A stretch of 64,000 nucleotides of DNA, from sequence record MN850619.1; one strand, given 5' to 3'. The notes below the pieces were generated by a model. The model was not told where the DNA came from. It searched no databases and saw nothing but the letters and a program-made list of their open reading frames with translations. Below, piece after piece: positions 1 to 64,000 of the stretch (within the stretch, counting starts at the first letter, position 1; every line of letters starts with the position of its first letter). This stretch comes from Escherichia phage finno. Position numbers and translations under genes: made by a program.

Positions 1-225
1 TTTTGCATAGTCACTAGAAAGCTGCTTAAGGCTATAATTTAAAGGGATTGCATATTTAAAATCGTTACGCTGACAGTTAGGGTTTTTAATAGTCACGCCG
101 CCTTGATGGTCATCTGTAAACTTCCAATTATCAAGATTATGGCTTGCTTCGTAGCAATTTACCGCTTCATAGATAATGGTGAATTTTTCTTTTACAACTT
201 CAAAGGTAGCGTCTACAGTTTTCAT
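1..225 (-). CDS. hypothetical protein, N-terminal part only (gene runs off window start)
   Basis: ATG at 225 on minus strand preceded by GGAGA RBS at the end of a repeated intergenic cassette; frame stays open to position 1. Confidence 0.5.
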   Translation of the reverse strand, partial: MKTVDATFEVVKEKFTIIYEAVNCYEASHNLDNWKFTDDHQGGVTIKNPNCQRNDFKYAIPLNYSLKQLSSDYAK

Positions 226-230
226 TTTTG

Positions 231-318
231 AATCTCCAATTTAGGATTTAGTGGTAAAGCTCTTTATCTGGGGCTTAAGATATCAACTTTTAAGCCCCTT
301 GTAAAGTACTTTATTTGT
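231..318 (-). promoter_or_regulatory. intergenic promoter/stem-loop cassette, copy 1
   Basis: On minus strand reads TTTACA, then GGGGCTTA/TAAGCCCC hairpin, then GGAGA RBS and ATG; near-identical copies at 609-698 and 1079-1168. Confidence 0.5.
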
Positions 319-604
319 TATTTTTCAGCTTTGCATAACTTCTCATTGTACGAATGGGGGATGTTAAGGCTATGCGTCTAATATATGCCTTTTTCGTGTA
401 TACATTTGTCTTCCCGATAGTGCTTACACATGTAAAAAGGTTTATCGGTGAATTTTTTAGCTTCAACTGTTTATCAGCCTTCACGCCCCACCTTACAGCA
501 GATTGTTTTCCGTTGTCAACCACTTTCCCGCATAACTTTTTAGCCATAGCGCGAGCGTCATCACGAGTTTTTGCAGTAATTACAACGTTTTTGATAATAG
601 CCAT
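311..604 (-). CDS. hypothetical protein
   Basis: ORF track 311..619; start moved to ATG at 604 because the track start is a TTG inside the GGAGAA RBS. Confidence 0.55.
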   Translation of the reverse strand: MAIIKNVVITAKTRDDARAMAKKLCGKVVDNGKQSAVRWGVKADKQLKLKNSPINLFTCVSTIGKTNVYTKKAYIRRIALTSPIRTMRSYAKLKNNK

Positions 605-608
605 TTTT

Positions 609-698
609 AAGTTCTCCAATTTAGGATTTAGTGGTAAAGCTCTTTATCTGGGGCTTACTTTATCGAACTATAAGCCCCTTGTAAAGTACTTTATTCGT
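609..698 (-). promoter_or_regulatory. intergenic promoter/stem-loop cassette, copy 2
   Basis: Minus strand TTTACA-AGGGGCTTATAGTTCGA-TAAAGT gives -35/-10-like boxes with 17 nt spacing around a GGGGCTTA/TAAGCCCC hairpin, followed by RBS. Confidence 0.5.
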
Positions 699-1074
699 TA
701 ATTTTGAAGATTGTTACATAACCATCGCTCCCGATGATTTGCGATACCCCAGCTTTTTCTACTTTATAGCCCATATTTTCAAGATGATAAACAGCATCAT
801 CATAACCATATGCGCCACCCTGATAACGTCGCTTATCGCATTTTATCAGGTTTTTACCACGTCCAGCAAGTGCATTCAGTACAGCTTTTTCACTTGATAG
901 CGTACCATCTAACATGGTTGCCGTGTAATGGTTGATTCTATTCCCGTTTACATCATACTTAAAATTGAATGCGTGAACAACAATAATGTTGCCTTTAAAA
1001 TTCTCATCAAGTGACTTCTCCAGTACTTTGCGAAAGTTGTCTTTGTTGATGAATTTCGGTGCACGATAAGCCAT
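691..1074 (-). CDS. hypothetical protein
   Basis: 127 aa ORF with AGGAGA RBS 7 nt upstream of ATG; flanked by repeat cassettes. Confidence 0.6.
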   Translation of the reverse strand: MAYRAPKFINKDNFRKVLEKSLDENFKGNIIVVHAFNFKYDVNGNRINHYTATMLDGTLSSEKAVLNALAGRGKNLIKCDKRRYQGGAYGYDDAVYHLENMGYKVEKAGVSQIIGSDGYVTIFKINE

Positions 1075-1078
1075 TTTT

Positions 1079-1168
1079 GAATCTCCTAGTTTAAGGTTAG
1101 TTAGTAAAGCTCTTTATCTGGGGCTTACTTTATCGAACTATAAGCCCCTTGTAAAGTACTTTATTTAT
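1079..1168 (-). promoter_or_regulatory. intergenic promoter/stem-loop cassette, copy 3
   Basis: Almost identical to copy 2 over the hairpin and TTTACA box. Confidence 0.5.
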
Positions 1169-1367
1169 CGTAGTAATAAATTGCTGTCTGTCTTGTAAAC
1201 TTCTTAGTATTTCTTGTCAGATAGCAATTAGAATTAATAGCCGTTTCTACATAGTTGCAATAGTCAGCTTCTGATATTCTGGACCACACGCCACAGATTT
1301 GCATGTAAAAACGTTTTGCCTTTGTGTTAATGTTAGTTGTAACCATCAATTCGCGACTGTACAGCAT
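1161..1367 (-). CDS. hypothetical small protein
   Basis: 68 aa ORF; GGAGA RBS upstream of ATG at 1367. Confidence 0.5.
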   Translation of the reverse strand: MLYSRELMVTTNINTKAKRFYMQICGVWSRISEADYCNYVETAINSNCYLTRNTKKFTRQTAIYYYDK

Positions 1368-1463
1368 TTTTAGATTCTCCAGTTTAGGAAGTGGGCTTGA
1401 TTGCCCGTCTGATGCAAATATTAGATAACCATACTCAAAGAGTCAATAGAAATTTTAAAAATA

Positions 1464-1476
1464 TTTTTTTTTTTTT
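1464..1476. repeat. T13 homopolymer tract (A13 on minus strand)
   Basis: Counted directly in sequence at 1464-1476 inside a non-coding region. Confidence 0.9.
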
Positions 1477-1627
1477 GCAAAATTGTAATGAAACGGGTGC
1501 GCGCGACTACCACAAAACAGAACTACAATCAAGAATTATTTTTCAATCCGCTACAAATTTTTCTGTTGACTTTTATTTCCAGATGTGGTAGCCTTGTGAG
1601 AAATAGCGACATCCCCACCTACACCCA

Positions 1628-1775
1628 CCTACCTGCACAATTCTAAAATGATTTTTCTTGCCCGACCTGATTTTTCTCTGCACGTTTTGAAAATGATTTT
1701 TCTATCCGGCGATGAGATTTTTTGGGATATCTGTACAGACCCCTCCAGATACCTGCACAAATTGAAAATGAAAAA
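1628..1775. repeat. three iteron-like direct repeats, core CTGCAC(A/G)nnTnnAAAATGA
   Basis: Copies at about 1628-1656, 1675-1701 and 1747-1775; GATTTTTCT also occurs three times between them. Confidence 0.7.
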
Positions 1776-1816
1776 GGCCGCCTTACCTTAAATTTTTCAA
1801 TGGGTTAGGCAGCCTT
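1766..1816 (-). terminator. rho-independent terminator candidate after macro-domain gene
   Basis: Imperfect hairpin AAGGCCGCC...GGCAGCCTT followed on minus strand by TTTTTCATTTTC; same stem as the hairpin at 5945-5964. Confidence 0.45.
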
Positions 1817-1849
1817 CTTAGATGATTTGTAGATACTGTGAAGTACTAA

Positions 1850-2629
1850 TCAGCTTATGAATTTGAACTTTTTAGAATACATCAAGTAGTGAACTTCATC
1901 CTGATTTGTTGTGTAGATGTACGCTGCTGGGTAGTTATCAAAGAACACCCCTTCATATCTTCCAAACGGGTCAACTGGGAACATTTCACTGTTACACATA
2001 CCCATCTCACTAACCAGAGGGTAACTAACCTCAACCTTGCCATCAACAAGCTGATAGAGGGTAACTTGATTAGTCTTCCCGTCACTTAGCACGACACCAT
2101 CATAGAATTGTGGTGCTGAGGTAGCATACTTAGGGGTAACTACACTTGCCATTGCTTCATCATAGACGTATAGGTACACATCAACGTTATACATAACACT
2201 ATTAATGAGGCTTTTCACAGCTTGTGCATCTAAACCACCTATACCTGCCCCAATCATGGGTAAACCAATCTTACGAATGTTGTGCAGCCAGCAAAATTTA
2301 CGGAGTTTTTCTAGTGACTCCACTAAGTATCGGTATGATGCACACTTCCCAACATCCAACTGTGTATATAGGTTAAAAATGTAACCATACTCCGTTCGAG
2401 CATGTGACACCTCACCAACCATCTGGTATCCGATATCATGAGCACTGTAGCCAAACTTTTTATGGAATTTCCGGTCAGCTTCTTCAGCTTTTGGGAAAAT
2501 CTTAGCAATTTTTTGAGCGATTCCAGCACCCATGAGGTTACGACAGTTGCAACCATGAGCAATTAACTCAATATCTGTGTTTTTGAAGGCAGCCAGTAAG
2601 TTACCTTTCACAACTTTTACAATACCCAT
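1850..2629 (-). CDS. macro-domain (ADP-ribose binding/hydrolase-like) protein with about 100 aa C-terminal extension
   Basis: Motifs VKVVKGNLL...IAHGCNCRNLMGAGIAQKI and IGLPMIGAGIGGLD resemble macro-domain signatures such as E. coli YmdB (recalled from memory). Confidence 0.6.
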   Translation of the reverse strand: MGIVKVVKGNLLAAFKNTDIELIAHGCNCRNLMGAGIAQKIAKIFPKAEEADRKFHKKFGYSAHDIGYQMVGEVSHARTEYGYIFNLYTQLDVGKCASYRYLVESLEKLRKFCWLHNIRKIGLPMIGAGIGGLDAQAVKSLINSVMYNVDVYLYVYDEAMASVVTPKYATSAPQFYDGVVLSDGKTNQVTLYQLVDGKVEVSYPLVSEMGMCNSEMFPVDPFGRYEGVFFDNYPAAYIYTTNQDEVHYLMYSKKFKFIS

Positions 2630-2830
2630 TTAACATCTCTCCCAAGATTCTTTATCTTCTGAAGGTTTTACACGTTGCCCCTCATGGTCTACCCAGATGC
2701 ACCCACAACCTTCACAGATTACTGGCATTGCATAGCCAGCTTTAAAGTCATCTTCAGTGATAAGACCTTTTAAGTCACCTGTATCACGTCCGAACATTTC
2801 GATAGAACAGTCTTTACAGAAGTCAGCCAT
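2630..2830 (-). CDS. small zinc-ribbon protein (CxxC...CxGC)
   Basis: Start moved to internal ATG at 2830 (MADFCKDC) with AGAGG RBS; avoids 86 nt overlap with upstream gene. Confidence 0.5.
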   Translation of the reverse strand: MADFCKDCSIEMFGRDTGDLKGLITEDDFKAGYAMPVICEGCGCIWVDHEGQRVKPSEDKESWERC

Positions 2831-3050
2831 GAATAATTGCCTCTTGAATGATGATACCTTTACCACAACGGCTTTTAAAGCCTTCCAATGGTTCAGAGAT
2901 GAAGCCACGTAAGCAGTCAGTGAATACTAAGTTCTTCCTGTAAGCTATCACATCATTTGCTGTAAATGGGATGACCTCATTTCGTCCAATGAACACTGCT
3001 GACCTGATAAGTTTTCGTGTCTTTTTATCTCTGGCTAGTATTACTTTCAT
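2823..3050 (-). CDS. hypothetical protein
   Basis: 75 aa ORF in co-directional tightly packed block. Confidence 0.45.
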   Translation of the reverse strand: MKVILARDKKTRKLIRSAVFIGRNEVIPFTANDVIAYRKNLVFTDCLRGFISEPLEGFKSRCGKGIIIQEAIIHG

Positions 3051-3351
3051 AGTTTACCTTCTCAGTTAGCTCATATAAGTCAACATGCTCAATACTGTCA
3101 ATGTTGATATCAATCTTTTTGAAACGCTCCATCACTTCGTTATCAGTCATCCATATCAGACACCAATGATTCTGGATGGATTCTTCAAGAAGGTCAACAC
3201 AATCTTTAAAAGTTTTTGTATCACTTCTTGTTCCTACTACTGCGATTGTTCCATATAGCCACTTACCATTGCCATAAGATACTTGTGCTACGCCAACTTC
3301 TTTACCTTTCTCATAGTAAACGGCTACAAAGTCTCTTCCATTAATCTGCAT
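3025..3351 (-). CDS. hypothetical protein
   Basis: 108 aa ORF. Confidence 0.5.
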   Translation of the reverse strand: MQINGRDFVAVYYEKGKEVGVAQVSYGNGKWLYGTIAVVGTRSDTKTFKDCVDLLEESIQNHWCLIWMTDNEVMERFKKIDINIDSIEHVDLYELTEKVNYESNTSQR

Positions 3352-3353
3352 AG

Positions 3354-3623
3354 TTACTTCCTCGTTTTAAGAATTGCTAAGATTTCTTTAGAGTCTGGTA
3401 AGAACCATGTGTAGTGATTCTCTTTGATTTCTGGATGAGTGTCAACCTTTATTTTGCAGTCTTTACCAACATGCTTAAGTTGTGCTGTGACACCTTGCAT
3501 AAGGATATGACACATCACATTATCCATAATGGTTGGTATGAAGTCAATTCGCATATAAGTTTCTTTTGGTCGCGGTAACAGTAAGTACCCCTCTACATAG
3601 AAAGTATCTTGATTCTCTGTCAT
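3354..3623 (-). CDS. hypothetical protein
   Basis: 89 aa ORF. Confidence 0.5.
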   Translation of the reverse strand: MTENQDTFYVEGYLLLPRPKETYMRIDFIPTIMDNVMCHILMQGVTAQLKHVGKDCKIKVDTHPEIKENHYTWFLPDSKEILAILKTRK

Positions 3624-3889
3624 TGCTGCTTATTCCCTAATAAAATCATGTCAATAAGGTTGTTAGCTTTGATTGTGCACTGGTAAAAGCCGTCACGATA
3701 GAACTCAAGGGCTGCTGCTACATCACTGCCTGTGTTGCCTTTGATGATATACCGTGATTCTTCTTGAGTGTACTTATCACTCTCACTTACTTGGGAGTTT
3801 TTGAATGTACTGCTCACTTTGTTCGTTGAACACCCTGACATAGTTATCAGTAACACAAACATTATAAAACTCTGGCTTAGTTTTTTCAT
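3620..3889 (-). CDS. putative lipoprotein (possible o-spanin)
   Basis: N-terminus MKKLSQSFIMFVLLITMSGC has signal peptide with lipobox-like Cys; start lies inside the upstream membrane-protein gene in another frame. Confidence 0.4.
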   Translation of the reverse strand: MKKLSQSFIMFVLLITMSGCSTNKVSSTFKNSQVSESDKYTQEESRYIIKGNTGSDVAAALEFYRDGFYQCTIKANNLIDMILLGNKQQ

Positions 3890-4130
3890 ATGTTAGTACC
3901 TCTTTTGTATGCTTATTCTTAGCAAGCACATCTTTCAAATCATTTTTGTAATTGGTGCTCAGTGTGACTAATCCTTCCTGATAAGCATCTTTAGCAACAC
4001 TTATGAGCTTTTGATTATTTAGCTCAGTTTCAGCAACTTGATAGTCTCTGTAAGAGTATCCTCCCCAGACACCTGCCCCAACTAAGAAAACAATTATGAA
4101 AGTAGCTTGACAGAACTCTTTAAATGTCAT
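3783..4130 (-). CDS. membrane protein with N-terminal TM helix (possible i-spanin)
   Basis: Hydrophobic segment ATFIIVFLVGAGVWGG then a charged region; the lipoprotein ORF is embedded at its 3' end. Confidence 0.4.
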   Translation of the reverse strand: MTFKEFCQATFIIVFLVGAGVWGGYSYRDYQVAETELNNQKLISVAKDAYQEGLVTLSTNYKNDLKDVLAKNKHTKEVLTYEKTKPEFYNVCVTDNYVRVFNEQSEQYIQKLPSK

Positions 4131-4144
4131 TTAACAATCTCCTG

Positions 4145-4172
4145 AAAATGAAAAAGGCTCCCGAAGGAGCCT
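4145..4172 (-). terminator. rho-independent terminator
   Basis: GGCTCC-CGAA-GGAGCC hairpin followed on minus strand by TTTTTCATTTTC. Confidence 0.7.
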
Positions 4173-4183
4173 GTATCTTAACC

Positions 4184-4648
4184 TTAACCGAGGACTTTAG
4201 CAAGGACATTTGCAGCCATCGAAGAAGCTTTTGCAGCAGCAGCTACCCCAGCTTTGACAGTGCTATCCTTGATAGCAGATACCGTTGCAGCATCAGTAAA
4301 GAGATAAGTAGTTGTTTTAGAACCACTTGTAAAGGAAAGCATGAGAGCAGTTTCCAGATTGAAAGAGCGATACGGAGCACCTTCTTTAACGATACCTTCA
4401 GCACCTAATTCTGAAGCCATCCCCATATCATAGATGGTCATCAGGTTTTCTTTGTGTGCTGTCGTTGAGCCAGAACCTTTTACGTGTTTCTTAACATTCA
4501 AAAGAGCACGATACTCTCGGATGTTGCCGTCTGCTTTTACATTGACAGCACGGAAGATTTTACCCTCAAAGTTGCTCTTGATAATGTTACGAACTACTTC
4601 AGATTTGTTTGCCGTAACGTCCAGTGCTACCGTAATGATATTGTTCAT
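4184..4648 (-). CDS. hypothetical protein
   Basis: 154 aa ORF. Confidence 0.55.
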   Translation of the reverse strand: MNNIITVALDVTANKSEVVRNIIKSNFEGKIFRAVNVKADGNIREYRALLNVKKHVKGSGSTTAHKENLMTIYDMGMASELGAEGIVKEGAPYRSFNLETALMLSFTSGSKTTTYLFTDAATVSAIKDSTVKAGVAAAAKASSMAANVLAKVLG

Positions 4649-4657
4649 AAGTTTCTC

Positions 4658-5353
4658 TCAATGTTTAACTAACATGGTTTTGATGTGTGGAAGGATTCTG
4701 TTCACCTTCTGCACATTCTTCTCTGTATCTTCTATAAAACATACTATATTAAAGTAAGGCAGAATGCAAGACTGAATCATCCTCACTTTCAAACTTTCTG
4801 CACTTATAGAGTTAGTACCAAAACCACGCATAAAAAGCATGTAGTCATGCTCTGTGTTATGTCTTAAAAACATCTCAGTAGGTATTCTCTGAGATTCGCC
4901 TCTCGCTGTCAAGAGTCCAACAGCAGCATGATTAGCAATTGCATCAATGATATTGAAAACATACGTTGGTTTTGCTCTTACAGAGTCAAGAAGATTAGTG
5001 TACTGCGAAAATGAACCATCAGTCAATTCCGTTGAACAATCTTCGTGATTAAAATTTGTAAGAACTCCATCAATATCTGCTAAGATAAGATTACCTTTCT
5101 CTACAAGGTCTTTATTGACTATGACTAAACTATCACGTTTTACACCTATGGATTGTCCAGTCTCTTTGTCCACAACGTTCACAATTGGTTCTGATGTGTG
5201 GAACTCTTCAAGTGAACATACAACTTCTCTTGCGGTGTCTTCAAAATCCCTGCACTGTTCTGGAGTCCATACACAGGAATCAAGACCTAGCTCATGAGGG
5301 TGCAAGTCATAAGCATGGCACAATACTTCATCAGACTTTCTTAATTTTTTCAT
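4658..5353 (-). CDS. hypothetical protein, possible HAD-like phosphatase/nucleotidase
   Basis: DIDGVL, LLTARGE and FIEDT resemble HAD motifs I, II and IV, but motif I is unusually far from the N-terminus. Confidence 0.3.
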   Translation of the reverse strand: MKKLRKSDEVLCHAYDLHPHELGLDSCVWTPEQCRDFEDTAREVVCSLEEFHTSEPIVNVVDKETGQSIGVKRDSLVIVNKDLVEKGNLILADIDGVLTNFNHEDCSTELTDGSFSQYTNLLDSVRAKPTYVFNIIDAIANHAAVGLLTARGESQRIPTEMFLRHNTEHDYMLFMRGFGTNSISAESLKVRMIQSCILPYFNIVCFIEDTEKNVQKVNRILPHIKTMLVKH

Positions 5354-5879
5354 GGTTTACCTTAGAAATGTTTGTTGCAAATTCACATTGAGCGATTACT
5401 TTCATATTGTTATAGACATCTTGAGAATATTTCTTAGCTTTAGGGATTCTGTACGAATACCCAGCATTATATGATGCTAAAACTTTTTGTAAAGTCTTCT
5501 TTGACTTTGGCTGACCATGCACCTTTGTCCAAAACTCAAGCTCTTTGTGAGTTTCCTTAGCAGCATAGTCAAAGTCTTTTAAGAGTTTCTTTTTAGCCAC
5601 ATTAGGACTGATTTTGTTACGCTTTACAACAGTCTTCAAGTGATTCTGGAAAATACCATAATCATGCGTCTTTTTATTCTCTACCTTCAGACCTAACTCT
5701 GACTCTTGTAAGGCTATAGCAGCTAGAGTGATACCCCAACCTTTACCCATGTTATTCTCACCATACTGGTAAGCTTTTAACATGTTTACTTTTTGGCTAA
5801 TTGATAGCTCTGGGCAGTCAACTGCATAAGATAAGTGTGCTGTAAACATTAAGCACAAACCTAGAATCAATTTCTTCAT
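5331..5879 (-). CDS. secreted protein with SLT-like motif (possible lytic transglycosylase)
   Basis: Signal peptide MKKLILGLCLMFTAHLSYA; AIALQESELG resembles the lytic transglycosylase catalytic Glu-Ser motif. Confidence 0.4.
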   Translation of the reverse strand: MKKLILGLCLMFTAHLSYAVDCPELSISQKVNMLKAYQYGENNMGKGWGITLAAIALQESELGLKVENKKTHDYGIFQNHLKTVVKRNKISPNVAKKKLLKDFDYAAKETHKELEFWTKVHGQPKSKKTLQKVLASYNAGYSYRIPKAKKYSQDVYNNMKVIAQCEFATNISKVNHEKIKKV

Positions 5880-5935
5880 TGGTTCTCCTGTTTAGTTTAT
5901 CGTGACAACAATTATACAGCACTCTGCACAAAATA

Positions 5936-5968
5936 CAAATAAAAAAGGCCGCCGAAGCAGCCTTTTAA
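5936..5968 (-). terminator. rho-independent terminator after rIIB-like gene
   Basis: AAGGCCGCC-GAA-GCAGCCTT hairpin flanked by A-run and T-run. Confidence 0.65.
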
Positions 5969-5979
5969 GAAATTACTTA

Positions 5980-7089
5980 TTAGATTTCACGTTTACGTTG
6001 GGAGATAAGTTCTCCAGCAGTGCCAACGATGACATGCAAAGCTTCAGTCTTACCATCCCATTCTTTCAGCACTTTACGTTGATTATCAACGATTGCTGCA
6101 ACTTCATAACGAGACGAACGCATCTTCATATCGTTGTAATCAGTTGGAACAGATACAACATCTCGTGGATGGACACGAACCTTCAGGATTGTATCACCTG
6201 AGAAGCAACGAACGTAATCCCAAGCACCAACATGAAGACCTTGAGAGCAAGTTACGTTACGGTTATTATCAACCATCCAACGTGGCATCTCTACAATGTT
6301 ACCCAAATCATTAGGTACTCTGTATGTGTGGGAGTCAACCAGCTTACCTTCACGAGTAGATACTTTCTTCCAACCAATGATGTAGCCTTCTTCATCGATT
6401 TCAACATCAAGGTGGGATACGAAGCCCCAAAGTTGTTCTACAGAGTCTTTAGATGGGTTTTCCATCAGTTTTTCGAAGAACATTACAAGGCGTTCAAAAC
6501 CCTTATCTCCAGTCTTCATCATGTGAAGAATACGGTCAACCAGAGTAGAACGCATCTCAACAGCACCGTAGAATAACTTATCCCCTTTGATGGTGATAGC
6601 GCCCTGAGTGAAGTTTTCGATAGACTTACGAATGTTCATCAGTTCGAAAGCTTTCTTATACTCACCGGATACAACAGCCATCACGATTTCTTTGTAGTTC
6701 GGATGGGTAGATTCAACGATTTCAGAATCTGCACCGAAAGTCATGATAACAGAGTCACCAGTAATCATGTACTCAATCTGGTTGCCATTCTGCATAGCTT
6801 CATGCAGTTTATTTACCGGAGCTTTCTGTACATCCTCTTTAACAGCCTTTTTAACTGGCTTGTCAGCTTTCTTCTTAAAGGTCTTAGCAACTTGCTTTAA
6901 AGTCTTCGTAGCCGGTGTAGAAGTTGCCTTTTTATTCCCTTTTAAGGTTGCTTCATGACGCTCTACAGCACGACCGACTGAACGGGTTGAGGTGTTAAAT
7001 TTCTGTGCAATAGCTGTTTTAGTCAGCTTGCCCTCTTTAACCAGTTTGTAAATTTCTGCGTCAATCTGTGCTTTAGTTTTAGTAGTCAT
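5980..7089 (-). CDS. rIIB: rIIB-like protein
   Basis: Directly downstream of rIIA-like gene; C-terminal KVRVHPRDVVSVPTDYNDMKMR matches T4 rIIB as recalled from memory. Confidence 0.7.
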   Translation of the reverse strand: MTTKTKAQIDAEIYKLVKEGKLTKTAIAQKFNTSTRSVGRAVERHEATLKGNKKATSTPATKTLKQVAKTFKKKADKPVKKAVKEDVQKAPVNKLHEAMQNGNQIEYMITGDSVIMTFGADSEIVESTHPNYKEIVMAVVSGEYKKAFELMNIRKSIENFTQGAITIKGDKLFYGAVEMRSTLVDRILHMMKTGDKGFERLVMFFEKLMENPSKDSVEQLWGFVSHLDVEIDEEGYIIGWKKVSTREGKLVDSHTYRVPNDLGNIVEMPRWMVDNNRNVTCSQGLHVGAWDYVRCFSGDTILKVRVHPRDVVSVPTDYNDMKMRSSRYEVAAIVDNQRKVLKEWDGKTEALHVIVGTAGELISQRKREI

Positions 7090-7133
7090 CTTATTACTCT
7101 CTCTTTTTAGTTAATAACTCATTTTGTGAGGCT

Positions 7134-7163
7134 ATTATAAGGGGCTTCAAAGCCCCTTGTCAA
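7134..7163 (-). promoter_or_regulatory. sigma70-type promoter with hairpin in the spacer
   Basis: Minus strand reads TTGACA, 18 nt spacer AGGGGCTTTGAAGCCCCT, TATAAT; about 40 nt upstream of the rIIB-like start. Confidence 0.6.
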
Positions 7164-7168
7164 GCACT

Positions 7169-9535
7169 TTAATCGTAAACTGTAGTCCCTTCTGGAACAC
7201 ATTTTACATCAAAGCCTAAGAACTTACTCACTTCAATAGGTGACACTTTATTCCAATCTAAATGGGAAAGCAAGAAGTTTTCTTGTTTTCTTTTTGAAAG
7301 GTAGTTTGTCACCTTGATAACCATACGGTCACCAGCTTTCTTAATTTTCTTGTACAGTTTTGTATCATTGTCAAGGCATTCTTTCAAAGTTTGCAATCTA
7401 CTAATAGTGTAAGTATATGCAAATGGTGCAGCAACATACTGGATTTTACCGAAAATTGCCTCTACAGCCTCTTCGTTACCTTCTAGGAAGATAGTTTTGC
7501 TAGTATCTCGTGAGTAGCAATAACCACGAGAAATCTTCCTGTTATTGAATGTAAAGTTTCTGGCAATAATCCAACTGCTTGTAAGGTCAAGAACACCATT
7601 CATGTAGGTGCGTGTCATGTACCTGTTATGATTAATCCAATGAACATCAGTTAAGCTGTCGTTCAAGAGCTTCTCATCTACTTCAATCCAGTCTTCTGGT
7701 ATCTTTTTCCAATTTGCTTTTCGGAAAACATAGACTGTCTTTCCAATAACATTAGCAACTGACTTAGCTACATCTTCTGGAGATGAGCAAAAGCATTCGC
7801 CATCAACTGTGTCACCTACTGCCTTAATGTAAAGCTGGGGTTCTTCAATTGTGTCTAAGTCTTCTGACACCTCTTTGTAGGAGGCTACACCTTCTGCTGG
7901 AACAGCTTTCCAGAGTTTTACAACACCTCTTACAGCTTCTTTACGCTGGTAATGGTGTTCCTTATCAGACATTTTCACAATCTTTAACAAGCTTTTATCA
8001 AGTTTGTGTAGATTGATTAAATCATCTAAATCTTTTTCAGTCGAGAATACAAACACAATGCCATTGTATCTGTGAAACAGGCTTGACTCGTTGGCGTAGT
8101 CTCGACATGCACCACGCAGAATCTGATTGCGGCCTACAGTCTTCTCAGTACCGTTTTTATTGCGACGGTCATTAATAACAAACAAAAACTGTTCAATTTG
8201 GCTTTTACGCATTGCGCCAAAGATATTGAACATACTTGCCTCTTGAGTGTAGGAAAGTGCTGTTGCACGAATCTTACTCTCTAAAGAGTTGAACTTGACA
8301 TAAGCAACTGGATTATAAAGATAATCTACTTTAGGGATATTGTTCCCGTTTCTATCAACCTTAATATTACCTTTGCCGTCACGTTCATAAATGACTGAGC
8401 CGTCTTCTGCGTAGATAATCCCACGACGAATGTTTAGTAATTCTTCTTCCAGAGTATCAAGTTTAACACCACCCCACTCTAGCTTTGGACACACAGCATT
8501 AAACATTTCTCGTGAGTTCAAACGTAACTCTGCATAAGCCTGTGCAGCATCCATGAGTGTAGGTTGGCTATTAACTTTCTTGATAACATCCTTTGTAATT
8601 GCTTCAGTTATCTTTTTAGTAGCCTCAATGATAACATTTTTTGTCGTATCATTCATCTGCAATGCTTCACGAGAAGCTGCAATAGCAACTGAACCAATAG
8701 GCATGTAAATGTTTACAAGGTCTACGCTCCTACGGAAAAACTCTGGCAAGACTTTGAAGAAATCATCACCAAGTAATGCTTCCATATTAACTGGATAGGC
8801 AATATTACCCATCACCACATTAAACTCTGTCCTGTTGCCACTAGAACGCCAGCTTTGCTTATGAATCATAGCATCATAAACACCCTCTTCACGGGCAATG
8901 ACGTTCATATCTGCTAACACATCATCATATACAATATTGCTTTCTGGTTTTACAGCAAAGTATGAATATACGTGACCAGCCTCTTCAAAGAACTTTGAAA
9001 TACGGTGGTCAGCAACTGCTACACGTACAGCTAAACCATTGGGTTCATTTGTTGGGTTAGTAGTAAGTTTAGTTACTTGAGGGATACCATTCTCAAGGTA
9101 AACAGAGTACTTATTAACAACACCATCAACATAACTAGATACTGTGAATGACTGAGCAATTGCAAATGGGGATTTTGAGCCGATACCCATTGCACCAATG
9201 TAATCATTAGAGTCATTCTTCGTAGAAGCCCCATAGTTCAGATACAAACTCATTACTTTGTCATGGGTTAAACCAGTTCCAAAGTCACGGACTTCAAAGT
9301 AAGGCTCAAATCGAGTAGGTAAATGCACATGGAACGGGATGTTCTCTTTTCCAGCTTCTTTCTGAGCATCTACTGCATTACATGACAGTTCACGAATCAC
9401 TGCCCTTTCTTTAAATGTGTATACACCAGAACTCAAAAGGCTGAACATTTCAGGTGTCATTGTAATCTGTGCTTGAGATGTCTCCAAAGAAGTTGAACTC
9501 TTAATCACTTCTGCGTGGTCATTTACCATGCGCAT
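7169..9535 (-). CDS. rIIA: rIIA-like protein (GHKL ATPase-like N-terminus)
   Basis: KERAVIRELSCNAVDA, RDFGTGL and SNDYIGAMGIGSKSPF match conserved T4 rIIA N-terminal motifs (recalled from memory). Confidence 0.8.
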   Translation of the reverse strand: MRMVNDHAEVIKSSTSLETSQAQITMTPEMFSLLSSGVYTFKERAVIRELSCNAVDAQKEAGKENIPFHVHLPTRFEPYFEVRDFGTGLTHDKVMSLYLNYGASTKNDSNDYIGAMGIGSKSPFAIAQSFTVSSYVDGVVNKYSVYLENGIPQVTKLTTNPTNEPNGLAVRVAVADHRISKFFEEAGHVYSYFAVKPESNIVYDDVLADMNVIAREEGVYDAMIHKQSWRSSGNRTEFNVVMGNIAYPVNMEALLGDDFFKVLPEFFRRSVDLVNIYMPIGSVAIAASREALQMNDTTKNVIIEATKKITEAITKDVIKKVNSQPTLMDAAQAYAELRLNSREMFNAVCPKLEWGGVKLDTLEEELLNIRRGIIYAEDGSVIYERDGKGNIKVDRNGNNIPKVDYLYNPVAYVKFNSLESKIRATALSYTQEASMFNIFGAMRKSQIEQFLFVINDRRNKNGTEKTVGRNQILRGACRDYANESSLFHRYNGIVFVFSTEKDLDDLINLHKLDKSLLKIVKMSDKEHHYQRKEAVRGVVKLWKAVPAEGVASYKEVSEDLDTIEEPQLYIKAVGDTVDGECFCSSPEDVAKSVANVIGKTVYVFRKANWKKIPEDWIEVDEKLLNDSLTDVHWINHNRYMTRTYMNGVLDLTSSWIIARNFTFNNRKISRGYCYSRDTSKTIFLEGNEEAVEAIFGKIQYVAAPFAYTYTISRLQTLKECLDNDTKLYKKIKKAGDRMVIKVTNYLSKRKQENFLLSHLDWNKVSPIEVSKFLGFDVKCVPEGTTVYD

Positions 9536-9563
9536 AATACTTTCCTCTTAGTTTACTGTTAAA

Positions 9564-9740
9564 TTACTTATTAAACATTTTACCAGAACCACCACAAATA
9601 GGGCAACAGCCTGCTCTTGTATACCCTTCCCCGTTGCAGTAATCACACTTCTTGCACTCTGCATAGTACTTGCAAAGAAGGTAAACAAATACTGCTACAC
9701 TACCAAGTGACAGTAAAATTTCTATCCAATATGCTTGCAT
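9564..9740 (-). CDS. small membrane-anchored protein with DnaJ-type zinc finger (58 aa, not in ORF track)
   Basis: Hand translation: hydrophobic N-terminus then CDYCNGEG and CPICGGSG; GAGGTGA RBS upstream of ATG at 9740. Confidence 0.45.
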   Translation of the reverse strand: MQAYWIEILLSLGSVAVFVYLLCKYYAECKKCDYCNGEGYTRAGCCPICGGSGKMFNK

Positions 9741-10057
9741 GACTCACCTCTCATATTTTTGTAAAGGATAAAGCTTCTGTCATGAACGATACTTGTAGAT
9801 ACTGCAAAGTTACTTTCAAGCATCTGTTTATTTGGATTGTAGAAGCTTTCTTTAAACTCGTCAAGAGCAAACTGGTGATGTTGTGGAAGACCTTTTACGC
9901 AAACCTTTATTGTAATTGCTGCTGCAACCTTACCCGTCAGTTCTTCTTTAGCTGCTACTAAAATTTTGTTAAGGAACTTTTTACCATCTTCAGGTTTCTT
10001 AATATTCTCCCAACGTTCTTCTAGGACAACGTTAATGTTCATTTCTTTGATTTTCAT
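9722..10057 (-). CDS. hypothetical protein
   Basis: 111 aa ORF downstream of NAMPT gene. Confidence 0.55.
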   Translation of the reverse strand: MKIKEMNINVVLEERWENIKKPEDGKKFLNKILVAAKEELTGKVAAAITIKVCVKGLPQHHQFALDEFKESFYNPNKQMLESNFAVSTSIVHDRSFILYKNMRGESCKHIG

Positions 10058-10071
10058 AATCTTCTCCAGAA

Positions 10072-10096
10072 ATTAAAAAGGCTCCCGTAGGAGCCT
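10072..10096 (-). terminator. rho-independent terminator after NAMPT gene
   Basis: GGCTCC-CGTA-GGAGCC hairpin followed on minus strand by TTTTTAATT. Confidence 0.7.
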
Positions 10097-10110
10097 CTTA
10101 TCATATACTT

Positions 10111-11892
10111 TTAAAGCTGCTTGTCAATATTATTTCGAATATCACCAAGAGTTGTGTAACCGAACTGCTCAGAGTCACTAAAGACTAAACGTAAAGCACA
10201 AGCTGGGTGGTCAAGTACATCTGCAAAACTCTGGAATCCATAGCCATCTACAGCTTTCAGCTTATCACCATCCCACATAGGTGCTACACCACCAAAGGCA
10301 GATTTCTTAACACCACTATCTGTTTTAGGGTCTTTTGCAAGCATAATCTCTTTACCACCAATGCTTGCAAGAGTTGCTTTGACAGCAAATGCAAAGGTGT
10401 CACGAGTCATGTACTGGTAAGTGTAAGAACCTACGCCAAACACCACGTTAGAGCTTGCAAAACCCATTTCATACAGACGCTTCAGGATTTCGTTTGCACG
10501 TTCCAGTGTGATAGAGTCACCATAGATAAGGCCGATATGCTCGTCCAGTACCTTAAATCCTTTAGAGTTAATAGTTCCCCCAAAGATGTTGTACAGTGTC
10601 TTAATAGCTCCATCAATCTCAGCTACAGGACGTGTTACAACGTTTGCAGAGCCAACCATATAAGCATTTTTCAACATCACTGTATCAGCAACTTCAAAGT
10701 CTTCTCGGTCAACAACCATTTCGTAGCCTTCTGACAGTAGCCATCCAGCAATACCATAGCTGATGTTTTCAAGCTTCATGTTCAGAACAGCATTCAGCAT
10801 TGTGTCACTGGCTTCCAGCTTGCTTAGGTGCTCGTAATAAGCCTTTTTAGCACACTCTAAGTGGATTGCTTTATAACCTGTGACAATATGTACAGGGTCT
10901 CCAGAGTCAGGACGAATTACCAGTTTACCGTCACGTTCCATAATTTCTTTACGAAGTGCTGGTAAGATTTCTGACACAGTTCTCCAGAAGTTATAAGTGT
11001 CTGAAACAATACTTGCAATACCAGTTGGGTAAGTTTCTGTTAAGAAACGACGGAAGGTTTGTAACTCACCTTTAAATCGTCTTTCTTCTTCAACCAACTC
11101 GTTACCACCTTCCCAAGCAATGTTTGCACACATTACAGAGTGTTCAGTGGCTGGTACAGAGCTTCCAATATCAGAGATTGGATAGGTCTGCCCATAGATA
11201 CGTTTAGCCGTGTATACAGCAGGGAAGCTATCAGTCCCTTTAAAGCTGGTTAAGTGTCCTACAGCGTTGAATGCGTCATCAGTAAAGCCGGACATACCAC
11301 GCATAGCAAAGTCATGGCACTGATAAGGTAAATGCAAGTCGTTGTCGCAAGTGAGGTCAGCCCACTTCTTACAGATACGTTTGTAGTGCAATGCAATAGT
11401 TGCAATGGTGCAAGCCTTCCAAATCTCAGCAGAGAAAGCGTCTTCTAGATAACCTGCTACCCAATGGAAACCTGAAACAGTGTTCTGGAAGACAATCATT
11501 GGAACACGCATAGGAACAACTGTACCTTCTTCTACAGCGTATACTTCAACTGGTAGATAGCCTAAATCGTGAAGTGCTTCCCAATGCTCTCGACCGATAG
11601 CATCTTTACCCAGAACACCATTCATGACTTCTAAGATTTCGTCAACTGCTCCTTTTTTATCACGTTCAAAGAAAGTGGCGTTCCAGTGGTCTATCAAGTA
11701 ATCTTTAACAAAACGTTGAATACCAAAAGCTACTACACCATCAATTGCTAAGGGGCTGTTAAACCATTTGTCGCTACGTGGTGTCAGGTTGAACATCAAG
11801 TAATCTGTTGCACTGGGGTATTGGTAAACATGGCCAGATTTGTAAGCGTCCGCGTTTAAACCTGCTGGTACTGCATAAAGTGATTTAGTCAT
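10111..11892 (-). CDS. nadV: nicotinamide phosphoribosyltransferase (NAMPT)
   Basis: 593 aa; N-terminal ADAYKSGHVYQYP is characteristic of NAMPT. Confidence 0.8.
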   Translation of the reverse strand: MTKSLYAVPAGLNADAYKSGHVYQYPSATDYLMFNLTPRSDKWFNSPLAIDGVVAFGIQRFVKDYLIDHWNATFFERDKKGAVDEILEVMNGVLGKDAIGREHWEALHDLGYLPVEVYAVEEGTVVPMRVPMIVFQNTVSGFHWVAGYLEDAFSAEIWKACTIATIALHYKRICKKWADLTCDNDLHLPYQCHDFAMRGMSGFTDDAFNAVGHLTSFKGTDSFPAVYTAKRIYGQTYPISDIGSSVPATEHSVMCANIAWEGGNELVEEERRFKGELQTFRRFLTETYPTGIASIVSDTYNFWRTVSEILPALRKEIMERDGKLVIRPDSGDPVHIVTGYKAIHLECAKKAYYEHLSKLEASDTMLNAVLNMKLENISYGIAGWLLSEGYEMVVDREDFEVADTVMLKNAYMVGSANVVTRPVAEIDGAIKTLYNIFGGTINSKGFKVLDEHIGLIYGDSITLERANEILKRLYEMGFASSNVVFGVGSYTYQYMTRDTFAFAVKATLASIGGKEIMLAKDPKTDSGVKKSAFGGVAPMWDGDKLKAVDGYGFQSFADVLDHPACALRLVFSDSEQFGYTTLGDIRNNIDKQL

Positions 11893-11912
11893 CTTTTAAT
11901 CTCTCTCAAAAT

Positions 11913-11928
11913 GGGGCTTTCAAGCCCC
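11913..11928 (-). promoter_or_regulatory. GGGGCTT/AAGCCCC stem-loop between prs and NAMPT genes
   Basis: Hairpin GGGGCTTTCAAGCCCC; same stem family as the 5' cassettes and the 7141-7158 promoter hairpin. Confidence 0.45.
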
Positions 11929-11937
11929 TATAAAGTT

Positions 11938-12843
11938 TCAATCAATGGTTGCTACAGTAACTTGGGCGTAATGTGTTAAGCCACGGTCTTTAGCTTCACC
12001 TAAAGAGTTTGTAGTGTAGATATGGTCAATACCATTGTCAAGTAAGTTTTCAACACCTTTAGAGAAAATACCATGAGTTACATAGAGTTCCACACGTTTT
12101 GCACCTGCTTCACGGAGATGTTTCGCTGCTTCTATGAAGGTTCGACCACCATCACAGATATCATCCAGAATCATGACGGTTTTATCTGTCAAATCAGCAT
12201 CGTCAAGGATTCGCATACCAGTGATTTCTCCCGTCTTAAGATTGCGCACTTTAGACATTGTGATGTATGGTTTATCCACCTCTTTAGCAGTCTCTGCAAT
12301 CTTCTTAGCAGCACCTGCATCTGGGGCTACTAAGTAATCAATTAGAGGGTCATTTGCATAGTGAACTGCAATTTCCTTTTGAGGAATACTCTGGAAGCAG
12401 TTAAACAGGTTATCTGGTACATAGCTGTGAGGGTCAACTGCACAGACTGCATCAAAACCCATTGCATTAACCTGTTGTGCAAACACTTTCAAAGCTGCTG
12501 CATCACCTTTAAACATGTGACGGTCGTAACGTGCATTTGGCAAATAGTAAAAGATAGCAGTCTTCATAGCAAACTTATGGGGTACTAAATCGTCAATTGC
12601 TTCTTTAGCAAGTGCCACAGCAAATAATGTGTCTTTGTCATAACCCTTTACAATCATAATCACGTTGTTGATGGATGATGCTGCATAAGCAGTAAAATCA
12701 ACAAGCTCTTGTGAAAAGTGTCCACCAATCTCACCAGAAGGGAACTGGATGATGTTAAACTCTTCTTCATGAGACCCTTTTGTCGGTGAATGAATTATAA
12801 CACGAATAGATGTTTTCATAGTTTTCTCTCTCTTTATTCCCAA
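11938..12843 (-). CDS. prs: ribose-phosphate pyrophosphokinase (PRPP synthetase)
   Basis: 301 aa; VMILDDICDGGRTF is the PRPP-binding phosphoribosyltransferase motif. Confidence 0.8.
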   Translation of the reverse strand: MGIKREKTMKTSIRVIIHSPTKGSHEEEFNIIQFPSGEIGGHFSQELVDFTAYAASSINNVIMIVKGYDKDTLFAVALAKEAIDDLVPHKFAMKTAIFYYLPNARYDRHMFKGDAAALKVFAQQVNAMGFDAVCAVDPHSYVPDNLFNCFQSIPQKEIAVHYANDPLIDYLVAPDAGAAKKIAETAKEVDKPYITMSKVRNLKTGEITGMRILDDADLTDKTVMILDDICDGGRTFIEAAKHLREAGAKRVELYVTHGIFSKGVENLLDNGIDHIYTTNSLGEAKDRGLTHYAQVTVATID

Positions 12844-13241
12844 ATAACCTTTCTACGCTTTATCTGGATAATGTTCTTTTTACAATATTCGATAGCTTCA
12901 TCTATTGACCCAAAACTTTCCTTCTCCACAAAGAAGCGAACTTCACCATCTTGTATCTTTTGTTCTTCGGCTGTTGGCTCTTCAAGTATTTTACTTGATA
13001 CTTCTCTGTTAATCTGCATTACATACTCGAAAGAGTTCTTCTTGTATCCAACTATTTTAATGTAACCCCTCTGGCGAAGACGATTGAACCGAGTTGACTT
13101 GTTTGTCTTGGATACATCTGGAAATTCCTTGTCATGGATACTACGTATCTGTGAGCAAGTAAATGTTTTATCATAGCCAAACTCATTATACAGGACTTTT
13201 AACAGTTCAATCATAACATCACTCCCAAATAACTTTTGCAT
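12834..13241 (-). CDS. paralog family protein, subtype B copy 2
   Basis: Start moved to ATG at 13241 (MQKLFGSDVM) to match subtype B copy 1; shares C-terminal motif ending KVIWE. Confidence 0.55.
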   Translation of the reverse strand: MQKLFGSDVMIELLKVLYNEFGYDKTFTCSQIRSIHDKEFPDVSKTNKSTRFNRLRQRGYIKIVGYKKNSFEYVMQINREVSSKILEEPTAEEQKIQDGEVRFFVEKESFGSIDEAIEYCKKNIIQIKRRKVIWE

Positions 13242-13683
13242 GTTTAACTTTAATAAGATGCTCTTTGCAGTGCTCAATAGCTTCATCTAGTGTTTTAAAC
13301 ATAACATCCGCGATAAAGTATCTTACGTCAGGTTGTACATCAACATCTTTAACCTCAGATAAGTTTGATTTTTGTGAACTCCCCAACTCTTCACGCGTGT
13401 TATCTAGCATCCTTGACAGTTGTATGTGCTTCTCCATAAAGGCTCGATTTAATTGATTAATACTTAGTCTACCTTTGCTTTTTACCTGCCCTACAGTCAG
13501 TAGTACACCAGACTGTCTTAACATTGTTAGATACCCACGGGTATTACTGATTGACTGGCCTCGTATAAAAAGGCTATTCTCTCTTAATGCGTCAATTGCT
13601 TCGTTAGAGTCAAAAGTGTTTTCTGTCCCGAAGGTTTTGTATAAAATCTCTATTACGTGCTTCTGTAAATTGCAAAAAATCAT
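13219..13683 (-). CDS. paralog family protein, subtype A copy 2
   Basis: Colinear with 14105..14560 over its whole length (MIFC..QK..IEILY...FDSNEAI...EHCK...KVIWE). Confidence 0.6.
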   Translation of the reverse strand: MIFCNLQKHVIEILYKTFGTENTFDSNEAIDALRENSLFIRGQSISNTRGYLTMLRQSGVLLTVGQVKSKGRLSINQLNRAFMEKHIQLSRMLDNTREELGSSQKSNLSEVKDVDVQPDVRYFIADVMFKTLDEAIEHCKEHLIKVKHAKVIWE

Positions 13684-13704
13684 AGTGTATTCCTAATCAA
13701 ATGT

Positions 13705-14127
13705 TTAAACTTCTTCCCAAACAATACGCTTTCTTTTTGTTTGGATAACCGTCCTCTTACAATGCTCAACTGCTGCCTCCATACTGGTAAAGTGTATGTC
13801 ACCTATGAAGTACCCTACTTCACCTACACTGACCTCTTCATCCTTTTGTTGATAGTCATTACAATTTAAAAGCACATTTTTAGCTTTGCTTTCATTGATT
13901 CTCATAAGATACTCATTATTAAATCCTGTCGCTCCAACAACACTAATGTACCCACTTTTACGTAATCTGTGAGACCAATTAGCTTTATCCCTGATTGAAG
14001 CATGTGGTAGATATTTATTAAAAACCTTAGTTAGTTGTGAGCCAGAAAATGTTTTATCATAGCCAAAATTTATATACAGAACCTTCAGAAGCTCAAACAT
14101 GTTATTACTCCCAAATAATTTTTGCAC
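13705..14127 (-). CDS. paralog family protein, subtype B copy 1
   Basis: MQKLFGSNNMFELLKVLY N-terminus; C-terminal AAVEHCKRTVIQTKRKRIVWE. Confidence 0.6.
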   Translation of the reverse strand: MQKLFGSNNMFELLKVLYINFGYDKTFSGSQLTKVFNKYLPHASIRDKANWSHRLRKSGYISVVGATGFNNEYLMRINESKAKNVLLNCNDYQQKDEEVSVGEVGYFIGDIHFTSMEAAVEHCKRTVIQTKRKRIVWEEV

Positions 14128-14560
14128 GTTTTACTTTGATAATATACTTTTTGCAGTGTTCAACAGCATCTTGGAGTGTATCAAACATCAACTCACCAAT
14201 AAAGAATTTTATGTCTGGAGACACACCTACACCACCACTTAAGTCTTTTTGCTGCTCTTCACGTTGGTTTCGTGGCTCTTTAAGTAAATAGTCTAGCTGA
14301 ATGTGCTTCTCAATAAAACCTCTATTTAATTGGTTGATGAGCATCCTCCCTTGTTGCTTAATCTGTCCTACCACGATGAGCACACCCCACTTTCTCATCT
14401 GAGTCAAGTAGTACCTGATGTTTGCTATTGGCTGTTTTTTGATGTAATCACTTCCTTCTTGTAGGGCTTCAATAGCTTCATTTGAGTCAAATGTGTTATC
14501 TGTCCCAAACTTATTGTATAGAATCTCAATAATTCTTTTTTGGAAGCTGCAAAAAATCAT
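14105..14560 (-). CDS. paralog family protein, subtype A copy 1
   Basis: 151 aa; C-terminal DAVEHCKKYIIKVKRAKIIWE. Confidence 0.6.
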   Translation of the reverse strand: MIFCSFQKRIIEILYNKFGTDNTFDSNEAIEALQEGSDYIKKQPIANIRYYLTQMRKWGVLIVVGQIKQQGRMLINQLNRGFIEKHIQLDYLLKEPRNQREEQQKDLSGGVGVSPDIKFFIGELMFDTLQDAVEHCKKYIIKVKRAKIIWE

Positions 14561-14569
14561 AATTTTCTC

Positions 14570-14848
14570 TCAATCAAAAGTTACGTTTGTTACTGCCATT
14601 GCAGATTTGCATTTTACAGGGTCTACAACGTGATAAAGTACACTACAGTTACCTGTGCTGTCTGGTACAGGCTTTACCCATTGCTGCTTTATAGTTGGCT
14701 CCCCTAAGTCTTTGTAAGAGCCATCTGTAAAGTTGTTTACCATCTCAAGTGCAATTGGTTCTGGAACATGACCACGTATCATGTACATTTCACAACCATT
14801 ACCACCTTCACTGACTAATGGTAAAATCTCCCACTTCTCTTTAGCCAT
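14570..14848 (-). CDS. hypothetical protein
   Basis: 92 aa ORF. Confidence 0.5.
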   Translation of the reverse strand: MAKEKWEILPLVSEGGNGCEMYMIRGHVPEPIALEMVNNFTDGSYKDLGEPTIKQQWVKPVPDSTGNCSVLYHVVDPVKCKSAMAVTNVTFD

Positions 14849-15356
14849 TGTAAGTCGCCCTATAAACTGTCTCGAACTTCAACAGGAGAGATATTGCCAA
14901 ATCTGTATAGTTGTTGTCAAGCACATCTGGCATATTATTTTTGATATATTTCTCTTGCTCTTCATAGGTCATCTTAGGAGTGCTTAGAAGGTTATCTCCT
15001 TGCTTCTGGTTATCAAGTTTAGTCTGGATAAACCAGTTTGCACAGTGATGCTCACCACCCTTTGTAACAGGTTTGTGGTGGCCTAATGTAAATGTTTGCT
15101 TACCTGTATACCTGCAAAGATTGTTCAGTGTTGCAATAGTGTTCTTCACAACACACCATTCATATAGGTTATCTATTGTGTAGTGTGGGTAATAACGGAC
15201 AAGTGCTCTTTCACGGAAGTTATCACGATTCCAAAGAACCATGTGATTCGAGTTAGAAGGGTCGTATTGGTGGGAGTCAATGAACTCTTGACGCTCCTCA
15301 AAGCTGAGTCTTAGAACTGACATTGCAGCCGAACGTTTCAGGTTTGACAGATACAT
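14841..15356 (-). CDS. HNH endonuclease-like protein
   Basis: GHHKPVTKGGEHHCANW...NQKQG resembles the HNH motif. Confidence 0.55.
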   Translation of the reverse strand: MYLSNLKRSAAMSVLRLSFEERQEFIDSHQYDPSNSNHMVLWNRDNFRERALVRYYPHYTIDNLYEWCVVKNTIATLNNLCRYTGKQTFTLGHHKPVTKGGEHHCANWFIQTKLDNQKQGDNLLSTPKMTYEEQEKYIKNNMPDVLDNNYTDLAISLLLKFETVYRATYNG

Positions 15357-15363
15357 ATCATCT

Positions 15364-15395
15364 CCAAAATAAAAAGGGAACCTTTACAGTTCCCT
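15364..15395 (-). terminator. rho-independent terminator
   Basis: GGGAAC-CTTTACA-GTTCCC hairpin followed on minus strand by TTTTTATTTTGG. Confidence 0.75.
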
Positions 15396-15407
15396 TATAG
15401 TATCTGT

Positions 15408-15728
15408 TTACTGAGCTACTTTCAAGATGCTTGTGAATGAAATCTCACTCTCATCCATAAACTCTTTTGCTTCTCCAGTAACTTTTACAAAGTTATCTAG
15501 GCAGATAATCTTCTTATCTTTCTTGCTATAGGTTAGCTTGACCTTTTCGATATCTTTCTTAGAGTTTTTCTCTTCATTAAAGAGCTTCACAGCTTCTTTA
15601 AATGGTAGGTATGAACCATCATCATCGCTAATAAAACCTGTGCCACAATAGTAGAAGTTGTATTCTTTAGCCATAAACTGACACAGTACGAAAATCTGTA
15701 ATTTGCGAGTGTTATAGACTTTGCTCAT
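15408..15728 (-). CDS. hypothetical protein
   Basis: 106 aa ORF. Confidence 0.55.
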   Translation of the reverse strand: MSKVYNTRKLQIFVLCQFMAKEYNFYYCGTGFISDDDGSYLPFKEAVKLFNEEKNSKKDIEKVKLTYSKKDKKIICLDNFVKVTGEAKEFMDESEISFTSILKVAQ

Positions 15729-15730
15729 GA

Positions 15731-15988
15731 TTATTTAGCCTTCTTATTACGTTTACGGTTACGAGCTTTCTTAGCTGCTCGTTTAATAGCTGCTGCACCA
15801 GACGGACGATGGGCTTGTTTCTTACCACCTTTGCCACGGCCTACATAGATACTTTTCATAATCTCATTGGCCAGCTTCTCATCCATCTTGAAGTTCTGCA
15901 TAAGATGAGTCACATCAACTCCAGTGAGCATACCTAATGAAGCTAGTGCTGCTTTTACTTTTGATTTAAAACTATTCCAGATTCCCAT
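15731..15988 (-). CDS. small basic protein, Lys/Arg-rich C-terminus
   Basis: 85 aa; C-terminal AAKKARNRKRNKKAK. Confidence 0.5.
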   Translation of the reverse strand: MGIWNSFKSKVKAALASLGMLTGVDVTHLMQNFKMDEKLANEIMKSIYVGRGKGGKKQAHRPSGAAAIKRAAKKARNRKRNKKAK

Positions 15989-16113
15989 TTCGTATCTCTC
16001 TCAATCTTTTCACAAAATGTTTTAAGTTCTTCTTCAGTGACACCAAACGGTTAAGTTTGTTCTGTAGAACATTGTAAAGTGGCCTTTACCGATAACCTAC
16101 TTTACGACGAAAC

Positions 16114-16599
16114 TTACTCGGCTCTCCACTGACAATCACCTTGCCACCCATACTCTTTTCTCCATAGGTTTTGGTTATCAGAACCACGATACGGTTTAAC
16201 TGTTGGTTTAGATGAATCATACTTACCATCAATCACCACGTCAACATATTTCATTACATCTAGGTGAATTTTTTCGTGTAACTGAAAACCTGTCCAGAGC
16301 CAGATAGACTTCTCTGGGTAAACAGTTTTAATACGTTTACATATATTGGTAACCTCTTGAATATTTCTATCATCCAGAGGTTCTCCACCAAGTATTGACA
16401 AACCACTGACAGCATTATCACCCATTAGTTGGATGATTCCGTAGAGGTTTGCATAAGTAAATGCTTTACCAGCATTAAACTTCCAAGACTCCCTGTTAAA
16501 GCAGCCTTCACAGTGATGTTTACAGCCAGCTACGAAGAGGCTTACACGAACCCCTTCACCATTAGCTGTATCGAATGGTCTAATCTCCATGTAATTCAT
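16114..16599 (-). CDS. nrdG: anaerobic ribonucleotide reductase activating protein
   Basis: Radical-SAM cluster motif GCKHHCEGCFN near N-terminus; located just before nrdD. Confidence 0.8.
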   Translation of the reverse strand: MNYMEIRPFDTANGEGVRVSLFVAGCKHHCEGCFNRESWKFNAGKAFTYANLYGIIQLMGDNAVSGLSILGGEPLDDRNIQEVTNICKRIKTVYPEKSIWLWTGFQLHEKIHLDVMKYVDVVIDGKYDSSKPTVKPYRGSDNQNLWRKEYGWQGDCQWRAE

Positions 16600-16633
16600 C
16601 TAGTTACCTCACCAATTTATTTAATTGCTTTAC

Positions 16634-17029
16634 TCATTCAAACACTACCTGACAGGGAACCTGTTTAGTAATAAACTCTTCACAGTGCTCTTTAATGAAG
16701 TTTTGTAATGGCACACAGTCTTGTGCACAAGTCATTAGCATAATGTACTCTGGATTCATAATATTTTCAAGACTGTAGAAGACAACATTGTCAGATAATT
16801 CATGACCGTCTTCTTCAGACCAAGTTCCAGTGACTACAGCTAATTTGTCAAGCAATTCATTAGGCAACGGTACACCATCTTCTACGGAATCACTTAGAAC
16901 GTTGTCGCTGATGTACAATGTGAAGGTCGTATGGAATGTTGAGTATTTTACGTGATTCTTTTCGCAAGAGCCACACTCTGAGGCGTAATCTTTAAGCCAC
17001 TCTAACTGTTTTTGATTTAACTTAATCAT
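16634..17029 (-). CDS. hypothetical protein
   Basis: 131 aa ORF between nrdD and nrdG. Confidence 0.55.
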   Translation of the reverse strand: MIKLNQKQLEWLKDYASECGSCEKNHVKYSTFHTTFTLYISDNVLSDSVEDGVPLPNELLDKLAVVTGTWSEEDGHELSDNVVFYSLENIMNPEYIMLMTCAQDCVPLQNFIKEHCEEFITKQVPCQVVFE

Positions 17030-17226
17030 AATTTCACCTTAGTTGGTAATGCACTGAATGCTATAGCTAACCCTAAAAATGGTTTGAAGCATGACCATAA
17101 ATCCATCTGACCATTATATGATAAATTCCATTGTGGGTCTGAAAAACCCCATACCATAGCACTAACCCCAAAGAAGAAGATTATAGTGCGGAGTATGTAT
17201 ATCATCGTTTTTGATATCTTAAACAT
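17026..17226 (-). CDS. small membrane protein
   Basis: 66 aa, two hydrophobic segments. Confidence 0.45.
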   Translation of the reverse strand: MFKISKTMIYILRTIIFFFGVSAMVWGFSDPQWNLSYNGQMDLWSCFKPFLGLAIAFSALPTKVKL

Positions 17227-17328
17227 TTTAACTTATCTCTCAATTCACAATAAGAGAGTCCTAAAAAGAACCCTAGTAAGACAGAACCGATGAACAACCC
17301 AATAATACTATCTGCCATATCTAACATC

Positions 17329-17371
17329 CAAAGAAAAAGGTGATGTAAGCCTATCAAGACCCACATCACCT
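17329..17371 (-). terminator. terminator candidate after nrdD
   Basis: Minus strand TTGACA then AGGTGATGT...ACATCACCT 9 bp stem then TTTTTCTTT. Confidence 0.6.
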
Positions 17372-17380
17372 TGTCAAGTT

Positions 17381-19525
17381 TTACATAGAAATCCTGTCAC
17401 GAATCTCAGCGATTTTTGCATCGTTCATTCGGGATTCACCTTTAATCTTAGTCCATCCCAGATATCCGCACACCCTGTTAATCACAGAGATATCATGTGA
17501 ATGACAAACCTCACATTCTTCGACATCAGCCTTTGGTCTGTTACCACAATGTTCACAGATTGCTAAGTCAAAGTTAAGACCTTGATAGAAACCTTTCAAC
17601 ATCCCTCTTGTAATACAACTCTTAAGTGCTGATAAGTTTTCTGGATTAGCCACCCTTACATACTGGATTCTGCCGCCTCTACAGATATGGAAGAAGGGTT
17701 CTTCTAAGTCCTGCTTCTCAAATGGTGTAATGTCTGCTGCAACATTCATATGGAAGCTGTTTGTAAAGTATTCCTTATCAGAAACACCTTTGATAACGCC
17801 AAACATATCTCTGAACTGTTTTAGCTGAGTTCCACAAAGTGATTCTGCTGGAGTGCCATAGACTGCATATAAGAAGCCATCTTCATTTTTAAACTCTTCA
17901 GTCTTCATGTTGATATATTCCAGAACATCATATGCAAAACTACAGCTTCCAACTTCATGAAGTCGTTTACCTTCAGCAAGAACAGATAGCTCATCAAGCG
18001 CAGTAACCCCAAAAGAAGCTGTGAAGGACTTCACGATATCCCAGCCAACCTTGTCAGTAGGCTTCTTATTCCCTTTGTACAGACCACCTTGTGTGAATGC
18101 AAGAGGGTTAGAACTTGCTGGCATATTAGCAATCATTTCGTAGCGTTTCTTGTGGAAGCTGCGAATCATTTCTAGGTACTTATCAAGCTCTTTCCAGAAA
18201 TCTAAACCATTCTCTTTAGAATACTGGTAAATCATTGGCAAGTTCAAAGATACAGCACCAATGTTAGCACGACCAACGTAGAACTCTTCCCCATCCTCAT
18301 TAAGATATGGAGATAAGAAGGCTCTACAACCCATCGGCGAAATTACCTTGCCAGAACGCTCAAAAGCTTCTGCTACAGCACCATGACCAGATACACTTAA
18401 GAAATCTGGATACATTGCTTTAGAGCAACACTCTATAGCTTTACTGTACAGGTGGCCTTGACAGATATTCTCATTATGTCTCTTCTGGTCATAAATATAA
18501 ACCAGTTTAGGGAATACAACAGGTTTCTTGCTCTTACCTTGTCCATTCATACGAACATCTAGGAGAGTACTTGCAATCATATATTGCAGTCGGTTATCTT
18601 CATTGGACATATCTGAGTCAAGTAACCCGAATGTCAAAGTTGTGAATGCAAAATCCCCACGGCTACAAGGTACAGTATTTAGCTTCATTTCAAGTGACTG
18701 GAAACCTTGAGTTAGTTCAATCTGTAGCTGCTCCATGACATAATTATGGTAATGTTCTTTAGGAATACCATACGATGCTGCTTTCTCAGCATGATAGCGT
18801 AGAGACTTCTTAGCATACGGTACAAGTACCTTATCAATCTCTGCTAAAGTAAAGCCACCAAATTGCTGTGCAGTTGCTGAAAGAACTACGTCACCAATAA
18901 CCTGTAAGGCCGACAGCACAGACTTTGGTTCACAATATTCGATGCCAGACATTTCAAAGCCACCTTTCAGGACTTTACCAATGTCAAACAGGCAACAGTT
19001 GATACCACCAAAAATTAGGTCTCTTAAATCATGGATATAGATAAACCCTTTTTCAATGGCTTCAAGTTCCTCTGGTGTTAAATGGTACTGTTTAAAGATT
19101 TCTTTAGTCAGATAACCACGAATAATTGAGCCTTTTGTAGAAATTAAACTGCTGTCAAAATTAGCGTTTTCTCGGTCACCTAAGAAGAGTGTATCCTTGG
19201 TCTTCTGGTAGAGTTCATCCCAATTTTGAGCAACCTCTTTACGGTAATTTCTATATGTTGAGTAAGACTCATAAATCTCGTGATTGACTTCTGCCAAAGC
19301 ACCCTCAACAATACTGTGAATATCATTTACAGAAATTAGCAAATTATTCTGCTTAGTGGACTTTACCAGAATCCTCATAAATGCTGACTCAAGAGCTTGG
19401 GTAACATCTGGTGGGAGTTCTTTATACCCAACCCTATTAGCTGACTTTGTGACTGCTGCTAAAACTTTTTTGATATCAGGTTCTTCGAGTGAGCCATTCT
19501 TTTTAATAATCTGTACTTTGTTCAT
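17381..19525 (-). CDS. nrdD: anaerobic ribonucleoside-triphosphate reductase (class III)
   Basis: 714 aa; C-terminal zinc ribbon CEHCGNRP...CEVCHSHD and glycyl-radical region RVCGYLG. Confidence 0.85.
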   Translation of the reverse strand: MNKVQIIKKNGSLEEPDIKKVLAAVTKSANRVGYKELPPDVTQALESAFMRILVKSTKQNNLLISVNDIHSIVEGALAEVNHEIYESYSTYRNYRKEVAQNWDELYQKTKDTLFLGDRENANFDSSLISTKGSIIRGYLTKEIFKQYHLTPEELEAIEKGFIYIHDLRDLIFGGINCCLFDIGKVLKGGFEMSGIEYCEPKSVLSALQVIGDVVLSATAQQFGGFTLAEIDKVLVPYAKKSLRYHAEKAASYGIPKEHYHNYVMEQLQIELTQGFQSLEMKLNTVPCSRGDFAFTTLTFGLLDSDMSNEDNRLQYMIASTLLDVRMNGQGKSKKPVVFPKLVYIYDQKRHNENICQGHLYSKAIECCSKAMYPDFLSVSGHGAVAEAFERSGKVISPMGCRAFLSPYLNEDGEEFYVGRANIGAVSLNLPMIYQYSKENGLDFWKELDKYLEMIRSFHKKRYEMIANMPASSNPLAFTQGGLYKGNKKPTDKVGWDIVKSFTASFGVTALDELSVLAEGKRLHEVGSCSFAYDVLEYINMKTEEFKNEDGFLYAVYGTPAESLCGTQLKQFRDMFGVIKGVSDKEYFTNSFHMNVAADITPFEKQDLEEPFFHICRGGRIQYVRVANPENLSALKSCITRGMLKGFYQGLNFDLAICEHCGNRPKADVEECEVCHSHDISVINRVCGYLGWTKIKGESRMNDAKIAEIRDRISM

Positions 19526-19542
19526 TATTGCCCCTTTACATG

Positions 19543-19569
19543 CTAAAAAGGTCTCCGAAGAGACCCTTT
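19543..19569 (-). terminator. rho-independent terminator
   Basis: GGTCTC-CGAA-GAGACC hairpin followed on minus strand by TTTTTAGC. Confidence 0.65.
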
Positions 19570-19573
19570 CATT

Positions 19574-19780
19574 TTAAATCTTTTTAGAAAACTTCGCAAA
19601 GAGTTCTCTTAGTTTTTCAGTGATACCTAACTGTATCTCTAATATTTCAAAGATAACCCATAGTAACATGGCTCCAAACAATGAACCTTGTTCAAAGTCA
19701 GTAAATAGGTTAACAATAAGCATACCAATCACAATAGCTGGTGCATCAACAACCAAACCTTCCCAAAGGCGTTTAAGCAT
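19574..19780 (-). CDS. small membrane protein
   Basis: 68 aa with two hydrophobic segments. Confidence 0.45.
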   Translation of the reverse strand: MLKRLWEGLVVDAPAIVIGMLIVNLFTDFEQGSLFGAMLLWVIFEILEIQLGITEKLRELFAKFSKKI

Positions 19781-20015
19781 TATTCACCTCTGCCATAAAA
19801 TTCTGTAGCGTACCAACAGGTTTTAGGTTTTGTCCATCAGTTTTCATGATGAATGGCATCTGACGAACTGGCATCTGTGCAATATCCATCAGGTCTGATA
19901 GCTCATAGTCCTGCCCTAACATTCTCACAACATGGTCAATACCACGAGCTTTTGCAAAATTCTTTGCAGTCTCACACTGAGGGCATCCAGTTTTGGAGTA
20001 AATTACATAAGTCAT
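19773..20015 (-). CDS. glutaredoxin/thioredoxin-like redoxin (probable RNR electron donor)
   Basis: 80 aa with CPQC active-site motif; immediately downstream of nrdB. Confidence 0.7.
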   Translation of the reverse strand: MTYVIYSKTGCPQCETAKNFAKARGIDHVVRMLGQDYELSDLMDIAQMPVRQMPFIMKTDGQNLKPVGTLQNFMAEVNNA

Positions 20016-21088
20016 TAAGGAACCTCTAAAAATCCACTATTCAAATCATCTACAACAGTATTCAATAGGTACGCACCGTTCTGTTGCTCCTGATTAGCAT
20101 TCTGCTCTTTATCAATTTCCATCTTCTTAATCATGTACTTCAAAGGTGGTTCTTTAGGAGCTACAAAATCTCTGGGAATGCCAAACATATCATACAATGG
20201 GGCGGCATTATAGTAAACCCACTCATGAAGAAGCTTTGTATTTAGGCCAACTACAGCACGTCCTTCGGAGAAGATATAATACGACCATTTCTCTTCACTT
20301 TCAACTACTTCATCTAAGATTACTTTAATCTCTGGAAGAATTTGTTGAAAAGCTTTCTGCCACTCATCATCTCTTAAAGTTTCTTTTAAAACTTCAATAT
20401 CAATTTTAGTGTGAAGGATTTCGTCAAGCATAATTTTCTGTACCGCTTGAGCAATACCCTGAAATTTATCTTGAGCATCAAGTGCAAAAGTACATGCAAA
20501 AGATGCCATAAAAGATATACCTTCAAGTGCAGTCACTGCAAACAGCCCTTTCAGAATCACTTTATGGAAGTGTAAAGGGTCTTTGTCCAGAAGTGAATCA
20601 CGAACATAACTCAGACGATAGTTTATACCTTCATCCAGTAATTCTTCAAGAACACGATTCACAGTTTTTAATCGGTCTTGCACAGCAACATTCTGGTTAA
20701 TCTCATCTAAGATTGTTTCAGGGTTTTTAATACATTGCCTTACAATCTCTGAGTAAGTAAGAGCATGTAGGTTTTCAATCTCAGATTGCTTCATAATTGC
20801 AGTTGCATATATGTCATCAGAGATAAAAGGTGCAAAGGCAAATGCCAAGCTCTTAGCAACTTGAGTGTCTGCTTCCCATTGCCACTTAAGAATCTCAAGC
20901 ATTACACCTGACATTGATGCTGGGACACTCTCAAAATCAAGACGTGATTGTTCAAAAGGGAACTCATCTTCTGACCAGTCTTGTGCTTTTTGTTGTTTAT
21001 AAAGTTCAAAGATTTTTGGGTAGTGTTTATTAAGTGAGTCAAAAGTTTTTCTCTCACCACCTAAAAAGATTGGGTGCTGGTTAATCAT
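20015..21088 (-). CDS. nrdB: ribonucleotide reductase small subunit (class Ia)
   Basis: 357 aa, size and position directly downstream of nrdA; family assignment by context. Confidence 0.8.
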   Translation of the reverse strand: MINQHPIFLGGERKTFDSLNKHYPKIFELYKQQKAQDWSEDEFPFEQSRLDFESVPASMSGVMLEILKWQWEADTQVAKSLAFAFAPFISDDIYATAIMKQSEIENLHALTYSEIVRQCIKNPETILDEINQNVAVQDRLKTVNRVLEELLDEGINYRLSYVRDSLLDKDPLHFHKVILKGLFAVTALEGISFMASFACTFALDAQDKFQGIAQAVQKIMLDEILHTKIDIEVLKETLRDDEWQKAFQQILPEIKVILDEVVESEEKWSYYIFSEGRAVVGLNTKLLHEWVYYNAAPLYDMFGIPRDFVAPKEPPLKYMIKKMEIDKEQNANQEQQNGAYLLNTVVDDLNSGFLEVP

Positions 21089-21342
21089 AGCGTGATTTCT
21101 CCTTTCTTTATCATTTCTAGGGCTTGTTTTCTGTCTAAAACTTCCCAGTTTTCTTTGTTAAACATCTCATAAGGTCTTGCGTAGATTTTACCATCTGCTG
21201 TAGAGATGTAAGAGATACCAGCAACCCATGAGTCATCATTTTGTTTTATCATCATATCTGTGCTACTCACATAGTACATCGTTTTCCGAGGCTTGTGGAG
21301 CAAGTATATAGGCCGCTCATGTTTTTCTATTAAGTCTTTCAT
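21085..21342 (-). CDS. hypothetical protein
   Basis: Start moved to ATG at 21342 (MKDLIEK) with GGAGAG RBS; the track start would place the hairpin at 21365-21384 and the nrdA 3' end inside the ORF. Confidence 0.45.
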   Translation of the reverse strand: MKDLIEKHERPIYLLHKPRKTMYYVSSTDMMIKQNDDSWVAGISYISTADGKIYARPYEMFNKENWEVLDRKQALEMIKKGEITL

Positions 21343-21364
21343 GGTCTCTCCAAAGTTATTTTTA

Positions 21365-21384
21365 GAGGGTCTTTTACGACCCTC
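21365..21384 (-). promoter_or_regulatory. stem-loop between nrdA and downstream gene
   Basis: Perfect 7 bp stem GAGGGTC-ttttac-GACCCTC; no clear T-run. Confidence 0.4.
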
Positions 21385-21397
21385 ATAGTTGTTAAAA

Positions 21398-23632
21398 CTA
21401 AACACCACAACCCTCGCAATAAGCATCTTGCAGTGCAGATTTACCTACACCAATGCGACTGTTAAGGTAGTACATGGTTTTCATACCTACCGAGTTGGCA
21501 TAAATCATGTACTTCAAAGCTTGAGCTAATGATACCTTCTTAGACTTTGCATAGTCAACATAGAAGTCTGAAGAGATAGCTTGACCAGTGAACTTTTGAA
21601 CAATTGCATAACAATCAATCATATCAAAGGTGTCGATACCCCAAGCAATTTCATAGACATACTTCAGCTCTTCATAATCTGGAACAATAAAAAGTACGTT
21701 ACCAGTTGCAGACTTTTTAGTTAAAATAAAGTCACGAATTGGGTACAAGCCGTTTGTCGTATTAGTTGCTAGTGAAGAACTCTCATTAGGCATGTAAGCT
21801 TCTAATACAGAGTTTCGGATTCCACCATTTTCTTTGATACGTTGTGATAAGTCATCCCAATCATATCGTAGTTTTGCATCATGCTTTTCATCAATCTTCT
21901 TGTTAGCTGTCTTTGGAGGAACCCAGCCTTCAGGATACTTAGTGAACTTCATGTACTCTGGAACGCCACGCTCTTTAGCAAGTCTCAGAGAGGCTTCATG
22001 CAGATAGTAAGAGTGCATCTCTGCAAGTTCATGAAGTTTCGTTTTACCTGCTCGTGAAGAGTAGTTCACGTAGTTCTTCGCAAGGTAATGAGCCACATTT
22101 GTAAGGCCAATCCCAACAGAACGACGCTTCTGAACATGGTTACGCATCGACGGATACGGATAATCCATAAGGTCAATAACGGAGTCAACCATTGCAAGAG
22201 CATAATAAGCAACGTCAGCGTATTCATCTTCTGAAATTCTCCCTGCAACCAAACTAGCTAGGAAGCAAAGAGCCACCTCACCATCCTCTTTCACAGCATC
22301 GTCTCTGTAAAGGTCTGTCTCTTTCTCAAAACCATACACTGGCAATACAATTTCCATACAAAGATTTGACATCTTCAATGGTTCTTTAAATGGTGTATGT
22401 GTGTTCGCATTATTTGTGAAGAATGGATACACACGACCTGTAGCATAACGCTGTTGAATAAACAGCTTAGCAATTTCACGAGCCTTTACTCGTCTGTGCT
22501 TAACTCCTGAATGTACTGCATGACCAACTGCCATAGCAAACTCATCAGCAGATGCTGTGTAGAACATGTCATAGAGTTTTGGTGCATCTTTGTAAGAGAA
22601 TAACAACCAATCTGTATCATACTGAACACACTGCCAGAAATAATCGTTTGTGCCGAATGAGTAGTCCATCTCATTAATACGTTTAGAAGGAACCGTTGTA
22701 GGGTGCTTCAAACGCAGTAAATCTTCAATCTGCGGGTCTAGAGCAGTGTAGAAGTTATTAGCTGAACCACCACGACTCTTCTGTTTATTTGCCTCTACAG
22801 ATGAACGTACAAGCTTGTAATAAGGCAGTTTACCCATGTGCTCAATAGTATTTTGACGGATACCATCACCAATAGTACGTGTCTCCATCAGCATACCAAT
22901 ACCAGCTTGCTTTGTGGTCATATCATAAGCAACCTTTGCAGCAATACCGAGAGACTCAGCAGTATCATTTGCCTTAATCAAACAGCATGACGCATAACCT
23001 GATTTAGTAGCTCTTAAACCGTTTAAATAAGGTGTAGGAGCATTAATCTTCAGGTCAGATAGATAAGTGTACAGCTTGATAACATCTTGCAGTCTACGGT
23101 GCTTTGGTTGCTTCTCAAAGGCTTTCATAGCCATACCCATAAACATAAATTGCGGTGACTCAAAAAGTCTTCCCGTTTTAATATCACGGATACCATACTT
23201 GTCTCTGAACTGTTTCAAGACTGCATAACCGTAAGAGATATCTTTTGAGTGTACGATGTAACCTTGCAGGTATTCAAGCTCTTCCTGTGAATAGTCCATC
23301 TTCTCCCAAAGTCCCGCCCTCTCCATGTTTTTAACGAAGGTAACCAGCGTAGGAACCTTAGTAAAGCCTCCAAAGGCTTCTTTGTAGATAATACCCAAAA
23401 GCAGTCGTCCAGCCATATCTGAGTACTCTTGAGTTTGTTTATCAACACAAACATCAATCATGGCTTGGTGCATCTCTTTTGTAGTGCAACCCTCATAGAC
23501 ACGTTTCATGGCTTCCATAGTGACTTCTGACCAGATAATTCCACGCTTATCTGCCCATGATGCCCATTTATTCAGTCTTTCTGGGTCAAAGCTTACTACT
23601 GTACCATTTGATTTTTTAATTGTCTTAATCAT
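21398..23632 (-). CDS. nrdA: ribonucleotide reductase large subunit (class Ia)
   Basis: 744 aa; active-site region SNLCMEIVLP; N-terminal ATP-cone-like segment. Confidence 0.85.
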   Translation of the reverse strand: MIKTIKKSNGTVVSFDPERLNKWASWADKRGIIWSEVTMEAMKRVYEGCTTKEMHQAMIDVCVDKQTQEYSDMAGRLLLGIIYKEAFGGFTKVPTLVTFVKNMERAGLWEKMDYSQEELEYLQGYIVHSKDISYGYAVLKQFRDKYGIRDIKTGRLFESPQFMFMGMAMKAFEKQPKHRRLQDVIKLYTYLSDLKINAPTPYLNGLRATKSGYASCCLIKANDTAESLGIAAKVAYDMTTKQAGIGMLMETRTIGDGIRQNTIEHMGKLPYYKLVRSSVEANKQKSRGGSANNFYTALDPQIEDLLRLKHPTTVPSKRINEMDYSFGTNDYFWQCVQYDTDWLLFSYKDAPKLYDMFYTASADEFAMAVGHAVHSGVKHRRVKAREIAKLFIQQRYATGRVYPFFTNNANTHTPFKEPLKMSNLCMEIVLPVYGFEKETDLYRDDAVKEDGEVALCFLASLVAGRISEDEYADVAYYALAMVDSVIDLMDYPYPSMRNHVQKRRSVGIGLTNVAHYLAKNYVNYSSRAGKTKLHELAEMHSYYLHEASLRLAKERGVPEYMKFTKYPEGWVPPKTANKKIDEKHDAKLRYDWDDLSQRIKENGGIRNSVLEAYMPNESSSLATNTTNGLYPIRDFILTKKSATGNVLFIVPDYEELKYVYEIAWGIDTFDMIDCYAIVQKFTGQAISSDFYVDYAKSKKVSLAQALKYMIYANSVGMKTMYYLNSRIGVGKSALQDAYCEGCGV

Positions 23633-23647
23633 TTTTGAATCCTACAG

Positions 23648-23673
23648 ATGAAAAGAGCCTCCGAAGAGGCTCC
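23648..23673 (-). terminator. rho-independent terminator
   Basis: GAGCCTC-CGAA-GAGGCTC hairpin followed on minus strand by TTTTCATC. Confidence 0.65.
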
Positions 23674-23678
23674 CTAGT

Positions 23679-24017
23679 TTAAATCTTGAAAATTTGCTCA
23701 TTCTGCCACATATCATAAAACTTATCACTTACCTTTGTGACTGAAGAAGTGTGCATACAATTCAGGGAGAACCATGATGATGTATTATCATCCATAATTG
23801 TTTCAAGTTTTTGTGTAACGTTCACATCCATGTCTGCAACAACGTAATTACCTCGCATCTTGCAAACAACTCTTCCAAACAAGATTGCACTTCTACCTCT
23901 TCGGTCATCACAGTACATAACTGTGTCTCCGTGCTTAACGTCTTGTCCGATGCTGTCAACACCTAGCTTAACACCTGAGATAATGTCATCATAAGATAGC
24001 TTTTTTGCTTTAGACAC
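23679..24017 (-). CDS. hypothetical protein
   Basis: 112 aa ORF. Confidence 0.55.
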   Translation of the reverse strand: MSKAKKLSYDDIISGVKLGVDSIGQDVKHGDTVMYCDDRRGRSAILFGRVVCKMRGNYVVADMDVNVTQKLETIMDDNTSSWFSLNCMHTSSVTKVSDKFYDMWQNEQIFKI

Positions 24018-24342
24018 GGTATTTCTCCAAGTTTCTTTTTAGATACAACCAACCATAGTCAGTCCTTTCTACACCCATAAAGAGTGGAGCCATCACAACT
24101 TTACCGAAAGTATTCCTGTGTTGGCAGATTTCAAAGGAATACTCTTTCTCAATATCAATCCCGTATTTGTACAGGACTGCTTTTAAAACTTGTTCATTGT
24201 CCAGAAGTGTATCTGGAGTCTCACCATATTTTTCTAGTAACGGGTCATTCATAAACACCGTCATAGAAATATTGTAGTTTGAGAAGTGGCTCTTCTGAGC
24301 CACACCTTCTTTATTAATGTTCTGTGAATCCATTATAACCAA
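24010..24342 (-). CDS. hypothetical protein
   Basis: 110 aa ORF. Confidence 0.55.
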   Translation of the reverse strand: MVIMDSQNINKEGVAQKSHFSNYNISMTVFMNDPLLEKYGETPDTLLDNEQVLKAVLYKYGIDIEKEYSFEICQHRNTFGKVVMAPLFMGVERTDYGWLYLKRNLEKYRV

Positions 24343-25069
24343 CCCCTTTTAACCAGCACTTCAGGTTATTAGCATCATAATTCAGTTTCGGGTATGAGGT
24401 TACATGGAACTGCTCACCATCATAGTAGACAATATCTGCAATCCATAGTCCGTTCTCTTTACAGAAGTCTTTATCTGCTTTAGAGGTAATTGGATTAACT
24501 TCTACAAAACCATCTACACCCAAATCCTTTAAGCTACCTACAATACCTTTGCAGATAACGCATGTCTCAGATACTACCACAAAAAGTTCTTGGCTTTCAA
24601 GCTCTACAATGTATTCACCAAGCTGTACTTTAGGGAGATTTGATTGCTTCATAATCTTCCCATCGGCTGCACGAACAATCGCATACCACTCTTTACCATC
24701 AACTACTGACATTCTGATAATACACTCTTGACCAGTACGCTTTTCAATGTCTGCAAGACGTTTTAAAGCTTCTTCATAGTCATCTGTGTACTTCAGGTCA
24801 TTATTATGGCAAACAGCTTTCATAGCACCGTTATGGTCATGTTGTGACAGATAAATCAATCCGTCAAGAACATATTGCAAATCCGCCTGAGCATCCAGTG
24901 TCTCAATGGGGTCTTTCTCTTCAATTGCTTTTACAAGCTCTTTTGCTTCTTCAAGCATACACAGAGATTGAGATTTTAAAGATTCCCAATACTCATCACT
25001 GTAAGGTTGCTTTTGAGTGTTTCCACAACGAAGGTTCCAGTTTTTTACTGATTCTCTTGAGTTAAACAT
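24314..25069 (-). CDS. hypothetical protein, possible MazG-like NTP pyrophosphohydrolase N-terminal domain
   Basis: N-terminal EEAKELVKAIEEKD...DAQADLQYVLDGL loosely resembles MazG/HisE helical motifs. Confidence 0.3.
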   Translation of the reverse strand: MFNSRESVKNWNLRCGNTQKQPYSDEYWESLKSQSLCMLEEAKELVKAIEEKDPIETLDAQADLQYVLDGLIYLSQHDHNGAMKAVCHNNDLKYTDDYEEALKRLADIEKRTGQECIIRMSVVDGKEWYAIVRAADGKIMKQSNLPKVQLGEYIVELESQELFVVVSETCVICKGIVGSLKDLGVDGFVEVNPITSKADKDFCKENGLWIADIVYYDGEQFHVTSYPKLNYDANNLKCWLKGVGYNGFTEH

Positions 25070-25308
25070 TCGGACTCCTTAAAATATTTGTTAACCTTTA
25101 GCTCTCGTGTTTCAATATATTCTAGATGCTCACGTAGCTCTTGACGTTTAAGCATTAGGTGCTGCATTTGAGATTCAACAGCTTCAACTTCTTTGAGTAT
25201 TGACTCTCTAGCATTTGCAAGGATGCGCTCAAGTTCTTCAATCTTGCTGTCAACTTTTGCTACATGACTCACAGCTTTACTTTTGTTAAACATTTTATTC
25301 TCTCTCAA
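25045..25308 (-). CDS. small coiled-coil protein
   Basis: 87 aa, heptad-like charged sequence. Confidence 0.5.
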   Translation of the reverse strand: MRENKMFNKSKAVSHVAKVDSKIEELERILANARESILKEVEAVESQMQHLMLKRQELREHLEYIETRELKVNKYFKESECLTQENQ

Positions 25309-25314
25309 TAGTTA

Positions 25315-25812
25315 TCAAGCACAATTTGCTTTCATTACCTTATGGATTCTTTTTTCAGCATCTTCATAAGTTTCTTTAGTAATAAACTTAATTGCTGCAA
25401 TATTGGCATTGTAGAAGAGTCTGAGCTTCGAGTCAATCCTTTTTGTCATTACATCGAACTTATGTTGAAGGTTTGCTTCACCATAAACTAGACCACCTTT
25501 TGTGTAGTAGGTTTGGATAATGTAAAAGTCAAAAGACTCTTTTCCAAAACTCTCAATATCTTTTTTAATATACTCAGAAGATGTTTCGTAAGTCATCCAA
25601 TCACTCTCCTTAGTGACTACCTTCTTCCGAGTCTTCCCAGCAACTTTTCTTTTTGTCACACTGTTAAGTTGTTTCTTTCCGATATAATATTGTCCGGTCT
25701 TCTTACAGTGTACTAAATAGACAAAGCCAAAATGTTTAGTGGGGTCAACTTCCCCACATAAAGATACCCAATGACCATAGGTGGGGCAATTGCCAAATCC
25801 TTTAATCTTCAT
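25315..25812 (-). CDS. GIY-YIG nuclease-like protein
   Basis: FVYLVHCKKTGQYYIGKK resembles the GIY-(10 aa)-YIG motif. Confidence 0.4.
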   Translation of the reverse strand: MKIKGFGNCPTYGHWVSLCGEVDPTKHFGFVYLVHCKKTGQYYIGKKQLNSVTKRKVAGKTRKKVVTKESDWMTYETSSEYIKKDIESFGKESFDFYIIQTYYTKGGLVYGEANLQHKFDVMTKRIDSKLRLFYNANIAAIKFITKETYEDAEKRIHKVMKANCA

Positions 25813-26842
25813 TCATACACGGCTCCCAATTATATTTCTTAAAAGAGAAATTATCTTTTGGATTTCTCTCTTGATATGCCACCCAGAAATGCTGTTCCAT
25901 TAACTCTAACGGTGTCTTTGTAACAGTCTGTCCATCCCATGATACATAGGTGTAAGACTCTTTTTTAGCATAGAGTTCATAGATAGCATCAAGACACTCT
26001 TTGTAGGTCTCTTTACCCTCTAAAGCGTTCATCACAGCTACTTTACCAGCACCTTTAAGACCAAAGTAGTTGTCTGCATTATCCCCAGCAACAGCCTGAT
26101 AACACAAGAATTTAAAACCTACACCAACTGTTTTTGCAGCTTTTGGTTTTGATTTGATAGGGCAATCCCAGATATCACCAACATTATTGTCAGCGATAAA
26201 AATTAGTGGTGACTTTTCATAAGTCATATCAATACAATACGTCCCTTCAGCTTGTCGAAGGTCTTTGTCAATACTCATAAGAGCAGCTTTCTTACCCATC
26301 TTTTCAGCTTTAGCAATTACGATTGAATCGGCTTCGAAGCCACCCTTTAAGAGCTTGAACTCTGGTCTGGATAAAAGATATTCACGACAAGCGACTAAGT
26401 GTGTTGGTGTGACAGCATCTTTACGGTTACCTTGATATTGGTGCTCAAGACCTTTAATGTCTTTATGTTTATGCACACCTTTCTCTGTTAAATAACCTAC
26501 CCAAGTTCTCTCTTTACCAACAACCTTAAGCCATTCCTGAAGAACCTGTTGAGTAGCCATGATAGCTTCTTTTTCACTCTTAGCTTCTTTCCAAGTCTGT
26601 CTTTCCCATTCATCTTCATCAAATGTCAGGCCAAGTTCTTCCACAAGGATTCTCTGGTCTGCTAACCATCTTGCAGCATCTTTCGCATTATCAAATGGTT
26701 CAGATTCTTCTGCTGTGAGTTTATTGACATATTTATATTTTGCTTTCTCAACTACACAAGCACCTTTATAGGCAATACTGTCAGAGTCAATAAAAACATG
26801 TGTAACTGAATCGGGAAGTTTTGTTAATGTGTACTTCTCCAT
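25802..26842 (-). CDS. 5'-3' exonuclease / flap endonuclease
   Basis: AGDNADNYFGLKGAGKVAVMNAL matches the helix-hairpin-helix GDxSDN..G.G.KTA motif of FEN/RNase H-like exonucleases. Confidence 0.7.
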   Translation of the reverse strand: MEKYTLTKLPDSVTHVFIDSDSIAYKGACVVEKAKYKYVNKLTAEESEPFDNAKDAARWLADQRILVEELGLTFDEDEWERQTWKEAKSEKEAIMATQQVLQEWLKVVGKERTWVGYLTEKGVHKHKDIKGLEHQYQGNRKDAVTPTHLVACREYLLSRPEFKLLKGGFEADSIVIAKAEKMGKKAALMSIDKDLRQAEGTYCIDMTYEKSPLIFIADNNVGDIWDCPIKSKPKAAKTVGVGFKFLCYQAVAGDNADNYFGLKGAGKVAVMNALEGKETYKECLDAIYELYAKKESYTYVSWDGQTVTKTPLELMEQHFWVAYQERNPKDNFSFKKYNWEPCMNED

Positions 26843-26854
26843 TATGGCTCTCCA

Positions 26855-26888
26855 TATGAAAAAGCCCCATACTAAGTACAGGGCTTTA
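26855..26888 (-). terminator. terminator candidate after SSB-like gene
   Basis: AAAGCCC ... GGGCTTT stem with 13 nt loop followed on minus strand by TTTTCAT. Confidence 0.45.
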
Positions 26889-26904
26889 AAGTAACTTTTA
26901 GAGA

Positions 26905-27762
26905 TTAGTCTTCTGTATCGAAGTCTTCATCTTCTTCGTCATCTGGGTCTGGCAAATCTTCATCATCACCATCATCAGAAGCATTCGAAGATTTATGGTC
27001 TGTTGCGTCTTCTTCAGTGATTTCACCGTTATCTTCAACACCATCAAGACCAAGCATAGCCAGTTCATCTTCATCAAGTTCAGGTTCACCATTAGCACCG
27101 TTACCACCAGTGTAAGGTACAAGAGTATCAATGATAAACTGTTCCTGAATAGGTTTTGTCAGAACATTGTTCTCAAAAGTGTAGAAGTGAGTAGAAAGAA
27201 TCACACTACCAAAAGAACCGTTACCAACTGCGATATCTGGATGAATTACGTCATAGTTCTTGTCATCTTCATGTTTATCAGATGCTTGAGCTTTGATTTT
27301 CTTCATCGGCTGCTTAACAGCTACACGCTTACCATTTACTTCTTCAATCAGCATTATAGGGAATGACTGTTTAGCTGTCCATACAGCACCATCTTTATAA
27401 GCTGCTGCACGACTTACTTTCAAGATGTAGTAAGTGTCTGCTTCAAAAGGTGGTTTACAACCAAACTTCTCTTCGAAGTCATCTGCATCAACTGCTTCAG
27501 TAGTAACTTTATCCCAGCCTTCTGGATTTTTCTTAGACTTAGTAAACTCTTTAAACAGTTTGTTACCGTCTTCTGCCAGAATTGATACGCTGTAGTTACA
27601 ATCTTTTCCTGGGAATTTCTTATCAATAGATTTACCTTTTCCCGGACGTGGTGAAGTGTTCAGGTAATAAAACCAGACATCTTTCAGCAGGTAACGCAGA
27701 GTTTGACGTTCAGTACCATTGTACTTCTCTACCGGAGCTTTCATTTTAACAACTTTAGACAT
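26905..27762 (-). CDS. putative single-stranded DNA-binding protein
   Basis: 285 aa with strongly acidic C-terminal tail (DDGDDEDLPDPDDEEDEDFDTED), typical of phage SSBs; position between exonuclease and primase-helicase. Confidence 0.5.
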   Translation of the reverse strand: MSKVVKMKAPVEKYNGTERQTLRYLLKDVWFYYLNTSPRPGKGKSIDKKFPGKDCNYSVSILAEDGNKLFKEFTKSKKNPEGWDKVTTEAVDADDFEEKFGCKPPFEADTYYILKVSRAAAYKDGAVWTAKQSFPIMLIEEVNGKRVAVKQPMKKIKAQASDKHEDDKNYDVIHPDIAVGNGSFGSVILSTHFYTFENNVLTKPIQEQFIIDTLVPYTGGNGANGEPELDEDELAMLGLDGVEDNGEITEEDATDHKSSNASDDGDDEDLPDPDDEEDEDFDTED

Positions 27763-27798
27763 TATTTAAACCTCTATCTCAATTTATGAAGAGTACCA

Positions 27799-27827
27799 AT
27801 TCTAATTTGTTGATACTCTATTGTCAA
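27799..27827 (-). promoter_or_regulatory. sigma70-like promoter upstream of SSB-like gene
   Basis: Minus strand TTGACA, 17 nt spacer, TAGAAT; GAGG RBS before ATG at 27762. Confidence 0.5.
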
Positions 27828-27834
27828 ATACTAA

Positions 27835-27984
27835 TTACTGGAAGTTGTGCTTATCTTTAGAAGCTGCTTTACGTGCAGTTTTTCCAGTTCTTACACGTTT
27901 TTCTTCATAGTATTTTGCTGGTTTTCCAGCAGTGGCTTTTAAGGAATCCCCAAAAACTTTTTCAAATGCTTTAGAGTGTTTCAT
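27835..27984 (-). CDS. small basic protein (49 aa, not in ORF track)
   Basis: Hand translation MKHSKAFEKVFGDSLKATAGKPAKYYEEKRVRTGKTARKAASKDKHNFQ; ATG overlaps the TGA of the upstream gene (ATGA coupling). Confidence 0.35.
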   Translation of the reverse strand: MKHSKAFEKVFGDSLKATAGKPAKYYEEKRVRTGKTARKAASKDKHNFQ

Positions 27985-28274
27985 GATATTCTCCGATATA
28001 CTTGATATTCAAACACATTTTCTTTAATTATAAACAGCCAGCTAATATTATGCTGAGGCAGCGCAATGATGACTGTAATCATGCTCTGGTGGAAATCTTC
28101 TTTTATCTCAACTTCCCCATCGCATTTCATGAGGAGCATTCTATAGAACCTATCAATCTTTGTCAAACACTCTTCCTGAAATTTATTTAAACTTTTTCCT
28201 TCAAAGAAGGGTGTGAACCCCTCTCTTTTATAACTATCACTCAGTTTCGAATGGGCAGTCATCTGCATCCTCAC
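27981..28274 (-). CDS. hypothetical protein
   Basis: 97 aa ORF overlapping the 3' end of the primase-helicase gene. Confidence 0.45.
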   Translation of the reverse strand: MRMQMTAHSKLSDSYKREGFTPFFEGKSLNKFQEECLTKIDRFYRMLLMKCDGEVEIKEDFHQSMITVIIALPQHNISWLFIIKENVFEYQVYRRIS

Positions 28275-30228
28275 TTAATACAGGTGGAATCGTTGAGCTT
28301 TGACGCTGCTCTTCAGTATAGACTTCACCAGTCTCACGGTCAAACACTTCATCCTCATAATGTGGCAAAGAGTCATCGTAATGGTCTTCAGCTTCACCAA
28401 TGCCAAACTGTTGGCGAATATTTTCTGCTGCACCATCAATGTCAACTCCACAACCAGATGCTTTAATGAGACGTCCTGTATCTGGATTGTACCAAGTATG
28501 ACCAGCAATACCCGTTGACTTACCGTGACGACGACATTTAGTTAACTTGATTTTTGTCAAGTTTTTCTTAACAGGGTCTGGGTCAACCTTGTTACGCATT
28601 AACAGAATGTTGTTCATAGAAATCTGGAAATACGCACCAGAGCCTTTAATATCCTCTTCAGAGATATCCCCACCTTCAGAGTTAGCCTTCTGACCACCTG
28701 CACTCTTACGAACGTGACAGACGTTCACTTGTGCATACTGGTAGCGTTTGCAACGACGCAATAGCTCAGACAAAACTTCCTCTTCATCCGTATCTGAACG
28801 TGACAGAGCCAACGTAATAGGGTCAAGAATAATAATCTTACAGTCTAAGCTGTTAACAAGATAGTCAACAAACTCCAGCAAGTTATCTTGGTCAATTGCC
28901 CCTTGATGGTCTACGATGTGGATACGACGACCTTTAGACAGTTCTGCGTGTGCTTCCTTCAATTCATCCCAATCGCGTTCGTCATAAGGAATCTCAGAAA
29001 TCTGCTTGCTCAGGTGGATTGCACAGAGCATCTCCATCAACTCTTCATAGGTATCCTCTACAGGAATTACACCAATATTGTAATCTGTATCTTTCCAAGC
29101 TGTGTAAATCATTTCACGAGTGTATGCTGATTTACCCACTGAAGATGGTGCTGCCAGAGTTGTAATCTCACCTAGACCATAACCACCATAAGTCAGTCTG
29201 TTCAAATCTCCGAAAGATTCTGGGAAAGGAATCAATGGAATCTGACCACGATTCTTCATTGCCTCAAAACCATCTGCGAAGTTCTTGATACCAGCAGGAC
29301 AGTAACGAGGTGCATTGTAGATACGCTGCTTAAATCCTTCCAGAACTGTATCTTTCTCTTTATAGAACTTTGTCCACCATTCGTTAAGGTCTTTTACACC
29401 CTCTGGATACTGGAATAAACGAACCTTCTCAATCGGAAGGATACCAGCAGCCTCTTTGGTAGCTTTAGCACCTGCTTCATCATTATCAAAGCACAAGTAA
29501 ATCTCATCAAATGATGTGATGTACTGATAGTTGTCTTTGATAGACTTAATGTTTGCACCCGATGGAACAGATACGTGACAGTAATTCTTACGACGAGACT
29601 TGTCCTTAATCGCAAGAGAAGTCATATAGATTGCTGTCGCACATTCCATCTCACCTTCCCAGATGAATAGACGGTTACCACCTTCTGGAGCAATCCATGA
29701 ACCGAACATTGCCAGTTCACCTTTAATGTCTCCAACACCACCTGAGAAGTCTTTTAGCTTACCTCGTAGGTGTTCTTTTGGATGGTCTTCTGGGTAACGG
29801 TGACGAACACGGTAGCCAACATGTTCTAGCTTACCATCTTCATTACGTTTGTAAGTTGGGTAGAAGTGCGCATCAATTTCACCATCACTGTCAATGTCAA
29901 CCTTTATACCTAAGCGTTCAAGGACTTTTGCAGGAATCTTCCTGTCTTTCAAGTCCATTGCTTCTAGGTTTTCTTTTACATCGTCTAAATCCATTCCACG
30001 GAAAGTACGGTTTTTATTGTCTGAACCAGTAGAATAAGTGCTCACGATTTGTCCTTTATCAAAATCCCACTCTGGGAAACCTTTGTTACAACTAAAGCAA
30101 GTCATCGAATAAGAGTCATCGTCATGATGATAGATTGAACCAGCATCTGATGAACCACAACGTGGACATGCACAATGACCAATAAACTGACCAGCCTCTT
30201 TCAATTTACGACCTTTAGACATTAGCAC
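28237..30228 (-). CDS. DNA primase-helicase (T7 gp4-like)
   Basis: N-terminal zinc ribbon CPRCGSS...CFSCNKGF; Walker A-like LAAPSSVGKSAYT in C-terminal DnaB-like half. Confidence 0.85.
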   Translation of the reverse strand: MLMSKGRKLKEAGQFIGHCACPRCGSSDAGSIYHHDDDSYSMTCFSCNKGFPEWDFDKGQIVSTYSTGSDNKNRTFRGMDLDDVKENLEAMDLKDRKIPAKVLERLGIKVDIDSDGEIDAHFYPTYKRNEDGKLEHVGYRVRHRYPEDHPKEHLRGKLKDFSGGVGDIKGELAMFGSWIAPEGGNRLFIWEGEMECATAIYMTSLAIKDKSRRKNYCHVSVPSGANIKSIKDNYQYITSFDEIYLCFDNDEAGAKATKEAAGILPIEKVRLFQYPEGVKDLNEWWTKFYKEKDTVLEGFKQRIYNAPRYCPAGIKNFADGFEAMKNRGQIPLIPFPESFGDLNRLTYGGYGLGEITTLAAPSSVGKSAYTREMIYTAWKDTDYNIGVIPVEDTYEELMEMLCAIHLSKQISEIPYDERDWDELKEAHAELSKGRRIHIVDHQGAIDQDNLLEFVDYLVNSLDCKIIILDPITLALSRSDTDEEEVLSELLRRCKRYQYAQVNVCHVRKSAGGQKANSEGGDISEEDIKGSGAYFQISMNNILLMRNKVDPDPVKKNLTKIKLTKCRRHGKSTGIAGHTWYNPDTGRLIKASGCGVDIDGAAENIRQQFGIGEAEDHYDDSLPHYEDEVFDRETGEVYTEEQRQSSTIPPVLSEDADDCPFETE

Positions 30229-30415
30229 CTCTTCGTTGTAGTTCTGCCTTCAATCCATTTTCAATCTTGTCCAGTTCATGAATTTCATCTGCAATCTCTT
30301 TCCTTCGTGATTCAACTCTCTTAAGACGTTCAATCATTACCTCATTGGAAAGAGATGAGAGTTCCACTAAACGGTGGTCAATAACTTTAAAATTGTCTTT
30401 TACTCTCATCTTCAT
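30215..30415 (-). CDS. small coiled-coil protein
   Basis: 66 aa. Confidence 0.5.
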   Translation of the reverse strand: MKMRVKDNFKVIDHRLVELSSLSNEVMIERLKRVESRRKEIADEIHELDKIENGLKAELQRRGANV

Positions 30416-30423
30416 TCTCTCTT

Positions 30424-31167
30424 TTAAATCTTCAGGATAGCTCTTAGTTTGCTCTCAAGGTCTTCAAGAGTACCATTATTATGAATAATGTCACGCTCAT
30501 ATTTTGTAGAAATGCCATTTTCTGAAACATGTGATGAAACTTTGTCCACATTGTCTCTTTTTACTTCAATAGTTTGGTGTGCAAATCTACTCAGCCACTC
30601 AGCTTCAGAGTCAAATCTTAAATCACTGATTAAAACAACACCTTCTTGATTTCTAAGTGAGCAAACATCAAAGAAATTTACCATTCGTTTTTCGAGGTCT
30701 TTAGACCAGAACTTGTCACCCATAACTTTACGGATAACTTCAGTGCCCCAAATCTGTTGAATTTGCCTTGATGAGAATCTATACTTTTTGCTAAATCCCA
30801 GACGTGTTAATAGAGTCGGTTTAGCAACCTTCTTAAGCTCCATGATTAATCGTCCGGTTAACTCTGACATAAGCTTAAAATCCATATGGTAACGTTCACC
30901 TTTGAAGGTGAACTCCATAGCTTCAGTAACTTTGACCATTAGTTCAGGATATGATAAGTCAAAAACCTGTGGAGTCTCTTTAGTTTCACCATACAGGTCA
31001 TTCCAAGTTAGGTCAAATATCCTTGATGCAGATAGCTTAAGGTTGTCTGCATAGGCCATCACTGCAACATTGTAGCCGTACTCATCCTCTAAGATGTTCT
31101 TCACAATAGAACATGAGGTGTCTTTTCCAGAACGTGCCTTTCCAGTAAATGCGATAATATTACTCAT
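30424..31167 (-). CDS. deoxynucleoside monophosphate kinase (T4 gp1-like)
   Basis: P-loop FTGKARSGKDT and C-terminal NNGTLEDLESKLRAILKI match T4 gene 1 kinase as recalled from memory. Confidence 0.7.
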   Translation of the reverse strand: MSNIIAFTGKARSGKDTSCSIVKNILEDEYGYNVAVMAYADNLKLSASRIFDLTWNDLYGETKETPQVFDLSYPELMVKVTEAMEFTFKGERYHMDFKLMSELTGRLIMELKKVAKPTLLTRLGFSKKYRFSSRQIQQIWGTEVIRKVMGDKFWSKDLEKRMVNFFDVCSLRNQEGVVLISDLRFDSEAEWLSRFAHQTIEVKRDNVDKVSSHVSENGISTKYERDIIHNNGTLEDLESKLRAILKI

Positions 31168-31228
31168 TTTATCTCCCTTAATTACTAAAAAGCCCCCAAC
31201 TAAGGAGGCTTGTAAGATTTATAAAGAT

Positions 31229-32029
31229 TTAGTGCAGTTGCTCAGCAGACTCTTTTTCAGCCATAGCTGAGAGTTGCTTAACAAAATCATCACCGAAGTT
31301 AATGCGTAGTTTCTCTTCAATGATTGAAGCACCAATGTTCACCAAAACATCATTGATTGCTTGCATACTGACACCGCCAGTCATCTCCTCAATGAACTCA
31401 ATACTCATACCCATCATCTGTGAAAGTTGGATTAGTGCAACGATATTCATCATCGTAGAGATAGCTGGAATCATCAGTGCAACTTTCACCTGAAGTGGTT
31501 CTATATCAGCTACAGAGTCATTTTCAACAGCTTCTTCCAAAGACTCTTTAGTTTGCTGGATAATCTCCTTGATTCGTGGGTTTAGTTCTTCTACGCCCCA
31601 ATCAAGTTTTTCATATCGTGAAAGTTTCTCTTCCATACGCTTCTCAAGAGCAGCCATAACAGCACTTGTTGATGAGATAAGCGTATCAATAATGAAATCA
31701 GTGTCCTTAGTCAGCAACAGTTCCTTATCTTCGTCTGACATCCTGATATAGTCATTCTTTTGCATTTCATAAAAGATGAACTCAGCAAGTGCATCAACAC
31801 CAACCGCAATAGATGCCAGAGCAAGTGTAGTGTCTGTCAACATCATGTTAACCTGTTCTGCAAAAGCACCGTTATCAGACTTGTCTTCAGGCAAGTTATA
31901 GCTTGAAGGCATAAACTGTTCTGTGTAGTTGTTCCCACGAAGAATCATAGCCATACTTTCTACGGCATTGATTAAAAATGCTTCGTCAATACCTTTTTCT
32001 TCAAGCATCTTTTCTACATCGATATTCAT
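31229..32029 (-). CDS. hypothetical acidic protein
   Basis: 266 aa ORF. Confidence 0.6.
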   Translation of the reverse strand: MNIDVEKMLEEKGIDEAFLINAVESMAMILRGNNYTEQFMPSSYNLPEDKSDNGAFAEQVNMMLTDTTLALASIAVGVDALAEFIFYEMQKNDYIRMSDEDKELLLTKDTDFIIDTLISSTSAVMAALEKRMEEKLSRYEKLDWGVEELNPRIKEIIQQTKESLEEAVENDSVADIEPLQVKVALMIPAISTMMNIVALIQLSQMMGMSIEFIEEMTGGVSMQAINDVLVNIGASIIEEKLRINFGDDFVKQLSAMAEKESAEQLH

Positions 32030-32030
32030 A

Positions 32031-32453
32031 TTATTTCTCTCTCAGTTGGTTAAGTTTCTTTCTAGAACATTTTAAGTTTTCTGATGAAGAAAAGTCAAGT
32101 GTCTTTTCAGAACGTGGATAATAGTGCCTATCCCAAGAAGTTTCAACATCGTTAATCAGTGATGCTAGATTACACAGGTCTGTACCACTTTGCAACCTCT
32201 TTTTAAGAGAATCTAGTAAAGCAACTGTGTCTTTAGCTTTACGTCTCGCTGTAGCAACATCTTTCATATGCTCAAACACAGAGCATTTTAAGTCATCTTC
32301 ATAGTTTTCAGATAACTCTATTTCATGTTGTATATCAACCATTCTCCTGTGATGGTGAGCATATTCCCGTTGAGCAGCAATGTCAAGTTCTTCCAACTTC
32401 TGCAAAGCTCTAACAAAGTCAGCTATGTCTGGGTGAACAAACATTTTCTGCAT
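32031..32453 (-). CDS. hypothetical protein (first gene of minus-strand early block)
   Basis: 140 aa ORF adjacent to divergent intergenic region. Confidence 0.6.
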   Translation of the reverse strand: MQKMFVHPDIADFVRALQKLEELDIAAQREYAHHHRRMVDIQHEIELSENYEDDLKCSVFEHMKDVATARRKAKDTVALLDSLKKRLQSGTDLCNLASLINDVETSWDRHYYPRSEKTLDFSSSENLKCSRKKLNQLREK

Positions 32454-32496
32454 GTAAGCCTCTTTTAAGTAACTATTAAGTTTTAATCTTTTATCT

Positions 32497-32515
32497 TAAC
32501 GTATTCTATACGTTA
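32497..32515. promoter_or_regulatory. perfect inverted repeat TAACGTA-TTCTA-TACGTTA (operator-like)
   Basis: Read directly in the divergent intergenic region between the two transcription blocks. Confidence 0.55.
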
Positions 32516-32710
32516 TACTTTAAAGCTTTTTAAAAGCTATTAAATAATCTTTTAAGAGTTTTAAAGTATCTGTATAGTTAAACTGTTAAGTAACCTTTTA
32601 AGTAAAAACCCACTTCGCAAAGATTAACACCTTGTCAAGTGCATTGTCAACTTGCTTTTTATAATTTTTTGCAGTAATGTATGAGGTTAATGATTTTAGA
32701 GGGAGTAAAA

Positions 32711-35410
32711 ATGGAAAACGTAGATTTTAAAAACTTACATTTGGTTGGTGATACAGAAACTGATGGTTTACTCCTTGAGTTCACTAAAGTGCACGTAATG
32801 GCTTTCGCAGACTATAAATCTGACGATGAAGAGCCACCTGTATGGGTCTTTACAGATGAACCTATCCTCGGTCACAAGTATACCAAGTACATTAAGGGTG
32901 GCTTACGTGAAGGTATTGAGTTTGCGTTAAAGGCAAAACGTCTTTGCATCCACAACGGTCTCGGTTATGACTGGTGGGTTTTCAATCACATTGCACCTGA
33001 TTTATGGAACTTTGATAATCCAAAGTGTAAACCGTGGAGTAATTTCTTTCAGGATTCTCTTATCCAGTCTCGTGTTCAGTGGATGGATAGACCAACTCCA
33101 AAGGGTTATAAAGGTGCTCATGGTTTGGCTGCATGGGGTGCTCGTGTTGGTGTTCGTAAACCAGAGATTGAGCATTGGGGTGTGTGGAATGCAGAAATCT
33201 TCACTCGTGTTGTAGAAGATATCCGTATTAACGCCAAAACTAAACGGGCACTTGATAACGAGTATCTCAAGCTTAAGAAGTGTGGTATAGATACTTATGA
33301 AACCTACATGCGAGCTAAAGAAACATCTTTCTGGATGAGTCAACAAGCTATCAATGGCTGGAAAGCTGATAAAGAGCTTATGGAGTTCCATGTAAAGGAA
33401 CTTGACAAGTTGACTAATGAGCTTGCTTCAGAGGTTGAACCACACCTACCTCCAACTATTAAGACCAAAGGTAAAGTCACTGGAGAAGAGTTTGCAAAAG
33501 CTTGGAATGAGTATGTTGAAACATTTGGTCATGCAGATGGACTGAAAAGAATTACCAAGTACCCTAAGACAAAGTATCGTCAGCAGGTACGTAATGGCGA
33601 GATGCAGACATACGAAATCAAACCATTTGGTAAGCCAACTACAAAGATTTTTAACATTGAAAAGAGAAATTGCTATACACCAACCAACTCTGTAACTGGT
33701 GAAGAGTACAAAGAGGGTTTTGTAGCGATGAAGGATGCTCGTGCAATCTGCAACGAGTTGAATGCAAAGATTGGCAAAAAATGCAAAGACTGGAAACCAG
33801 TAAAAACAGTCAAGACTGTGAAGTACTATAACAGCCACGTTGTCAATCACTTTGAACTTGAGTCAAGTCGCTACACAGGTTTGATTGATGCACCATATAC
33901 ACCAATTGAGTTCGAAGTTTCTCGTATGACTCAGGTAGCAGTTGTTAAAGACTACTTGAAATCAGTTGGTTGGATTCCAGATGACTGGAACTACAAGAAA
34001 GACTCAGATGGTCGTCCTGTTAAGGTTTGTCGTTTCAAAGACAATAAAAAGATGATTACAAAGCATCCTAAGTGGCAGGAAATGGTTGAGCGGTGTGGTT
34101 TGAGTTATGTTGAGCATGAAGGTGTACAGTACATTGAGCATAACTGGTCTGTGAAGAAGTACACAGATTTGCTTGAGCCTTGCTTAATCCGTACTTCGCC
34201 AAAACTTACTGAATCATCTTATGATACGATTGAAGGTGAGCTTGGACAGAAGATTGCGAAATACTACACTTTGATGCACCGACGCAGAACTATTGAGAAC
34301 TCAAAGGATGATGAGAAAGGTTGGTTGAACCAGATTCGTCCTGATGGTCGCCTTAGTGCTGGTGCAATGGTGTTTGGTACTTCAACTGGACGTATGACAC
34401 AGTATGGTATTGTAAACGTACCGTCTGGTGCTGCTGTCTATGGGGAACCAATGAGGGCAGTGTGGATTTGTGAGGAAGGTACTAACGTTGTCTCTGTCGA
34501 TATGAACTCAGCCCAGCTAGTTCTGCTTTGTAACTTTATGGGTGATAAAGACTTCACCAAAGCGGTAACGCAAGGTAAAGAAGAGATTGAGTTCATTCGT
34601 CAAGAAGATGGACGCTATTACTGCAAACACTTTGATGAGTACCTCAACCCAGAGATTGATAAGTACCTTCGCTATGACTCTGAGAATGACCTGTACGTTG
34701 TCTATTCAGGGACTGATGCACATACATTGAACAGTATTTACTTTAGCTTGAATGATGAGCAGGATATCTTGACTTGTCGAGCCACTCAGGATGAGAATCT
34801 CCTCCATGAGATTAGTAAGGGTCGTAAGAAAGCTAAGAATGGTATCTATGCACTGCTGTTCGGTGCAGGTGATGAGAAGTTTGCTAAGACGATTAAGGCT
34901 GCAACTACTCAGGAAGGTGCGCTGACTAAACAGACTTACTTTATCCGTTTGCCTAAAATTAAAAAGCTGCTAGATGACTTGGAAGCTGACTACAAAGCAA
35001 CTAAAAAGGCACTTGAAGAGGTGTTTGGTAAGACTGCTGCAATCTCTAAAGGGGGTTTTGTAAAGGTTGCTGGAGCTTGGTTGTGGTGTAAATCTCCACA
35101 TAAGTTATTGAATTATTTGCTCATGGGTTCAGAGGCTCAGATTCAAAATGAGGCAATTAACCTTGCTTGCCGTCGTATGATTGACGAAGGCTTAATGAAG
35201 TTAAATGGGCGTAAACCAGCTATTGGTGCTCGTTTACTCTGCGCATATCATGACGAGACGAGTTGGGAATGTCCAGAAAGTATGACGGCAGAGGTGAAAG
35301 CAGTTACTGACTGGTATTATGGACAAGCTTCTAAGAACTTAGGTCTTAAGAAAGAAACACTTGTTACAGGTACTGGTAAGGTTGGTAAAAGCTGGCTTGA
35401 AGTACACTAA
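32711..35410 (+). CDS. DNA polymerase, family A, with 3'-5' exonuclease domain
   Basis: Exo I DTETDG; motif A VVSVDMNSAQLVLL; motif B-like RKKAKNGIYALLFGAG; motif C AYHDE; start set to ATG at 32711 with GAGGGAG RBS. Confidence 0.9.
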   Translation: MENVDFKNLHLVGDTETDGLLLEFTKVHVMAFADYKSDDEEPPVWVFTDEPILGHKYTKYIKGGLREGIEFALKAKRLCIHNGLGYDWWVFNHIAPDLWNFDNPKCKPWSNFFQDSLIQSRVQWMDRPTPKGYKGAHGLAAWGARVGVRKPEIEHWGVWNAEIFTRVVEDIRINAKTKRALDNEYLKLKKCGIDTYETYMRAKETSFWMSQQAINGWKADKELMEFHVKELDKLTNELASEVEPHLPPTIKTKGKVTGEEFAKAWNEYVETFGHADGLKRITKYPKTKYRQQVRNGEMQTYEIKPFGKPTTKIFNIEKRNCYTPTNSVTGEEYKEGFVAMKDARAICNELNAKIGKKCKDWKPVKTVKTVKYYNSHVVNHFELESSRYTGLIDAPYTPIEFEVSRMTQVAVVKDYLKSVGWIPDDWNYKKDSDGRPVKVCRFKDNKKMITKHPKWQEMVERCGLSYVEHEGVQYIEHNWSVKKYTDLLEPCLIRTSPKLTESSYDTIEGELGQKIAKYYTLMHRRRTIENSKDDEKGWLNQIRPDGRLSAGAMVFGTSTGRMTQYGIVNVPSGAAVYGEPMRAVWICEEGTNVVSVDMNSAQLVLLCNFMGDKDFTKAVTQGKEEIEFIRQEDGRYYCKHFDEYLNPEIDKYLRYDSENDLYVVYSGTDAHTLNSIYFSLNDEQDILTCRATQDENLLHEISKGRKKAKNGIYALLFGAGDEKFAKTIKAATTQEGALTKQTYFIRLPKIKKLLDDLEADYKATKKALEEVFGKTAAISKGGFVKVAGAWLWCKSPHKLLNYLLMGSEAQIQNEAINLACRRMIDEGLMKLNGRKPAIGARLLCAYHDETSWECPESMTAEVKAVTDWYYGQASKNLGLKKETLVTGTGKVGKSWLEVH

Positions 35411-35471
35411 TTAGTATTGACAAGGTGCTCAGGGAAGAGTACCTTATACTATATCTTGTATAGGAGGGCTT

Positions 35472-35681
35472 ATGAGCCACCGTGGAAGAACCCATGCAGC
35501 GATGATGAAAGGTGCTTCAAAGGAAACTATCAAGAACCGTAAGCAGAAGTTGTTTGAGAGAATGAACAGGTTAATTGACAATTCATCTCTTTCAGGTTCT
35601 GAGAAGGTTTTCTTGAAAGGTAATCTGAAAAGTATTGCACAAGAACTTATTGATATTGAGTATTGGAGACATCAAAAATGA
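35472..35681 (+). CDS. hypothetical protein
   Basis: 69 aa ORF. Confidence 0.5.
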   Translation: MSHRGRTHAAMMKGASKETIKNRKQKLFERMNRLIDNSSLSGSEKVFLKGNLKSIAQELIDIEYWRHQK

Positions 35682-35896
35682 CACTTGCAGACGTTATTCA
35701 GCAACTTCACGACAATTGCTATACTCCAGAGTTGATTCAGGAGATGTCCATTGTAGTGATGCCTAGCAAGTTCGTAAAAGGTTTTAATGGTGACTCTTTA
35801 AAGGTCGCGCATATCCTTATCGTTGATGGTAAGATTGCAAGAGACCGTACAGGTGTTCTTAAGGGTGAACGTATTGATATTCTGGAGTTGCTATGA
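35678..35896 (+). CDS. hypothetical protein
   Basis: Start moved to ATG at 35678 (MTLADVIQQ) with GGAGA RBS. Confidence 0.5.
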   Translation: MTLADVIQQLHDNCYTPELIQEMSIVVMPSKFVKGFNGDSLKVAHILIVDGKIARDRTGVLKGERIDILELL

Positions 35897-36039
35897 AGAA
35901 AATGTACAGTCTCTGGGGAAGGGTTGGTAAAGGTTTTGACTGGACACTTCTTCGTTCAAACGTTAAACGTAGTGAATTACCAGAACTCATCACTCACTAT
36001 TTAAAAACATACAGAGAGGTAGACTATCGTGAACAATAA
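35893..36039 (+). CDS. possible small ORF (48 aa, not in ORF track)
   Basis: ATGA overlap with upstream stop; but overlaps the GTG start of the following lipoprotein gene, so uncertain. Confidence 0.25.
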   Translation: MKKMYSLWGRVGKGFDWTLLRSNVKRSELPELITHYLKTYREVDYREQ

Positions 36040-36286
36040 GGTTAAGAGTTGTGTGAAAGCAATGGTTGCACTTGGAGTAATTTTTCTATCTGGCTGCAAC
36101 CCCTCTTATGAAGATAAAAATGCTTCTTACAGCCTCCCACCAGAGATGCAAGATTGCAGAGTATACAAGTTACATGGTGATGCTATAAGCAGAGATATTG
36201 TTGTTGTCAGATGCCCAAACTCTCAAACAACAACATCTTACAGCTATGGCAAAAATGGGGAATCACATACTACGGTTATTGAGTGA
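36029..36286 (+). CDS. putative lipoprotein
   Basis: GTG start with GAGAGG RBS; signal peptide with lipobox FLSGC. Confidence 0.5.
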   Translation: MNNKVKSCVKAMVALGVIFLSGCNPSYEDKNASYSLPPEMQDCRVYKLHGDAISRDIVVVRCPNSQTTTSYSYGKNGESHTTVIE

Positions 36287-36296
36287 GGTTTTCACG

Positions 36297-36503
36297 ATGG
36301 AAGTCCTAGTAAACTACATCTACTGTTATGATGTTGTTCACTCCACTACAACCGTAGCTCAACGTAATCCAATAGTTCCACGAGAAGGTGAGCTGGTTCG
36401 CATTGATGGTTGGATTTACACTGTGGAAAGCATCATTCATAAGTTTGATGTTGCTGGTGATGTTCAAGTTATTGACGTAGAGATTGGCGGTAAGAGAAAA
36501 TGA
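36297..36503 (+). CDS. hypothetical protein
   Basis: Start moved to ATG at 36297 with GAGG RBS to avoid long overlap with upstream gene. Confidence 0.45.
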   Translation: MEVLVNYIYCYDVVHSTTTVAQRNPIVPREGELVRIDGWIYTVESIIHKFDVAGDVQVIDVEIGGKRK

Positions 36504-36718
36504 CTGTAGAAGATAAATTTAAGAACGCAGTTCTTACAGAAGATGGTGAGCTTGAAACATTCATTCTTCGTGTTGATGGTAAGCTATTCCGGTGTCGTTG
36601 TGGGTCAAACTGTTTCCATAAACCAGATAAAAATGACTTAGAGCTTTACGCATGTAATGCTTGCAATACTTGGTATCACTCAGAGGTTAAAAATGACAAT
36701 TCTGTACAAACAAAATAA
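36500..36718 (+). CDS. small zinc-ribbon protein
   Basis: CRCGSNC and CNACNTW cysteine pairs. Confidence 0.5.
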   Translation: MTVEDKFKNAVLTEDGELETFILRVDGKLFRCRCGSNCFHKPDKNDLELYACNACNTWYHSEVKNDNSVQTK

Positions 36719-37793
36719 AGATGGTTCCTTCAACGTCTGGTCATGCGTTGCTGTAGGTGACAAAGTTATTACAACCTATGGTAAAGAAAATGGCAAAATG
36801 ATGTTTGAAGAGTATACAGCAGAACCTAAAAACATCGGTAAAAAGAATGAGCGTAATGCTGAACAGCAAGCTCTCTTTGAAGTTGCTGCTAAGTATAAAA
36901 AGCAAGTTGACCGTAAAGGTTATGCTTACACAAAAGAGTCTGCACAGAATACTGAGAAGGTAGGTGTACAGCTTGCTCATGATGCTGCAAAGGTTAGCCA
37001 TGCAAAGTATCTGAAGTTCCCTGCTGATGCTCAACCAAAACTGGATGGTGTACGTTGTAGAATTTCAAGAGATGCTGATTCAGTTAGCTTCACGGCTTAT
37101 TCTCGTGAGAATACTGTTTACAACGTTCCAGCAGAACTAATCCCAGATTTGCTTTTGTTGCTTAAATTACATCCACAAGTTGAAGACTTTGATGGTGAGA
37201 TTTATGCTCATGGTTGGGACTTAGAAGATATTGTATCTATGATTAAGAATGCTGACAATCCAGACCGTCACCTTCTTAAATTCTACTGGTATGATATCTG
37301 TGACAATTCAAAATCTTGGCCTGAGCGTCGTGAAGTTATTGATAACTCACCTATTGTTGAGCTTGGGGATACCTGTAGAGTTGTTCCTGTGCAGACTATC
37401 CGTGTAAATTCTTGGGAAGAGTTTGATGAAGCTCATGATAAGTGGGTTGAAGCTAAGTTTGAAGGTGCAATGTACCGTTCAATCTCTGAAGACTCCCTCT
37501 ATGAGTGTTGTCACCGTTCATACTTCTTGATTAAGCACAAGAAGATGCACACTGAAGAGTTTAAAGTGACTGGTGTAAAGACTGATAAACGTGGGCATGG
37601 TAAGTTCGTTGTAGAGACTCTTCCTAACGTCTTTGTAGATGTCTCATGGAAGACCACTCATGAGAAGAAACAGTATCTTGCTGAGCATCCTGAAGAGTTT
37701 ATCGGGAAACCTTTGACGGTTCAGTTCCAGAAGATGACTCGTAAGGGTTCTTTACAGTTCCCTGTCGGGCTAGTTATTAGGGATTATGAGTAA
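36693..37793 (+). CDS. ATP-dependent DNA ligase
   Basis: Adenylation motif I KLDGVR; size matches T7-type ligases; start set to ATG at 36693 with GAGG RBS. Confidence 0.8.
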   Translation: MTILYKQNKDGSFNVWSCVAVGDKVITTYGKENGKMMFEEYTAEPKNIGKKNERNAEQQALFEVAAKYKKQVDRKGYAYTKESAQNTEKVGVQLAHDAAKVSHAKYLKFPADAQPKLDGVRCRISRDADSVSFTAYSRENTVYNVPAELIPDLLLLLKLHPQVEDFDGEIYAHGWDLEDIVSMIKNADNPDRHLLKFYWYDICDNSKSWPERREVIDNSPIVELGDTCRVVPVQTIRVNSWEEFDEAHDKWVEAKFEGAMYRSISEDSLYECCHRSYFLIKHKKMHTEEFKVTGVKTDKRGHGKFVVETLPNVFVDVSWKTTHEKKQYLAEHPEEFIGKPLTVQFQKMTRKGSLQFPVGLVIRDYE

Positions 37794-37796
37794 ACT

Positions 37797-37943
37797 ATGT
37801 TAAGTACAATCATTCTGTTTGCATTAGTTATCTTTGTGTTGTCTTACATCACAAGTAAGCTTTTGAACACATCCTTTGCAATGGGTTTCTTGTTCACAAT
37901 CTTCTGTTTTGCAACACATATAGCTATCAGGGCTTTTATATAA
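37797..37943 (+). CDS. small membrane protein with two hydrophobic helices (48 aa, not in ORF track)
   Basis: Hand translation MLSTIILFALVIFVLSYITSKLLNTSFAMGFLFTIFCFATHIAIRAFI. Confidence 0.35.
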   Translation: MLSTIILFALVIFVLSYITSKLLNTSFAMGFLFTIFCFATHIAIRAFI

Positions 37944-37949
37944 AAGTTG

Positions 37950-37977
37950 TTGACATAGAAAATATGGTGAGTATACT
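37950..37977 (+). promoter_or_regulatory. sigma70-type promoter
   Basis: TTGACA, 16 nt spacer, TATACT; the -10 lies in a stem GGTGAGTA...TACTCACC. Confidence 0.55.
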
Positions 37978-38225
37978 GAGCAGCATAAACCAACGGGTAC
38001 TCACCAGCATCACTTAAGAGTCTTCTAAAAGGGTTTTTAAGTCATGTATTGCACGGTAAGGTGATGTGAAGTCTGGTCTGGCATGGTGTAGTCTGGTATG
38101 GAAGGATGGCAGTAGCCTTATAAAAAATCTGCCAAATAAGCTATAAAATCTGTTGACAAGTCAGGTGTTATAGCTTATTTTTATACTCAATGTAATACAA
38201 AATTTAATATAGCTTTGAGGTCATT

Positions 38226-38609
38226 ATGAAAAAGATTTTATTAGCTGCTGCAATGGTTATGGCAATGAATTTACCAGTCAATGCAACAGAACTTCCAAAT
38301 GTGGACTTATCAGGTGTTCCAGAAGATACTTGCCAGATTGTAAAAGGTGTTGCTCTAGCTAATGGTGAGCTACTTAAACCAATCTCTGAAGAATCTTTGA
38401 CAGAGATGACTGATAAGGTGACTGACTACCAGTATCGTGTTCTTGCAGAGTATTTCCTGCAATCTGCAAATATTAAAGAGAAGCACCATGATGATATTGA
38501 TGTACAGGCGATGCTCAACCACCGTATCCAGTTTAAAGAAGATTTGATGCAAAAAGCTATGTATGGTGTTGAGTATTTCTTAGAAAACAGAAGCTGCACA
38601 GGTATTTGA
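38226..38609 (+). CDS. secreted/periplasmic protein
   Basis: Signal peptide MKKILLAAAMVMAMNLPVNA; GAGG RBS. Confidence 0.6.
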   Translation: MKKILLAAAMVMAMNLPVNATELPNVDLSGVPEDTCQIVKGVALANGELLKPISEESLTEMTDKVTDYQYRVLAEYFLQSANIKEKHHDDIDVQAMLNHRIQFKEDLMQKAMYGVEYFLENRSCTGI

Positions 38610-38610
38610 T

Positions 38611-38823
38611 ATGGCTCTTAAAAAGTTACATCCCAGAAGCGGTTATGGTAAGATAATTGATGATACAGACGGCTTTACAGTCTTTACAGTCATCTGTCAA
38701 GATGATTCACAGATTGAAAAGGCTCTTGATGATTATCTTAACGATGAACGTGAAAAGGTTAGGGCTACAAACATAGATTCATTGATTGACACTTCACGCA
38801 AACGGAAGAAGAAAGATGAATGA
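38611..38823 (+). CDS. hypothetical protein
   Basis: 70 aa ORF. Confidence 0.5.
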   Translation: MALKKLHPRSGYGKIIDDTDGFTVFTVICQDDSQIEKALDDYLNDEREKVRATNIDSLIDTSRKRKKKDE

Positions 38824-39115
38824 GGTTTTTGACCCTTATGCCCCACAAGATGATTGGGAGGCTGATAGAGAGGCTGAAATGGAGAGTTATATTTGTCCAA
38901 TGGATGTAGACGAGATGAGAGATTTCGTTGCACATCGTTTTAAGAGAGAGATTAAATCCAGAGGTCTTTCTCAAGAGCAAGTTGCTAAAATTTGTGGTAT
39001 CTCTCAAGCTCGTGTATCCAACATAATCCACCTCACTGGGAATGTCTCTCTTGAGTATATGTTGGGAGTCTGTGAAAAATTTGGTGTTAATTTTAATTTA
39101 AGGTTGGCAGATTAA
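38816..39115 (+). CDS. helix-turn-helix DNA-binding protein
   Basis: EQVAKICGISQARVSNII resembles an HTH recognition helix; start set to ATG at 38816. Confidence 0.5.
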   Translation: MNEVFDPYAPQDDWEADREAEMESYICPMDVDEMRDFVAHRFKREIKSRGLSQEQVAKICGISQARVSNIIHLTGNVSLEYMLGVCEKFGVNFNLRLAD

Positions 39116-39116
39116 T

Positions 39117-39476
39117 ATGAAACGTGAAAACATTATCCACTCTGAAAACTTTGCATTAGGCTTTTATGGTGTGCCTACTCACCTTGAGAAGTATTATGGT
39201 GTAAAGATTCTTTCCAATCTCATTATGGCTTACAAAGATGGTAAGATTAAGCATACTGAGAAGAAACGTGTCATGGGCTATATGGCTGTAGGTTCAGCAA
39301 TCTCGAACATTAAGTTGGAAACAACTAGCAGTCAGATTGTAAAAGACCACTTCATCAAAGAGCTTTACCAAAATCTTGATGGTGTAGATGTTCAGGCTGT
39401 TTGGCTGGATGTTGATGGTCACAACTACACAAGTTTTGTTTTCAAAAACGATGACATTAAGTGCTTGTTCCCATAA
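39117..39476 (+). CDS. hypothetical protein
   Basis: 119 aa ORF. Confidence 0.55.
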   Translation: MKRENIIHSENFALGFYGVPTHLEKYYGVKILSNLIMAYKDGKIKHTEKKRVMGYMAVGSAISNIKLETTSSQIVKDHFIKELYQNLDGVDVQAVWLDVDGHNYTSFVFKNDDIKCLFP

Positions 39477-39489
39477 TAGGTGATTAACT

Positions 39490-40005
39490 ATGATTGATAT
39501 CTTCTTACAAGATGCTCATGCAGATTTCCTTAAAGAGATACTTAAAAAGTTTATGGCTTCACAGTATGAGAATGAAGCATCTTTTAAAATAGTTATATGT
39601 GGCGATGAAGCTGGTTTTGTTGAGATTGAGCATGAAGGTACTGGAAAGACTGTTTGTAAGTTACCTGATAGTATGTTCTCTAAAACGTTCTTAACAAAGA
39701 CTAGTATAAATGTTAAGCTTGTACCGCAGATTGAAACATACTCTGGTACAGATTACCCTAAAGGTTTCAAGTCACTAATGAAGTATTTCTTAGATGACTT
39801 TGTGAGTAATCTTCTGAGGGAGGTAAAAGAAAGTCGTACAGTGTTAACTGTAGAGAATACAGGAGGCACTATAAGGGTTACTTCTGACTGTTTTGTTATG
39901 AGCCTCTTCGACTTCGTTCCTAAGAACTTTGATGGTATTCTGGATGAAGAAGATGACTGTGTAGACTTTATATTGGTTCTTGAGCCAGTTTTTGAGGTTA
40001 AGTAA
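39490..40005 (+). CDS. hypothetical protein
   Basis: 171 aa ORF. Confidence 0.55.
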   Translation: MIDIFLQDAHADFLKEILKKFMASQYENEASFKIVICGDEAGFVEIEHEGTGKTVCKLPDSMFSKTFLTKTSINVKLVPQIETYSGTDYPKGFKSLMKYFLDDFVSNLLREVKESRTVLTVENTGGTIRVTSDCFVMSLFDFVPKNFDGILDEEDDCVDFILVLEPVFEVK

Positions 40006-40266
40006 ATGAAAATTGAACACTGCTATGAGTCTGATGGAACACCTATCCGATGTCCACATTGTGGATGTACAGACTTGCAAGGTGAAGTTCATGTGATTGT
40101 TAATGGTCATATAGCTGAAGAGAGTACGACATGTGTTGGTTGTGGTGAGCATATATCATTCTGGGCTTATGGTTCATACCAACCCACACCACACTTAATC
40201 TACCATAGCAATAAAGCTGTGAAGAATGTTATCAACTGGTTTATTAAGAAAGGATTTACAAAATGA
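40006..40266 (+). CDS. small zinc-ribbon protein
   Basis: CPHCGC and CVGCGEH cysteine pairs. Confidence 0.5.
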   Translation: MKIEHCYESDGTPIRCPHCGCTDLQGEVHVIVNGHIAEESTTCVGCGEHISFWAYGSYQPTPHLIYHSNKAVKNVINWFIKKGFTK

Positions 40267-40808
40267 TTAAATTAATCTTTGCAAGTGGTGAAAATGGGGA
40301 GTTTGGTACTCCAACTGGTATGCCGTGGCCTCAACATAAGGAAGACATGCAAGAGTTTAAGAGACTCACTAAAGACAACTTAGTAGTAATGGGTAACGAG
40401 ACTTTCAAGACTCTGGGAAGTAAACCTTTACCTGAACGTGAAAACCTTATCTTAACAAACTCTGTTACTTATTACGGTATAGATTTTAGTAAAGATGATG
40501 TTATGTTTGCTAAAGCTCACCAAGACTCTTTTGGAGCATTTTTAAAGTATCTTGATAGTAATATTGAAGAAGACGTCTTCGTAATTGGTGGTGTAGGTAT
40601 TCTTGTCAGTGCTTTACCGTATGCTGATGTAGTGTTCCATACAGTTTTCCATGAAGTTACTGAAGAGGCAACTGTGCATCTACCTTTTGAGAATTTCTTT
40701 GATAAGTTGCATGACCGTCAAATTTTCGCTAAGATTCAGTCAAAACCATCAGCAGATGGAAAAGCAACTTTTGATATCTATACACCACAAGTAAAAGGAC
40801 ACTTTTGA
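40263..40808 (+). CDS. frd: dihydrofolate reductase
   Basis: MPWP, VVMGNETFKTLG and PLPERENLILT match DHFR signatures. Confidence 0.8.
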   Translation: MIKLIFASGENGEFGTPTGMPWPQHKEDMQEFKRLTKDNLVVMGNETFKTLGSKPLPERENLILTNSVTYYGIDFSKDDVMFAKAHQDSFGAFLKYLDSNIEEDVFVIGGVGILVSALPYADVVFHTVFHEVTEEATVHLPFENFFDKLHDRQIFAKIQSKPSADGKATFDIYTPQVKGHF

Positions 40809-40809
40809 T

Positions 40810-41709
40810 ATGTCACAAGCAGATACAAGTTACAAAAATATCCTGAACCATGTTTTATCAGTCGGTGAACTGCGTACTACACGAACTGGAGATGTTATCT
40901 CTGCATTTGCTCCACCAAAGTTTCGTTTTGACATGCGTACTGGTTTCCCACTCTTAACATCTAAACAGGTGTTTACACGGCAAGTTATTGGGGAAGCTTT
41001 ATGGTTCCTGAATGGTGAGAATAAACTTGGTGAACTCCGTTACCGTACTTGGGGTGAAAATGATGGAGAACGCTGGACTATCTGGTCGGATGATTTTAAA
41101 CGTTGGTTAAGCTCTAACTATTCTTCTGAACAAGACTGGTTAGAAGATGCAGGTGGGAGAATCTACGGGGTTCAGTGGAGAAACTTTGAAGGTCATAGTG
41201 GTTGTGTTGTAGACCAGTTAGAGACCTTAGTGACGAAGATGAAAGGTGATATCACAGACCGTTACATGCTTGTTAATGCTTGGAATGCAGCAGATATTGC
41301 AGCTAACTCAATGGCTTTAGCACCTTGTCATGTTCTGTTTCAGATTTATATCACTAACGAGGGTGAAGTTGATTTACAATGGTATCAACGTTCTGTAGAC
41401 ACCTTTTTAGGACTTCCATTTAACATTGCATCCTACGGTTTTATTCTGGAAGTTCTTTGTAAGATGACTGGATACACTCCACGATACTTGATAGGTGTCT
41501 TTGGGGATACTCAGATTTATCAGAATCATATGAAGCAGGTTTATGAACTGATGAACAATGAAGAGTTCCATGCACCAACTTTTGAGATTGGTCTACAACT
41601 TAATACTTTAAGTGACCTGAAACATCTTACTGCAAGTGACTTTATCGGTGGAATTAGTAACTACCAACATGCAGGAAAGATTGAAGCACCTTTGTCAGTA
41701 GGTAAGTAG
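40810..41709 (+). CDS. td: thymidylate synthase
   Basis: Active-site ALAPCH with catalytic Cys; N-terminal RTGTG-like motif TRTGDV; uninterrupted 299 aa. Confidence 0.85.
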   Translation: MSQADTSYKNILNHVLSVGELRTTRTGDVISAFAPPKFRFDMRTGFPLLTSKQVFTRQVIGEALWFLNGENKLGELRYRTWGENDGERWTIWSDDFKRWLSSNYSSEQDWLEDAGGRIYGVQWRNFEGHSGCVVDQLETLVTKMKGDITDRYMLVNAWNAADIAANSMALAPCHVLFQIYITNEGEVDLQWYQRSVDTFLGLPFNIASYGFILEVLCKMTGYTPRYLIGVFGDTQIYQNHMKQVYELMNNEEFHAPTFEIGLQLNTLSDLKHLTASDFIGGISNYQHAGKIEAPLSVGK

Positions 41710-41711
41710 AA

Positions 41712-41756
41712 ACAAAAAAGGCTCCCGTAAAAAGGAGCCTTAAAATTTTATTTTTC
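41712..41756. terminator. bidirectional rho-independent terminator between convergent blocks
   Basis: AAGGCTCC-CGTAAAA-AGGAGCCTT hairpin flanked by A-run and TTTTATTTTT. Confidence 0.75.
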
Positions 41757-42119
41757 AGTATTCTTTGTGTTCTTTTCAGTAATAGCTTGGAGGGCTGATA
41801 CTGATTGAGCCAGATTGTTAACACTATCAGAGAATTTATCAAGAGTCTTGGTAAGTTTTGCGTTCTCTCCCTTAACATTCTCTAACTGGACTTTCTGGTT
41901 CTCCATCCCTAGCTGAAGCAGCCTCATATCAGACTGTAAATCACGAATAGCTGAATAATTGCTTTTGGAATAATTATCTAGCTGTTGTAACTTTGTTGTG
42001 ATAGACACTTCTTGTTTACCATCCGAAACTTGCATGGTGGTATACATCCCAATAACACTAAAAATACCAACTACAATTGCACCAATATTATTTTTAAAAG
42101 CTTCCTCTAGCCACTTCAT
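41748..42119 (-). CDS. membrane protein with coiled-coil region
   Basis: N-terminal TM segment IGAIVVGIFSVIGMY followed by heptad-rich sequence. Confidence 0.5.
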   Translation of the reverse strand: MKWLEEAFKNNIGAIVVGIFSVIGMYTTMQVSDGKQEVSITTKLQQLDNYSKSNYSAIRDLQSDMRLLQLGMENQKVQLENVKGENAKLTKTLDKFSDSVNNLAQSVSALQAITEKNTKNTEK

Positions 42120-42314
42120 TTATTTCTCCCCCTTAAAAGCTTTTTCTAAGTTATCTACGAACTCATCATCAATAGGTGTGTCTGTCTTACTCGCAAGGTA
42201 TCTTGCAAGCCTAAAGAACACTTTCTCAATCATGTATTCACTTAGAAGGGATAAAATGAGTTTCCAGAAGAAGCTACCTAGATTTTTTAGAAGAATTGCT
42301 AGGATTGTAGGCAT
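42120..42314 (-). CDS. small hydrophobic protein
   Basis: 64 aa with hydrophobic N-terminus. Confidence 0.4.
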   Translation of the reverse strand: MPTILAILLKNLGSFFWKLILSLLSEYMIEKVFFRLARYLASKTDTPIDDEFVDNLEKAFKGEK

Positions 42315-42393
42315 TTAATCACCTCATCAGCCAAGATGGTGAGAATACCCATAAAGAATATTAACACCATCTTAACAATCAGTCAATAAGGGA

Positions 42394-44925
42394 TTAAGCA
42401 GTTCTCACCCAAGCCATTAACTTATAGAACTGGTTAGTAACACTAAATGCTGAACCAGAACCTGTACCACCAGTGTTACCGCTAACTGTATGGCTGTGAG
42501 CACCAATACCAACACTGTGAGCATGGTTACCAGCAGAAGCAGCAGTACCAGAGATTGTGTGGGTGTGAGCACCAGCAGCATCAGTGTAACCCGGTCCTAC
42601 ACCAATACTACCACCACCACCACCAGAGTAGTGGGTAGAGTTCTGACCAATCCATGAAATAGAGTGGTTGTGGTGACCAGCAGATGAAGTAGAGCCACTT
42701 ACAGAGTGTGTGTGAGCACCAGTCGTGTTAGTGTTTTTTGTTCCGTAGTCAAACGATGAGGTAGTCGCAGAAAAACTGTGCGTGTGTGAAGGTAAGTTAC
42801 CAACAGATAACGTTACAGAATCTGAACCACCAGTTGTAGCAACATCTGAACCATTTGCTGCTGCAATTCTAATAGTTCTACCAACACCATTATTCAGATA
42901 CGTCCAAGTTAGACCAGGCAGTGCTGTATTAGGGTTAACATTACTGTTAAACCACGTTACAATACCTACTGGATAGATTTTATTAAGGTCTGTAGAGTCA
43001 CTTACTGCCTGTGCAATCTTCTGGTCAGTTTCATCTTTAGTGTATGCACCAATATCTGAAGGGGTTGGTTTTTGCAAACTAGTGTAGTATTTTGCAACTG
43101 TACCCTTCACAATACCTTGTGGTGCATCATCAAATGTCTGTGGAGCTTCAAACAACTGTACACTTGCATTACTAGAAGATTGAACTCTTGATGTTGTGTT
43201 GTTTTGGTATGGACCAACTCTACAGTAAATGTCATAAGCATCGCCAGATGTATTAACATAACCGATATCAGTGATGATGACATTATCTGATGTTCTCCAA
43301 GCCACGGCATTTAAACCTTTTGGATTGTTATTTGATGTTCGTAAAACAACCTCACACTTACCTGCTTGTTGTGGTGTATTGATATTAAAACCTGCCCCAC
43401 CAAACACTTCAATCACCGCAGTAGATGCGGATTGCGGCATTACAACAGTAGCAATTTTAACCCATTTTTCACCGTTTCCATTATTGAAGCCAGTACTTCT
43501 GATTCTCAGGTATCTGCTATCACTAGCACTTCGAGTGAAATATCTAGCATCTAAGTTAGTCCAGTCAGAAGGTTGTACTTGACCAGTAATGTCTAAACTC
43601 TTATTAGCCTTAATTACTGACGACCCAAGAGTAATTTGAGTACCAGAGTAGCTGTTGTTTAAGGCTACATCAGTAGAATTTGTTCCACCTACACCTACCC
43701 ACCACCTAGATACGTTCGCAGTATCCACACCACGGATATATTGCGGCTGCCCCTGTGTCAAGTTCTTTAATACCAAACCCTCATTGTTAGATACAATAGT
43801 TTGCACATTTGTGAAAGTATTAGACACATTAAGTTTAGGAAGATTATTCAAAGTAGCTGCTGGAATGTATCTAGAATCAATGTTAGTCCAGTCAGAAGGT
43901 TGTACTTGACCAGTGATTTTGACAGTCTTACTAAATGTTACACCAGACGCGTTTAATTTAATGGAAGTGTCCCCCTTGTAATCATAAATTGTGATATTAG
44001 AGGTTACATCACCTTTACCAATATACCACAAATTATTGTTTTCACTGTCCTTTGCTAGGATGAACAGAGTCTCATTGACCGTTTTATTTTTTAGAATGAT
44101 AGCAGCACCATCAGAGTTCACATTGACATTATTACTGAATGTGTTTAAACCACTGAAGGTGTTATTACCAACTAGCTGCGCAAATCTCTGATTAGCTGCT
44201 GTCTGAGTAAAGTATCTAGCATCTAAGTTAGAGAAGTCAGAAGGCTGAACTTGACCAGTGATTGCTAAAGATTTATTAACAGAGATATTGCTTGCAACAA
44301 TCACTGCTGAGTTGTATTTGCTGTTATACAGGCTTACTGCATCCTCGCCATTGCTACCAATACCAACCCACCATCTAGCTGAACCATCTAGGTTTACACC
44401 CTCAATGTATTGTGCATTATTTGCAATCTGGTTTCTAAGGCGAAGTGCATTACCATCACTTTGAATGTTCTGATTTCTAGAGAATGTGTTTGTTACAGCA
44501 AGCCTTGCATATCTTGCATCGTTCTCTTCATTGGTTCTCATTCCAAGCTCATTAGGACTTGGCTTATTCAAAGTGTGGTAAACAGTTGCAGACCTTGAAG
44601 CATCTGCAATAGTTAGTTTAAGACCGTTTGCATTGATTTTAAAAGCCTTTAAAACATCCCCCATAGTAATCTCAGAAGAGCCTGTAGGGTCAAATACCGC
44701 CTTACCACCATAAAGTAACTTGACAATTCCTAAGTCACCCGTCATAGTACTGCCAGCAATCTGAACAAATCTTTCAAGTTTAAAAGATGCTAAGAAGTCT
44801 TGATAGGTCATTCGACGGTCTTCATCACCCAGCATTTCAGGTCTCTTTTTAACCCTGACATGAAGAAGGTCGTCTGAACGAATTGTATCAATTGAGTTTA
44901 ATTCACTCAACTTGTAATCTGCCAT
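42394..44925 (-). CDS. long tail fibre protein with His-box C-terminal domain
   Basis: 843 aa; three internal repeats ITGQVQPSD(W/F)xN(L/I)DxRY; C-terminal HxH repeats ending MAWVRTA. Confidence 0.75.
43542..44275. repeat. three dispersed ~52 bp direct repeats inside tail fibre gene
   Basis: Near-identical stretches at about 43542-43593, 43869-43920 and 44224-44275. Confidence 0.7.
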
Positions 44926-44944
44926 TATAAATTTTCCTCTTAAA

Positions 44945-44962
44945 AGGGGCTATACAGCCCCT
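44945..44962 (-). promoter_or_regulatory. stem-loop between the two tail fibre genes
   Basis: AGGGGCT-ATACA-GCCCCT hairpin; weak T-run (TTTTAAG) then GAGGA RBS. Confidence 0.4.
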
Positions 44963-44971
44963 GTAAAGAAA

Positions 44972-46120
44972 TTAAGCTGTTCTCTGCCATACATACAATA
45001 CGAAGGATGGCTGTTCAACGCTAAATGCTTGACCAGAACCAGTTGTGCCAGTTGTGCCAGAGTGCGAATGCTCACCTGCTCCGGTTACTGTTACTGTTGC
45101 TGAGTGGTTGTGGGAACCAATTGCAACAGAATGGCTGTGAGCACCAATCCCAACTGTGTGATTATGCGCACCAATTGCTACAGAGTGAGCGTGGTTGTTA
45201 GCTGTTGTCAGCGTAGCTCTTGGGTCATAGCTTGCCCCCTCAACTGATAAACCTCTCCAACCACCATCAGCATAGCCACGATTAATGAATGTTGTTTGTG
45301 TTAAACCAGAAGCACTGGTTGTTCTGTTACCATAGTCATAAGTAGATACAGTCTTTGTTCCATAATCAAACGTTGTAGTCCCTTTAGTACCGTAGTCAAA
45401 AGCACTGATAGAGGCCGTTGCACCGTGTGTGTGACCACCACCAGTGACGTATACTGAGTGAGTATGTGCAGGAATGTTGTTAACTGTCAGTGCAGTAGTC
45501 TGTGAACCAAACGTTGAACCAACTGGCCTAGAAGCACTATCATAACCTACAAGTGCTCTTCCTTTTGAAACTAACTCCCAAGTACCTCCACAAATTAAAT
45601 ATGTAGAAGGGTTTGCAGGATTCATAGAGAGATGGATAGTACCTACTGGATAAGAAGCCTGAACAGCCTTGTACAAGTTATTTACTGCTCTTGCTGTAGC
45701 ATACTTATCTGCATCCTCATTATAAAGGTTAGATGTCACCCAGTTCTGAACATTACTCAGTCCAACCTGTGCCTTAGTGGTATTGTGTGGGTTGCTCTTA
45801 TCATCAATATGCTGTTGAATAAGATTATTAACCTCTTCTGAAGACATAATTTGTAGATTTGCTCTTGCCTCAGCTACATTAACAATGTCTGATAAGTTAT
45901 TTTCAGCAACTAACTGGAGAGCATTAATAACGTTATCTAAACCAATTTGTGTCTTAGTAACACCATGAGGGTTATTTCTTAGGCTTGAGTGTGGAGCAAG
46001 TAATTGCTCAAGAGTACATCTCTTATCCTCGATACCCTGTTTAAGATGGAAGATATCACTAAGGTCAATTGGTAAGGCTGCTTGAGGCAAGGCACTAATT
46101 TGAATTTCACCTACTGCCAT
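44972..46120 (-). CDS. tail fibre protein with His-box C-terminal domain
   Basis: 382 aa; FDYGTK repeats and HxH repeats; C-terminus LYVWQRTA similar to the neighbouring fibre. Confidence 0.7.
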   Translation of the reverse strand: MAVGEIQISALPQAALPIDLSDIFHLKQGIEDKRCTLEQLLAPHSSLRNNPHGVTKTQIGLDNVINALQLVAENNLSDIVNVAEARANLQIMSSEEVNNLIQQHIDDKSNPHNTTKAQVGLSNVQNWVTSNLYNEDADKYATARAVNNLYKAVQASYPVGTIHLSMNPANPSTYLICGGTWELVSKGRALVGYDSASRPVGSTFGSQTTALTVNNIPAHTHSVYVTGGGHTHGATASISAFDYGTKGTTTFDYGTKTVSTYDYGNRTTSASGLTQTTFINRGYADGGWRGLSVEGASYDPRATLTTANNHAHSVAIGAHNHTVGIGAHSHSVAIGSHNHSATVTVTGAGEHSHSGTTGTTGSGQAFSVEQPSFVLYVWQRTA

Positions 46121-46122
46121 TA

Positions 46123-54138
<8,016 letters not shown>

Positions 54139-54139
<1 letters not shown>

Positions 54140-54378
54140 TACATTTTTCCTGCTCTTCTAAGTTCGTTGTAAGCAATTTCCTCTTTATACGACCTCTGAA
54201 TCTCAAGAAATTGTCTCAATGATAATAAATCAGAGAATGTCATAGCAAAGAGTTGGTCAAGTGTTTCTTTACACCCTTCCATACCATAAATAGCAAGCAC
54301 AAATTTCATCTCGTCTGCTTCTTCATAGGTTGCCTCTACAGCAGCATCAGTTAGTGGTGTCTGTAGAGTGTTACCCAT
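54139..54378 (-). CDS. tail assembly chaperone, distal ORF
   Basis: 79 aa ORF between tube and tape measure. Confidence 0.4.
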
Positions 54379-54380
54379 GT

Positions 54381-54779
54381 TTACTGAGAAGTTAGGCTTT
54401 TGAAAATGCTTGCTTCGAAAAAACTTCCGAAGTTTGCCTCCAGCGCAAATGCTAAGTAATCAATGAACTCACCATAGTTTGCTTGGAAGTACGTATCAAT
54501 ATTAAGTGGGAAGTCATCAACAGTTGCCCCTTGAAATAACAAGGTTGCCATCTCTTCAAGGTTAATCTCTTCAATTCTGTCAAAACAAGCTTCAACAAGT
54601 TCTTTAAATGGAACCATCGGAGCTTCCTTCTTACCCTTGTCAGTCAGACTTGACAGCATCTGTGCAAATGTTGGAACAACAATTTTACCCAACTTCATAG
54701 ACATCTTAATACCATCTCTTGCCCCAAGCAGGATGATATTTACTTTCTTACCATTAATTACTCTAGATTCTGTTTTCAT
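54381..54779 (-). CDS. tail assembly chaperone, proximal ORF
   Basis: 132 aa ORF. Confidence 0.45.
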   Translation of the reverse strand: MKTESRVINGKKVNIILLGARDGIKMSMKLGKIVVPTFAQMLSSLTDKGKKEAPMVPFKELVEACFDRIEEINLEEMATLLFQGATVDDFPLNIDTYFQANYGEFIDYLAFALEANFGSFFEASIFKSLTSQ

Positions 54780-54852
54780 TGTGATTCCTTAATACTTTTA
54801 AAAGAAACAAAAAAGGGGAAGACCTTTTAAAGTCTCCCCCTTATAGGATTTA

Positions 54853-55299
54853 TTAAACACTTGACGCTGGAATTGTAGAAGTGTAATCTAGCTTCTCACA
54901 ACCAAAAATCCAAGTTTTAGAGTTCTGGTCACGACCAAGTTCAATCTGTGGTAACTCCTGCAACCAAGCGTTAATACCAGTTGCCAGAACAGAGCCTGAT
55001 GGGTCGTAGATTACGAAGTTAGAAGAGATATCTTCTTCAAGTTCCATATTGTCTTGTTTAGCTTGAATTGCAGAAAGCATCTGGTTAGAGAGAGAAGTCT
55101 GCATTAACTCAATCTCAATAGTACCTGTCTTGTCTGCATTTCGTGTCAGAGCAACCTGACCACCTGCACCAACAACTGGTGTCACAAGTGGTGATGTTCT
55201 CTGTAGACGCAAGAATGAGTCTGGAGCAAAGCCTTCAATAGCAATGCCGTTCCAGCTACATACAACGTCTTTAGGGGAATATTGCTGATACATAGCCAT
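54853..55299 (-). CDS. tail tube protein
   Basis: 148 aa ORF immediately downstream of sheath gene. Confidence 0.55.
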   Translation of the reverse strand: MAMYQQYSPKDVVCSWNGIAIEGFAPDSFLRLQRTSPLVTPVVGAGGQVALTRNADKTGTIEIELMQTSLSNQMLSAIQAKQDNMELEEDISSNFVIYDPSGSVLATGINAWLQELPQIELGRDQNSKTWIFGCEKLDYTSTIPASSV

Positions 55300-55314
55300 T
55301 CCAATTTACCTCTA

Positions 55315-56667
55315 TTATTCGTAAGCCACTGTACCTTTCAAGTCAACATCCAAGATAGCCCCTGCTAAGATACCTGCGAAGGTAACATCTTTCAGGATAC
55401 GAGCTTTCTTGTCTGCTAAAGCAACTTGAGAGGCTTTAGGAACATTAACTGTGTAAGATGACAGGAAGTTTCTGTTGACTGCTCTTTGCAGAGAGGTTTC
55501 AATGACTTGACGAATACGGGTAATACCAGTATCATCATAAGTAATCTTACCACCCTTCTGGTTAATTAGCAAGTCTCTCAGAGAAGTTTTCAGGTCTGAT
55601 TCCAACCAGTCAACACCACGGACGATATCAATCCATTCCCCACCAGAAGTAATCCCTCTACGAACCACTGGAACACCACCATCAAGGTCAATAAAGTTAC
55701 AGTGACGTACATCTAAAGCAGACTTCTGAATACTTGTCAGAGGTCTCTGATTAGATGGTTGTAGAGAAGCTGCTACACCAGTTAGCTGAGCATTACCCCA
55801 AGCAATTGAACCTGCATCATATGGAGCACCATAAGCAATGTATGCCATCTCTGGGTAATCTTCTGCTGCTGCGTGATGCCACAAGCAAACTGTACGAGTG
55901 TACATATTCTTAGCAAGCTGTGCTGGAACATCATTTGCACTGGCTAATTCTGTACCTTGCAGGGCTGTTACATCGGAGTTAGCTGTAAAGAAGATTTTCT
56001 TACGAGCCTGAATCTCAGAAGCCATTGCTAAGACAAACTGTTGAGTTCTGTCTTCTGCTGCAATGAAATACCAGTCAGTAGAGTAAGCTTCGATAGCTGC
56101 CAGAGCAGTTGCTGCTGTATCAGCAGTTGTACTTGCAATATATACAGTCTGTGCTGTGGTTGTTACTTTCACAAAGTCATTATCACCAGCTTTGGTAATA
56201 ATCATTGTGGCAGAGCCATTGCTACCAGTTACATTCACAGAAACCTTATCTTTGATTGTTGGGTCAGCTTCAATCTGTGTTTTAAACTGTTGCAACACTA
56301 CCTCAGCAGTGTCTGAATCTTGTGCTGTGTACTGGTATGGTTGAGAAATTCCACCACCAACAGCTACAGTAATTGAGTAGTCTGTACTTTCGGTAACGGC
56401 ATCAGGAATTGATACAGTGTACTGCATAGCGCGTCTACCGATATAAAGCTGAGTTACTTTAGGAGTCTGACTCCAAAGTTGTTTAGCAGCCTTATATGCA
56501 GCAGTATTCTCATCGAAATCTTCAGCAACTTCAGTTAAGGAAGTGTAACCACGTACTCTTTCTTCAAAGTTATCTGTTGAAGCTAAGAATAGTGGCAAAC
56601 CAAAACCTTCTCTTGTAGTTCCTGCGGTGTTCAATGTAATATCTACATTAACAATTGGATTCCACAT
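55315..56667 (-). CDS. tail sheath protein
   Basis: 450 aa ORF in sheath position of a contractile-tail module. Confidence 0.6.
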   Translation of the reverse strand: MWNPIVNVDITLNTAGTTREGFGLPLFLASTDNFEERVRGYTSLTEVAEDFDENTAAYKAAKQLWSQTPKVTQLYIGRRAMQYTVSIPDAVTESTDYSITVAVGGGISQPYQYTAQDSDTAEVVLQQFKTQIEADPTIKDKVSVNVTGSNGSATMIITKAGDNDFVKVTTTAQTVYIASTTADTAATALAAIEAYSTDWYFIAAEDRTQQFVLAMASEIQARKKIFFTANSDVTALQGTELASANDVPAQLAKNMYTRTVCLWHHAAAEDYPEMAYIAYGAPYDAGSIAWGNAQLTGVAASLQPSNQRPLTSIQKSALDVRHCNFIDLDGGVPVVRRGITSGGEWIDIVRGVDWLESDLKTSLRDLLINQKGGKITYDDTGITRIRQVIETSLQRAVNRNFLSSYTVNVPKASQVALADKKARILKDVTFAGILAGAILDVDLKGTVAYE

Positions 56668-57267
56668 TTATTTTACCCCTTTGGAGTCTACATCTAGATG
56701 GATAGTATATTCTGGTGGCTCTTGTCCTTCTTCATAAACCAACTCACCATCAACAATGACACGCTCAATAATACTTCCACGTTCATCCTTCAGGACTGAG
56801 TTTTTTACAAGAGTTACAACAAGAGGTGCAGAATTTTCGAAATCTGTATTGAGATAAGTATAGTCATTCGGGATAGCTCCAGTGTCTAGTACTGTAGCTC
56901 CTGTTTCTCCAAGGATTAAATCTCTGACTGAACTCATCTCTAATCGTTGTTTAAGCTCAAGCATAATACTGTGAGCACCTTTACCATTCACCGTAATTAA
57001 TACTGGAATCTGAAAAGCAATTCTGTAGCAAACTACATCATCCTCAACAAATTTATCAAGAACCCAACCATAAGGTGTTGCAGCATCTTGACAATATACG
57101 GTAATAAATGGCTGGTCAGGTTTTAAACCTTTGTCATTTGAGTTATCAGAAGGGTAAGCTCTAATTACATTCGGTCTATTATTTTTATCACGAGCTAGTC
57201 TGTGACCAATAACATCCACTAAGGTTCTAACTAGACCTTTTTCAAGTTCTGCTGTTTCTAACTGCAT
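56668..57267 (-). CDS. head-tail joining / tail completion protein
   Basis: 199 aa; position between capsid and sheath genes. Confidence 0.35.
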   Translation of the reverse strand: MQLETAELEKGLVRTLVDVIGHRLARDKNNRPNVIRAYPSDNSNDKGLKPDQPFITVYCQDAATPYGWVLDKFVEDDVVCYRIAFQIPVLITVNGKGAHSIMLELKQRLEMSSVRDLILGETGATVLDTGAIPNDYTYLNTDFENSAPLVVTLVKNSVLKDERGSIIERVIVDGELVYEEGQEPPEYTIHLDVDSKGVK

Positions 57268-57643
57268 TCATTTTATCCCTTCTAATAATGATATATTCAT
57301 AATGGGATGTATGGGCTAATTGCTGTGACCAATCCATAGTCATAAATACTTCATACTCATGACCATCAATCATAACAATATCAGACTCATTCCACTCTAC
57401 ATCATCTGAAGTTCTAAGTTTATATGTAGTATACAGGATTCTTGTATCGGTAAGTCTGATACCTTCCGGTAAAGCAATCTGTGTACCATTCTTTACAGAA
57501 CCTTTGATATATGGCTGGATATTACCTTTACAGTTAACCTCTACAATATCTTGTGAAGCTACCCAATCACCATCATCATTGTAATAACCGTCTTCAGAGA
57601 CTTTACGCTTTACTACAAAGCTGTGTCTGTTTAAGAGTCTCAT
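57242..57643 (-). CDS. head-tail joining protein
   Basis: 133 aa. Confidence 0.35.
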   Translation of the reverse strand: MRLLNRHSFVVKRKVSEDGYYNDDGDWVASQDIVEVNCKGNIQPYIKGSVKNGTQIALPEGIRLTDTRILYTTYKLRTSDDVEWNESDIVMIDGHEYEVFMTMDWSQQLAHTSHYEYIIIRRDKMNAVRNSRT

Positions 57644-58122
57644 TTCTTAATACCCTTCTTAGTAGAAATTTTATAAGCAAGGTTATCTCTTAAGTCACCT
57701 GTCTCAACAAGAGGTGCATTAAAGCCTTTTTTCTTGACTGTGGAAGGTGCGTTAGGAGGGAGGATAGCAGAGTTACCAAAACCTCTTTTAATTGCCTTTT
57801 GAGCATTCTTTGCAAATGCTTCTAAGGTATTTGAAGGGTCTGTATTGAGACTGCTAAGTTGCTTATATAGATTCTTCTTAGTCTGCTCTAACAAGGTCTG
57901 TTTGTTTAGCATCATAGTGATTTCAAACAACCTACGATATACTTTACCAGAAGCTGAAGGAACACCAATAACTTCTTGTAAATACATTAAAGCAGGATAA
58001 GAAAAACCAGAGCTATGTTGACCTTGTTCTTGAAAATACCCAACTTGAGCATTAGCCGTTTGCAAGTTCTTCATAGCCCCGACTAATTTTGCTCTAGCGG
58101 GGTGAATAACCCTTTTAACCAT
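57640..58122 (-). CDS. head-tail joining protein
   Basis: 160 aa. Confidence 0.35.
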   Translation of the reverse strand: MVKRVIHPARAKLVGAMKNLQTANAQVGYFQEQGQHSSGFSYPALMYLQEVIGVPSASGKVYRRLFEITMMLNKQTLLEQTKKNLYKQLSSLNTDPSNTLEAFAKNAQKAIKRGFGNSAILPPNAPSTVKKKGFNAPLVETGDLRDNLAYKISTKKGIKK

Positions 58123-58571
58123 TATTCATCTCGCTCGATAATAAATACGCCATTAACACGGTTGCAGTAATCTCTGCCTTCGTATCTGGCAGCATCACCA
58201 TATTCTGTGTATTTCTTGACAGAGCAAGGATTCTGACGACGCATGTCAATATCACACTGATTAATACCACCTGCATAGGGTAGTCCTGAAACAGAGCTTT
58301 TAACAAGGCCATCATAAACAGCTTTCAGAGATTTGAATCTGGAAGAGTTACGTAAATAAACACCACCAACCTTCTCATCTCCCATCTTGGCTACTTGAAA
58401 GAGTAAATATTTAAGAGCTTTGATGGCTGCTTTCTTTTCATCCTTTCCAGATTCTAGATAGAACCACTCTAGCACAGACTGCTCAATAAGAATTTCATCA
58501 TTATTAGTGTCTGTGCAGAGGATTCTTACTCTATCAAGAGGGTTATTGGCTGGGTCGCCTGTATAACACAT
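58122..58571 (-). CDS. head-tail connector/adaptor protein
   Basis: 149 aa. Confidence 0.35.
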   Translation of the reverse strand: MCYTGDPANNPLDRVRILCTDTNNDEILIEQSVLEWFYLESGKDEKKAAIKALKYLLFQVAKMGDEKVGGVYLRNSSRFKSLKAVYDGLVKSSVSGLPYAGGINQCDIDMRRQNPCSVKKYTEYGDAARYEGRDYCNRVNGVFIIERDE

Positions 58572-58592
58572 TCATAACCCTCCTTAAGAATA

Positions 58593-59699
58593 TTATTCGC
58601 CTTCAGCGTCAGCGCGAACATCTACCAGCAACTGAGGACGAGTACAGTATGGCAGCATGTAAGAGTGAGCTTCGAAGTCAATACCCTCGTCACGGTCTTT
58701 TTCGTATTCGAATACGTACAGTTCCTGACCAAGTGTATTTGCGTAACCCATCTTAGGACATGGACCATATGCAACTTCGAAGATGTTGTTAGCTTCACCA
58801 AGCATAGATACGTTAGGGAAAGCATGACCCACACCAACAGTATCTGCTACGCTATCAATGCTCACCAGAGTGTGAACCTTACCACGCTTGTCTTTGAACT
58901 TACCGTTGTACTGGACAAACTTAACACCACCGTAGTAGAAAGTGTTCATATGAGCCTGAACGCCGTCAGCACCACCAGTTCTCAGAGAACCAGTAATCTG
59001 TTGCCAAGCCAGTGGAGTCTGCTGTGCAAGATAAGCGTCACGAATCTTAGGATGCTTAGTTAGTTTGCTGAAGAATACACGGTCAACAACTACGTGAATT
59101 TCTTCACCGTTGATTACAGTGCCAGTCTTAGCTTCGTCTTCCATGTGCATACGCAGTTCTTCAATAGAAGCGTCGATGTCAGCATTAGGATTGTCGAGGT
59201 CGAAGTAAATAGTCTTCTTCTCAACGTCGAACTGCTTGTACAGGTCAGCGTACAGAGTACCACGAGCATCAACAACTTTACCCTTCAGAGCTTGCATAAA
59301 CAGGAACTCACGAGTAATATCGAACTTGGTACGAATCTTCATCAGCTTCTTAGCACGTACTACAGCTTCAGTAGTCAGTTCGTTTGCAGTTCCTGGCTGA
59401 CGTACACCCTGAATCTCATCAGGAGTAATGCTTTCAACTTCTTTGAAGTACATCATTGGGAAGCTGATTTGACGAACACGCTCAGGTGCGCTAGTCTCTG
59501 CTTTACGGCTATCACGGTCTACCGCATCAAGCAAGCTAACATCCCAATCAGTCAAGTCCATAAGGAAAGTAGTTTGGGTGATTGGTGCTGAACGGAACAG
59601 ACCTAAGTTGGAAATATACCCATAAGTATTTGGGATAGACTGGACTTCACCAGTCAGGTCAGCAAGGAAAAATCTGCTTTTTTCAGAATTAGTCAACAT
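58593..59699 (-). CDS. major capsid protein
   Basis: 368 aa ORF downstream of protease/scaffold and decoration-like gene. Confidence 0.7.
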   Translation of the reverse strand: MLTNSEKSRFFLADLTGEVQSIPNTYGYISNLGLFRSAPITQTTFLMDLTDWDVSLLDAVDRDSRKAETSAPERVRQISFPMMYFKEVESITPDEIQGVRQPGTANELTTEAVVRAKKLMKIRTKFDITREFLFMQALKGKVVDARGTLYADLYKQFDVEKKTIYFDLDNPNADIDASIEELRMHMEDEAKTGTVINGEEIHVVVDRVFFSKLTKHPKIRDAYLAQQTPLAWQQITGSLRTGGADGVQAHMNTFYYGGVKFVQYNGKFKDKRGKVHTLVSIDSVADTVGVGHAFPNVSMLGEANNIFEVAYGPCPKMGYANTLGQELYVFEYEKDRDEGIDFEAHSYMLPYCTRPQLLVDVRADAEGE

Positions 59700-59732
59700 T
59701 GTAAAATTCTCCAGAATGTCTTATTATTGTTA

Positions 59733-60110
59733 TTACAGGCCAGTTGGTACGAAATCAATACCTTTAGCGGCTAGAGCTGCCTTGACTGCATCAGCATCAA
59801 CGCTTGATTCAAGAGTCAGCATGTCTTTCAGTTCTGCATCACGGTGGATACCAACAACTTTCAACTGACCATGATAAGACAGTTGCAGGTCTGCATAAAA
59901 GTTAACGATACATACTGAATCAGCCTGAGCTTCTTGTCCTGCTGTAACCTTAGTACCATCTGCTTTCAGAACTTCACCTACACGGTATTCTGTTGAAGCA
60001 ACCGGAGTGTACTCTTTGCGAGAGTGGCCTGTTGGGGTAATCTGTTCCCAAAGAATGATATCATTCAGAGGTTCTCTGTTACCTAACTTAGTAAAACCTT
60101 GATATGCCAT
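59733..60110 (-). CDS. putative head decoration protein
   Basis: 125 aa ORF between protease/scaffold and capsid genes. Confidence 0.4.
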   Translation of the reverse strand: MAYQGFTKLGNREPLNDIILWEQITPTGHSRKEYTPVASTEYRVGEVLKADGTKVTAGQEAQADSVCIVNFYADLQLSYHGQLKVVGIHRDAELKDMLTLESSVDADAVKAALAAKGIDFVPTGL

Positions 60111-60121
60111 TATTGTGTTCC

Positions 60122-61468
60122 TTATTTGATAAGAGATTTTAGAGCATTCTGGAGAGCCAGTTTGCGTTGTTCAGCGGTGTCTTCGGAAGCATTCTTAGCT
60201 GGTTCTTTTTCTTCTTCAACCAAATCAGCTTCGCCGTCATTACCCACTTCTTCCATAGCGTTGGAATGTTCAAGAACAGCACCAGCAGTTTCTTTCAGCT
60301 TGGTAATTTCTGATTCTTTTTCTTCCATTGCAGAAGCATGGGACGCGATAGTTTCATTAAGTTTCTGGTTAGCACCTTCCATAGCATTCATAAACAGAAC
60401 GCTCAGAGGGTTATCAAGACCAGCACCTAAAATAGCCGTTGCAGCTTCTTTTGCATCAAACCCAAAAGCTTCAGCAGAAGCAGAAATCTTATTAGTCAAA
60501 TCTGACAAAGCAGCTTCCTGTTCTTTAGCTTTCATTTGAGCAACCTGAAGACGCAAAGCTTCTAGTTCTTGCTTTTCTTGTTCAGTCATTTCTTCACCTG
60601 AATTGTTAACGTTTAAACTTACAGGAGCCTCTTCAGAACCTTGTAAGTAATTTAAGAAATCATCTTGAGACATGATTGAGTTAATTAAACCAAGTTCAAG
60701 AGCTTCCTGAGCAGAATAAACATTCGCCTCAGTATTCTTTACAGCTTCTTCAGAGAGATTACGAGATTCGGCTACAAAACCTGTAAAGGTTGCGTAGGTG
60801 TCATTAATTCTCTTTTGAAGTCTTTCTTTGCTTTCTTCTGAAAGTGCTTGGAATGGTGAACCCATACCTTTAAACTCACCAGCTTTGATGACGTTAATTG
60901 TCACGCCATTCTTTTCAAATGCTTTAGTTAATTCCTGATGAACCATAATTACACCAATAGAACCAACATCTGCATCTGGTGATGCAATAATTTCTTCAGC
61001 AGAAGATGCAAGAGCGTATGCAGCGGAACAAGCGAACTCATCTACATAAGCGATAATTTTCTTTTGGCCTCTTGAAGCCATAATGTGACGTGCTAATTCA
61101 AAGCAACCTGAAGCTTCACCACCACCAGAATCAATGTGCAGAACAATAGTCTTGATTGACTCATCTGCTAAAGCTTCGTCAAAGCCTCTACGCAAACCTT
61201 CATAAGAGCTTAATCCACCTGTACACATTGCATCAATGAATGTCATACGATGGGTTAAACCACCCATAATAGGGATAATAGCAATGTCATCTTTTACTTT
61301 TAAAAGACTTCTTGCTTCACCTTTGGGTTTATCAAAGTTTACTGCTGCTTGGACATCACCCAGCAATCTGTTATTCACATAAGTTGCTGCTGAGTGAGCT
61401 AATGATTCAGTGGCTAGTAAAGGTTGGTTGAATAATCTATCAGCAAGTCTGAAGATATTCGAACTCAT
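60122..61468 (-). CDS. prohead protease (S49/ClpP-like) fused to scaffolding-like domain
   Basis: SGGGEASG...FACSAAYALASSA resembles SppA/S49 serine protease core; C-terminal half is coiled-coil rich. Confidence 0.7.
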   Translation of the reverse strand: MSSNIFRLADRLFNQPLLATESLAHSAATYVNNRLLGDVQAAVNFDKPKGEARSLLKVKDDIAIIPIMGGLTHRMTFIDAMCTGGLSSYEGLRRGFDEALADESIKTIVLHIDSGGGEASGCFELARHIMASRGQKKIIAYVDEFACSAAYALASSAEEIIASPDADVGSIGVIMVHQELTKAFEKNGVTINVIKAGEFKGMGSPFQALSEESKERLQKRINDTYATFTGFVAESRNLSEEAVKNTEANVYSAQEALELGLINSIMSQDDFLNYLQGSEEAPVSLNVNNSGEEMTEQEKQELEALRLQVAQMKAKEQEAALSDLTNKISASAEAFGFDAKEAATAILGAGLDNPLSVLFMNAMEGANQKLNETIASHASAMEEKESEITKLKETAGAVLEHSNAMEEVGNDGEADLVEEEKEPAKNASEDTAEQRKLALQNALKSLIK

Positions 61469-61479
61469 TTTTACTCACC

Positions 61480-61812
61480 CTATTTGTTTAAATCTACAGA
61501 GACTGAAGAGATAACATAGATACCTTCTTCAGCAAAGAATTGAGGTTTGCTAAGAGCACCAGTTGCCACGCATTTATCGTTAGCATCCCACAAGCTATAG
61601 TGTGAGACCGTTGCAGAAGCTGGGACAGTAATATTAACTGTGTCTTCTGAGGCAATTAAGCCATTATCCGGTTCAGAAAAATAAATAGCCACTGGCTGAG
61701 TAACCTTATTTGCTGTAGGGTCTGCCGTTGGGTCTACATTGTGTAAAATAATAGTCGTTGGGGTTAGCGTGGCGAGGATTTTATTCTTACCATCAATAGT
61801 TAATGTTCCCAT
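61480..61812 (-). CDS. hypothetical structural protein
   Basis: 110 aa. Confidence 0.5.
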   Translation of the reverse strand: MGTLTIDGKNKILATLTPTTIILHNVDPTADPTANKVTQPVAIYFSEPDNGLIASEDTVNITVPASATVSHYSLWDANDKCVATGALSKPQFFAEEGIYVISSVSVDLNK

Positions 61813-62312
61813 TAATTAAACCTTACTTTTTGTTTAAGGACTGTTGAATGGTTACCAGATTCATCTACCACATTTACAATCATATCATATACTTTACCTT
61901 TGACAAGTACTTTGTAATCATTTTGTGAAAAAATGTACTCAAGTCTGTTTGTTTCTTTATTAACTGTCATTGGAGATTGAAATGCAGTGTCGAGGGTAAT
62001 GAAAGCGGCTTCAATGCTATTAACATTGATACGTTTATTCTCGCAGTTATATAACTTTACACCCAAAAGGCATGAACTGTCAAATGGAATTTTAACAATT
62101 TCACTACAATTTCCTGAAATAAACGGTTTTCCACTCATTGGTGCATCAAGTAACCTGCAAATAGTGAAAACGTCAGAGGTTCCACCATCGCTTACATAAC
62201 CTGAAAGGCTGACCCTTGAGCCAGCCTCTACAGATAACTTGTCAGTAATGATAAGAACACCTCTATACGAATGCACCCGTGTAGCATTTGAAATAGAGAT
62301 AACTTCAGCCAT
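61812..62312 (-). CDS. hypothetical structural protein
   Basis: 166 aa. Confidence 0.5.
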   Translation of the reverse strand: MAEVISISNATRVHSYRGVLIITDKLSVEAGSRVSLSGYVSDGGTSDVFTICRLLDAPMSGKPFISGNCSEIVKIPFDSSCLLGVKLYNCENKRINVNSIEAAFITLDTAFQSPMTVNKETNRLEYIFSQNDYKVLVKGKVYDMIVNVVDESGNHSTVLKQKVRFN

Positions 62313-63787
62313 TATTTATTTGCCTTATTTGCTGTGCTTGGGTCTTTTGCTGAAGGTGTCTTTGCAGTACCTTCTCCAGCGGTCTTATAACCATCTCCTG
62401 AACGGCTTTGGCTATTTGGAGAAAGCTTTTCAGATACTGGTTGAGACTCATCAGCAGGAGGAAGACCAATATGCTCTCTAAGCTTGTTAGATAGCTCTTT
62501 GTCAACTTCCAAAGCACCTACTGCAACAGTCTTCTGAATATAAGAACCAATTGCTTCAAGGTCTGGAGTTTCGATATCATCATATGTGATTTGTACATGT
62601 TCTTCATCATCCCACATATTAAGAGCATAAGTCTGTGCAACTAAATCACGATTAATTACGTTCTTAATTTGCTTCAGCAGAATATCTACCGACATTGCTA
62701 GTAAGCTGGTCTTAGAATCTGCAAGAGAGAATGAACCGTATTTTGACTGACCCATAGCAAGAACATCTGACATAAATGCCATCATAATCTGCTTAGAATA
62801 TCTGTCAATAATAGAACCTGTATCATATGCTTTAGCACCCTGTCTAGAAACTAATGAGAACTCGAAAATATCCTCTTTAGTGTCTGGGTCGATATATCTA
62901 GGCCAGATTAAACCTGCTCTATCATTAGCAATCATATCGTTAACAACAGTTTTGCAGTATTGTACGAAAGCTTTCTTTTCAGGTTCTGCATTTTCATCCA
63001 GATAATCTGGTGGTAAACCAATTTTTGGCATACCTACCAAGTCTCTTGAAACACCAACAGCTTCGTACTCTTCAATCTGAACTTTATACTTCCACGGCAC
63101 ATAGGCATTAAGTAATGGTGAACGACCTTCTGGGTTTCCATATTCATCATCATACTTAAACAGCATGAATTTAGCTCGTGGAAGTTTTCTTGTTAGTGGT
63201 CTTTCTCCAAGATTAATTGCTCCAGCAATATGTGAAACATTTCTCAGATTCTGTCTAACACCAGTAACTTTTCTAAAGTCTTCGTCAAAATACCACTTAT
63301 CAAGTGTTGATTGGTTTCTGATTGGTAATTTAGCCCATCCAATTAGACCATCATCAAATTTTGACTGGTACTTTCCTTTTTTACCCTGTCGCTTCTTATA
63401 AACTTTCTCGTTAACACAGAACCCATAAGTGCAGAATGACATTACAGAGTTAATAAAATCTGCCCAATCATGCTCCATGTCATCCATTAAAGAATTAAAG
63501 AAGTCTGCTCTTTCAAGCATTTTAGGGTCTTGCTCTTTTCCCTTTGGAGGTACAAATCTCCAGTTGACTTTTCTGACAAACATCTTAATAATATTTACAG
63601 ATGCTGCTACAGCAGGGTCACGCATCATTAATTGGAAAGTTTTAATACTTTCAGGGAACCTTAGTGCCTGACGAGGTTCTTCATAGATTCTTCCATTCTT
63701 AACCTTCAGACCCAAAGAACCTACTTCACCCATTCTAAATGGTGGTAAGCTTTCTTGTGTTTCTGTAATATCTGCCATTCTTCTCAC
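62312..63787 (-). CDS. portal protein
   Basis: 491 aa ORF directly downstream of terminase C-terminus. Confidence 0.65.
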   Translation of the reverse strand: MRRMADITETQESLPPFRMGEVGSLGLKVKNGRIYEEPRQALRFPESIKTFQLMMRDPAVAASVNIIKMFVRKVNWRFVPPKGKEQDPKMLERADFFNSLMDDMEHDWADFINSVMSFCTYGFCVNEKVYKKRQGKKGKYQSKFDDGLIGWAKLPIRNQSTLDKWYFDEDFRKVTGVRQNLRNVSHIAGAINLGERPLTRKLPRAKFMLFKYDDEYGNPEGRSPLLNAYVPWKYKVQIEEYEAVGVSRDLVGMPKIGLPPDYLDENAEPEKKAFVQYCKTVVNDMIANDRAGLIWPRYIDPDTKEDIFEFSLVSRQGAKAYDTGSIIDRYSKQIMMAFMSDVLAMGQSKYGSFSLADSKTSLLAMSVDILLKQIKNVINRDLVAQTYALNMWDDEEHVQITYDDIETPDLEAIGSYIQKTVAVGALEVDKELSNKLREHIGLPPADESQPVSEKLSPNSQSRSGDGYKTAGEGTAKTPSAKDPSTANKANK

Positions 63788-63794
63788 CTAGCTA

Positions 63795-64000
63795 TCAACG
63801 TCTAAGCCCCTCATATGGATTTCCTCTCACTAAGTCTGTGTGAGCACCCATTGATGGTGGCTTGAATAATTTAACTTCGTTAAGACTGTTGAAAGCATCA
63901 CTGGTAGCATCCACTTGGTCATCTTTAGTTTTGCCATCACCACAAAAGCCTTCAAGCTCTTGGAAATAAGCTTCATTCCAACTACCTCTCAAAACTTTTA
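63795..64000 (-). CDS. terminase large subunit, C-terminal part (gene runs off window end)
   Basis: KDDQVDATSDAF resembles the terminase nuclease-domain acidic motif; frame stays open to the window edge. Confidence 0.55.
   Translation of the reverse strand, partial: KVLRGSWNEAYFQELEGFCGDGKTKDDQVDATSDAFNSLNEVKLFKPPSMGAHTDLVRGNPYEGLRR

What the first reader, a model, noticed from the sequence alone, without database searches (positions are those of the whole stretch)
35472..40266. Cluster of small plus-strand genes between polymerase and folate/thymidylate genes
About a dozen small ORFs with tight or overlapping junctions (several ATGA couplings) encode a lipoprotein, a signal-peptide protein, two zinc-ribbon proteins, an HTH protein, a small two-helix membrane protein and several proteins I cannot assign. 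Such cassettes in phages often encode host-takeover, superinfection-exclusion or anti-defence functions.
Basis: inference. Interest (0 to 1): 0.45.

Follow-up and report, generated by a model that had tools for sequence, protein, structure and literature searches.

The report
Felix O1 gene block hiding orphan guide RNA

Summary
The window is a Felixounavirus. Region 35472-40266 corresponds to Felix O1 ORF94-ORF82 and is present in about 260 deposited phages. All 14 are under purifying selection, and four junctions are ATGA overlaps. Knock-out screens in the 97-100% identical phage Bas63 show a mixed block. g6 (Zn ribbon) triggers Hhe and g11 (HTH) triggers DRT7. g14 is needed except in strain DH10B. 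g4, g5 and g12 cost fitness when lost. g1, g2, g9 and g13 are dispensable. No validated anti-defence protein lies here.

The 282-bp gap (37944-38225) was unexpected. It holds a near-consensus promoter, then 12 five-nucleotide NG(T/C)NN units, then a conserved tail. This is a vrRNA of the VIPR system (2026 preprint; representative locus in phage SUSP1, at this same site). The vipr and vap genes are absent from the window. Read with the published 1-nt-skip rule, the NN code matches vipr codons 156-167 of rival phages at 20-22 of 24 positions, against 17-19 for shuffled controls. None of 22 vrRNAs from seven vipr-carrying relatives matches vipr. My best reading is a solo anti-vipr guide that would need Vipr supplied in trans. 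This function is inferred, not shown.

The parts
35417..35450 (+). P0: promoter-like site upstream of g1. TTGACA-N17-TACCTT, with TATACT 5 nt further downstream.
   Evidence: Conserved in Felixounavirus and Mooglevirus loci. Function is inferred.
35472..35681 (+). g1 (Felix O1 ORF94; Bas63 gene 45): 69 aa, pI 10.3, phrog_5180.
   Evidence: dN/dS 0-0.08. Found in 284 phage records including Kolesnikvirus. Bas63 knock-out fitness +0.6 to +0.8.
35678..35896 (+). g2 (ORF93; Bas63 gene 44): 72 aa, phrog_4230. A paralogue is present in mio and Mooglevirus.
   Evidence: Knock-out about +0.2.
35893..36039 (+). g3 (ORF92; Bas63 gene 43-like): 48 aa, phrog_2381.
   Evidence: Knock-out about -0.4, noisy.
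36029..36286 (+). g4 (ORF91; Bas63 gene 42): 85-aa lipoprotein with GTG start, lipobox LSGC and two further conserved Cys.
   Evidence: lipobox conserved in five orthologues. phrog_902. The family occurs in 583 phage records, including unrelated Vibrio, rV5-like and jumbo phages. Knock-out -0.7 to -1.4.
36297..36503 (+). g5 (ORF90; Bas63 gene 41): 68 aa, phrog_4427.
   Evidence: Knock-out -0.5 to -0.9.
36500..36718 (+). g6 (ORF89; Bas63 gene 40): 72-aa Zn ribbon (C32, C34, C38, H40, C52, C55). Often mislabelled 'DNA ligase'.
   Evidence: 97% identical to bas63_0040. Knock-out -2.2 to -3.0. Validated Hhe trigger. Homologues in Kolesnikvirus and Chaseviridae are not next to a ligase.
36693..37793 (+). 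g7: ATP-dependent DNA ligase, 366 aa (ORF88; Bas63 gene 39).
   Evidence: PF01068 at 34.4 bits (cut-off 26.2). phrog_114 at 1.5e-96. Nearest solved structures are the 6imj and Chlorella virus DNA ligases. KLDG motif.
37797..37943 (+). g8: 48-aa hydrophobic two-helix protein (Bas63 gene 38). Absent from Felix O1.
   Evidence: dN/dS 0.17-0.47.
37950..37977 (+). P1: TTGACA-N16-TATACT, matching 11 of 12 sigma-70 consensus positions. Identical to the promoter upstream of vrRNA1 in SUSP1.
37978..38039 (+). vrRNA leader with the conserved motif CACTTAAGAGTCTTCTAAAAGGGTTTTTAAGT. In SUSP1 this motif precedes both vrRNA1 and vrRNA4.
38040..38099 (+). vrRNA repeat tract: 12 units of NG(T/C)NN. AGTCA TGTAT TGCAC GGTAA GGTGA TGTGA AGTCT GGTCT GGCAT GGTGT AGTCT GGTAT.
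   Evidence: Periodicity: 10 of 14 in-phase GT, against 5-7 in shuffles. G is invariant every 5 columns across phages. Matches the vrRNA definition in the VIPR preprint. The NN code matches the vipr CDS at 20-22 of 24 positions.
38100..38140 (+). vrRNA 3' tail GGAAGGATGGCAGTAGCCTTATAAAAAATCTGCCAAATAAGC. Identical to the tail of the last SUSP1 vrRNA.
   Evidence: The hairpin GGCAG/CUGCC is predicted, but its z-score (-0.56) is not significant.
38134..38187 (+). P2: TTGACA (38153) -N17-TATTTT, then TATACT. The -35 hexamer sits inside the perfect 13-nt inverted repeat AAATAAGCTATAA-N21-TTATAGCTTATTT.
38226..38609 (+). g9 (ORF87; Bas63 gene 37): 127-aa secreted protein with a signal peptide and two conserved Cys.
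   Evidence: Only 32-34% identical between genera. Knock-out about 0.
38611..38823 (+). g10 (ORF86; Bas63 gene 36): 70 aa, phrog_4473.
   Evidence: Knock-out about -1, with very high variance.
38816..39115 (+). g11 (ORF85; Bas63 gene 35): 99-aa XRE/Cro-type HTH protein. ATG at 38816; Felix O1 annotates a TTG start at 38786.
   Evidence: PF01381 at 3.1e-9. 99% identical (98/99 aa) to bas63_0035 over the ATG-start protein; 97% over the longer TTG-start ORF. Knock-out -1.2 to -1.5. DRT7 escape mutations and DRT7 co-expression toxicity.
39117..39476 (+). g12 (ORF84; Bas63 gene 34): 119 aa, phrog_4116. Invariant motif GSAISNIKLETT.
   Evidence: Found in 300 phage records, spanning the whole subfamily. 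Knock-out -0.9 to -1.3.
39490..40005 (+). g13 (ORF83; Bas63 gene 33): 171 aa, acidic (pI 4.6), phrog_4422.
   Evidence: Knock-out about 0.
40006..40266 (+). g14 (ORF82; Bas63 gene 32): 86-aa Zn ribbon (C16, C19, C43, C46). ATGA-coupled to frd.
   Evidence: Knock-out -0.8 to -1.2 in S17, MG1655 and BW25113, but -0.14 in DH10B.
40263..41741 (+). Context: frd (40263-40808), td (40810-41709) and a bidirectional terminator (41718-41741) that closes the rightward unit.

Best explanation
Two things occupy this interval.

(1) The ORFs are the known middle section of the rightward DNA-replication and nucleotide-metabolism transcription unit of a Felix O1-type phage (pol ... ligase ... frd-td).
- They are probably transcribed from sigma-70-like promoters at 35417, 37950 and 38153. 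They are translationally coupled, and the unit ends at the terminator after td.
- The block is a mosaic of three kinds of gene. One is a replication enzyme (the ligase). Several are small proteins the phage needs for normal growth: the g6 Zn ribbon, the g11 HTH regulator, g12, the g14 Zn ribbon, the g4 lipoprotein and g5. Others are dispensable accessory proteins: g1, g2, secreted g9 and acidic g13.
- Two of the products (g6, g11) are sensed by bacterial abortive-infection systems (Hhe, DRT7).

(2) The 282-bp gap is a deleted VIPR locus.
- In about 118 related phages, this site carries vipr (an RNA-guided DNA-binding RAMP protein), vap, and three or four vrRNA genes.
- In this window, recombination between the repeated vrRNA leaders has apparently removed vipr, vap and all but one vrRNA.
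- The surviving vrRNA keeps the strong promoter, 12 repeat units and the conserved tail.
- Its variable dinucleotides spell, under the published 1-nt-skip rule, codons 156-167 of vipr itself.
- The most likely function is a solo guide. When a vipr-carrying rival (phage or satellite) is in the same cell, the guide would be loaded by the rival's Vipr protein and would send it to sit on the rival's own vipr gene, repressing it.

What is shown: gene content, selection, homology of the locus, absence of vipr, and the code match. What is inferred: expression of the RNA, its loading in trans, and repression.
For: Identity of the block:
- 259 phage records match at 80% identity or more, and gene order equals Felix O1 ORF94-82 and Bas63 genes 45-32.
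- Purifying selection acts on all 14 genes, and the junctions are coupled.
- Felix O1 RT-PCR found transcripts of ORFs 83, 84, 87-90 and 93 peaking at 25 min.

Bas63 experiments (orthologues 97-100% identical):
- Fitness tables for four hosts.
- Insertions are not polar. Knock-outs of genes 33, 37, 44 and 45 are neutral although they lie upstream of genes whose loss costs fitness.
- g40 is an Hhe trigger. Bas63-035 is a DRT7 trigger.

The vrRNA:
- 5-nt periodicity is unique in the 64-kb window and exceeds all shuffles.
- G is invariant every 5 columns while the NN positions diverge between phages.
- The preprint defines vrRNAs as 9-16 YNNGG repeats plus an invariable tail, with SUSP1 as the representative locus.
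- SUSP1 gp039 and gp038 lie between the ligase and the ORF87 orthologue. Their promoter, leader and tail are identical to the window's.
- The window has no vipr or vap (tblastn at E<=10 gives only noise).

The code match:
- 22/24 against the bumzen and SP-107 vipr alleles, 21/24 against SUSP1, Sf17 and wV8, and 20/24 against HY02.
- The match is always at CDS nt 466-500 in codon phase 0, with skip bases on wobble positions. Shuffled unit orders reach at most 17-19.
- The orphan arrays of Felix O1 and mio (21/24) also beat all or most of their shuffled controls; P219 (19/24) only ties its best control.
- 22 arrays from seven vipr-carrying phages score at background against vipr.
- Between the window, Felix O1 and mio, NN units 2-12 are identical while several GGY positions differ.
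- 57 phage records carry this array plus tail.
Against: - No expression data exist for this RNA in a vipr-less phage.
- Six of the 12 units have AGT, TGT or TGC instead of GGY. The preprint reports that perturbing GGY abolishes silencing. However, SUSP1's own fourth vrRNA has similar units.
- No Vipr is encoded in the 64-kb window, so any activity depends on another element. About 23 kb of the genome lies outside the window, although vipr sits at this site in every relative examined.
- The last unit mismatches all vipr alleles.
- The tail hairpin is not statistically better than shuffles.
- The census of vipr-carrying phages covers seven genomes, not all 118.
- For the proteins, no fold or family could be assigned to 11 of 13. 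Both AlphaFold2 models failed.
Confidence: 0.72

Rival explanations
1. One reading: the whole interval is an accessory cassette of host-takeover, superinfection-exclusion or anti-defence proteins.
For: - The left half is patchy: HY02 and P219 keep only g2 and g5, and Felix O1 lacks g8.
- A Tad2-like gene occupies this slot in phage Michonne.
- The block encodes envelope proteins g4, g8 and g9.
- g14 is neutral only in DH10B.
- Knocking out g1 raises fitness, yet g1 is conserved subfamily-wide.
Against: - A ligase sits in the middle of the block.
- g9-g14 are conserved in three genera.
- Six genes cost fitness when knocked out in defence-free laboratory strains.
- The defence-panel screen validated no counter-defence gene in genes 32-45.
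- No gene in the window hits a known anti-defence or exclusion family.
Confidence: 0.2
2. The orphan vrRNA is a functionless relic. Either it was an ancestral autoregulatory guide left behind when vipr was deleted, or it is a self-targeting guide whose appearance silenced vipr and allowed its loss.
For: - vipr and vap are absent.
- Half of the GGY triplets are degenerate.
- The deletion architecture is explained by recombination between repeated leaders.
Against: - None of 22 vrRNAs in seven vipr-carrying phages targets vipr. No living vipr-carrying relative in the sample therefore shows the proposed ancestral state.
- NN units 2-12 are conserved among the window, Felix O1 and mio while GGY positions drift.
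- P219's unit 8 (TT) fits the TTG allele of vipr, where the window's CT fits the CTG/CTA alleles.
- The near-consensus promoter is retained.
- 57 records keep the array.
Confidence: 0.3
3. g6 is a separately encoded zinc-finger module of the DNA ligase. Many GenBank records label it 'DNA ligase', and it overlaps the ligase start by 26 nt.
For: - Annotation as ligase in mio, GSP193 and others.
- The overlap with the ligase start.
- A strong knock-out phenotype.
Against: - It matches no ligase family.
- HY02, P219 and Mooglevirus have the ligase without g6.
- Homologues in Kolesnikvirus SB18 and Chaseviridae phage Papaline are not next to a ligase.
- The g6 knock-out is worse than the ligase knock-out.
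Confidence: 0.08
4. The match between the repeat array and vipr is a coincidence, and the array is something else (an iteron or origin, a G-quadruplex or R-loop element, or a protein-binding RNA).
For: I considered these readings before finding the VIPR paper. They rest on a G-rich non-template strand after a strong promoter and on the 5-nt periodicity.
Against: - The per-site probability of 22 or more matches out of 24 is about 9e-12. Over about 3.4e5 positions searched, the expected count is about 3e-6 (arithmetic).
- The hit falls in the very gene missing from this locus, in codon phase 0.
- The leader, tail and promoter are identical to the experimentally detected SUSP1 vrRNAs.
Confidence: 0.02

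Closest known systems
Felix O1 ORF94-ORF82, equivalent to Bas63 (JohannRWettstein) genes 45-32
   Same: Same genes in the same order, with 85-100% protein identity. The flanks are the same (pol upstream, frd-td downstream). The published transcription and knock-out data therefore transfer directly.
   Different: - The window has no HNH endonuclease after pol, unlike Felix O1 and Bas63.
- It has g8, which Felix O1 lacks.
- It has one vrRNA array, where Bas63 has two.
Type II VIPR system of Escherichia phage SUSP1 (bioRxiv 10.64898/2026.04.26.720920)
   Same: - Same genomic site, between the ligase and the ORF87 orthologue.
- Same promoter, leader motif, repeat architecture (conserved GGY alternating with variable NN) and 3' tail.
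- The target follows the 1-nt-skip rule, with skip bases on codon wobble positions.
   Different: - The effector vipr and accessory vap are absent.
- Only one vrRNA remains.
- Six of 12 GGY triplets are degenerate.
- The target is vipr itself rather than the satellite phage that 18 of 20 SUSP1-clade guides hit.
RNA-based anti-CRISPRs and solitary viral CRISPR repeats or mini-arrays (from my own knowledge; not checked here)
   Same: Works like: a mobile element carries only the RNA part of a rival's RNA-guided system and exploits or subverts the rival's protein.
   Different: - The system is different (Vipr, not Cas).
- Here the RNA carries a full guide aimed at the effector gene, rather than acting only as a decoy.
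- No experiment has been done.
Rac prophage Lar/RalR (TIGR03655, PF14354) for g14
   Same: A small CPxCGC...CxGC zinc ribbon. hhalign gives probability 67% over 33 columns. The PhageMaP authors label the Bas63 orthologue 'Lar' and report host-dependent need.
   Different: - g14 scores 18 bits against a cut-off of 39.6 for TIGR03655 and has no PF14354 hit.
- Only 3 of 75 family members touch PF14354.
- The family signature YWAYG..DP is not a Lar feature.
- No phage record calls it Lar.
Small phage lipoproteins that mask receptors (T5 Llp, Cor), for g4 (from my own knowledge)
   Same: A short lipoprotein made by a lytic phage.
   Different: - No sequence similarity in Pfam or the PDB.
- The Bas63 knock-out lowers fitness in a simple pooled infection (-0.7 to -1.4), which a pure exclusion protein would not be expected to do.

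Membership tests
Felixounavirus pol-to-frd gene block | Synteny with, and high identity to, Felix O1 ORF94-82 | tested here: met
ATP-dependent DNA ligase (g7) | Adenylation domain above the Pfam cut-off, with the KxDG motif | tested here: met
   PF01068 at 34.4 bits against 26.2. KLDG is visible in the sequence. phrog_114 at 1.5e-96.
ATP-dependent DNA ligase (g7) | C-terminal OB-fold domain | tested here: inconclusive
   PF14743 at 23.1 bits, below the cut-off of 28.
XRE/Cro-C1 HTH regulators (g11) | HTH_3 domain above the cut-off | tested here: met
   PF01381 at 37.1 bits against 23.
Lar restriction-alleviation family (g14) | Score above the curated cut-off of TIGR03655 or PF14354 | tested here: not met
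   18 bits against 39.6, with no PF14354 hit. hhalign against RalR gives only 67% probability.
Bacterial lipoproteins (g4) | Signal peptide ending in the lipobox [LVI][ASTVI][GAS]C | tested here: met
   LSGC at residues 20-23, after a hydrophobic segment at 5-25. Conserved in five orthologues. Lipidation itself is not testable here.
VIPR vrRNA | 9-16 tandem YNNGG units with conserved GGY and hypervariable NN | tested here: met
   12 units. G at position 2 and T/C at position 3 in all 12; the full GGY triplet in 6. The NN positions vary between phages.
VIPR vrRNA | Invariable 3' tail after the repeats | tested here: met
   The tail is identical to that of the last SUSP1 vrRNA.
VIPR vrRNA | A natural target that obeys the 1-nt-skip rule | tested here: met
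   vipr CDS nt 466-500, at 20-22 of 24 positions in codon phase 0, against controls of 17-19.
VIPR vrRNA | Expressed as a ~100-nt RNA bound by Vipr | not testable with these tools
   Shown only for SUSP1 in the preprint.
Complete VIPR system | A vipr (RAMP) gene and a vap gene next to the vrRNAs | tested here: not met
   tblastn of SUSP1 and HY02 Vipr and Vap against the window at E<=10 gives only noise.
Known anti-defence or defence protein families | A profile match for any of the 13 small proteins | tested here: not met
   Pfam, NCBIfam and PADLOC give nothing beyond generic HTH hits.

The most novel reading that the evidence does not exclude
Felix O1-type phages that have lost the VIPR effector keep a promoter-driven solo guide RNA. 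This guide hijacks the Vipr protein of a co-infecting vipr-carrying phage or satellite and turns it against that rival's own vipr gene. It would be an RNA-only, guide-encoded counter-measure in phage-versus-phage conflict, present in the classic typing phage Felix O1 itself.
Probability: 0.4. Interest if true: 0.8.

Novelty: new variant of a known kind. Interest (0 to 1): 0.55.

Why it matters
The gene cluster itself adds nothing new. It has been sequenced hundreds of times, and its orthologues have already been knocked out genome-wide.

The orphan vrRNA matters for three reasons:
- VIPR was described only in 2026, as a complete protein-plus-RNA system. A guide that survives without its protein and is aimed at that protein's gene would show that guide RNAs alone can be weapons or shields between related phages.
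- It gives a simple, testable case in well-studied phages: Felix O1, mio or skuden against wV8, HY02 or SUSP1.
- It warns that VIPR censuses based on the protein miss such loci. At least 57 phage records carry this array.

The work also corrects several database labels. g6 is not a ligase, and g14 is not a demonstrated Lar.

Tried and rejected
- **Structure prediction.** AlphaFold2 with the available alignments failed for g12 (10 sequences, pLDDT 44.7) and g13 (4 sequences, pLDDT 43.6). I therefore ran no fold search, because the matches would be meaningless.
- **Homologue searches.** The searches for g12, g13 and g6 returned only close Ounavirinae relatives.
- **Solved structures.** PDB sequence and profile searches for g4, g6, g9, g12, g13 and g14 gave nothing, or only generic Cys-spacing hits.
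- **Family scans.** Pfam, NCBIfam, PADLOC and PHROGs returned only 'unknown function' families, apart from the ligase and the HTH protein.
- **RNA families.** Rfam on the whole window gave no hits. Tandem Repeats Finder missed the array because its units are too degenerate.
- **Earlier ideas for the array.** I considered a TRAP-like RNA site, an R-loop origin, a G-quadruplex, iterons and an antisense rut site. I dropped all of them once the VIPR paper and the SUSP1 locus explained it.
- **An operator for g11.** I considered the 13-nt inverted repeat around the -35 hexamer of P2 as an operator for g11. This is weakened because Sf17 and Michonne have similar HTH proteins but different promoters.
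- **Target search in viral contigs.** An exact 10-unit search for the target pattern in viral contigs gave 0 hits.
- **Not done.** I did not mine the Bas63 defence-panel raw tables (supplement 4) gene by gene. I relied on the paper's text.

Full report
**What the window is**

The interval and its flanks match 259 deposited phage genomes at 80% nucleotide identity or more. Almost all are Felixounavirus, and the best hits are 93-96% identical. Gene order is that of Felix O1 ORF96 (DNA polymerase), ORF94 to ORF82, then frd and td. It equals Bas63 (JohannRWettstein) genes 47 to 30. GC skew flips at about 32.5 kb and 42 kb, matching a rightward transcription unit inside a mostly leftward genome.

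**Checking the observation**

There are 14 consecutive + strand genes between 35472 and 40266, covering about 95% of the interval. Four junctions are ATGA overlaps (g1/g2, g2/g3, g5/g6, g14/frd). Three more overlap by 8, 11 and 26 nt. Only one real gap exists, the 282 bp between g8 and g9.

Nei-Gojobori dN/dS against ten related loci is 0.02-0.3 for most genes. g8 is at 0.17-0.47, and the most divergent cross-genus comparisons of g2, g9 and g13 reach 0.3-0.9. The frames are therefore conserved coding sequence.

- g4 has a hydrophobic N-terminus ending in LSGC, and the lipobox Cys is kept in five orthologues.
- g9 has a signal peptide and two conserved Cys.
- g8 is hydrophobic throughout.
- g11 has HTH_3 at 3e-9.
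- g6 and g14 have invariant Cys pairs.

It hits PF01068 above its cut-off and phrog_114 at 1.5e-96, carries KLDG, and its nearest solved relatives are the 6imj and Chlorella virus DNA ligases.

**What the small proteins are**

Every one belongs to an existing PHROG of unknown function, except the ligase and the HTH protein. Pfam, NCBIfam, PADLOC and PDB sequence or profile searches add nothing. The families are narrow, so the alignments were shallow and both AlphaFold2 runs failed (g12 pLDDT 44.7, g13 pLDDT 43.6). I ran no fold search on such models.

Distribution among relatives:
- g12 is in all ~300 Ounavirinae-type records and g1 in 284. Both reach Kolesnikvirus.
- g9-g14 are in Felixounavirus, Mooglevirus and Suspvirus.
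- g1-g6 and g8 are patchy. HY02 and P219 keep only g2 and g5 left of the ligase, and Felix O1 lacks g8.
- g6 is in 225 records. In Kolesnikvirus SB18 it sits near rII and pnk. In the unrelated Erwinia phage Papaline it sits among early genes. It is therefore not a ligase module despite frequent 'DNA ligase' labels.
- The g4 lipoprotein family is in 583 records, including Vibrio, rV5-like and jumbo phages.
- The g14 family has 219 representative clusters and occurs in T4-like, Queuovirinae, Proteus and Bacillus phages.

**Published experiments that transfer directly**

The Bas63 orthologues are 97-100% identical for g1, g5, g6 and g9-g14.

In Felix O1, RT-PCR found transcripts of ORFs 83, 84, 87, 88, 89, 90 and 93 peaking at 25 min.

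The PhageMaP preprint knocked out Bas63 genes genome-wide. Its gene numbers equal the locus tags, since the product names match. The table gives the range of per-host mean fitness across four hosts.

| Bas63 gene | Window gene | Fitness range |
|---|---|---|
| 45 | g1 | +0.6 to +0.8 |
| 44 | g2 | about +0.2 |
| 43 | g3 | about -0.4 |
| 42 | g4 | -0.7 to -1.2 |
| 41 | g5 | -0.5 to -0.9 |
| 40 | g6 | -2.4 to -2.7 |
| 39 | ligase | -0.6 to -1.6 |
| 37 | g9 | about 0 |
| 36 | g10 | about -1, very noisy |
| 35 | g11 | -1.2 to -1.4 |
| 34 | g12 | -1.0 to -1.3 |
| 33 | g13 | about 0 |
| 32 | g14 | -0.8 to -1.2, but -0.14 in DH10B |
| 47 | polymerase | -1.3 to -4.0 |

Knock-outs of 33, 37, 44 and 45 are neutral although they lie upstream of genes whose loss costs fitness. 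The insertions are therefore not polar, and the defects are gene-specific (my inference).

The same study found that g40 becomes less needed on several defence strains and that its expression is toxic only with Hhe, which makes it a trigger. A 2026 preprint isolated three Bas63 escapers of DRT7. All carried start-codon or frameshift mutations in Bas63-035, and co-expression with DRT7 was toxic. So g11 is a dispensable-for-plaquing regulator that DRT7 senses.

The PhageMaP authors call gene 32 'Lar'. I tested this. g14 scores 18 bits against a cut-off of 39.6 for TIGR03655 and has no PF14354 hit. Only 3 of 75 family members touch PF14354, and hhalign against Rac RalR/Lar gives 67% probability over the ribbon only. 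Membership is not established. The DH10B-specific neutrality is real but unexplained.

**The gap**

The scan found a near-consensus promoter at 37950-37977 (TTGACA-N16-TATACT, 11 of 12 positions) and another site at 38153. Three of the four TTGACA...TATA(A/C)T sites in the 64-kb window lie in this interval on the + strand, and none of 100 shuffles gave four or more.

I aligned the gap with mio, Bas63, HY02 and Sf17. This showed a conserved leader, then a stretch in which G, and mostly T, recur every five columns while the two bases between them differ freely between phages, then a conserved tail. In the window this is 12 units at 38040-38099. Its in-phase GT count of 10 of 14 exceeds every shuffle (5-7), and no other place in the window reaches it.

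Relatives carry one to four such arrays, always on the + strand and always at this site. In HY02, Sf17, bumzen, XTG1, wV8 and FSL SP-107, two genes of 195 and 146 aa lie between the arrays. A scan of viral contigs for eight consecutive GGTNN units hit at least 120 loci, many with several degenerate arrays.

**Identification of the array**

A literature search returned the 2026 preprint on VIPR systems. It describes a phage-encoded RAMP protein (Vipr), an accessory protein (Vap), and ~100-nt vrRNAs. Each vrRNA is made of 9-16 YNNGG repeats, with conserved GGY alternating with hypervariable NN, followed by an invariable tail. The NN pairs read double-stranded DNA with one skipped base between pairs. 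The system represses competing phages and satellites.

Its representative locus is phage SUSP1. In SUSP1, gp039 (195 aa) and gp038 (146 aa) lie exactly between the ligase and the ORF87 orthologue, with 449-bp and 531-bp intergenic regions. They are 97% and 99% identical to the HY02 pair. The SUSP1 upstream region contains the window's P1 and leader verbatim. Its last downstream vrRNA ends in the window's tail, followed by P2. Vipr is in 133 phage records, 118 of them Ounavirinae at 90% identity or more.

The window encodes neither Vipr nor Vap (tblastn at E<=10 gives only noise). Its gap is what remains if recombination between the repeated leaders deletes vipr, vap and the other vrRNAs.

**What the orphan guide points at**

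I applied the preprint's rule: replace each GGY by one wildcard and search both strands. The NN series is CA AT AC AA GA GA CT CT AT GT CT AT.

Its best matches in the window plus 12 related loci fall inside the vipr coding sequence:

| vipr allele | Matched positions |
|---|---|
| bumzen | 22/24 (first 11 units perfect) |
| FSL SP-107 | 22/24 |
| SUSP1, Sf17, wV8 | 21/24 |
| HY02 | 20/24 |

The match is always at nt 466-500, codons 156-167 (QIT(K/R)EELLMVLE), in codon phase 0. The skipped bases therefore fall on wobble positions, as the preprint reports for natural targets. Shuffling the order of the units gives best scores of 17-19.

By simple arithmetic, 22 or more of 24 matches has a per-site probability of about 9e-12. 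Over about 3.4e5 positions searched, the expected count is about 3e-6.

Further observations:
- The orphan arrays of Felix O1 and mio hit the same site at 21/24, above all or most of their shuffled controls. P219 hits it at 19/24, which only ties its best shuffled control (17-19), so it adds little on its own.
- None of the 22 arrays from seven vipr-carrying phages, nor the two arrays of Bas63, scores above background against vipr.
- Among the window, Felix O1 and mio, NN units 2-12 are identical while several GGY positions differ. P219's unit 8 reads TT, fitting the TTG allele, where the window's CT fits the CTG/CTA alleles.
- 57 phage records carry this array plus tail (skuden is 100% identical). 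The rest share only the tail.
- The preprint does not mention orphan vrRNAs or Felixounavirus. It notes only that some vrRNAs in another clade target other VIPR systems.

**How it most likely works**

- *Shown:* locus homology, loss of the effector, retention of the promoter, repeats and tail, and a highly non-random code match to vipr.
- *Inferred:* the RNA is made from P1. It can be loaded only by a Vipr supplied in trans by a co-infecting vipr-carrying phage or a satellite. The complex then binds the rival's vipr gene and represses it.
- *Caveats:* half of the GGY triplets are degenerate, and the preprint says GGY perturbation abolishes silencing. However, SUSP1's own fourth vrRNA has similar units. 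There are no expression data. The tail hairpin is not significant against shuffles. About 23 kb of the genome lies outside the window.
- *Main rival:* a relic, either an inherited autoregulator or a self-targeting guide that preceded the loss of vipr.

**Verdict**

The cluster of small genes is real, but it is ordinary and already known, and it is not simply an accessory cassette. The most interesting content of the interval is non-coding: a solo VIPR guide RNA aimed at vipr. This is a new variant of a system described only months ago, and it can be tested directly in classic phages.

Noticed in passing
window 37944-38225: The only non-coding gap of the block holds a promoter, 12 NG(T/C)NN units and a conserved tail. 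This is a VIPR vrRNA without vipr or vap, and its NN code matches the vipr CDS of related phages.
   Followed up: yes
window 38134-38180: A perfect 13-nt inverted repeat, AAATAAGCTATAA-N21-TTATAGCTTATTT, encloses the -35 hexamer of promoter P2. It is unique in the window and conserved in Felixounavirus and Sf17. It may be an operator, but it does not co-vary with the HTH gene.
   Followed up: partly
window 37965-38006; L003 about 4373-4422; L005 about 3521-3566: P1-type promoters carry an inverted repeat that starts at the -10 box. Its arms differ between genera but stay complementary: GGTGAGTA/TACTCACC, CCTGACGGG/CCCGTCAGG and CCGGTAGT/ACTACCGG. The reason is unexplained.
   Followed up: partly
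L003 1978-2181 (Citrobacter phage Michonne gp40): In Mooglevirus, the variable left block carries a 67-aa gene that hits Pfam Tad2-like (Thoeris anti-defence) at 3e-5. Its score of 24.9 bits is just under the cut-off of 25. The gene is not present in the window.
   Followed up: no
window 35417-35450 and 38153-38187: Two TTGACA sites are followed by TATACT at 22-23 nt, too far apart for a standard promoter. Each has a weaker TAnnnT at 17 nt. Both begin TTGACAAG.
   Followed up: partly
L012 3507-3692 (Erwinia phage Papaline): An unannotated 61-aa ORF is a clear homologue of g6, with the same CxCGxNCFHKP...CNxC pattern, in a Chaseviridae phage.
   Followed up: partly
GenBank GU169904.1, MG065668.1, MG065664.1: Records named Staphylococcus phage SA1 and Campylobacter phages A126 and A132 carry 92-98% identical copies of this Felixounavirus region. 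They are probably contaminated or mislabelled assemblies.
   Followed up: no
window 42394-44925 (- strand): An 843-aa tail-fibre-like protein with three internal repeats ('[10 protein letters not shown](T/S)N(L/I)D(A/S)RY') and a C-terminal run of HxH motifs (HTHS, HNHS, HAHS).
   Followed up: no
L125, L074, L021, L028 (IMG/VR contigs): Some viral contigs carry 7 to 23 separate degenerate GGTNN arrays. These are presumably large vrRNA arrays of other VIPR types. Their contexts were not examined.
   Followed up: no
window 41718-41741: A bidirectional intrinsic terminator lies between td (+ strand) and the convergent holin-like gene at 41748-42119 (- strand). It matches the Felix O1 terminators t79 and t80.
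   Followed up: no

What the first reader, a model, noticed from the sequence alone, without database searches (positions are those of the whole stretch)
37944..38225. About 280 nt non-coding stretch after a strong promoter: candidate structured leader or small RNA
A near-consensus promoter (TTGACA-16-TATACT, 37950-37977) is followed by about 240 nt with no ORF of meaningful length before the next gene. The -10 lies within a stem GGTGAGTA...TACTCACC, and the downstream sequence has GGT-rich direct repeats (GTCTGGTCTGG, GTCTGGTATGG). No tRNA-like T-loop is apparent.
Basis: seen in the sequence. Interest (0 to 1): 0.45.

Follow-up and report, generated by a model that had tools for sequence, protein, structure and literature searches.

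The report
Orphan VIPR guide RNA targeting vipr
The non-coding stretch is a gene for a recently described kind of phage guide RNA (a VIPR "vrRNA"); this Felix O1-type phage has lost the protein that uses such guides, and its one remaining guide is written to recognise that protein's own gene in rival phages.

Summary
Promoter P1 (37950-37977) is followed by about 240 nt without a meaningful ORF, and the "GGT-rich direct repeats" are the key feature. They form a 12-unit period-5 array (GGYNN, 38040-38099) ending in a conserved 35-nt pseudoknot tail (38100-38134). This matches the vrRNA of VIPR systems (bioRxiv 10.64898/2026.04.26.720920). It sits at the same locus, with the same tail, as the last vrRNA of the model phage SUSP1.

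The window is a Felixounavirus, 98% identical to phage skuden. It lacks vipr and vap, as does the rest of skuden's genome, so the vrRNA is an orphan.

Read with the published one-nucleotide-skip rule, its NN dinucleotides match 22 of 22 positions in the vipr coding sequence of Vipr-carrying relatives (codons 156-166, skipped base at the wobble position). A second orphan guide, in another Vipr-less phage, hits vipr codons 14-22. No guide from a Vipr-carrying phage hits vipr.

My preferred reading is that the RNA is loaded onto a co-infecting rival's Vipr and silences the rival's vipr operon. The main rival reading is a relic of cassette loss. Identity confidence is about 0.93; the trans mechanism about 0.5. 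No RNA data were available.

The parts
37950..37977 (+). Promoter P1 (TTGACA-16-TATACT); predicted start near 37984. In Vipr-carrying relatives the same promoter heads the whole VIPR cassette.
   Evidence: Scores 11/12. Only 2 of 28 positions vary among 11 phages. The identical element lies at L005 904-931, upstream of vrRNA1-vipr-vap.
37966..38005 (.). Its 5' arm overlaps the -10 element and lies upstream of the predicted start. Function unknown.
   Evidence: Read from the sequence. Conserved in all phages aligned, but without compensatory changes, so pairing is untested.
38012..38042 (+). Leader hairpin (13 bp, 4 G-U pairs; ACUUAAGAGUCUU/AGGGUUUUUAAGU). Copies of it separate successive vrRNAs in relatives, and it is the likely recombination site of the vipr-vap deletion. 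One GenBank record annotates it as a terminator.
   Evidence: Predicted by folding. Repeated after type a2 tails in relatives. The window aligns to both L005 896-1001 and L005 2501-2580 across it. ASO1A carries the terminator annotation.
38040..38099 (+). vrRNA repeat tract: 12 pentamers AGTCA TGTAT TGCAC GGTAA GGTGA TGTGA AGTCT GGTCT GGCAT GGTGT AGTCT GGTAT. The guide is the NN series CA AT AC AA GA GA CT CT AT GT CT (AT).
   Evidence: Period-5 phase shown. The NN series matches vipr at 22/22 under the 1-nt-skip rule. Among 11 phages 1 of 22 NN sites varies against 8 of 33 GGY sites, and all Y changes are T<->C.
38100..38134 (+). Invariant 3' tail with an H-type pseudoknot: S1 38102-38105/38116-38119 (AAGG/CCTT); S2 38107-38112/38129-38134 (UGGCAG/CUGCCA).
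   Evidence: On 29 distinct tails of 4 types, 90.8% of cells pair against 25-45% in slid controls, and 9 of 12 pairs show changes on both sides. 0 of 35 positions vary among 11 guide-A phages.
38135..38183 (+). 12-bp perfect inverted repeat AATAAGCTATAA (38135-38146) / TTATAGCTTATT (38168-38179), with an inner 5-bp stem, followed by a U-run. Putative terminator of the vrRNA transcript; could also be an operator over P2.
   Evidence: Found. Present after every type-b tail. Function inferred.
38153..38181 (+). Promoter P2 (TTGACA-17-TATTTT) for the 127-aa gene at 38226. Its -35 element sits in the loop of the inverted repeat.
   Evidence: Scores 10/12. Annotated as a promoter in ASO1A. Conserved.

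Best explanation
The region is a gene for a VIPR guide RNA (vrRNA) of the SUSP1 clade (type II).

Shown:
- P1 is followed by a leader hairpin, 12 GGYNN repeats, a pseudoknot tail and a terminator-like hairpin.
- The element sits at the same locus, with the same tail, as the last of the four vrRNAs of phage SUSP1.
- This phage has no vipr and no vap. Relatives carry them between P1 and this array. So this is an orphan guide left at the junction of a vipr-vap deletion.
- Read by the published code (NN pairs, one target base skipped), the guide specifies vipr codons 156-166.

Inferred mechanism:
- The RNA is made early from P1 and trimmed to about 100 nt (about 38040-38140).
- It cannot act alone. 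When the phage shares a cell with a Vipr-carrying Felixounavirus, the rival's Vipr protomers assemble on it, one per repeat, starting at the pseudoknot.
- The filament binds the rival's vipr gene and blocks transcription of vipr-vap and the vrRNAs downstream. That turns the rival's own system against itself.

I put the identity as a vrRNA at about 0.93 and the trans anti-vipr function at about 0.5.
For: Architecture
- Thirty Felixounavirus loci carry 1-5 such arrays at this site. Flanks are 90-98% identical while the NN positions differ freely.
- The published vrRNA definition is 9-16 YNNGG repeats plus an invariant pseudoknot tail, with one vrRNA upstream and three downstream of vipr-vap in SUSP1.
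- The tail pseudoknot covaries.

The partner protein in relatives
- The 195-aa gene is 97.9% identical to the SUSP1 gene.
- It carries the residues named in the cryo-EM paper at the same numbers.
- It models as a Csm3/Cas7-like RAMP (pLDDT 93.5; Foldseek E 6.5e-5).

Orphan status
- No Vipr or Vap by tblastn or by a 120-sequence HMM, in the window or in the remainder of skuden's genome.

The code, re-derived here
- 21 of 74 guides match E. coli satellites at >=0.90 with skip 1. None do with skip 0, 2 or 3. The null maximum is 0.79.

The target
- The window guide matches vipr at 22/22. The shuffled-guide maximum is 19/24 and the chance expectation is about 5e-8.
- All 21 vipr genes checked score 19-22/22.
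- The exact target pattern occurs in IMG/VR and in the metagenome collection only inside vipr.
- The unmatched 3'-most unit is normally unmatched in guide-satellite pairs: mean 0.83 of 2 over 41 pairs.

Hints of function
- A second orphan guide (L009) hits vipr nt 40-66 on the antisense strand at 18/18.
- Anti-vipr guides occur in 5 of 12 Vipr-less loci and in none of about 20 Vipr-carrying loci (p=0.004).
- NN plus tail vary at 1 of 57 sites against 30 of 219 elsewhere in the intergenic region (p=0.005).
- The one NN change (38078 C->T in BPS17L1, Seyj1-1 and DE17) matches the TTG allele of vipr Leu163.
- In vipr, 8 of 15 variable codon-position-1/2 sites fall in the 40 positions these two guides read (p=2e-5; window-pair null 0.0015).
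- Use of Vipr in trans has a precedent: a satellite carries a vrRNA, yet no vipr exists in 5,426 E. coli genomes.
Against: - There are no expression data for this phage. The ends of the RNA are inferred from SUSP1.
- Five of the 12 units lack the first G (AGT or TGT/TGC). Such units are common in arrays that match satellites, but competence of this particular RNA is untested.
- NN conservation on its own is not significant: 1/22 against 22/186, p=0.27.
- The guide-A phages are closely related, so counts of phages are not independent events.
- The target-site variability test is post hoc.
- No guide from a Vipr-carrying phage hits this window (best 18/22). The benefit of disarming a rival's VIPR is therefore unclear.
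- Other orphan guides (ASO1A, and the last arrays of humlepung and ECOH1) have no identified target.
Confidence: 0.6

Rival explanations
1. Inert relic. A guide against vipr arose or was acquired in a Vipr-carrying ancestor and self-silenced the system. The vipr-vap cassette was then lost by recombination between the repeated inter-vrRNA hairpins. The orphan is still transcribed from P1 but does nothing.
For: - The deletion junction lies in a sequence repeated on both sides of vipr-vap.
- About half of the phages with this locus lack vipr: 230 records carry the region, about 118 Ounavirinae records carry vipr.
- Some Vipr-less phages share arrays with Vipr-carrying ones, for example L024 with L005, which points to recent loss.
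- The window array is the most degenerate type, with 7 canonical GG units.
- NN conservation alone is not significant.
Against: - The tail (0/35 variable) and the NN positions (1/22) are the least variable parts of the intergenic region, while leader, hairpin and GGY positions drift.
- The single NN change tracks a vipr allele.
- Two different anti-vipr guides exist, at two different vipr sites.
- vipr shows excess non-wobble variation exactly at those two sites.
- P1 stays near-consensus.
- The published search found no self-targeting guides in Vipr-carrying loci.
Confidence: 0.28
2. Guide-independent decoy. The orphan RNA soaks up a rival's (or a satellite helper's) Vipr into useless filaments, as RNA anti-CRISPRs (Racr) do with Cas proteins. 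The match to vipr would be incidental or secondary.
For: - A strong promoter, an intact tail and conserved G2/Y3 positions would suffice for Vipr loading (protein-RNA contacts).
- Several orphan guides have no identifiable target.
Against: A 22/22 in-frame match to vipr, expected about 5e-8 times by chance, plus a second independent vipr-directed guide, are not expected of a pure sponge.
Confidence: 0.08
3. Cis-acting leader. The P1 transcript is a structured 5' leader, attenuator or protein-binding array (TRAP-like triplets with 2-nt spacers) that controls read-through into the 127-aa gene and the downstream early genes.
For: - Hairpins followed by U-runs lie at 38012-38042 and 38135-38183.
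- The whole fold has z = -2.7.
- The period-5 triplet pattern resembles a TRAP site (my knowledge of the B. subtilis trp leader).
Against: - The downstream gene has its own conserved promoter P2.
- Identical modules occur in 1-5 tandem copies and also upstream of vipr, unrelated to that gene.
- The NN positions carry sequence information that matches external targets, which a cis protein-binding array would not.
Confidence: 0.03
4. DNA-level element: a replication origin or R-loop former (promoter, G-rich non-template strand, AT-rich tract), a G2N3 quadruplex, or merely a recombination hotspot.
For: - The array is G-rich on the + strand, follows a strong promoter and precedes an AT-rich segment.
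- Gene cassettes come and go at this site.
Against: - GC skew in the window simply follows gene orientation, with no inflection at 38 kb.
- Conservation of T/C at position 3 and of a covarying RNA pseudoknot is not explained by DNA structure.
- The published biochemistry shows the RNA is the active species.
Confidence: 0.01

Closest known systems
vrRNA of the Escherichia phage SUSP1 VIPR system (type II), bioRxiv 10.64898/2026.04.26.720920 and 10.64898/2026.04.26.720927
   Same: - Same genomic slot: between the DNA ligase gene and the 127-aa gene.
- Same P1 promoter.
- Same GGY/NN pentamer tract of 9-16 units.
- Same type-b tail, GGAAGGATGGCAGTAGCC..., as SUSP1's fourth vrRNA.
- Same pseudoknot.
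- Same one-nucleotide-skip relation to a coding target, with the skipped base at the wobble position.
   Different: - No vipr and no vap anywhere in the window or in the nearest complete genome.
- A single array instead of four.
- The target is the vipr gene itself rather than the E. coli satellite hit by 18 of 20 SUSP1-clade guides.
- Orphan vrRNAs in Vipr-less phages, and Felix O1, are not mentioned in the text of that paper.
vrRNAs carried by the SUSP1/Felixounavirus satellite in E. coli chromosomes
   Same: These are guide genes without a cognate vipr in the same element, so they must borrow Vipr in trans. One example is L040 4567-4651 (- strand), with a type-c tail. vipr is absent from all 5,426 E. 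coli genomes.
   Different: They sit in an integrated satellite rather than the helper-type phage. They are reported to target other satellites, not vipr.
P. fulva-clade vrRNAs that target other VIPR systems (same preprint)
   Same: A guide aimed at a VIPR locus, read as a defensive use.
   Different: Those guides belong to complete systems with their own Vipr. Here the attacker has none and would have to use the victim's protein.
Viral mini-CRISPR arrays, solitary repeat units and RNA anti-CRISPRs (Racr); recalled from my own knowledge, not tested here
   Same: A virus carries only the RNA half of an RNA-guided system and exploits, or poisons, effector proteins made by someone else.
   Different: A different protein family branch and different RNA architecture. 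Racrs lack a functional guide, whereas this RNA has a perfect one.
TRAP-binding (G/U)AG repeats of the Bacillus trp leader (my own knowledge)
   Same: About 11 conserved triplets separated by 2-nt spacers, bound one per protein subunit.
   Different: In TRAP sites the spacers carry no information and the RNA acts in cis. Here the spacers are the message and the RNA acts in trans on DNA.

Membership tests
vrRNA (VIPR guide RNA, SUSP1 clade) | Tract of 9-16 tandem pentamers with conserved GGY and variable NN | tested here: met
   There are 12 in-phase units at 38040-38099. Seven have GG, and all 12 keep G at position 2 and T/C at position 3. Across phages the NN positions differ while the phase is kept.
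vrRNA (VIPR guide RNA, SUSP1 clade) | Invariant ~40-nt 3' tail folding into a pseudoknot | tested here: met
   S1 is 100% paired with 3 of 4 pairs covarying. S2 is 86% paired with 6 of 8 covarying. Overall pairing is 90.8% against 25-45% in slid controls. Caveat: the covariation rests on four tail types, so on few independent events.
vrRNA (VIPR guide RNA, SUSP1 clade) | NN series matches a natural DNA target with exactly one skipped base per unit, usually the codon wobble position | tested here: met
   22/22 on vipr codons 156-166 with the skipped base at the wobble position. The rule itself was re-derived on 74 guides against 9 satellites.
vrRNA (VIPR guide RNA, SUSP1 clade) | Same locus and tail as an experimentally detected vrRNA | tested here: met
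   Same locus and same tail as the fourth array of phiSUSP1 (L019 offset 1857). The paper reports four ~100-nt transcripts there.
vrRNA (VIPR guide RNA, SUSP1 clade) | Expressed as a ~100-nt RNA that co-purifies with Vipr | not testable with these tools
   No RNA-seq is available for this phage. P1 is near-consensus and conserved.
Complete VIPR system (type II) | Encodes Vipr, a ~20-kDa RAMP-fold protein | tested here: not met
   tblastn finds nothing better than E = 3.4 in the window, and the profile HMM nothing better than E = 0.78. The remaining 24 kb of the 98%-identical phage skuden is also negative. The relatives' protein is confirmed as a RAMP.
Complete VIPR system (type II) | Encodes the accessory protein Vap1 next to vipr | tested here: not met
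   The 146-aa protein of relatives (L005 1912-2352) has no match in the window or in L032.
Any curated RNA family (Rfam 15) | Covariance-model match | tested here: not met
   No match at gathering thresholds over the whole window. No match at E<=1 over 37800-38400.
Rho-independent terminator or attenuator leader | G+C-rich stem directly followed by a U-tract, controlling the downstream gene | tested here: inconclusive
   The consensus scan finds none in 37944-38225. Folding gives two A/U-rich hairpins with U-runs. The downstream gene has its own promoter P2.

The most novel reading that the evidence does not exclude
Felix O1-type phages that have shed their own VIPR system keep a "Trojan" guide RNA. 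It hijacks the Vipr protein of a co-infecting relative and directs it to silence its own gene. This would be an RNA-only counter-weapon against an RNA-guided system. Both sides would be co-evolving: guide alleles CT/TT against vipr Leu163 CTG/TTG, and excess non-wobble change in vipr at the two sites read by orphan guides.
Probability: 0.45. Interest if true: 0.85.

Novelty: new variant of a known kind. Interest (0 to 1): 0.74.

Why it matters
VIPR was described only in 2026, as a minimal RNA-guided DNA-binding system proposed to predate CRISPR. This result places a vrRNA in Felix O1, the classical Salmonella typing phage, and in about 49 related GenBank genomes that lack the protein partner.

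The guide points at the partner's own gene. If it works in trans, it is the first example of an anti-VIPR strategy and of guide theft between rival phages. It would also explain why roughly half of the Felixounaviruses carry the cassette and half do not.

The idea is directly testable with reagents that already exist: SUSP1 Vipr, GFP reporters and mixed infections. The target-site polymorphism gives a natural read-out of an arms race. In practical terms, every Felixounavirus annotation currently leaves these RNAs unannotated or labels them as a "repeat region" or a "terminator".

Tried and rejected
- Rfam at gathering and at permissive thresholds: nothing.
- tRNA/tmRNA scan: nothing.
- Dispersed copies of the region in the window: none beyond the internal inverted repeat.
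- Other period-5 arrays in the window or in the rest of skuden: none. The 46046-46071 signal is 4/10, which is chance level.
- Ideas held before the literature hit and then dropped: a TRAP-like RNA-binding array, an R-loop or replication origin, a two-tier G-quadruplex, Chi-like or primase sites, and minus-strand boxA-like CTCTTA motifs. GC skew tracks gene orientation only. The information content of the NN positions is explained by guide function.
- Window guide against nine E. coli satellites: best 0.75, the same as the null.
- Exact search with the 9-unit core pattern: 1 viral and 42 genome hits, all in unrelated taxa and at about the chance rate.
- vipr-vap DNA in 5,426 E. coli genomes: none, so the target is not a resident element of E. 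coli. Salmonella genomes could not be searched.
- Guides of Vipr-carrying phages against this window: nothing above 18/22.
- Targets for the ASO1A-type and some other orphan guides: none found.
- P0036 turned out to be UniProt X0TDZ5, not the paper's seed X1U2U4, so that link was not used.
- The Felix O1 genome paper does not mention the promoter or the repeats.
- Supplementary data of the VIPR preprint are not held.

Full report
**Context.** The window is a Felixounavirus (Felix O1-like myovirus). The region 37700-38400 is 98% identical to Escherichia phage skuden and matches 252 phage records, almost all of them Ounavirinae. The finding lies between the DNA ligase gene (36657-37793) with a 48-aa hydrophobic ORF (37797-37943) and a 127-aa signal-peptide gene (38226-38609). 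All of these are on the + strand, inside a + strand block of about 10 kb.

**Observation.**
- P1 is TTGACA-16-TATACT at 37950-37977. It is the best sigma-70 match in 7 kb.
- The longest ORF up to 38225 is 26 aa.
- The stem is 37966-37973 paired with 37998-38005.
- The two 11-mers are at 38071-38081 and 38091-38101.
- A second promoter, P2 (38153-38181), was missed. Its -35 element sits in the loop of a perfect 12-bp inverted repeat, 38135-38146 with 38168-38179.
- Rfam and tRNA scans are empty.

**What the repeats are.**
- Aligning the intergenic space of six relatives showed highly conserved flanks around a segment that diverges fast but keeps GGT every five bases. The whole module is duplicated once or twice in some phages.
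- In 30 loci (GenBank plus IMG/VR) the site carries 1-5 such arrays of 9-19 units, always on the + strand. Each ends in one of four conserved tails.
- A period of 5 rules out coding sequence.
- In the window the array is unique: 7 of 10 GG in phase, against at most 4-5 elsewhere or in shuffles.
- A literature search for pentanucleotide repeats found the explanation. VIPR systems (bioRxiv 10.64898/2026.04.26.720920) consist of Vipr, a ~20-kDa RAMP-fold protein, an accessory protein Vap, and ~100-nt vrRNAs. A vrRNA is 9-16 YNNGG repeats plus an invariant pseudoknotted tail. The NN dinucleotides read double-stranded DNA, skipping one base per unit.
- The model phage SUSP1 is an Ounavirinae member.

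**Tying the window to that system.**
- Relatives such as VpaE1_ev035 have two extra genes between the arrays.
- The first of these, 195 aa, is 97.9% identical to the phiSUSP1 gene.
- It carries H17, K33, R39, K82, G87, K88, R138, D177, W178 and R179 at the numbers used in the companion cryo-EM preprint.
- It models with pLDDT 93.5, and its best PDB matches are all Csm3/Cas7 RAMPs.
The last array has the window's tail.
- The pseudoknot is supported by covariation among tail types. S1 is AAGG/CCTT, GTAG/CTAC or GTGG/CCAC. S2 is UGGCAG/CUGCCA, UGGUAG/CUACCA, AGUCUCA/UGAGACU or AAUCGGA/UUCGAUU. Pairing is 90.8% against 25-45% in slid controls, and 9 of 12 pairs change on both sides.
- In the window, S1 is 38102-38105/38116-38119 and S2 is 38107-38112/38129-38134.

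**Orphan status.**
- Neither Vipr nor Vap is encoded in the window (tblastn and a profile built from 120 homologues).
- Neither is encoded in the 24 kb of skuden that the window does not cover.
- The window aligns to the part of VpaE1_ev035 upstream of vipr through the leader hairpin, and to the downstream part from the same repeated hairpin onward. This is the signature of a deletion between repeats.
- In the Vipr-carrying phage, P1 and P2 are the only strong promoters of the cassette. P1 is therefore the operon promoter, now driving only this RNA.
- Folding of the predicted P1 transcript gives the leader hairpin (38012-38042), stem S2, and a long hairpin with a U-run at 38135-38183.

**Target.**
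- I first re-derived the code. An E. coli satellite was found through homology to the window's tape-measure and baseplate genes. It is present in 476-485 of 5,426 genomes.
- Against nine copies of this satellite, 21 of 74 Felixounavirus guides match at >=0.90 with a 1-nt skip. None match with skips of 0, 2 or 3. The null maximum is 0.79.
- The window guide does not hit the satellites (0.75). Exact scans with its 9-unit core pattern gave only chance hits in unrelated taxa.
- Scored against phage loci, it matches 22 of 22 NN positions in vipr. The site GCAAATCACCAAAGAGGAACTTCTGATGGTTCT encodes QITKEELLMVL (codons 156-166), on the sense strand, with the skipped base at the wobble position.
- The best shuffled guide reached 19/24, and the chance expectation is about 5e-8.
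- All 21 vipr genes examined score 19-22.
- The exact 22-base pattern occurs in IMG/VR and in the metagenome collection only in Felixounavirus-sized contigs, inside vipr.
- The one unmatched unit, the 3'-most GGTAT, is normally unmatched in guide-satellite pairs.
- vipr-vap is absent from E. coli chromosomes and plasmids.

**Is the orphan doing anything?** Several observations suggest so, none of them decisive.
- A second orphan guide, in L009 (probably phage EC6), matches vipr nt 40-66 on the antisense strand at 18/18.
- In my sample, anti-vipr guides occur in 5 of 12 Vipr-less loci and in none of about 20 Vipr-carrying loci (p=0.004). The four guide-A loci are close relatives, so these are not independent events.
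- About 49 GenBank records share guide A. Eight more that I fetched are all Vipr-less at this locus.
- Among 11 guide-A phages the tail varies at 0/35 positions and the NN positions at 1/22. GGY positions vary at 8/33 (all position-3 changes are T<->C), the leader at 6/34 and the hairpin at 6/33.
- NN plus tail against the rest gives p=0.005, but NN alone is not significant, p=0.27.
- The single NN change (38078 C->T) converts unit CT to TT. That matches the TTG allele of vipr Leu163, which 5 of 21 vipr genes carry in an otherwise perfect context.
- In vipr, 8 of 15 variable codon-position-1/2 sites lie in the 40 positions read by the two orphan guides (Fisher p=2e-5; 0.0015 against all window pairs). 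This test is post hoc.
- Trans use of Vipr has a precedent: a satellite (L040) carries a vrRNA with a type-c tail although E. coli has no vipr.

**Interpretation.**
- Shown: this is a vrRNA gene of the SUSP1 clade. It is orphaned, and its guide specifies vipr.
- Inferred: it is expressed from P1, trimmed to about 100 nt, loaded onto a co-infecting relative's Vipr, and used to repress that relative's vipr-vap operon. VIPR acts as a transcriptional roadblock on either strand. Filament assembly starts at the 3' pseudoknot.
- Co-infection is plausible. Vipr-less and Vipr-carrying phages were isolated on the same hosts, for example skuden and pinkbiff/ekra/fjerdesal on MG1655.
- Main rival: an inert relic, possibly left after self-targeting drove loss of the cassette.
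- What the Vipr-less phage would gain is unclear. No rival guide targets this window.

**Novelty.** The RNA class is known (2026 preprints). Three points are not in the text of those papers: the orphan state in Vipr-less phages including Felix O1, the anti-vipr specificity, and the signs of guide-target co-variation. I rate this a new variant of a known kind.

Noticed in passing
window 37797-37943: A 48-aa strongly hydrophobic ORF (MLSTIILFALVIFVLSYITSKLL...) lies between the ligase gene and P1. It is present in the window, skuden, ASO1A and humlepung, and absent in FelixO1 and ECOH1, where P1 directly follows the ligase stop codon.
   Followed up: partly
window 38135-38181: The -35 element of P2 sits in the loop of a perfect 12-bp inverted repeat, with an inner TGAC..GTCA palindrome. 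It could be an operator as well as a terminator. An HTH regulator gene lies three genes downstream, at 38786-39115.
   Followed up: no
window 220-325, 595-705, 1069-1166: Sequences of about 100 bp are repeated between small minus-strand genes. Several further copies lie in the adjacent part of skuden (L032 20843-20948, 21634-21733, 23500-23591, 23843-23950). They probably correspond to the promoter-bearing direct repeats mentioned in the Felix O1 genome paper.
   Followed up: no
L033-L041 (E. coli chromosomes): A satellite of about 11 kb is present in 476-485 of 5,426 complete E. coli genomes. It carries two serine recombinases, an HNH endonuclease, and tape-measure and baseplate genes up to 89% identical to parts of the window's 50000-53900. 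It integrates at yciI/tonB, yecN/yecD or ymdF/wrbA. With first and last units dropped, 41 Felixounavirus guides match it at >=0.88.
   Followed up: partly
L040 4567-4651 (- strand): One satellite copy carries its own 13-unit vrRNA with a type-c tail and a GC-rich terminator. Its best match among the sequences held is 23/26 to a REP-like sequence, TAGGCCTGATAAGCGTAGCGCATCAGGCA. Significance not assessed.
   Followed up: no
L097 (Escherichia phage EcF-vB, PV683228.1): Its copy of guide A has an exact 20-nt deletion, four whole units, in phase (window 38070-38089). This suggests that arrays change length by whole repeats. The record is marked UNVERIFIED.
   Followed up: no
GenBank GU169904.1 and MG065668.1: Records named Staphylococcus phage SA1 (147 kb) and Campylobacter phage A126 contain this Felixounavirus locus at 88-98% identity, and SA1 also contains vipr at 99.5%. 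These records are probably contaminated or chimeric.
   Followed up: no
L001, L002, L006 (ASO1A, humlepung, ECOH1 last arrays): Other orphan guides in Vipr-less phages have no target among satellites, phage loci or the window (best 0.68-0.77). Yet two further arrays of humlepung and ECOH1 still match the satellite at 0.88-0.94, although these phages have no Vipr.
   Followed up: partly
window 41718-41741: A GC-rich hairpin (AAGGCTCC...GGAGCCTT) flanked by T-runs on both strands marks the convergent end of the + strand gene block. It is a likely bidirectional terminator.
   Followed up: no

Follow-up and report, generated by a model that had tools for sequence, protein, structure and literature searches.

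Tail-fibre genes of Escherichia phage finno: T4 gp37-type tips and cassette mosaicism at conserved motifs

The gene pair and its described relatives

The nearest described fibre system is that of Bas63 (Escherichia phage JohannRWettstein), in which gp26 and gp27 were both seen as fibres by cryo-EM. The Bas63 fibres have a collar, a needle and a head, with seven and six HxH motifs; a fold-back needle topology was reported for the short fibre, and only domain-level fitting of predicted models into the fibre density was possible (PMC12609058). Homology of both Felix O1 fibres to T4 gp37 was reported by Whichard et al. in 2010 (PMC3185647). Seven iron sites lie in the T4 gp37 tip, where experiments have shown that the iron ligands H929/H931 are essential (PMC6957217). 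For the shaft repeats, 5NXH is a structure of T4 gp34 (cited in PMC12609058).

Escherichia phage finno is a Felixounavirus, a Felix O1-like coliphage. The window (the whole 64 kb stretch of DNA that was analysed) carries genes for a short tail fibre (STF) and a long tail fibre (LTF), the features of which are listed in Table 1. The LTF and P0001, the 'putative tail fiber protein' of Escherichia phage finno, are 100% identical, and the fibre region was matched by 234 Felixounavirus-type phage records. Both genes lie directly downstream of baseplate genes (Baseplate_J and others). The best PHROG matches were to tail-fibre families, phrog_2097 for the STF (E = 6e-130) and phrog_4277 for the LTF (E = 0), and the STF is 98% identical to Bas63 gp26, with the same seven HxH motifs. 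An earlier note, made from the sequence alone, had proposed two adjacent tail fibre genes here; the open reading frames were found exactly as it gave them, and the PHROG families and the fibres formed by the Bas63 homologues bear the assignment out.

The hairpin in the intergenic spacer had a folding z-score of -1.37, which is not significant, and the terminator scan made no call there. No homologue of the gp38 chaperone was found in the window using tblastn and phmmer, and the two open reading frames downstream of the LTF gene gave no chaperone family matches in Pfam or PHROG. The single-protein fibres of Sf14 are likewise without chaperone homologues (PMC11821841). Dependence on a gp38-type chaperone characterizes the T4 system more than it does the fold.

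Finno and Bas63 share genus, gene order and two-fibre architecture. The LTF tip is nearly identical to that of gp27, including the HHNH sequence, and three PF20744 repeats are present in both proteins, as they are in Barry. Overall, however, the two long fibres are only 71% identical: they carry different alleles of repeat domains 1 and 3, and where gp27 has the pre-collar domain PF12604 gp37_C, finno has a nonhomologous all-beta domain that is 60 residues longer. Felix O1 gp76/gp77 (phage FO1a) are an orthologous gene pair, with both C-termini homologous to T4 gp37. The Felix O1-type STF differs in having nine HxH motifs and a head almost identical to that of its own LTF (31/32 residues), whereas the two heads of finno are unrelated in sequence; the FO1a LTF is of the short middle-domain type, with 779 residues.

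T4 gp37 (2XGF; D10 and D11) has a homologous collar, needle and head, with HxH motifs in the same alignment columns, and its head is similarly inserted between the ascending and descending strands and of similar length (about 28-30 residues in the LTF). The finno fibres differ in having six (LTF) or seven (STF) HxH motifs in a different pattern. They are also single proteins placed directly on the baseplate, whereas T4 has a four-protein kinked fibre, and their expected receptor is the LPS core and not OmpC (PMC8594841). The PF20744 shaft repeats of T4 gp34/gp37 are matched by three shaft domains in the finno LTF. In the Felixounavirus fibre P0014, residues 319-430 are weakly similar to the shaft of gp37 itself (375-493; E = 0.007). 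The number of copies and the conserved linker motif set the Ounavirinae fibres apart.

Table 1. Features of the finno fibre region, in window coordinates.
Feature	Residues	Position	Strand	Basis or remark
STF gene	382 aa	44972..46120	-	ORF; homologue of Bas63 gp26 and Felix O1 gp76
STF N-terminal part: baseplate-binding region and shaft	1-145	45686..46120	-	Putative role, from the Bas63 structure (PMC12609058)
STF collar, N-terminal part	146-217	45470..45685	-	Matches 2XGF, 2FKK and 5HX2; aligned with T4 gp37 D10 collar and gp10 C-terminal domain
STF ascending needle strand and head	218-306	45203..45469	-	HxH at 219 and 230; FDYGTK repeats; variable head
STF descending needle strand	307-355	45056..45202	-	Five HxH, at 310, 319, 328, 337 and 351
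STF collar, C-terminal part	356-382	44975..45055	-	Ends ...AFSVEQPSFVLYVWQRTA; STF/LTF and T4 alignments
Intergenic spacer		44926..44971	-	7-bp GC hairpin (GGGGCUGUAUAGCCCC), then UUUU, then LTF ribosome-binding site; centroid fold
LTF gene	843 aa	42394..44925	-	ORF; 71% identical to Bas63 gp27
LTF N-terminal part: baseplate-binding region with first linker	1-145	44491..44925	-	Putative role, from PMC12609058
LTF repeat domain 1	146-238	44212..44490	-	PF20744, best stretch 158-247; ends in linker motif
LTF repeat domain 2	255-353	43867..44163	-	PF20744; D2 DNA copy 43860-43933; ends in linker motif
LTF repeat domain 3	369-462	43540..43821	-	PF20744; D2 DNA copy 43533-43606; ends in linker motif
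LTF middle all-beta domain	481-615	43081..43485	-	Exchangeable cassette
LTF conserved linker	618-630	43036..43074	-	Mosaic breakpoint
LTF collar, N-terminal part	645-712	42790..42993	-	Aligned with T4 gp37 and STF
LTF ascending needle strand	713-754	42664..42789	-	HxH at 714, 738 and 752 (HHNH)
LTF head (tip) subdomain	755-784	42574..42663	-	Aligns with T4 tip subdomain 932-959 (PMC6957217)
LTF descending needle strand	785-815	42481..42573	-	HxH at 787, 801 and 810
LTF collar, C-terminal part	816-843	42397..42480	-	Invariant in homologues

Mosaicism, shaft repeats and the middle domain

The flanks of the fibre region are 93-97% identical to all relatives. Within the LTF gene the N-terminal segment (residues 1-145) retains 85-100% nucleotide identity to all seven relatives compared, and the gene as a whole falls into four segments with different nearest relatives: in order, Barry (97-100%), A132 (83-100%), BPS17L1/ZX4221 (90-97%) and Barry/momo (87-100%). 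The nearest relative switches at 43867-43917, 43540-43590 and 43036-43074, all of which are linker motifs; across the last of these, identity to Barry climbs from 53-63% to 90-100%. Repeat domain 1 is 100% identical in amino-acid sequence to the Barry cassette. Repeat domain 3 is nearest to that of A132 (90% of amino acids), followed by repeat 1 of Bas63 (69% of amino acids, 80% of nucleotides).

Receptor-binding proteins evolve quickly, and the patchwork of the LTF might be attributed to strong diversifying selection on a vertically inherited gene in place of recombination at conserved motifs. Low conservation of the beta-helix repeats has indeed been ascribed to 'substantial sequence variation between species' (PMC12609058). 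We nevertheless regard this explanation as very improbable. The abrupt segment-by-segment shift of the nearest relative is a pattern that point mutation cannot yield; the middle domain matches different Pfam/PHROG families in different phages, that of finno being nonhomologous to the PF12604 gp37_C domain at the same position in Bas63 and Barry; and one cassette that is the first repeat in Bas63 is the third in finno.

Within single genomes, the two fibre tips share 189 identical nucleotides in BPS17L1 and 113 in L029, and in some Salmonella relatives the two fibre genes show gene conversion in their tips. A T4 tip segment (93% identity) is present in one Felixounavirus fibre (P0014), with one boundary at GIGAH(S/T)HTV. 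Finno's own two tips have just 18 identical bases in common, with 37 nt at 86% identity; recombination between them would be rare. His-box-mediated adhesin swapping has reportedly been described in T-even phages, by Tetart et al. in 1996 and 1998 and by Sandmeier in 1994. As in those phages, the variable receptor-binding segments lie between conserved stretches coding for GxHxH, at which the cassettes are joined; the T4 tip segment of P0014 and the converted tracts of BPS17L1 and L029 are cases in point. In contrast to the T-even phages, the partners in Felixounavirus include the two paralogous fibre genes of one genome, and the shaft linkers of the LTF form a second class of junction. The earlier suggestion that shared modules and internal repeats are substrates for recombination is thus supported by comparative sequence evidence: linker breakpoints, a moved cassette, tip conversion in relatives and a T4 tip cassette.

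The motif ITGQVQPSD(F/W)xN(L/I)DxRY occurs in the LTF at residues 222, 337 and 446. Its DNA belongs to a three-copy family (D2) of 74 nt, with 78-82% identity and spacings of 327 and 345 nt. PF20744 (gp37_trimer) matched the protein in three stretches (239.8 bits, E = 1.8e-72; gathering threshold 21.7 bits), corresponding to three domains of ~95-100 residues, 109-115 residues apart, with a mutual identity of 36-42%. The triplication of the motif noted earlier therefore stands, but the unit given for it, ~52 bp, does not: the DNA repeats are the best-conserved ends of three whole PF20744 domains. The internal triplication is an ancient one of ~95-100-residue beta-helix domains. A recent, phage-specific tandem triplication, in which gain or loss of copies alters the reach of the fibre, would suit the three regularly spaced direct repeats and the range of LTF lengths among relatives (about 779 to 856 residues), yet it is highly improbable given the low identity of the domains, the DNA similarity of which is undetectable outside a linker of 43-74 nt. 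The three anchor motifs are moreover present at the same positions in eight of the nine genomes compared, finno included (FO1a has only two exact matches), and the length difference of 60 residues stems from a different middle domain and not from repeat number. No match of the LTF repeats to solved structures was detectable by sequence (phmmer, PDB).

The middle domain had no match in the Pfam search and no similarity to Bas63 outside the linkers. In PHROG its matches were to interior stretches of proteins from five other fibre families, with E = 1e-22 to 1e-35. An AlphaFold2 model of the domain had a pLDDT of 74.9, and its best Foldseek match was WceF (6TGF; E = 1e-7, TMq 0.62). This nearest fold match lies among glycan-degrading tailspike-like proteins.

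The shared tip and its HxH motifs

The C-termini of the STF and LTF (~230 residues) align over 259 columns with 31% identity (BLASTP with composition correction, E = 6e-17), in agreement with the His-box C-terminal module that had been proposed for both. The similarity of the terminal sequences (MAWVRTA and LYVWQRTA) also held, the protein ends ...KLMAWVRTA (LTF) and ...VLYVWQRTA (STF) both falling within the aligned collar. The alignment is not a low-complexity artefact, since it spans the nonrepetitive collar (YPVG..., GGTW/GLTW and AFSV...W.RTA). In a phmmer search of the PDB, residues 708-822 of the LTF matched the T4 gp37 tip 2XGF (collar and needle, gp37 residues about 785-1026) with E = 3.7e-19 and residues 146-352 of the STF matched it with E = 1.5e-14, the gp10 C-terminal domain also being matched by the latter; a tblastn search of phage genomes with the tip recovers T4 gp37. 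The tips had been called reminiscent of the T4 His boxes. They are in fact homologous to the T4 gp37 tip, as both match 2XGF and the HxH columns align. In the joint alignment the order is ascending HxH motifs, a variable insert and descending HxH motifs, all between two collar halves.

The STF matched Pfam PF21939 (Gp10_C) with 65.8 bits and E = 1.1e-17 (gathering threshold 27 bits), its sole Pfam match above threshold, and it also matched gp10 chains in the PDB (E = 8e-6 to 6e-4). The 382-residue protein might on these grounds be a T4 gp10-like part of the baseplate wedge that has only the gp10/gp12-type collar in common with a true fibre. This is extremely improbable: the gp37 tip is matched far better than gp10, and over the needle too, a part absent from gp10, the best PHROG family is a tail-fibre family, Bas63 gp26 was seen as a fibre of 430 Å (PMC12609058) and the Sf14 homologue gp52 was likewise modelled as a fibre (PMC11821841). 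Independent origin of Gly/Ser/Thr/His-rich repeats without a shared ancestral module, for which the repetitive nature of the region (a 27-nt tandem array at 45102-45188, inside the DNA of the STF descending strand) and the restriction of DNA similarity between the tips to short stretches of 20-50 nt could be cited, is refuted by the composition-corrected alignment with nonrepetitive collar on both sides of the needle, by the independent matches of the two proteins to one structure over collar plus needle, by the joint alignment with T4 and by relatives in which identity between the tips reaches 100% over 189 nt.

Profile scores were lower for the LTF. Gp10_C reached 23.7 bits, below the 27-bit cutoff, and the collar was identified via the STF and T4 gp37 alignments. 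PF03335 (Phage_fiber, the GxHxH 'His box') reached 16.7 bits at residues 806-818 against a gathering threshold of 20 bits; HxH motifs are visible while the score stays under the cutoff because the model has only 14 positions. PF21939 is the collar domain common to T4 gp10, gp11, gp12 and gp37. No T4 gp12 chains were among the PDB matches at E ≤ 1 for either protein, and by sequence the STF is best classed as a short gp37-like fibre and not as a gp12 homologue. The AlphaFold2 monomer model of the LTF tip failed (pLDDT 39.6), and the tip fold is therefore based on homology together with the published work on Bas63.

HxH repeats end both proteins, as the earlier note had it, although the examples it quoted (GAHTHSV, AGHHNHS and GAHSHTV) are all from the LTF. 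In the last 180 residues lie 14 of the 16 histidines of the LTF and 14 of the 20 of the STF. In the joint alignment, the six motifs of the LTF (714, 738, 752, 787, 801 and 810) fall on T4 positions 883, 915, 929, 966, 980 and 989, filling six of the seven T4 positions. Five of the seven STF motifs (219, 310, 319, 328 and 337) fall on 883, 966, 980, 989 and 998; this allele has no equivalents of T4 H915 and H929, and its other two HxH motifs have no T4 counterpart, so that its metal count and needle geometry may differ from those of T4. The histidines are conserved in homologues: all seven STF motifs are invariant (35 homologues) and four LTF motifs are kept in 119-120 of 120. The two tip-proximal LTF motifs are both present in 80 of the 120 and are both replaced in about 37-39 that bear a different tip.

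The N-terminal collar segment of the LTF is nearly invariant in the 120 homologues. Its head, the presumed receptor contact, is the most variable part of the tip, with 27-60% identity to Salmonella-type relatives. The finno head allele recurs in about 33 phages, most of them isolated on E. coli hosts of the K-12 type, a link between allele and isolation host that is a correlation only. In the STF, residues 1-145 are highly conserved (35 homologues) and contain two NPHxxTKxQ(I/V)GLxNV motifs (50-64 and 109-123). The segment of ascending needle strand and head drops to 50-65% nucleotide identity with Salmonella-type relatives.

Proposed architecture and practical value

The best explanation of the locus, and in our judgement a highly probable one, is a Felixounavirus pair of short and long fibres with T4 gp37-type tips, the cassettes of which are exchanged at conserved motifs. 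The analysis shows the homology, the conserved histidines, the layout of the domains and the mosaicism; the trimer topology, metal binding, a head-receptor contact and consequences for host range are inferred. Each fibre would be a homotrimer with its N-terminus on the baseplate. In the tip, a long needle of six strands would be set into a collar domain, each chain ascending the needle, making the small variable head and descending again; the head would contact the receptor, the LPS core for this genus. Each HxH motif, contributed by three chains, is predicted to coordinate one metal ion on the needle axis (in T4, iron held octahedrally by six His), giving about six sites in the LTF and about seven in the STF by which the trimer would be stapled. 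The LTF shaft would consist of three sequence-similar beta-helix repeats (gp37_trimer) with conserved linkers between them, followed by an all-beta knob domain. The linkers and the His-box/FDYGTK stretches would serve as patches of shared homology, between which shaft domains and needle-plus-head cassettes have been swapped among related phages and, in some relatives, also between both fibre genes of one genome.

A wider, speculative reading, which we consider rather unlikely, joins the tips as a recombining pair that switches between one- and two-receptor states with the middle domain as a second glycan-binding site. Felix O1-type Salmonella phages could keep the same head on both fibres by gene conversion (one receptor, twelve fibres), while in finno/Bas63-type phages the heads could have separated into two specificities. 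A lineage would then be able to switch its receptor state by conversion, or by importing a cassette, at His-box or linker motifs. The middle domain could form a lateral glycan-binding site, with a role in host range independent of the tip.

The finding is correct but ordinary, because the architecture has already been published for a phage with a 98% identical STF; it is known from Felix O1 (2010) and from the cryo-EM of Bas63 (2025). As a discovery it matters little: the genes already carry a tail-fibre annotation in a deposited phage genome. Its practical value lies in phage engineering and host-range prediction. The cassette limits are now mapped to the three linkers at which the nearest relative switches and to FDYGTK and GIGAHxH around the needle-plus-head segment. 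Chimeras across these junctions occur naturally, one being a Felix O1-type fibre with a T4 tip, which makes the sites ready-made junctions for swaps of receptor specificity in therapeutic or diagnostic Felixounavirus phages.

Organization of the fibre locus

The fibre locus contains exactly two ORFs on the minus strand, encoding a short tail fibre (STF) and a long tail fibre (LTF) and separated by a spacer of 46 nt; the coordinates of all features are given in the table. Baseplate genes lie upstream on the same strand, with a 100 aa protein, a 285 aa protein and a 489 aa Baseplate_J protein among their products. Matches to the fibre region come from 234 phage records, nearly all of them Felixounavirus, and LTF matches the 'putative tail fiber protein' of Escherichia phage finno at 100% identity, so that the window belongs to the deposited genome of a known Felix O1-like myophage. 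No tRNA genes were found in a tRNA scan of the whole 64 kb window. Felix O1 has been reported to have 22 tRNA genes, and such genes presumably sit in genome sequence that the window does not cover.

LTF is followed in the same operon by two small ORFs, neither of which resembles a fibre chaperone; the 123 aa ORF is annotated as 'holin' in some relatives. Downstream, the strong hairpin stands where the minus-strand late operon ends, between it and the plus-strand thymidylate synthase gene. The intergenic hairpin between STF and LTF was considered as an attenuating terminator and rejected, with just four U after the stem, a fold z-score of −1.37 and no flag in the terminator scan; it might reduce read-through, and is statistically undistinctive. 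No homologue of the T4 gp38-like chaperone was found in the window, in a search that covered gp38 only. A similar fibre picture, with chaperone homologues absent, was described for Sf14 from a sister genus (PMC11821841). The motif repeated in the N-terminal half of STF probably corresponds to the 'triple alpha-helix and turn' motif reported from the fibres of the relative Bas63.

Features of the fibre locus and segments of the LTF gene
Feature	Coordinates (nt)	Protein positions (aa)	Strand	Remarks
STF ORF	44972-46120	382 aa	minus	
LTF ORF	42394-44925	843 aa	minus	
Two copies of NPHxxTKxQ(I/V)GLxNV	45754-45972	STF 50-64 and 109-123		N-terminal half of STF
7-bp GC hairpin + UUUU	44926-44971			Between STF and LTF, just before LTF ribosome-binding site
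LTF segment		1-346		Nearest Barry, 97-100% nt
LTF segment (repeat 3)		356-440		Nearest 'Campylobacter' phage A132, 83-100% nt
LTF segment (middle domain)		456-622		Nearest BPS17L1 / ZX4221, 90-97% nt
All-beta middle domain	43081-43485	LTF ~481-615		No Pfam family
LTF segment (collar, needle, head)		623-843		Nearest Barry / momo, 87-100% nt
Two small ORFs	41748-42314	64 aa and 123 aa		Same operon, after LTF; PHROG families, function unknown
Bidirectional terminator-like hairpin	41718-41741			Strong; terminator scan

C-terminal tips of the two fibres

The earlier note had described His-box motifs (HxH) and similar terminal sequences in both fibres, and these are present as noted. LTF has six HxH motifs (residues 714, 738, 752, 787, 801 and 810, that at 752 being HHNH) and ends in MAWVRTA; STF has seven (residues 219, 230, 310, 319, 328, 337 and 351) and ends in LYVWQRTA. 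The C-termini share 31% identity over 259 columns (BLASTP E = 6e-17 with composition correction), in an alignment that spans non-repetitive segments on either side of the His-rich part, which bears out the claim of a shared module. Compositional convergence of the two C-termini was considered and rejected.

A single solved structure, the T4 gp37 tip (PDB entry 2XGF), was matched by both LTF (E = 3.7e-19) and STF (E = 1.5e-14). STF also matches the T4 gp10 C-terminal domain (PDB; Pfam Gp10_C); its assignment as a gp10-like baseplate protein was considered and rejected. In T4 gp37, the collar (D10) comprises residues 811-881 and 1010-1026, the needle or stem residues 882-931 and 960-1009, and the receptor-binding tip residues 932-959; the needle holds seven iron atoms along its length, and the iron ligands H929 and H931 are irreplaceable (PMC6957217). 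The T4 needle region has exactly seven HxH motifs, at 883, 915, 929, 966, 980, 989 and 998. In a joint alignment the six LTF motifs occupy the first six of these positions, whereas the STF motifs occupy 883, 966, 980, 989 and 998; STF lacks HxH at 915 and 929 and has two additional motifs. The LTF segment of ~30 aa between the motifs at 752 and 787 is the counterpart of the T4 tip subdomain. The likeness to the T4 fibre tip that had been noticed thus extends to the positions of the motifs. An AlphaFold2 monomer of the LTF tip (residues 609-843; 12-row alignment) was unusable (pLDDT 39.6, pTM 0.18), as would be expected of an intertwined trimer. By homology and from published work, metal binding and a trimeric fold-back are predicted for both tips.

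The motifs are conserved in homologues. All fourteen motif histidines of STF are invariant among 35 homologues (33 distinct sequences). Four HxH motifs of LTF are invariant in 119-120 of 120 homologues; the two that flank the head are both present in 80 of the 120 and both missing in ~37-39, which have a different, larger tip. The extra histidine of HHNH is unconserved. Neither a missing C-terminal alignment nor a lack of histidine conservation, the findings that the earlier note had named as counting against it, was encountered.

The resemblance of the C-termini of both Felix O1 fibre proteins to T4 gp37 has been reported (Whichard et al., 2010; PMC3185647). In the 2025 cryo-EM study of Bas63 (PMC12609058), the short fibre gp26 (430 Å) and the long fibre gp27 (630 Å) each have a collar, an HxH needle and a small head, with seven and six HxH motifs, respectively, including HHxH; the long fibre has β-helix repeat domains resembling T4 gp34. 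STF is 98% identical to gp26; for LTF and gp27 the figure is 71%, and their tips are nearly identical. Since structure and likely function are published for near-identical proteins, the finding is already known; the observation of the two-fibre tip is confirmed and its interpretation supported. Nothing specific to these fibres was found in PMC10612097, PMC11482910 or a 2026 receptor-prediction preprint.

Shaft repeats and middle domain of LTF

Three ~52-bp direct repeats had been proposed for LTF. Three copies of ITGQVQPSD(F/W)xN(L/I)DxRY are indeed present (residues 222, 337 and 446; in the DNA, three 74-nt copies that are 78-82% identical), but the units are domains of ~95-100 aa, of which the short motifs form the conserved ends. 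The three full domains are spaced at 109-115 aa, share a mutual identity of only 36-42% and each match Pfam PF20744 'gp37_trimer' (three stretches, E = 1.8e-72). Judged by these sequences, the repeats are an old domain triplication and not a recent 52-bp repeat; a recent tandem triplication was considered and rejected. Repeat 3 (43540-43830) shares 69% amino-acid and 80% nucleotide identity with repeat 1 of Bas63, and only 44% with Bas63 repeat 3 and 42% with repeat 1 of LTF itself. It thus resembles Bas63 repeat 1 and not its positional equivalents, so that the same cassette occurs at different repeat positions, having shifted between them.

The middle domain has no similarity to PF12604 gp37_C, which occupies that place in Bas63 and Barry; the linkers alone match. 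Its PHROG matches are to internal segments of five further phage fibre families. A profile search of the PDB gave just one spurious hit (E = 0.4). The best fold match of an AF2 model was the tailspike-like glycan-degrading enzyme WceF (PDB entry 6TGF; TMq 0.62, moderate), followed by Acinetobacter phage tailspikes; because this match is moderate and comes from the AF2 model alone, glycan binding is not claimed. The non-homologous domain qualifies the view that shafts differ by sequence variation only (PMC12609058).

Mosaicism of LTF and exchange of tips

Modular evolution of tail fibres is a well-known theme, to which modest additions can be made: breakpoints at linkers, a repeat cassette at another position in another phage, non-homologous replacement of the middle domain, conversion of tips in Salmonella-type relatives and a Felix O1-type fibre bearing a T4 tip. 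All five support, by comparison, the earlier proposal that shared modules are substrates for recombination.

The fibre region with 4 kb flanks was aligned with seven relatives. In the flanks, identity is 93-97% with nearly every relative, the exception being ZX4221 (87% in the baseplate flank). Within LTF the nearest relative switches at conserved linker motifs (43867-43917, 43540-43590 and 43036-43074); in the middle-domain segment, Barry and FO1a are unalignable and 60 aa shorter. In the rest of a large protein collection, none is more than 86% identical to LTF overall. Pure diversifying selection was considered for this patchwork and rejected. A132 (MG065664.1, a record marked UNVERIFIED) is a Felixounavirus by sequence, with flanks 93-97% identical to the window, and its Campylobacter host label is doubtful.

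The STF and LTF tips of the window share an exact tract of just 18 nt, and 37 nt at 86%; near-identical tip sharing is absent from this phage. The two fibres of Felix O1-type Salmonella phages have similar or identical needle tops and heads. In BPS17L1 the shared tract is 189 identical nt (LTF nt 2173-2361, STF nt 757-945), in L029, a relative's genome, it is 113, and the two tips of FO1a, Mushroom, L021 and L027 (the last two being further relatives) are 80-85% identical over ~200 nt. Head signature residues co-vary within genomes (identity 0.92 within and 0.85 between genomes, n = 6), and 133 of 10 000 permutations reached the observed within-genome value (n = 6 genomes). The shared tracts together with the co-varying residues indicate gene conversion between the paralogous fibre tips of these Salmonella-type relatives. 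In all, the genomes whose two fibre genes have identical or near-identical needle-top and head DNA are BPS17L1, L029, L021, L027, L007 and L002.

The LTF tip allele of the window (42394-43050) is common to ~33 phages at 91-96% nucleotide identity, for nearly all of which the isolation host was a rough laboratory strain of E. coli (K-12, C or DH5α); the tip of Salmonella phages is a different one (≤85%). This pattern, a correlation only, fits a role of the tip in host range.

P0014, a Felixounavirus-type LTF from a public assembly, contains 97 residues (722-818) that are 93% identical to T4 gp37 898-994. This segment comprises the needle and head, and its edges are a ten-residue sequence (not shown) and GIGAH(S/T)HTV. 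On this sequence evidence, P0014 is a natural inter-family tip chimera.
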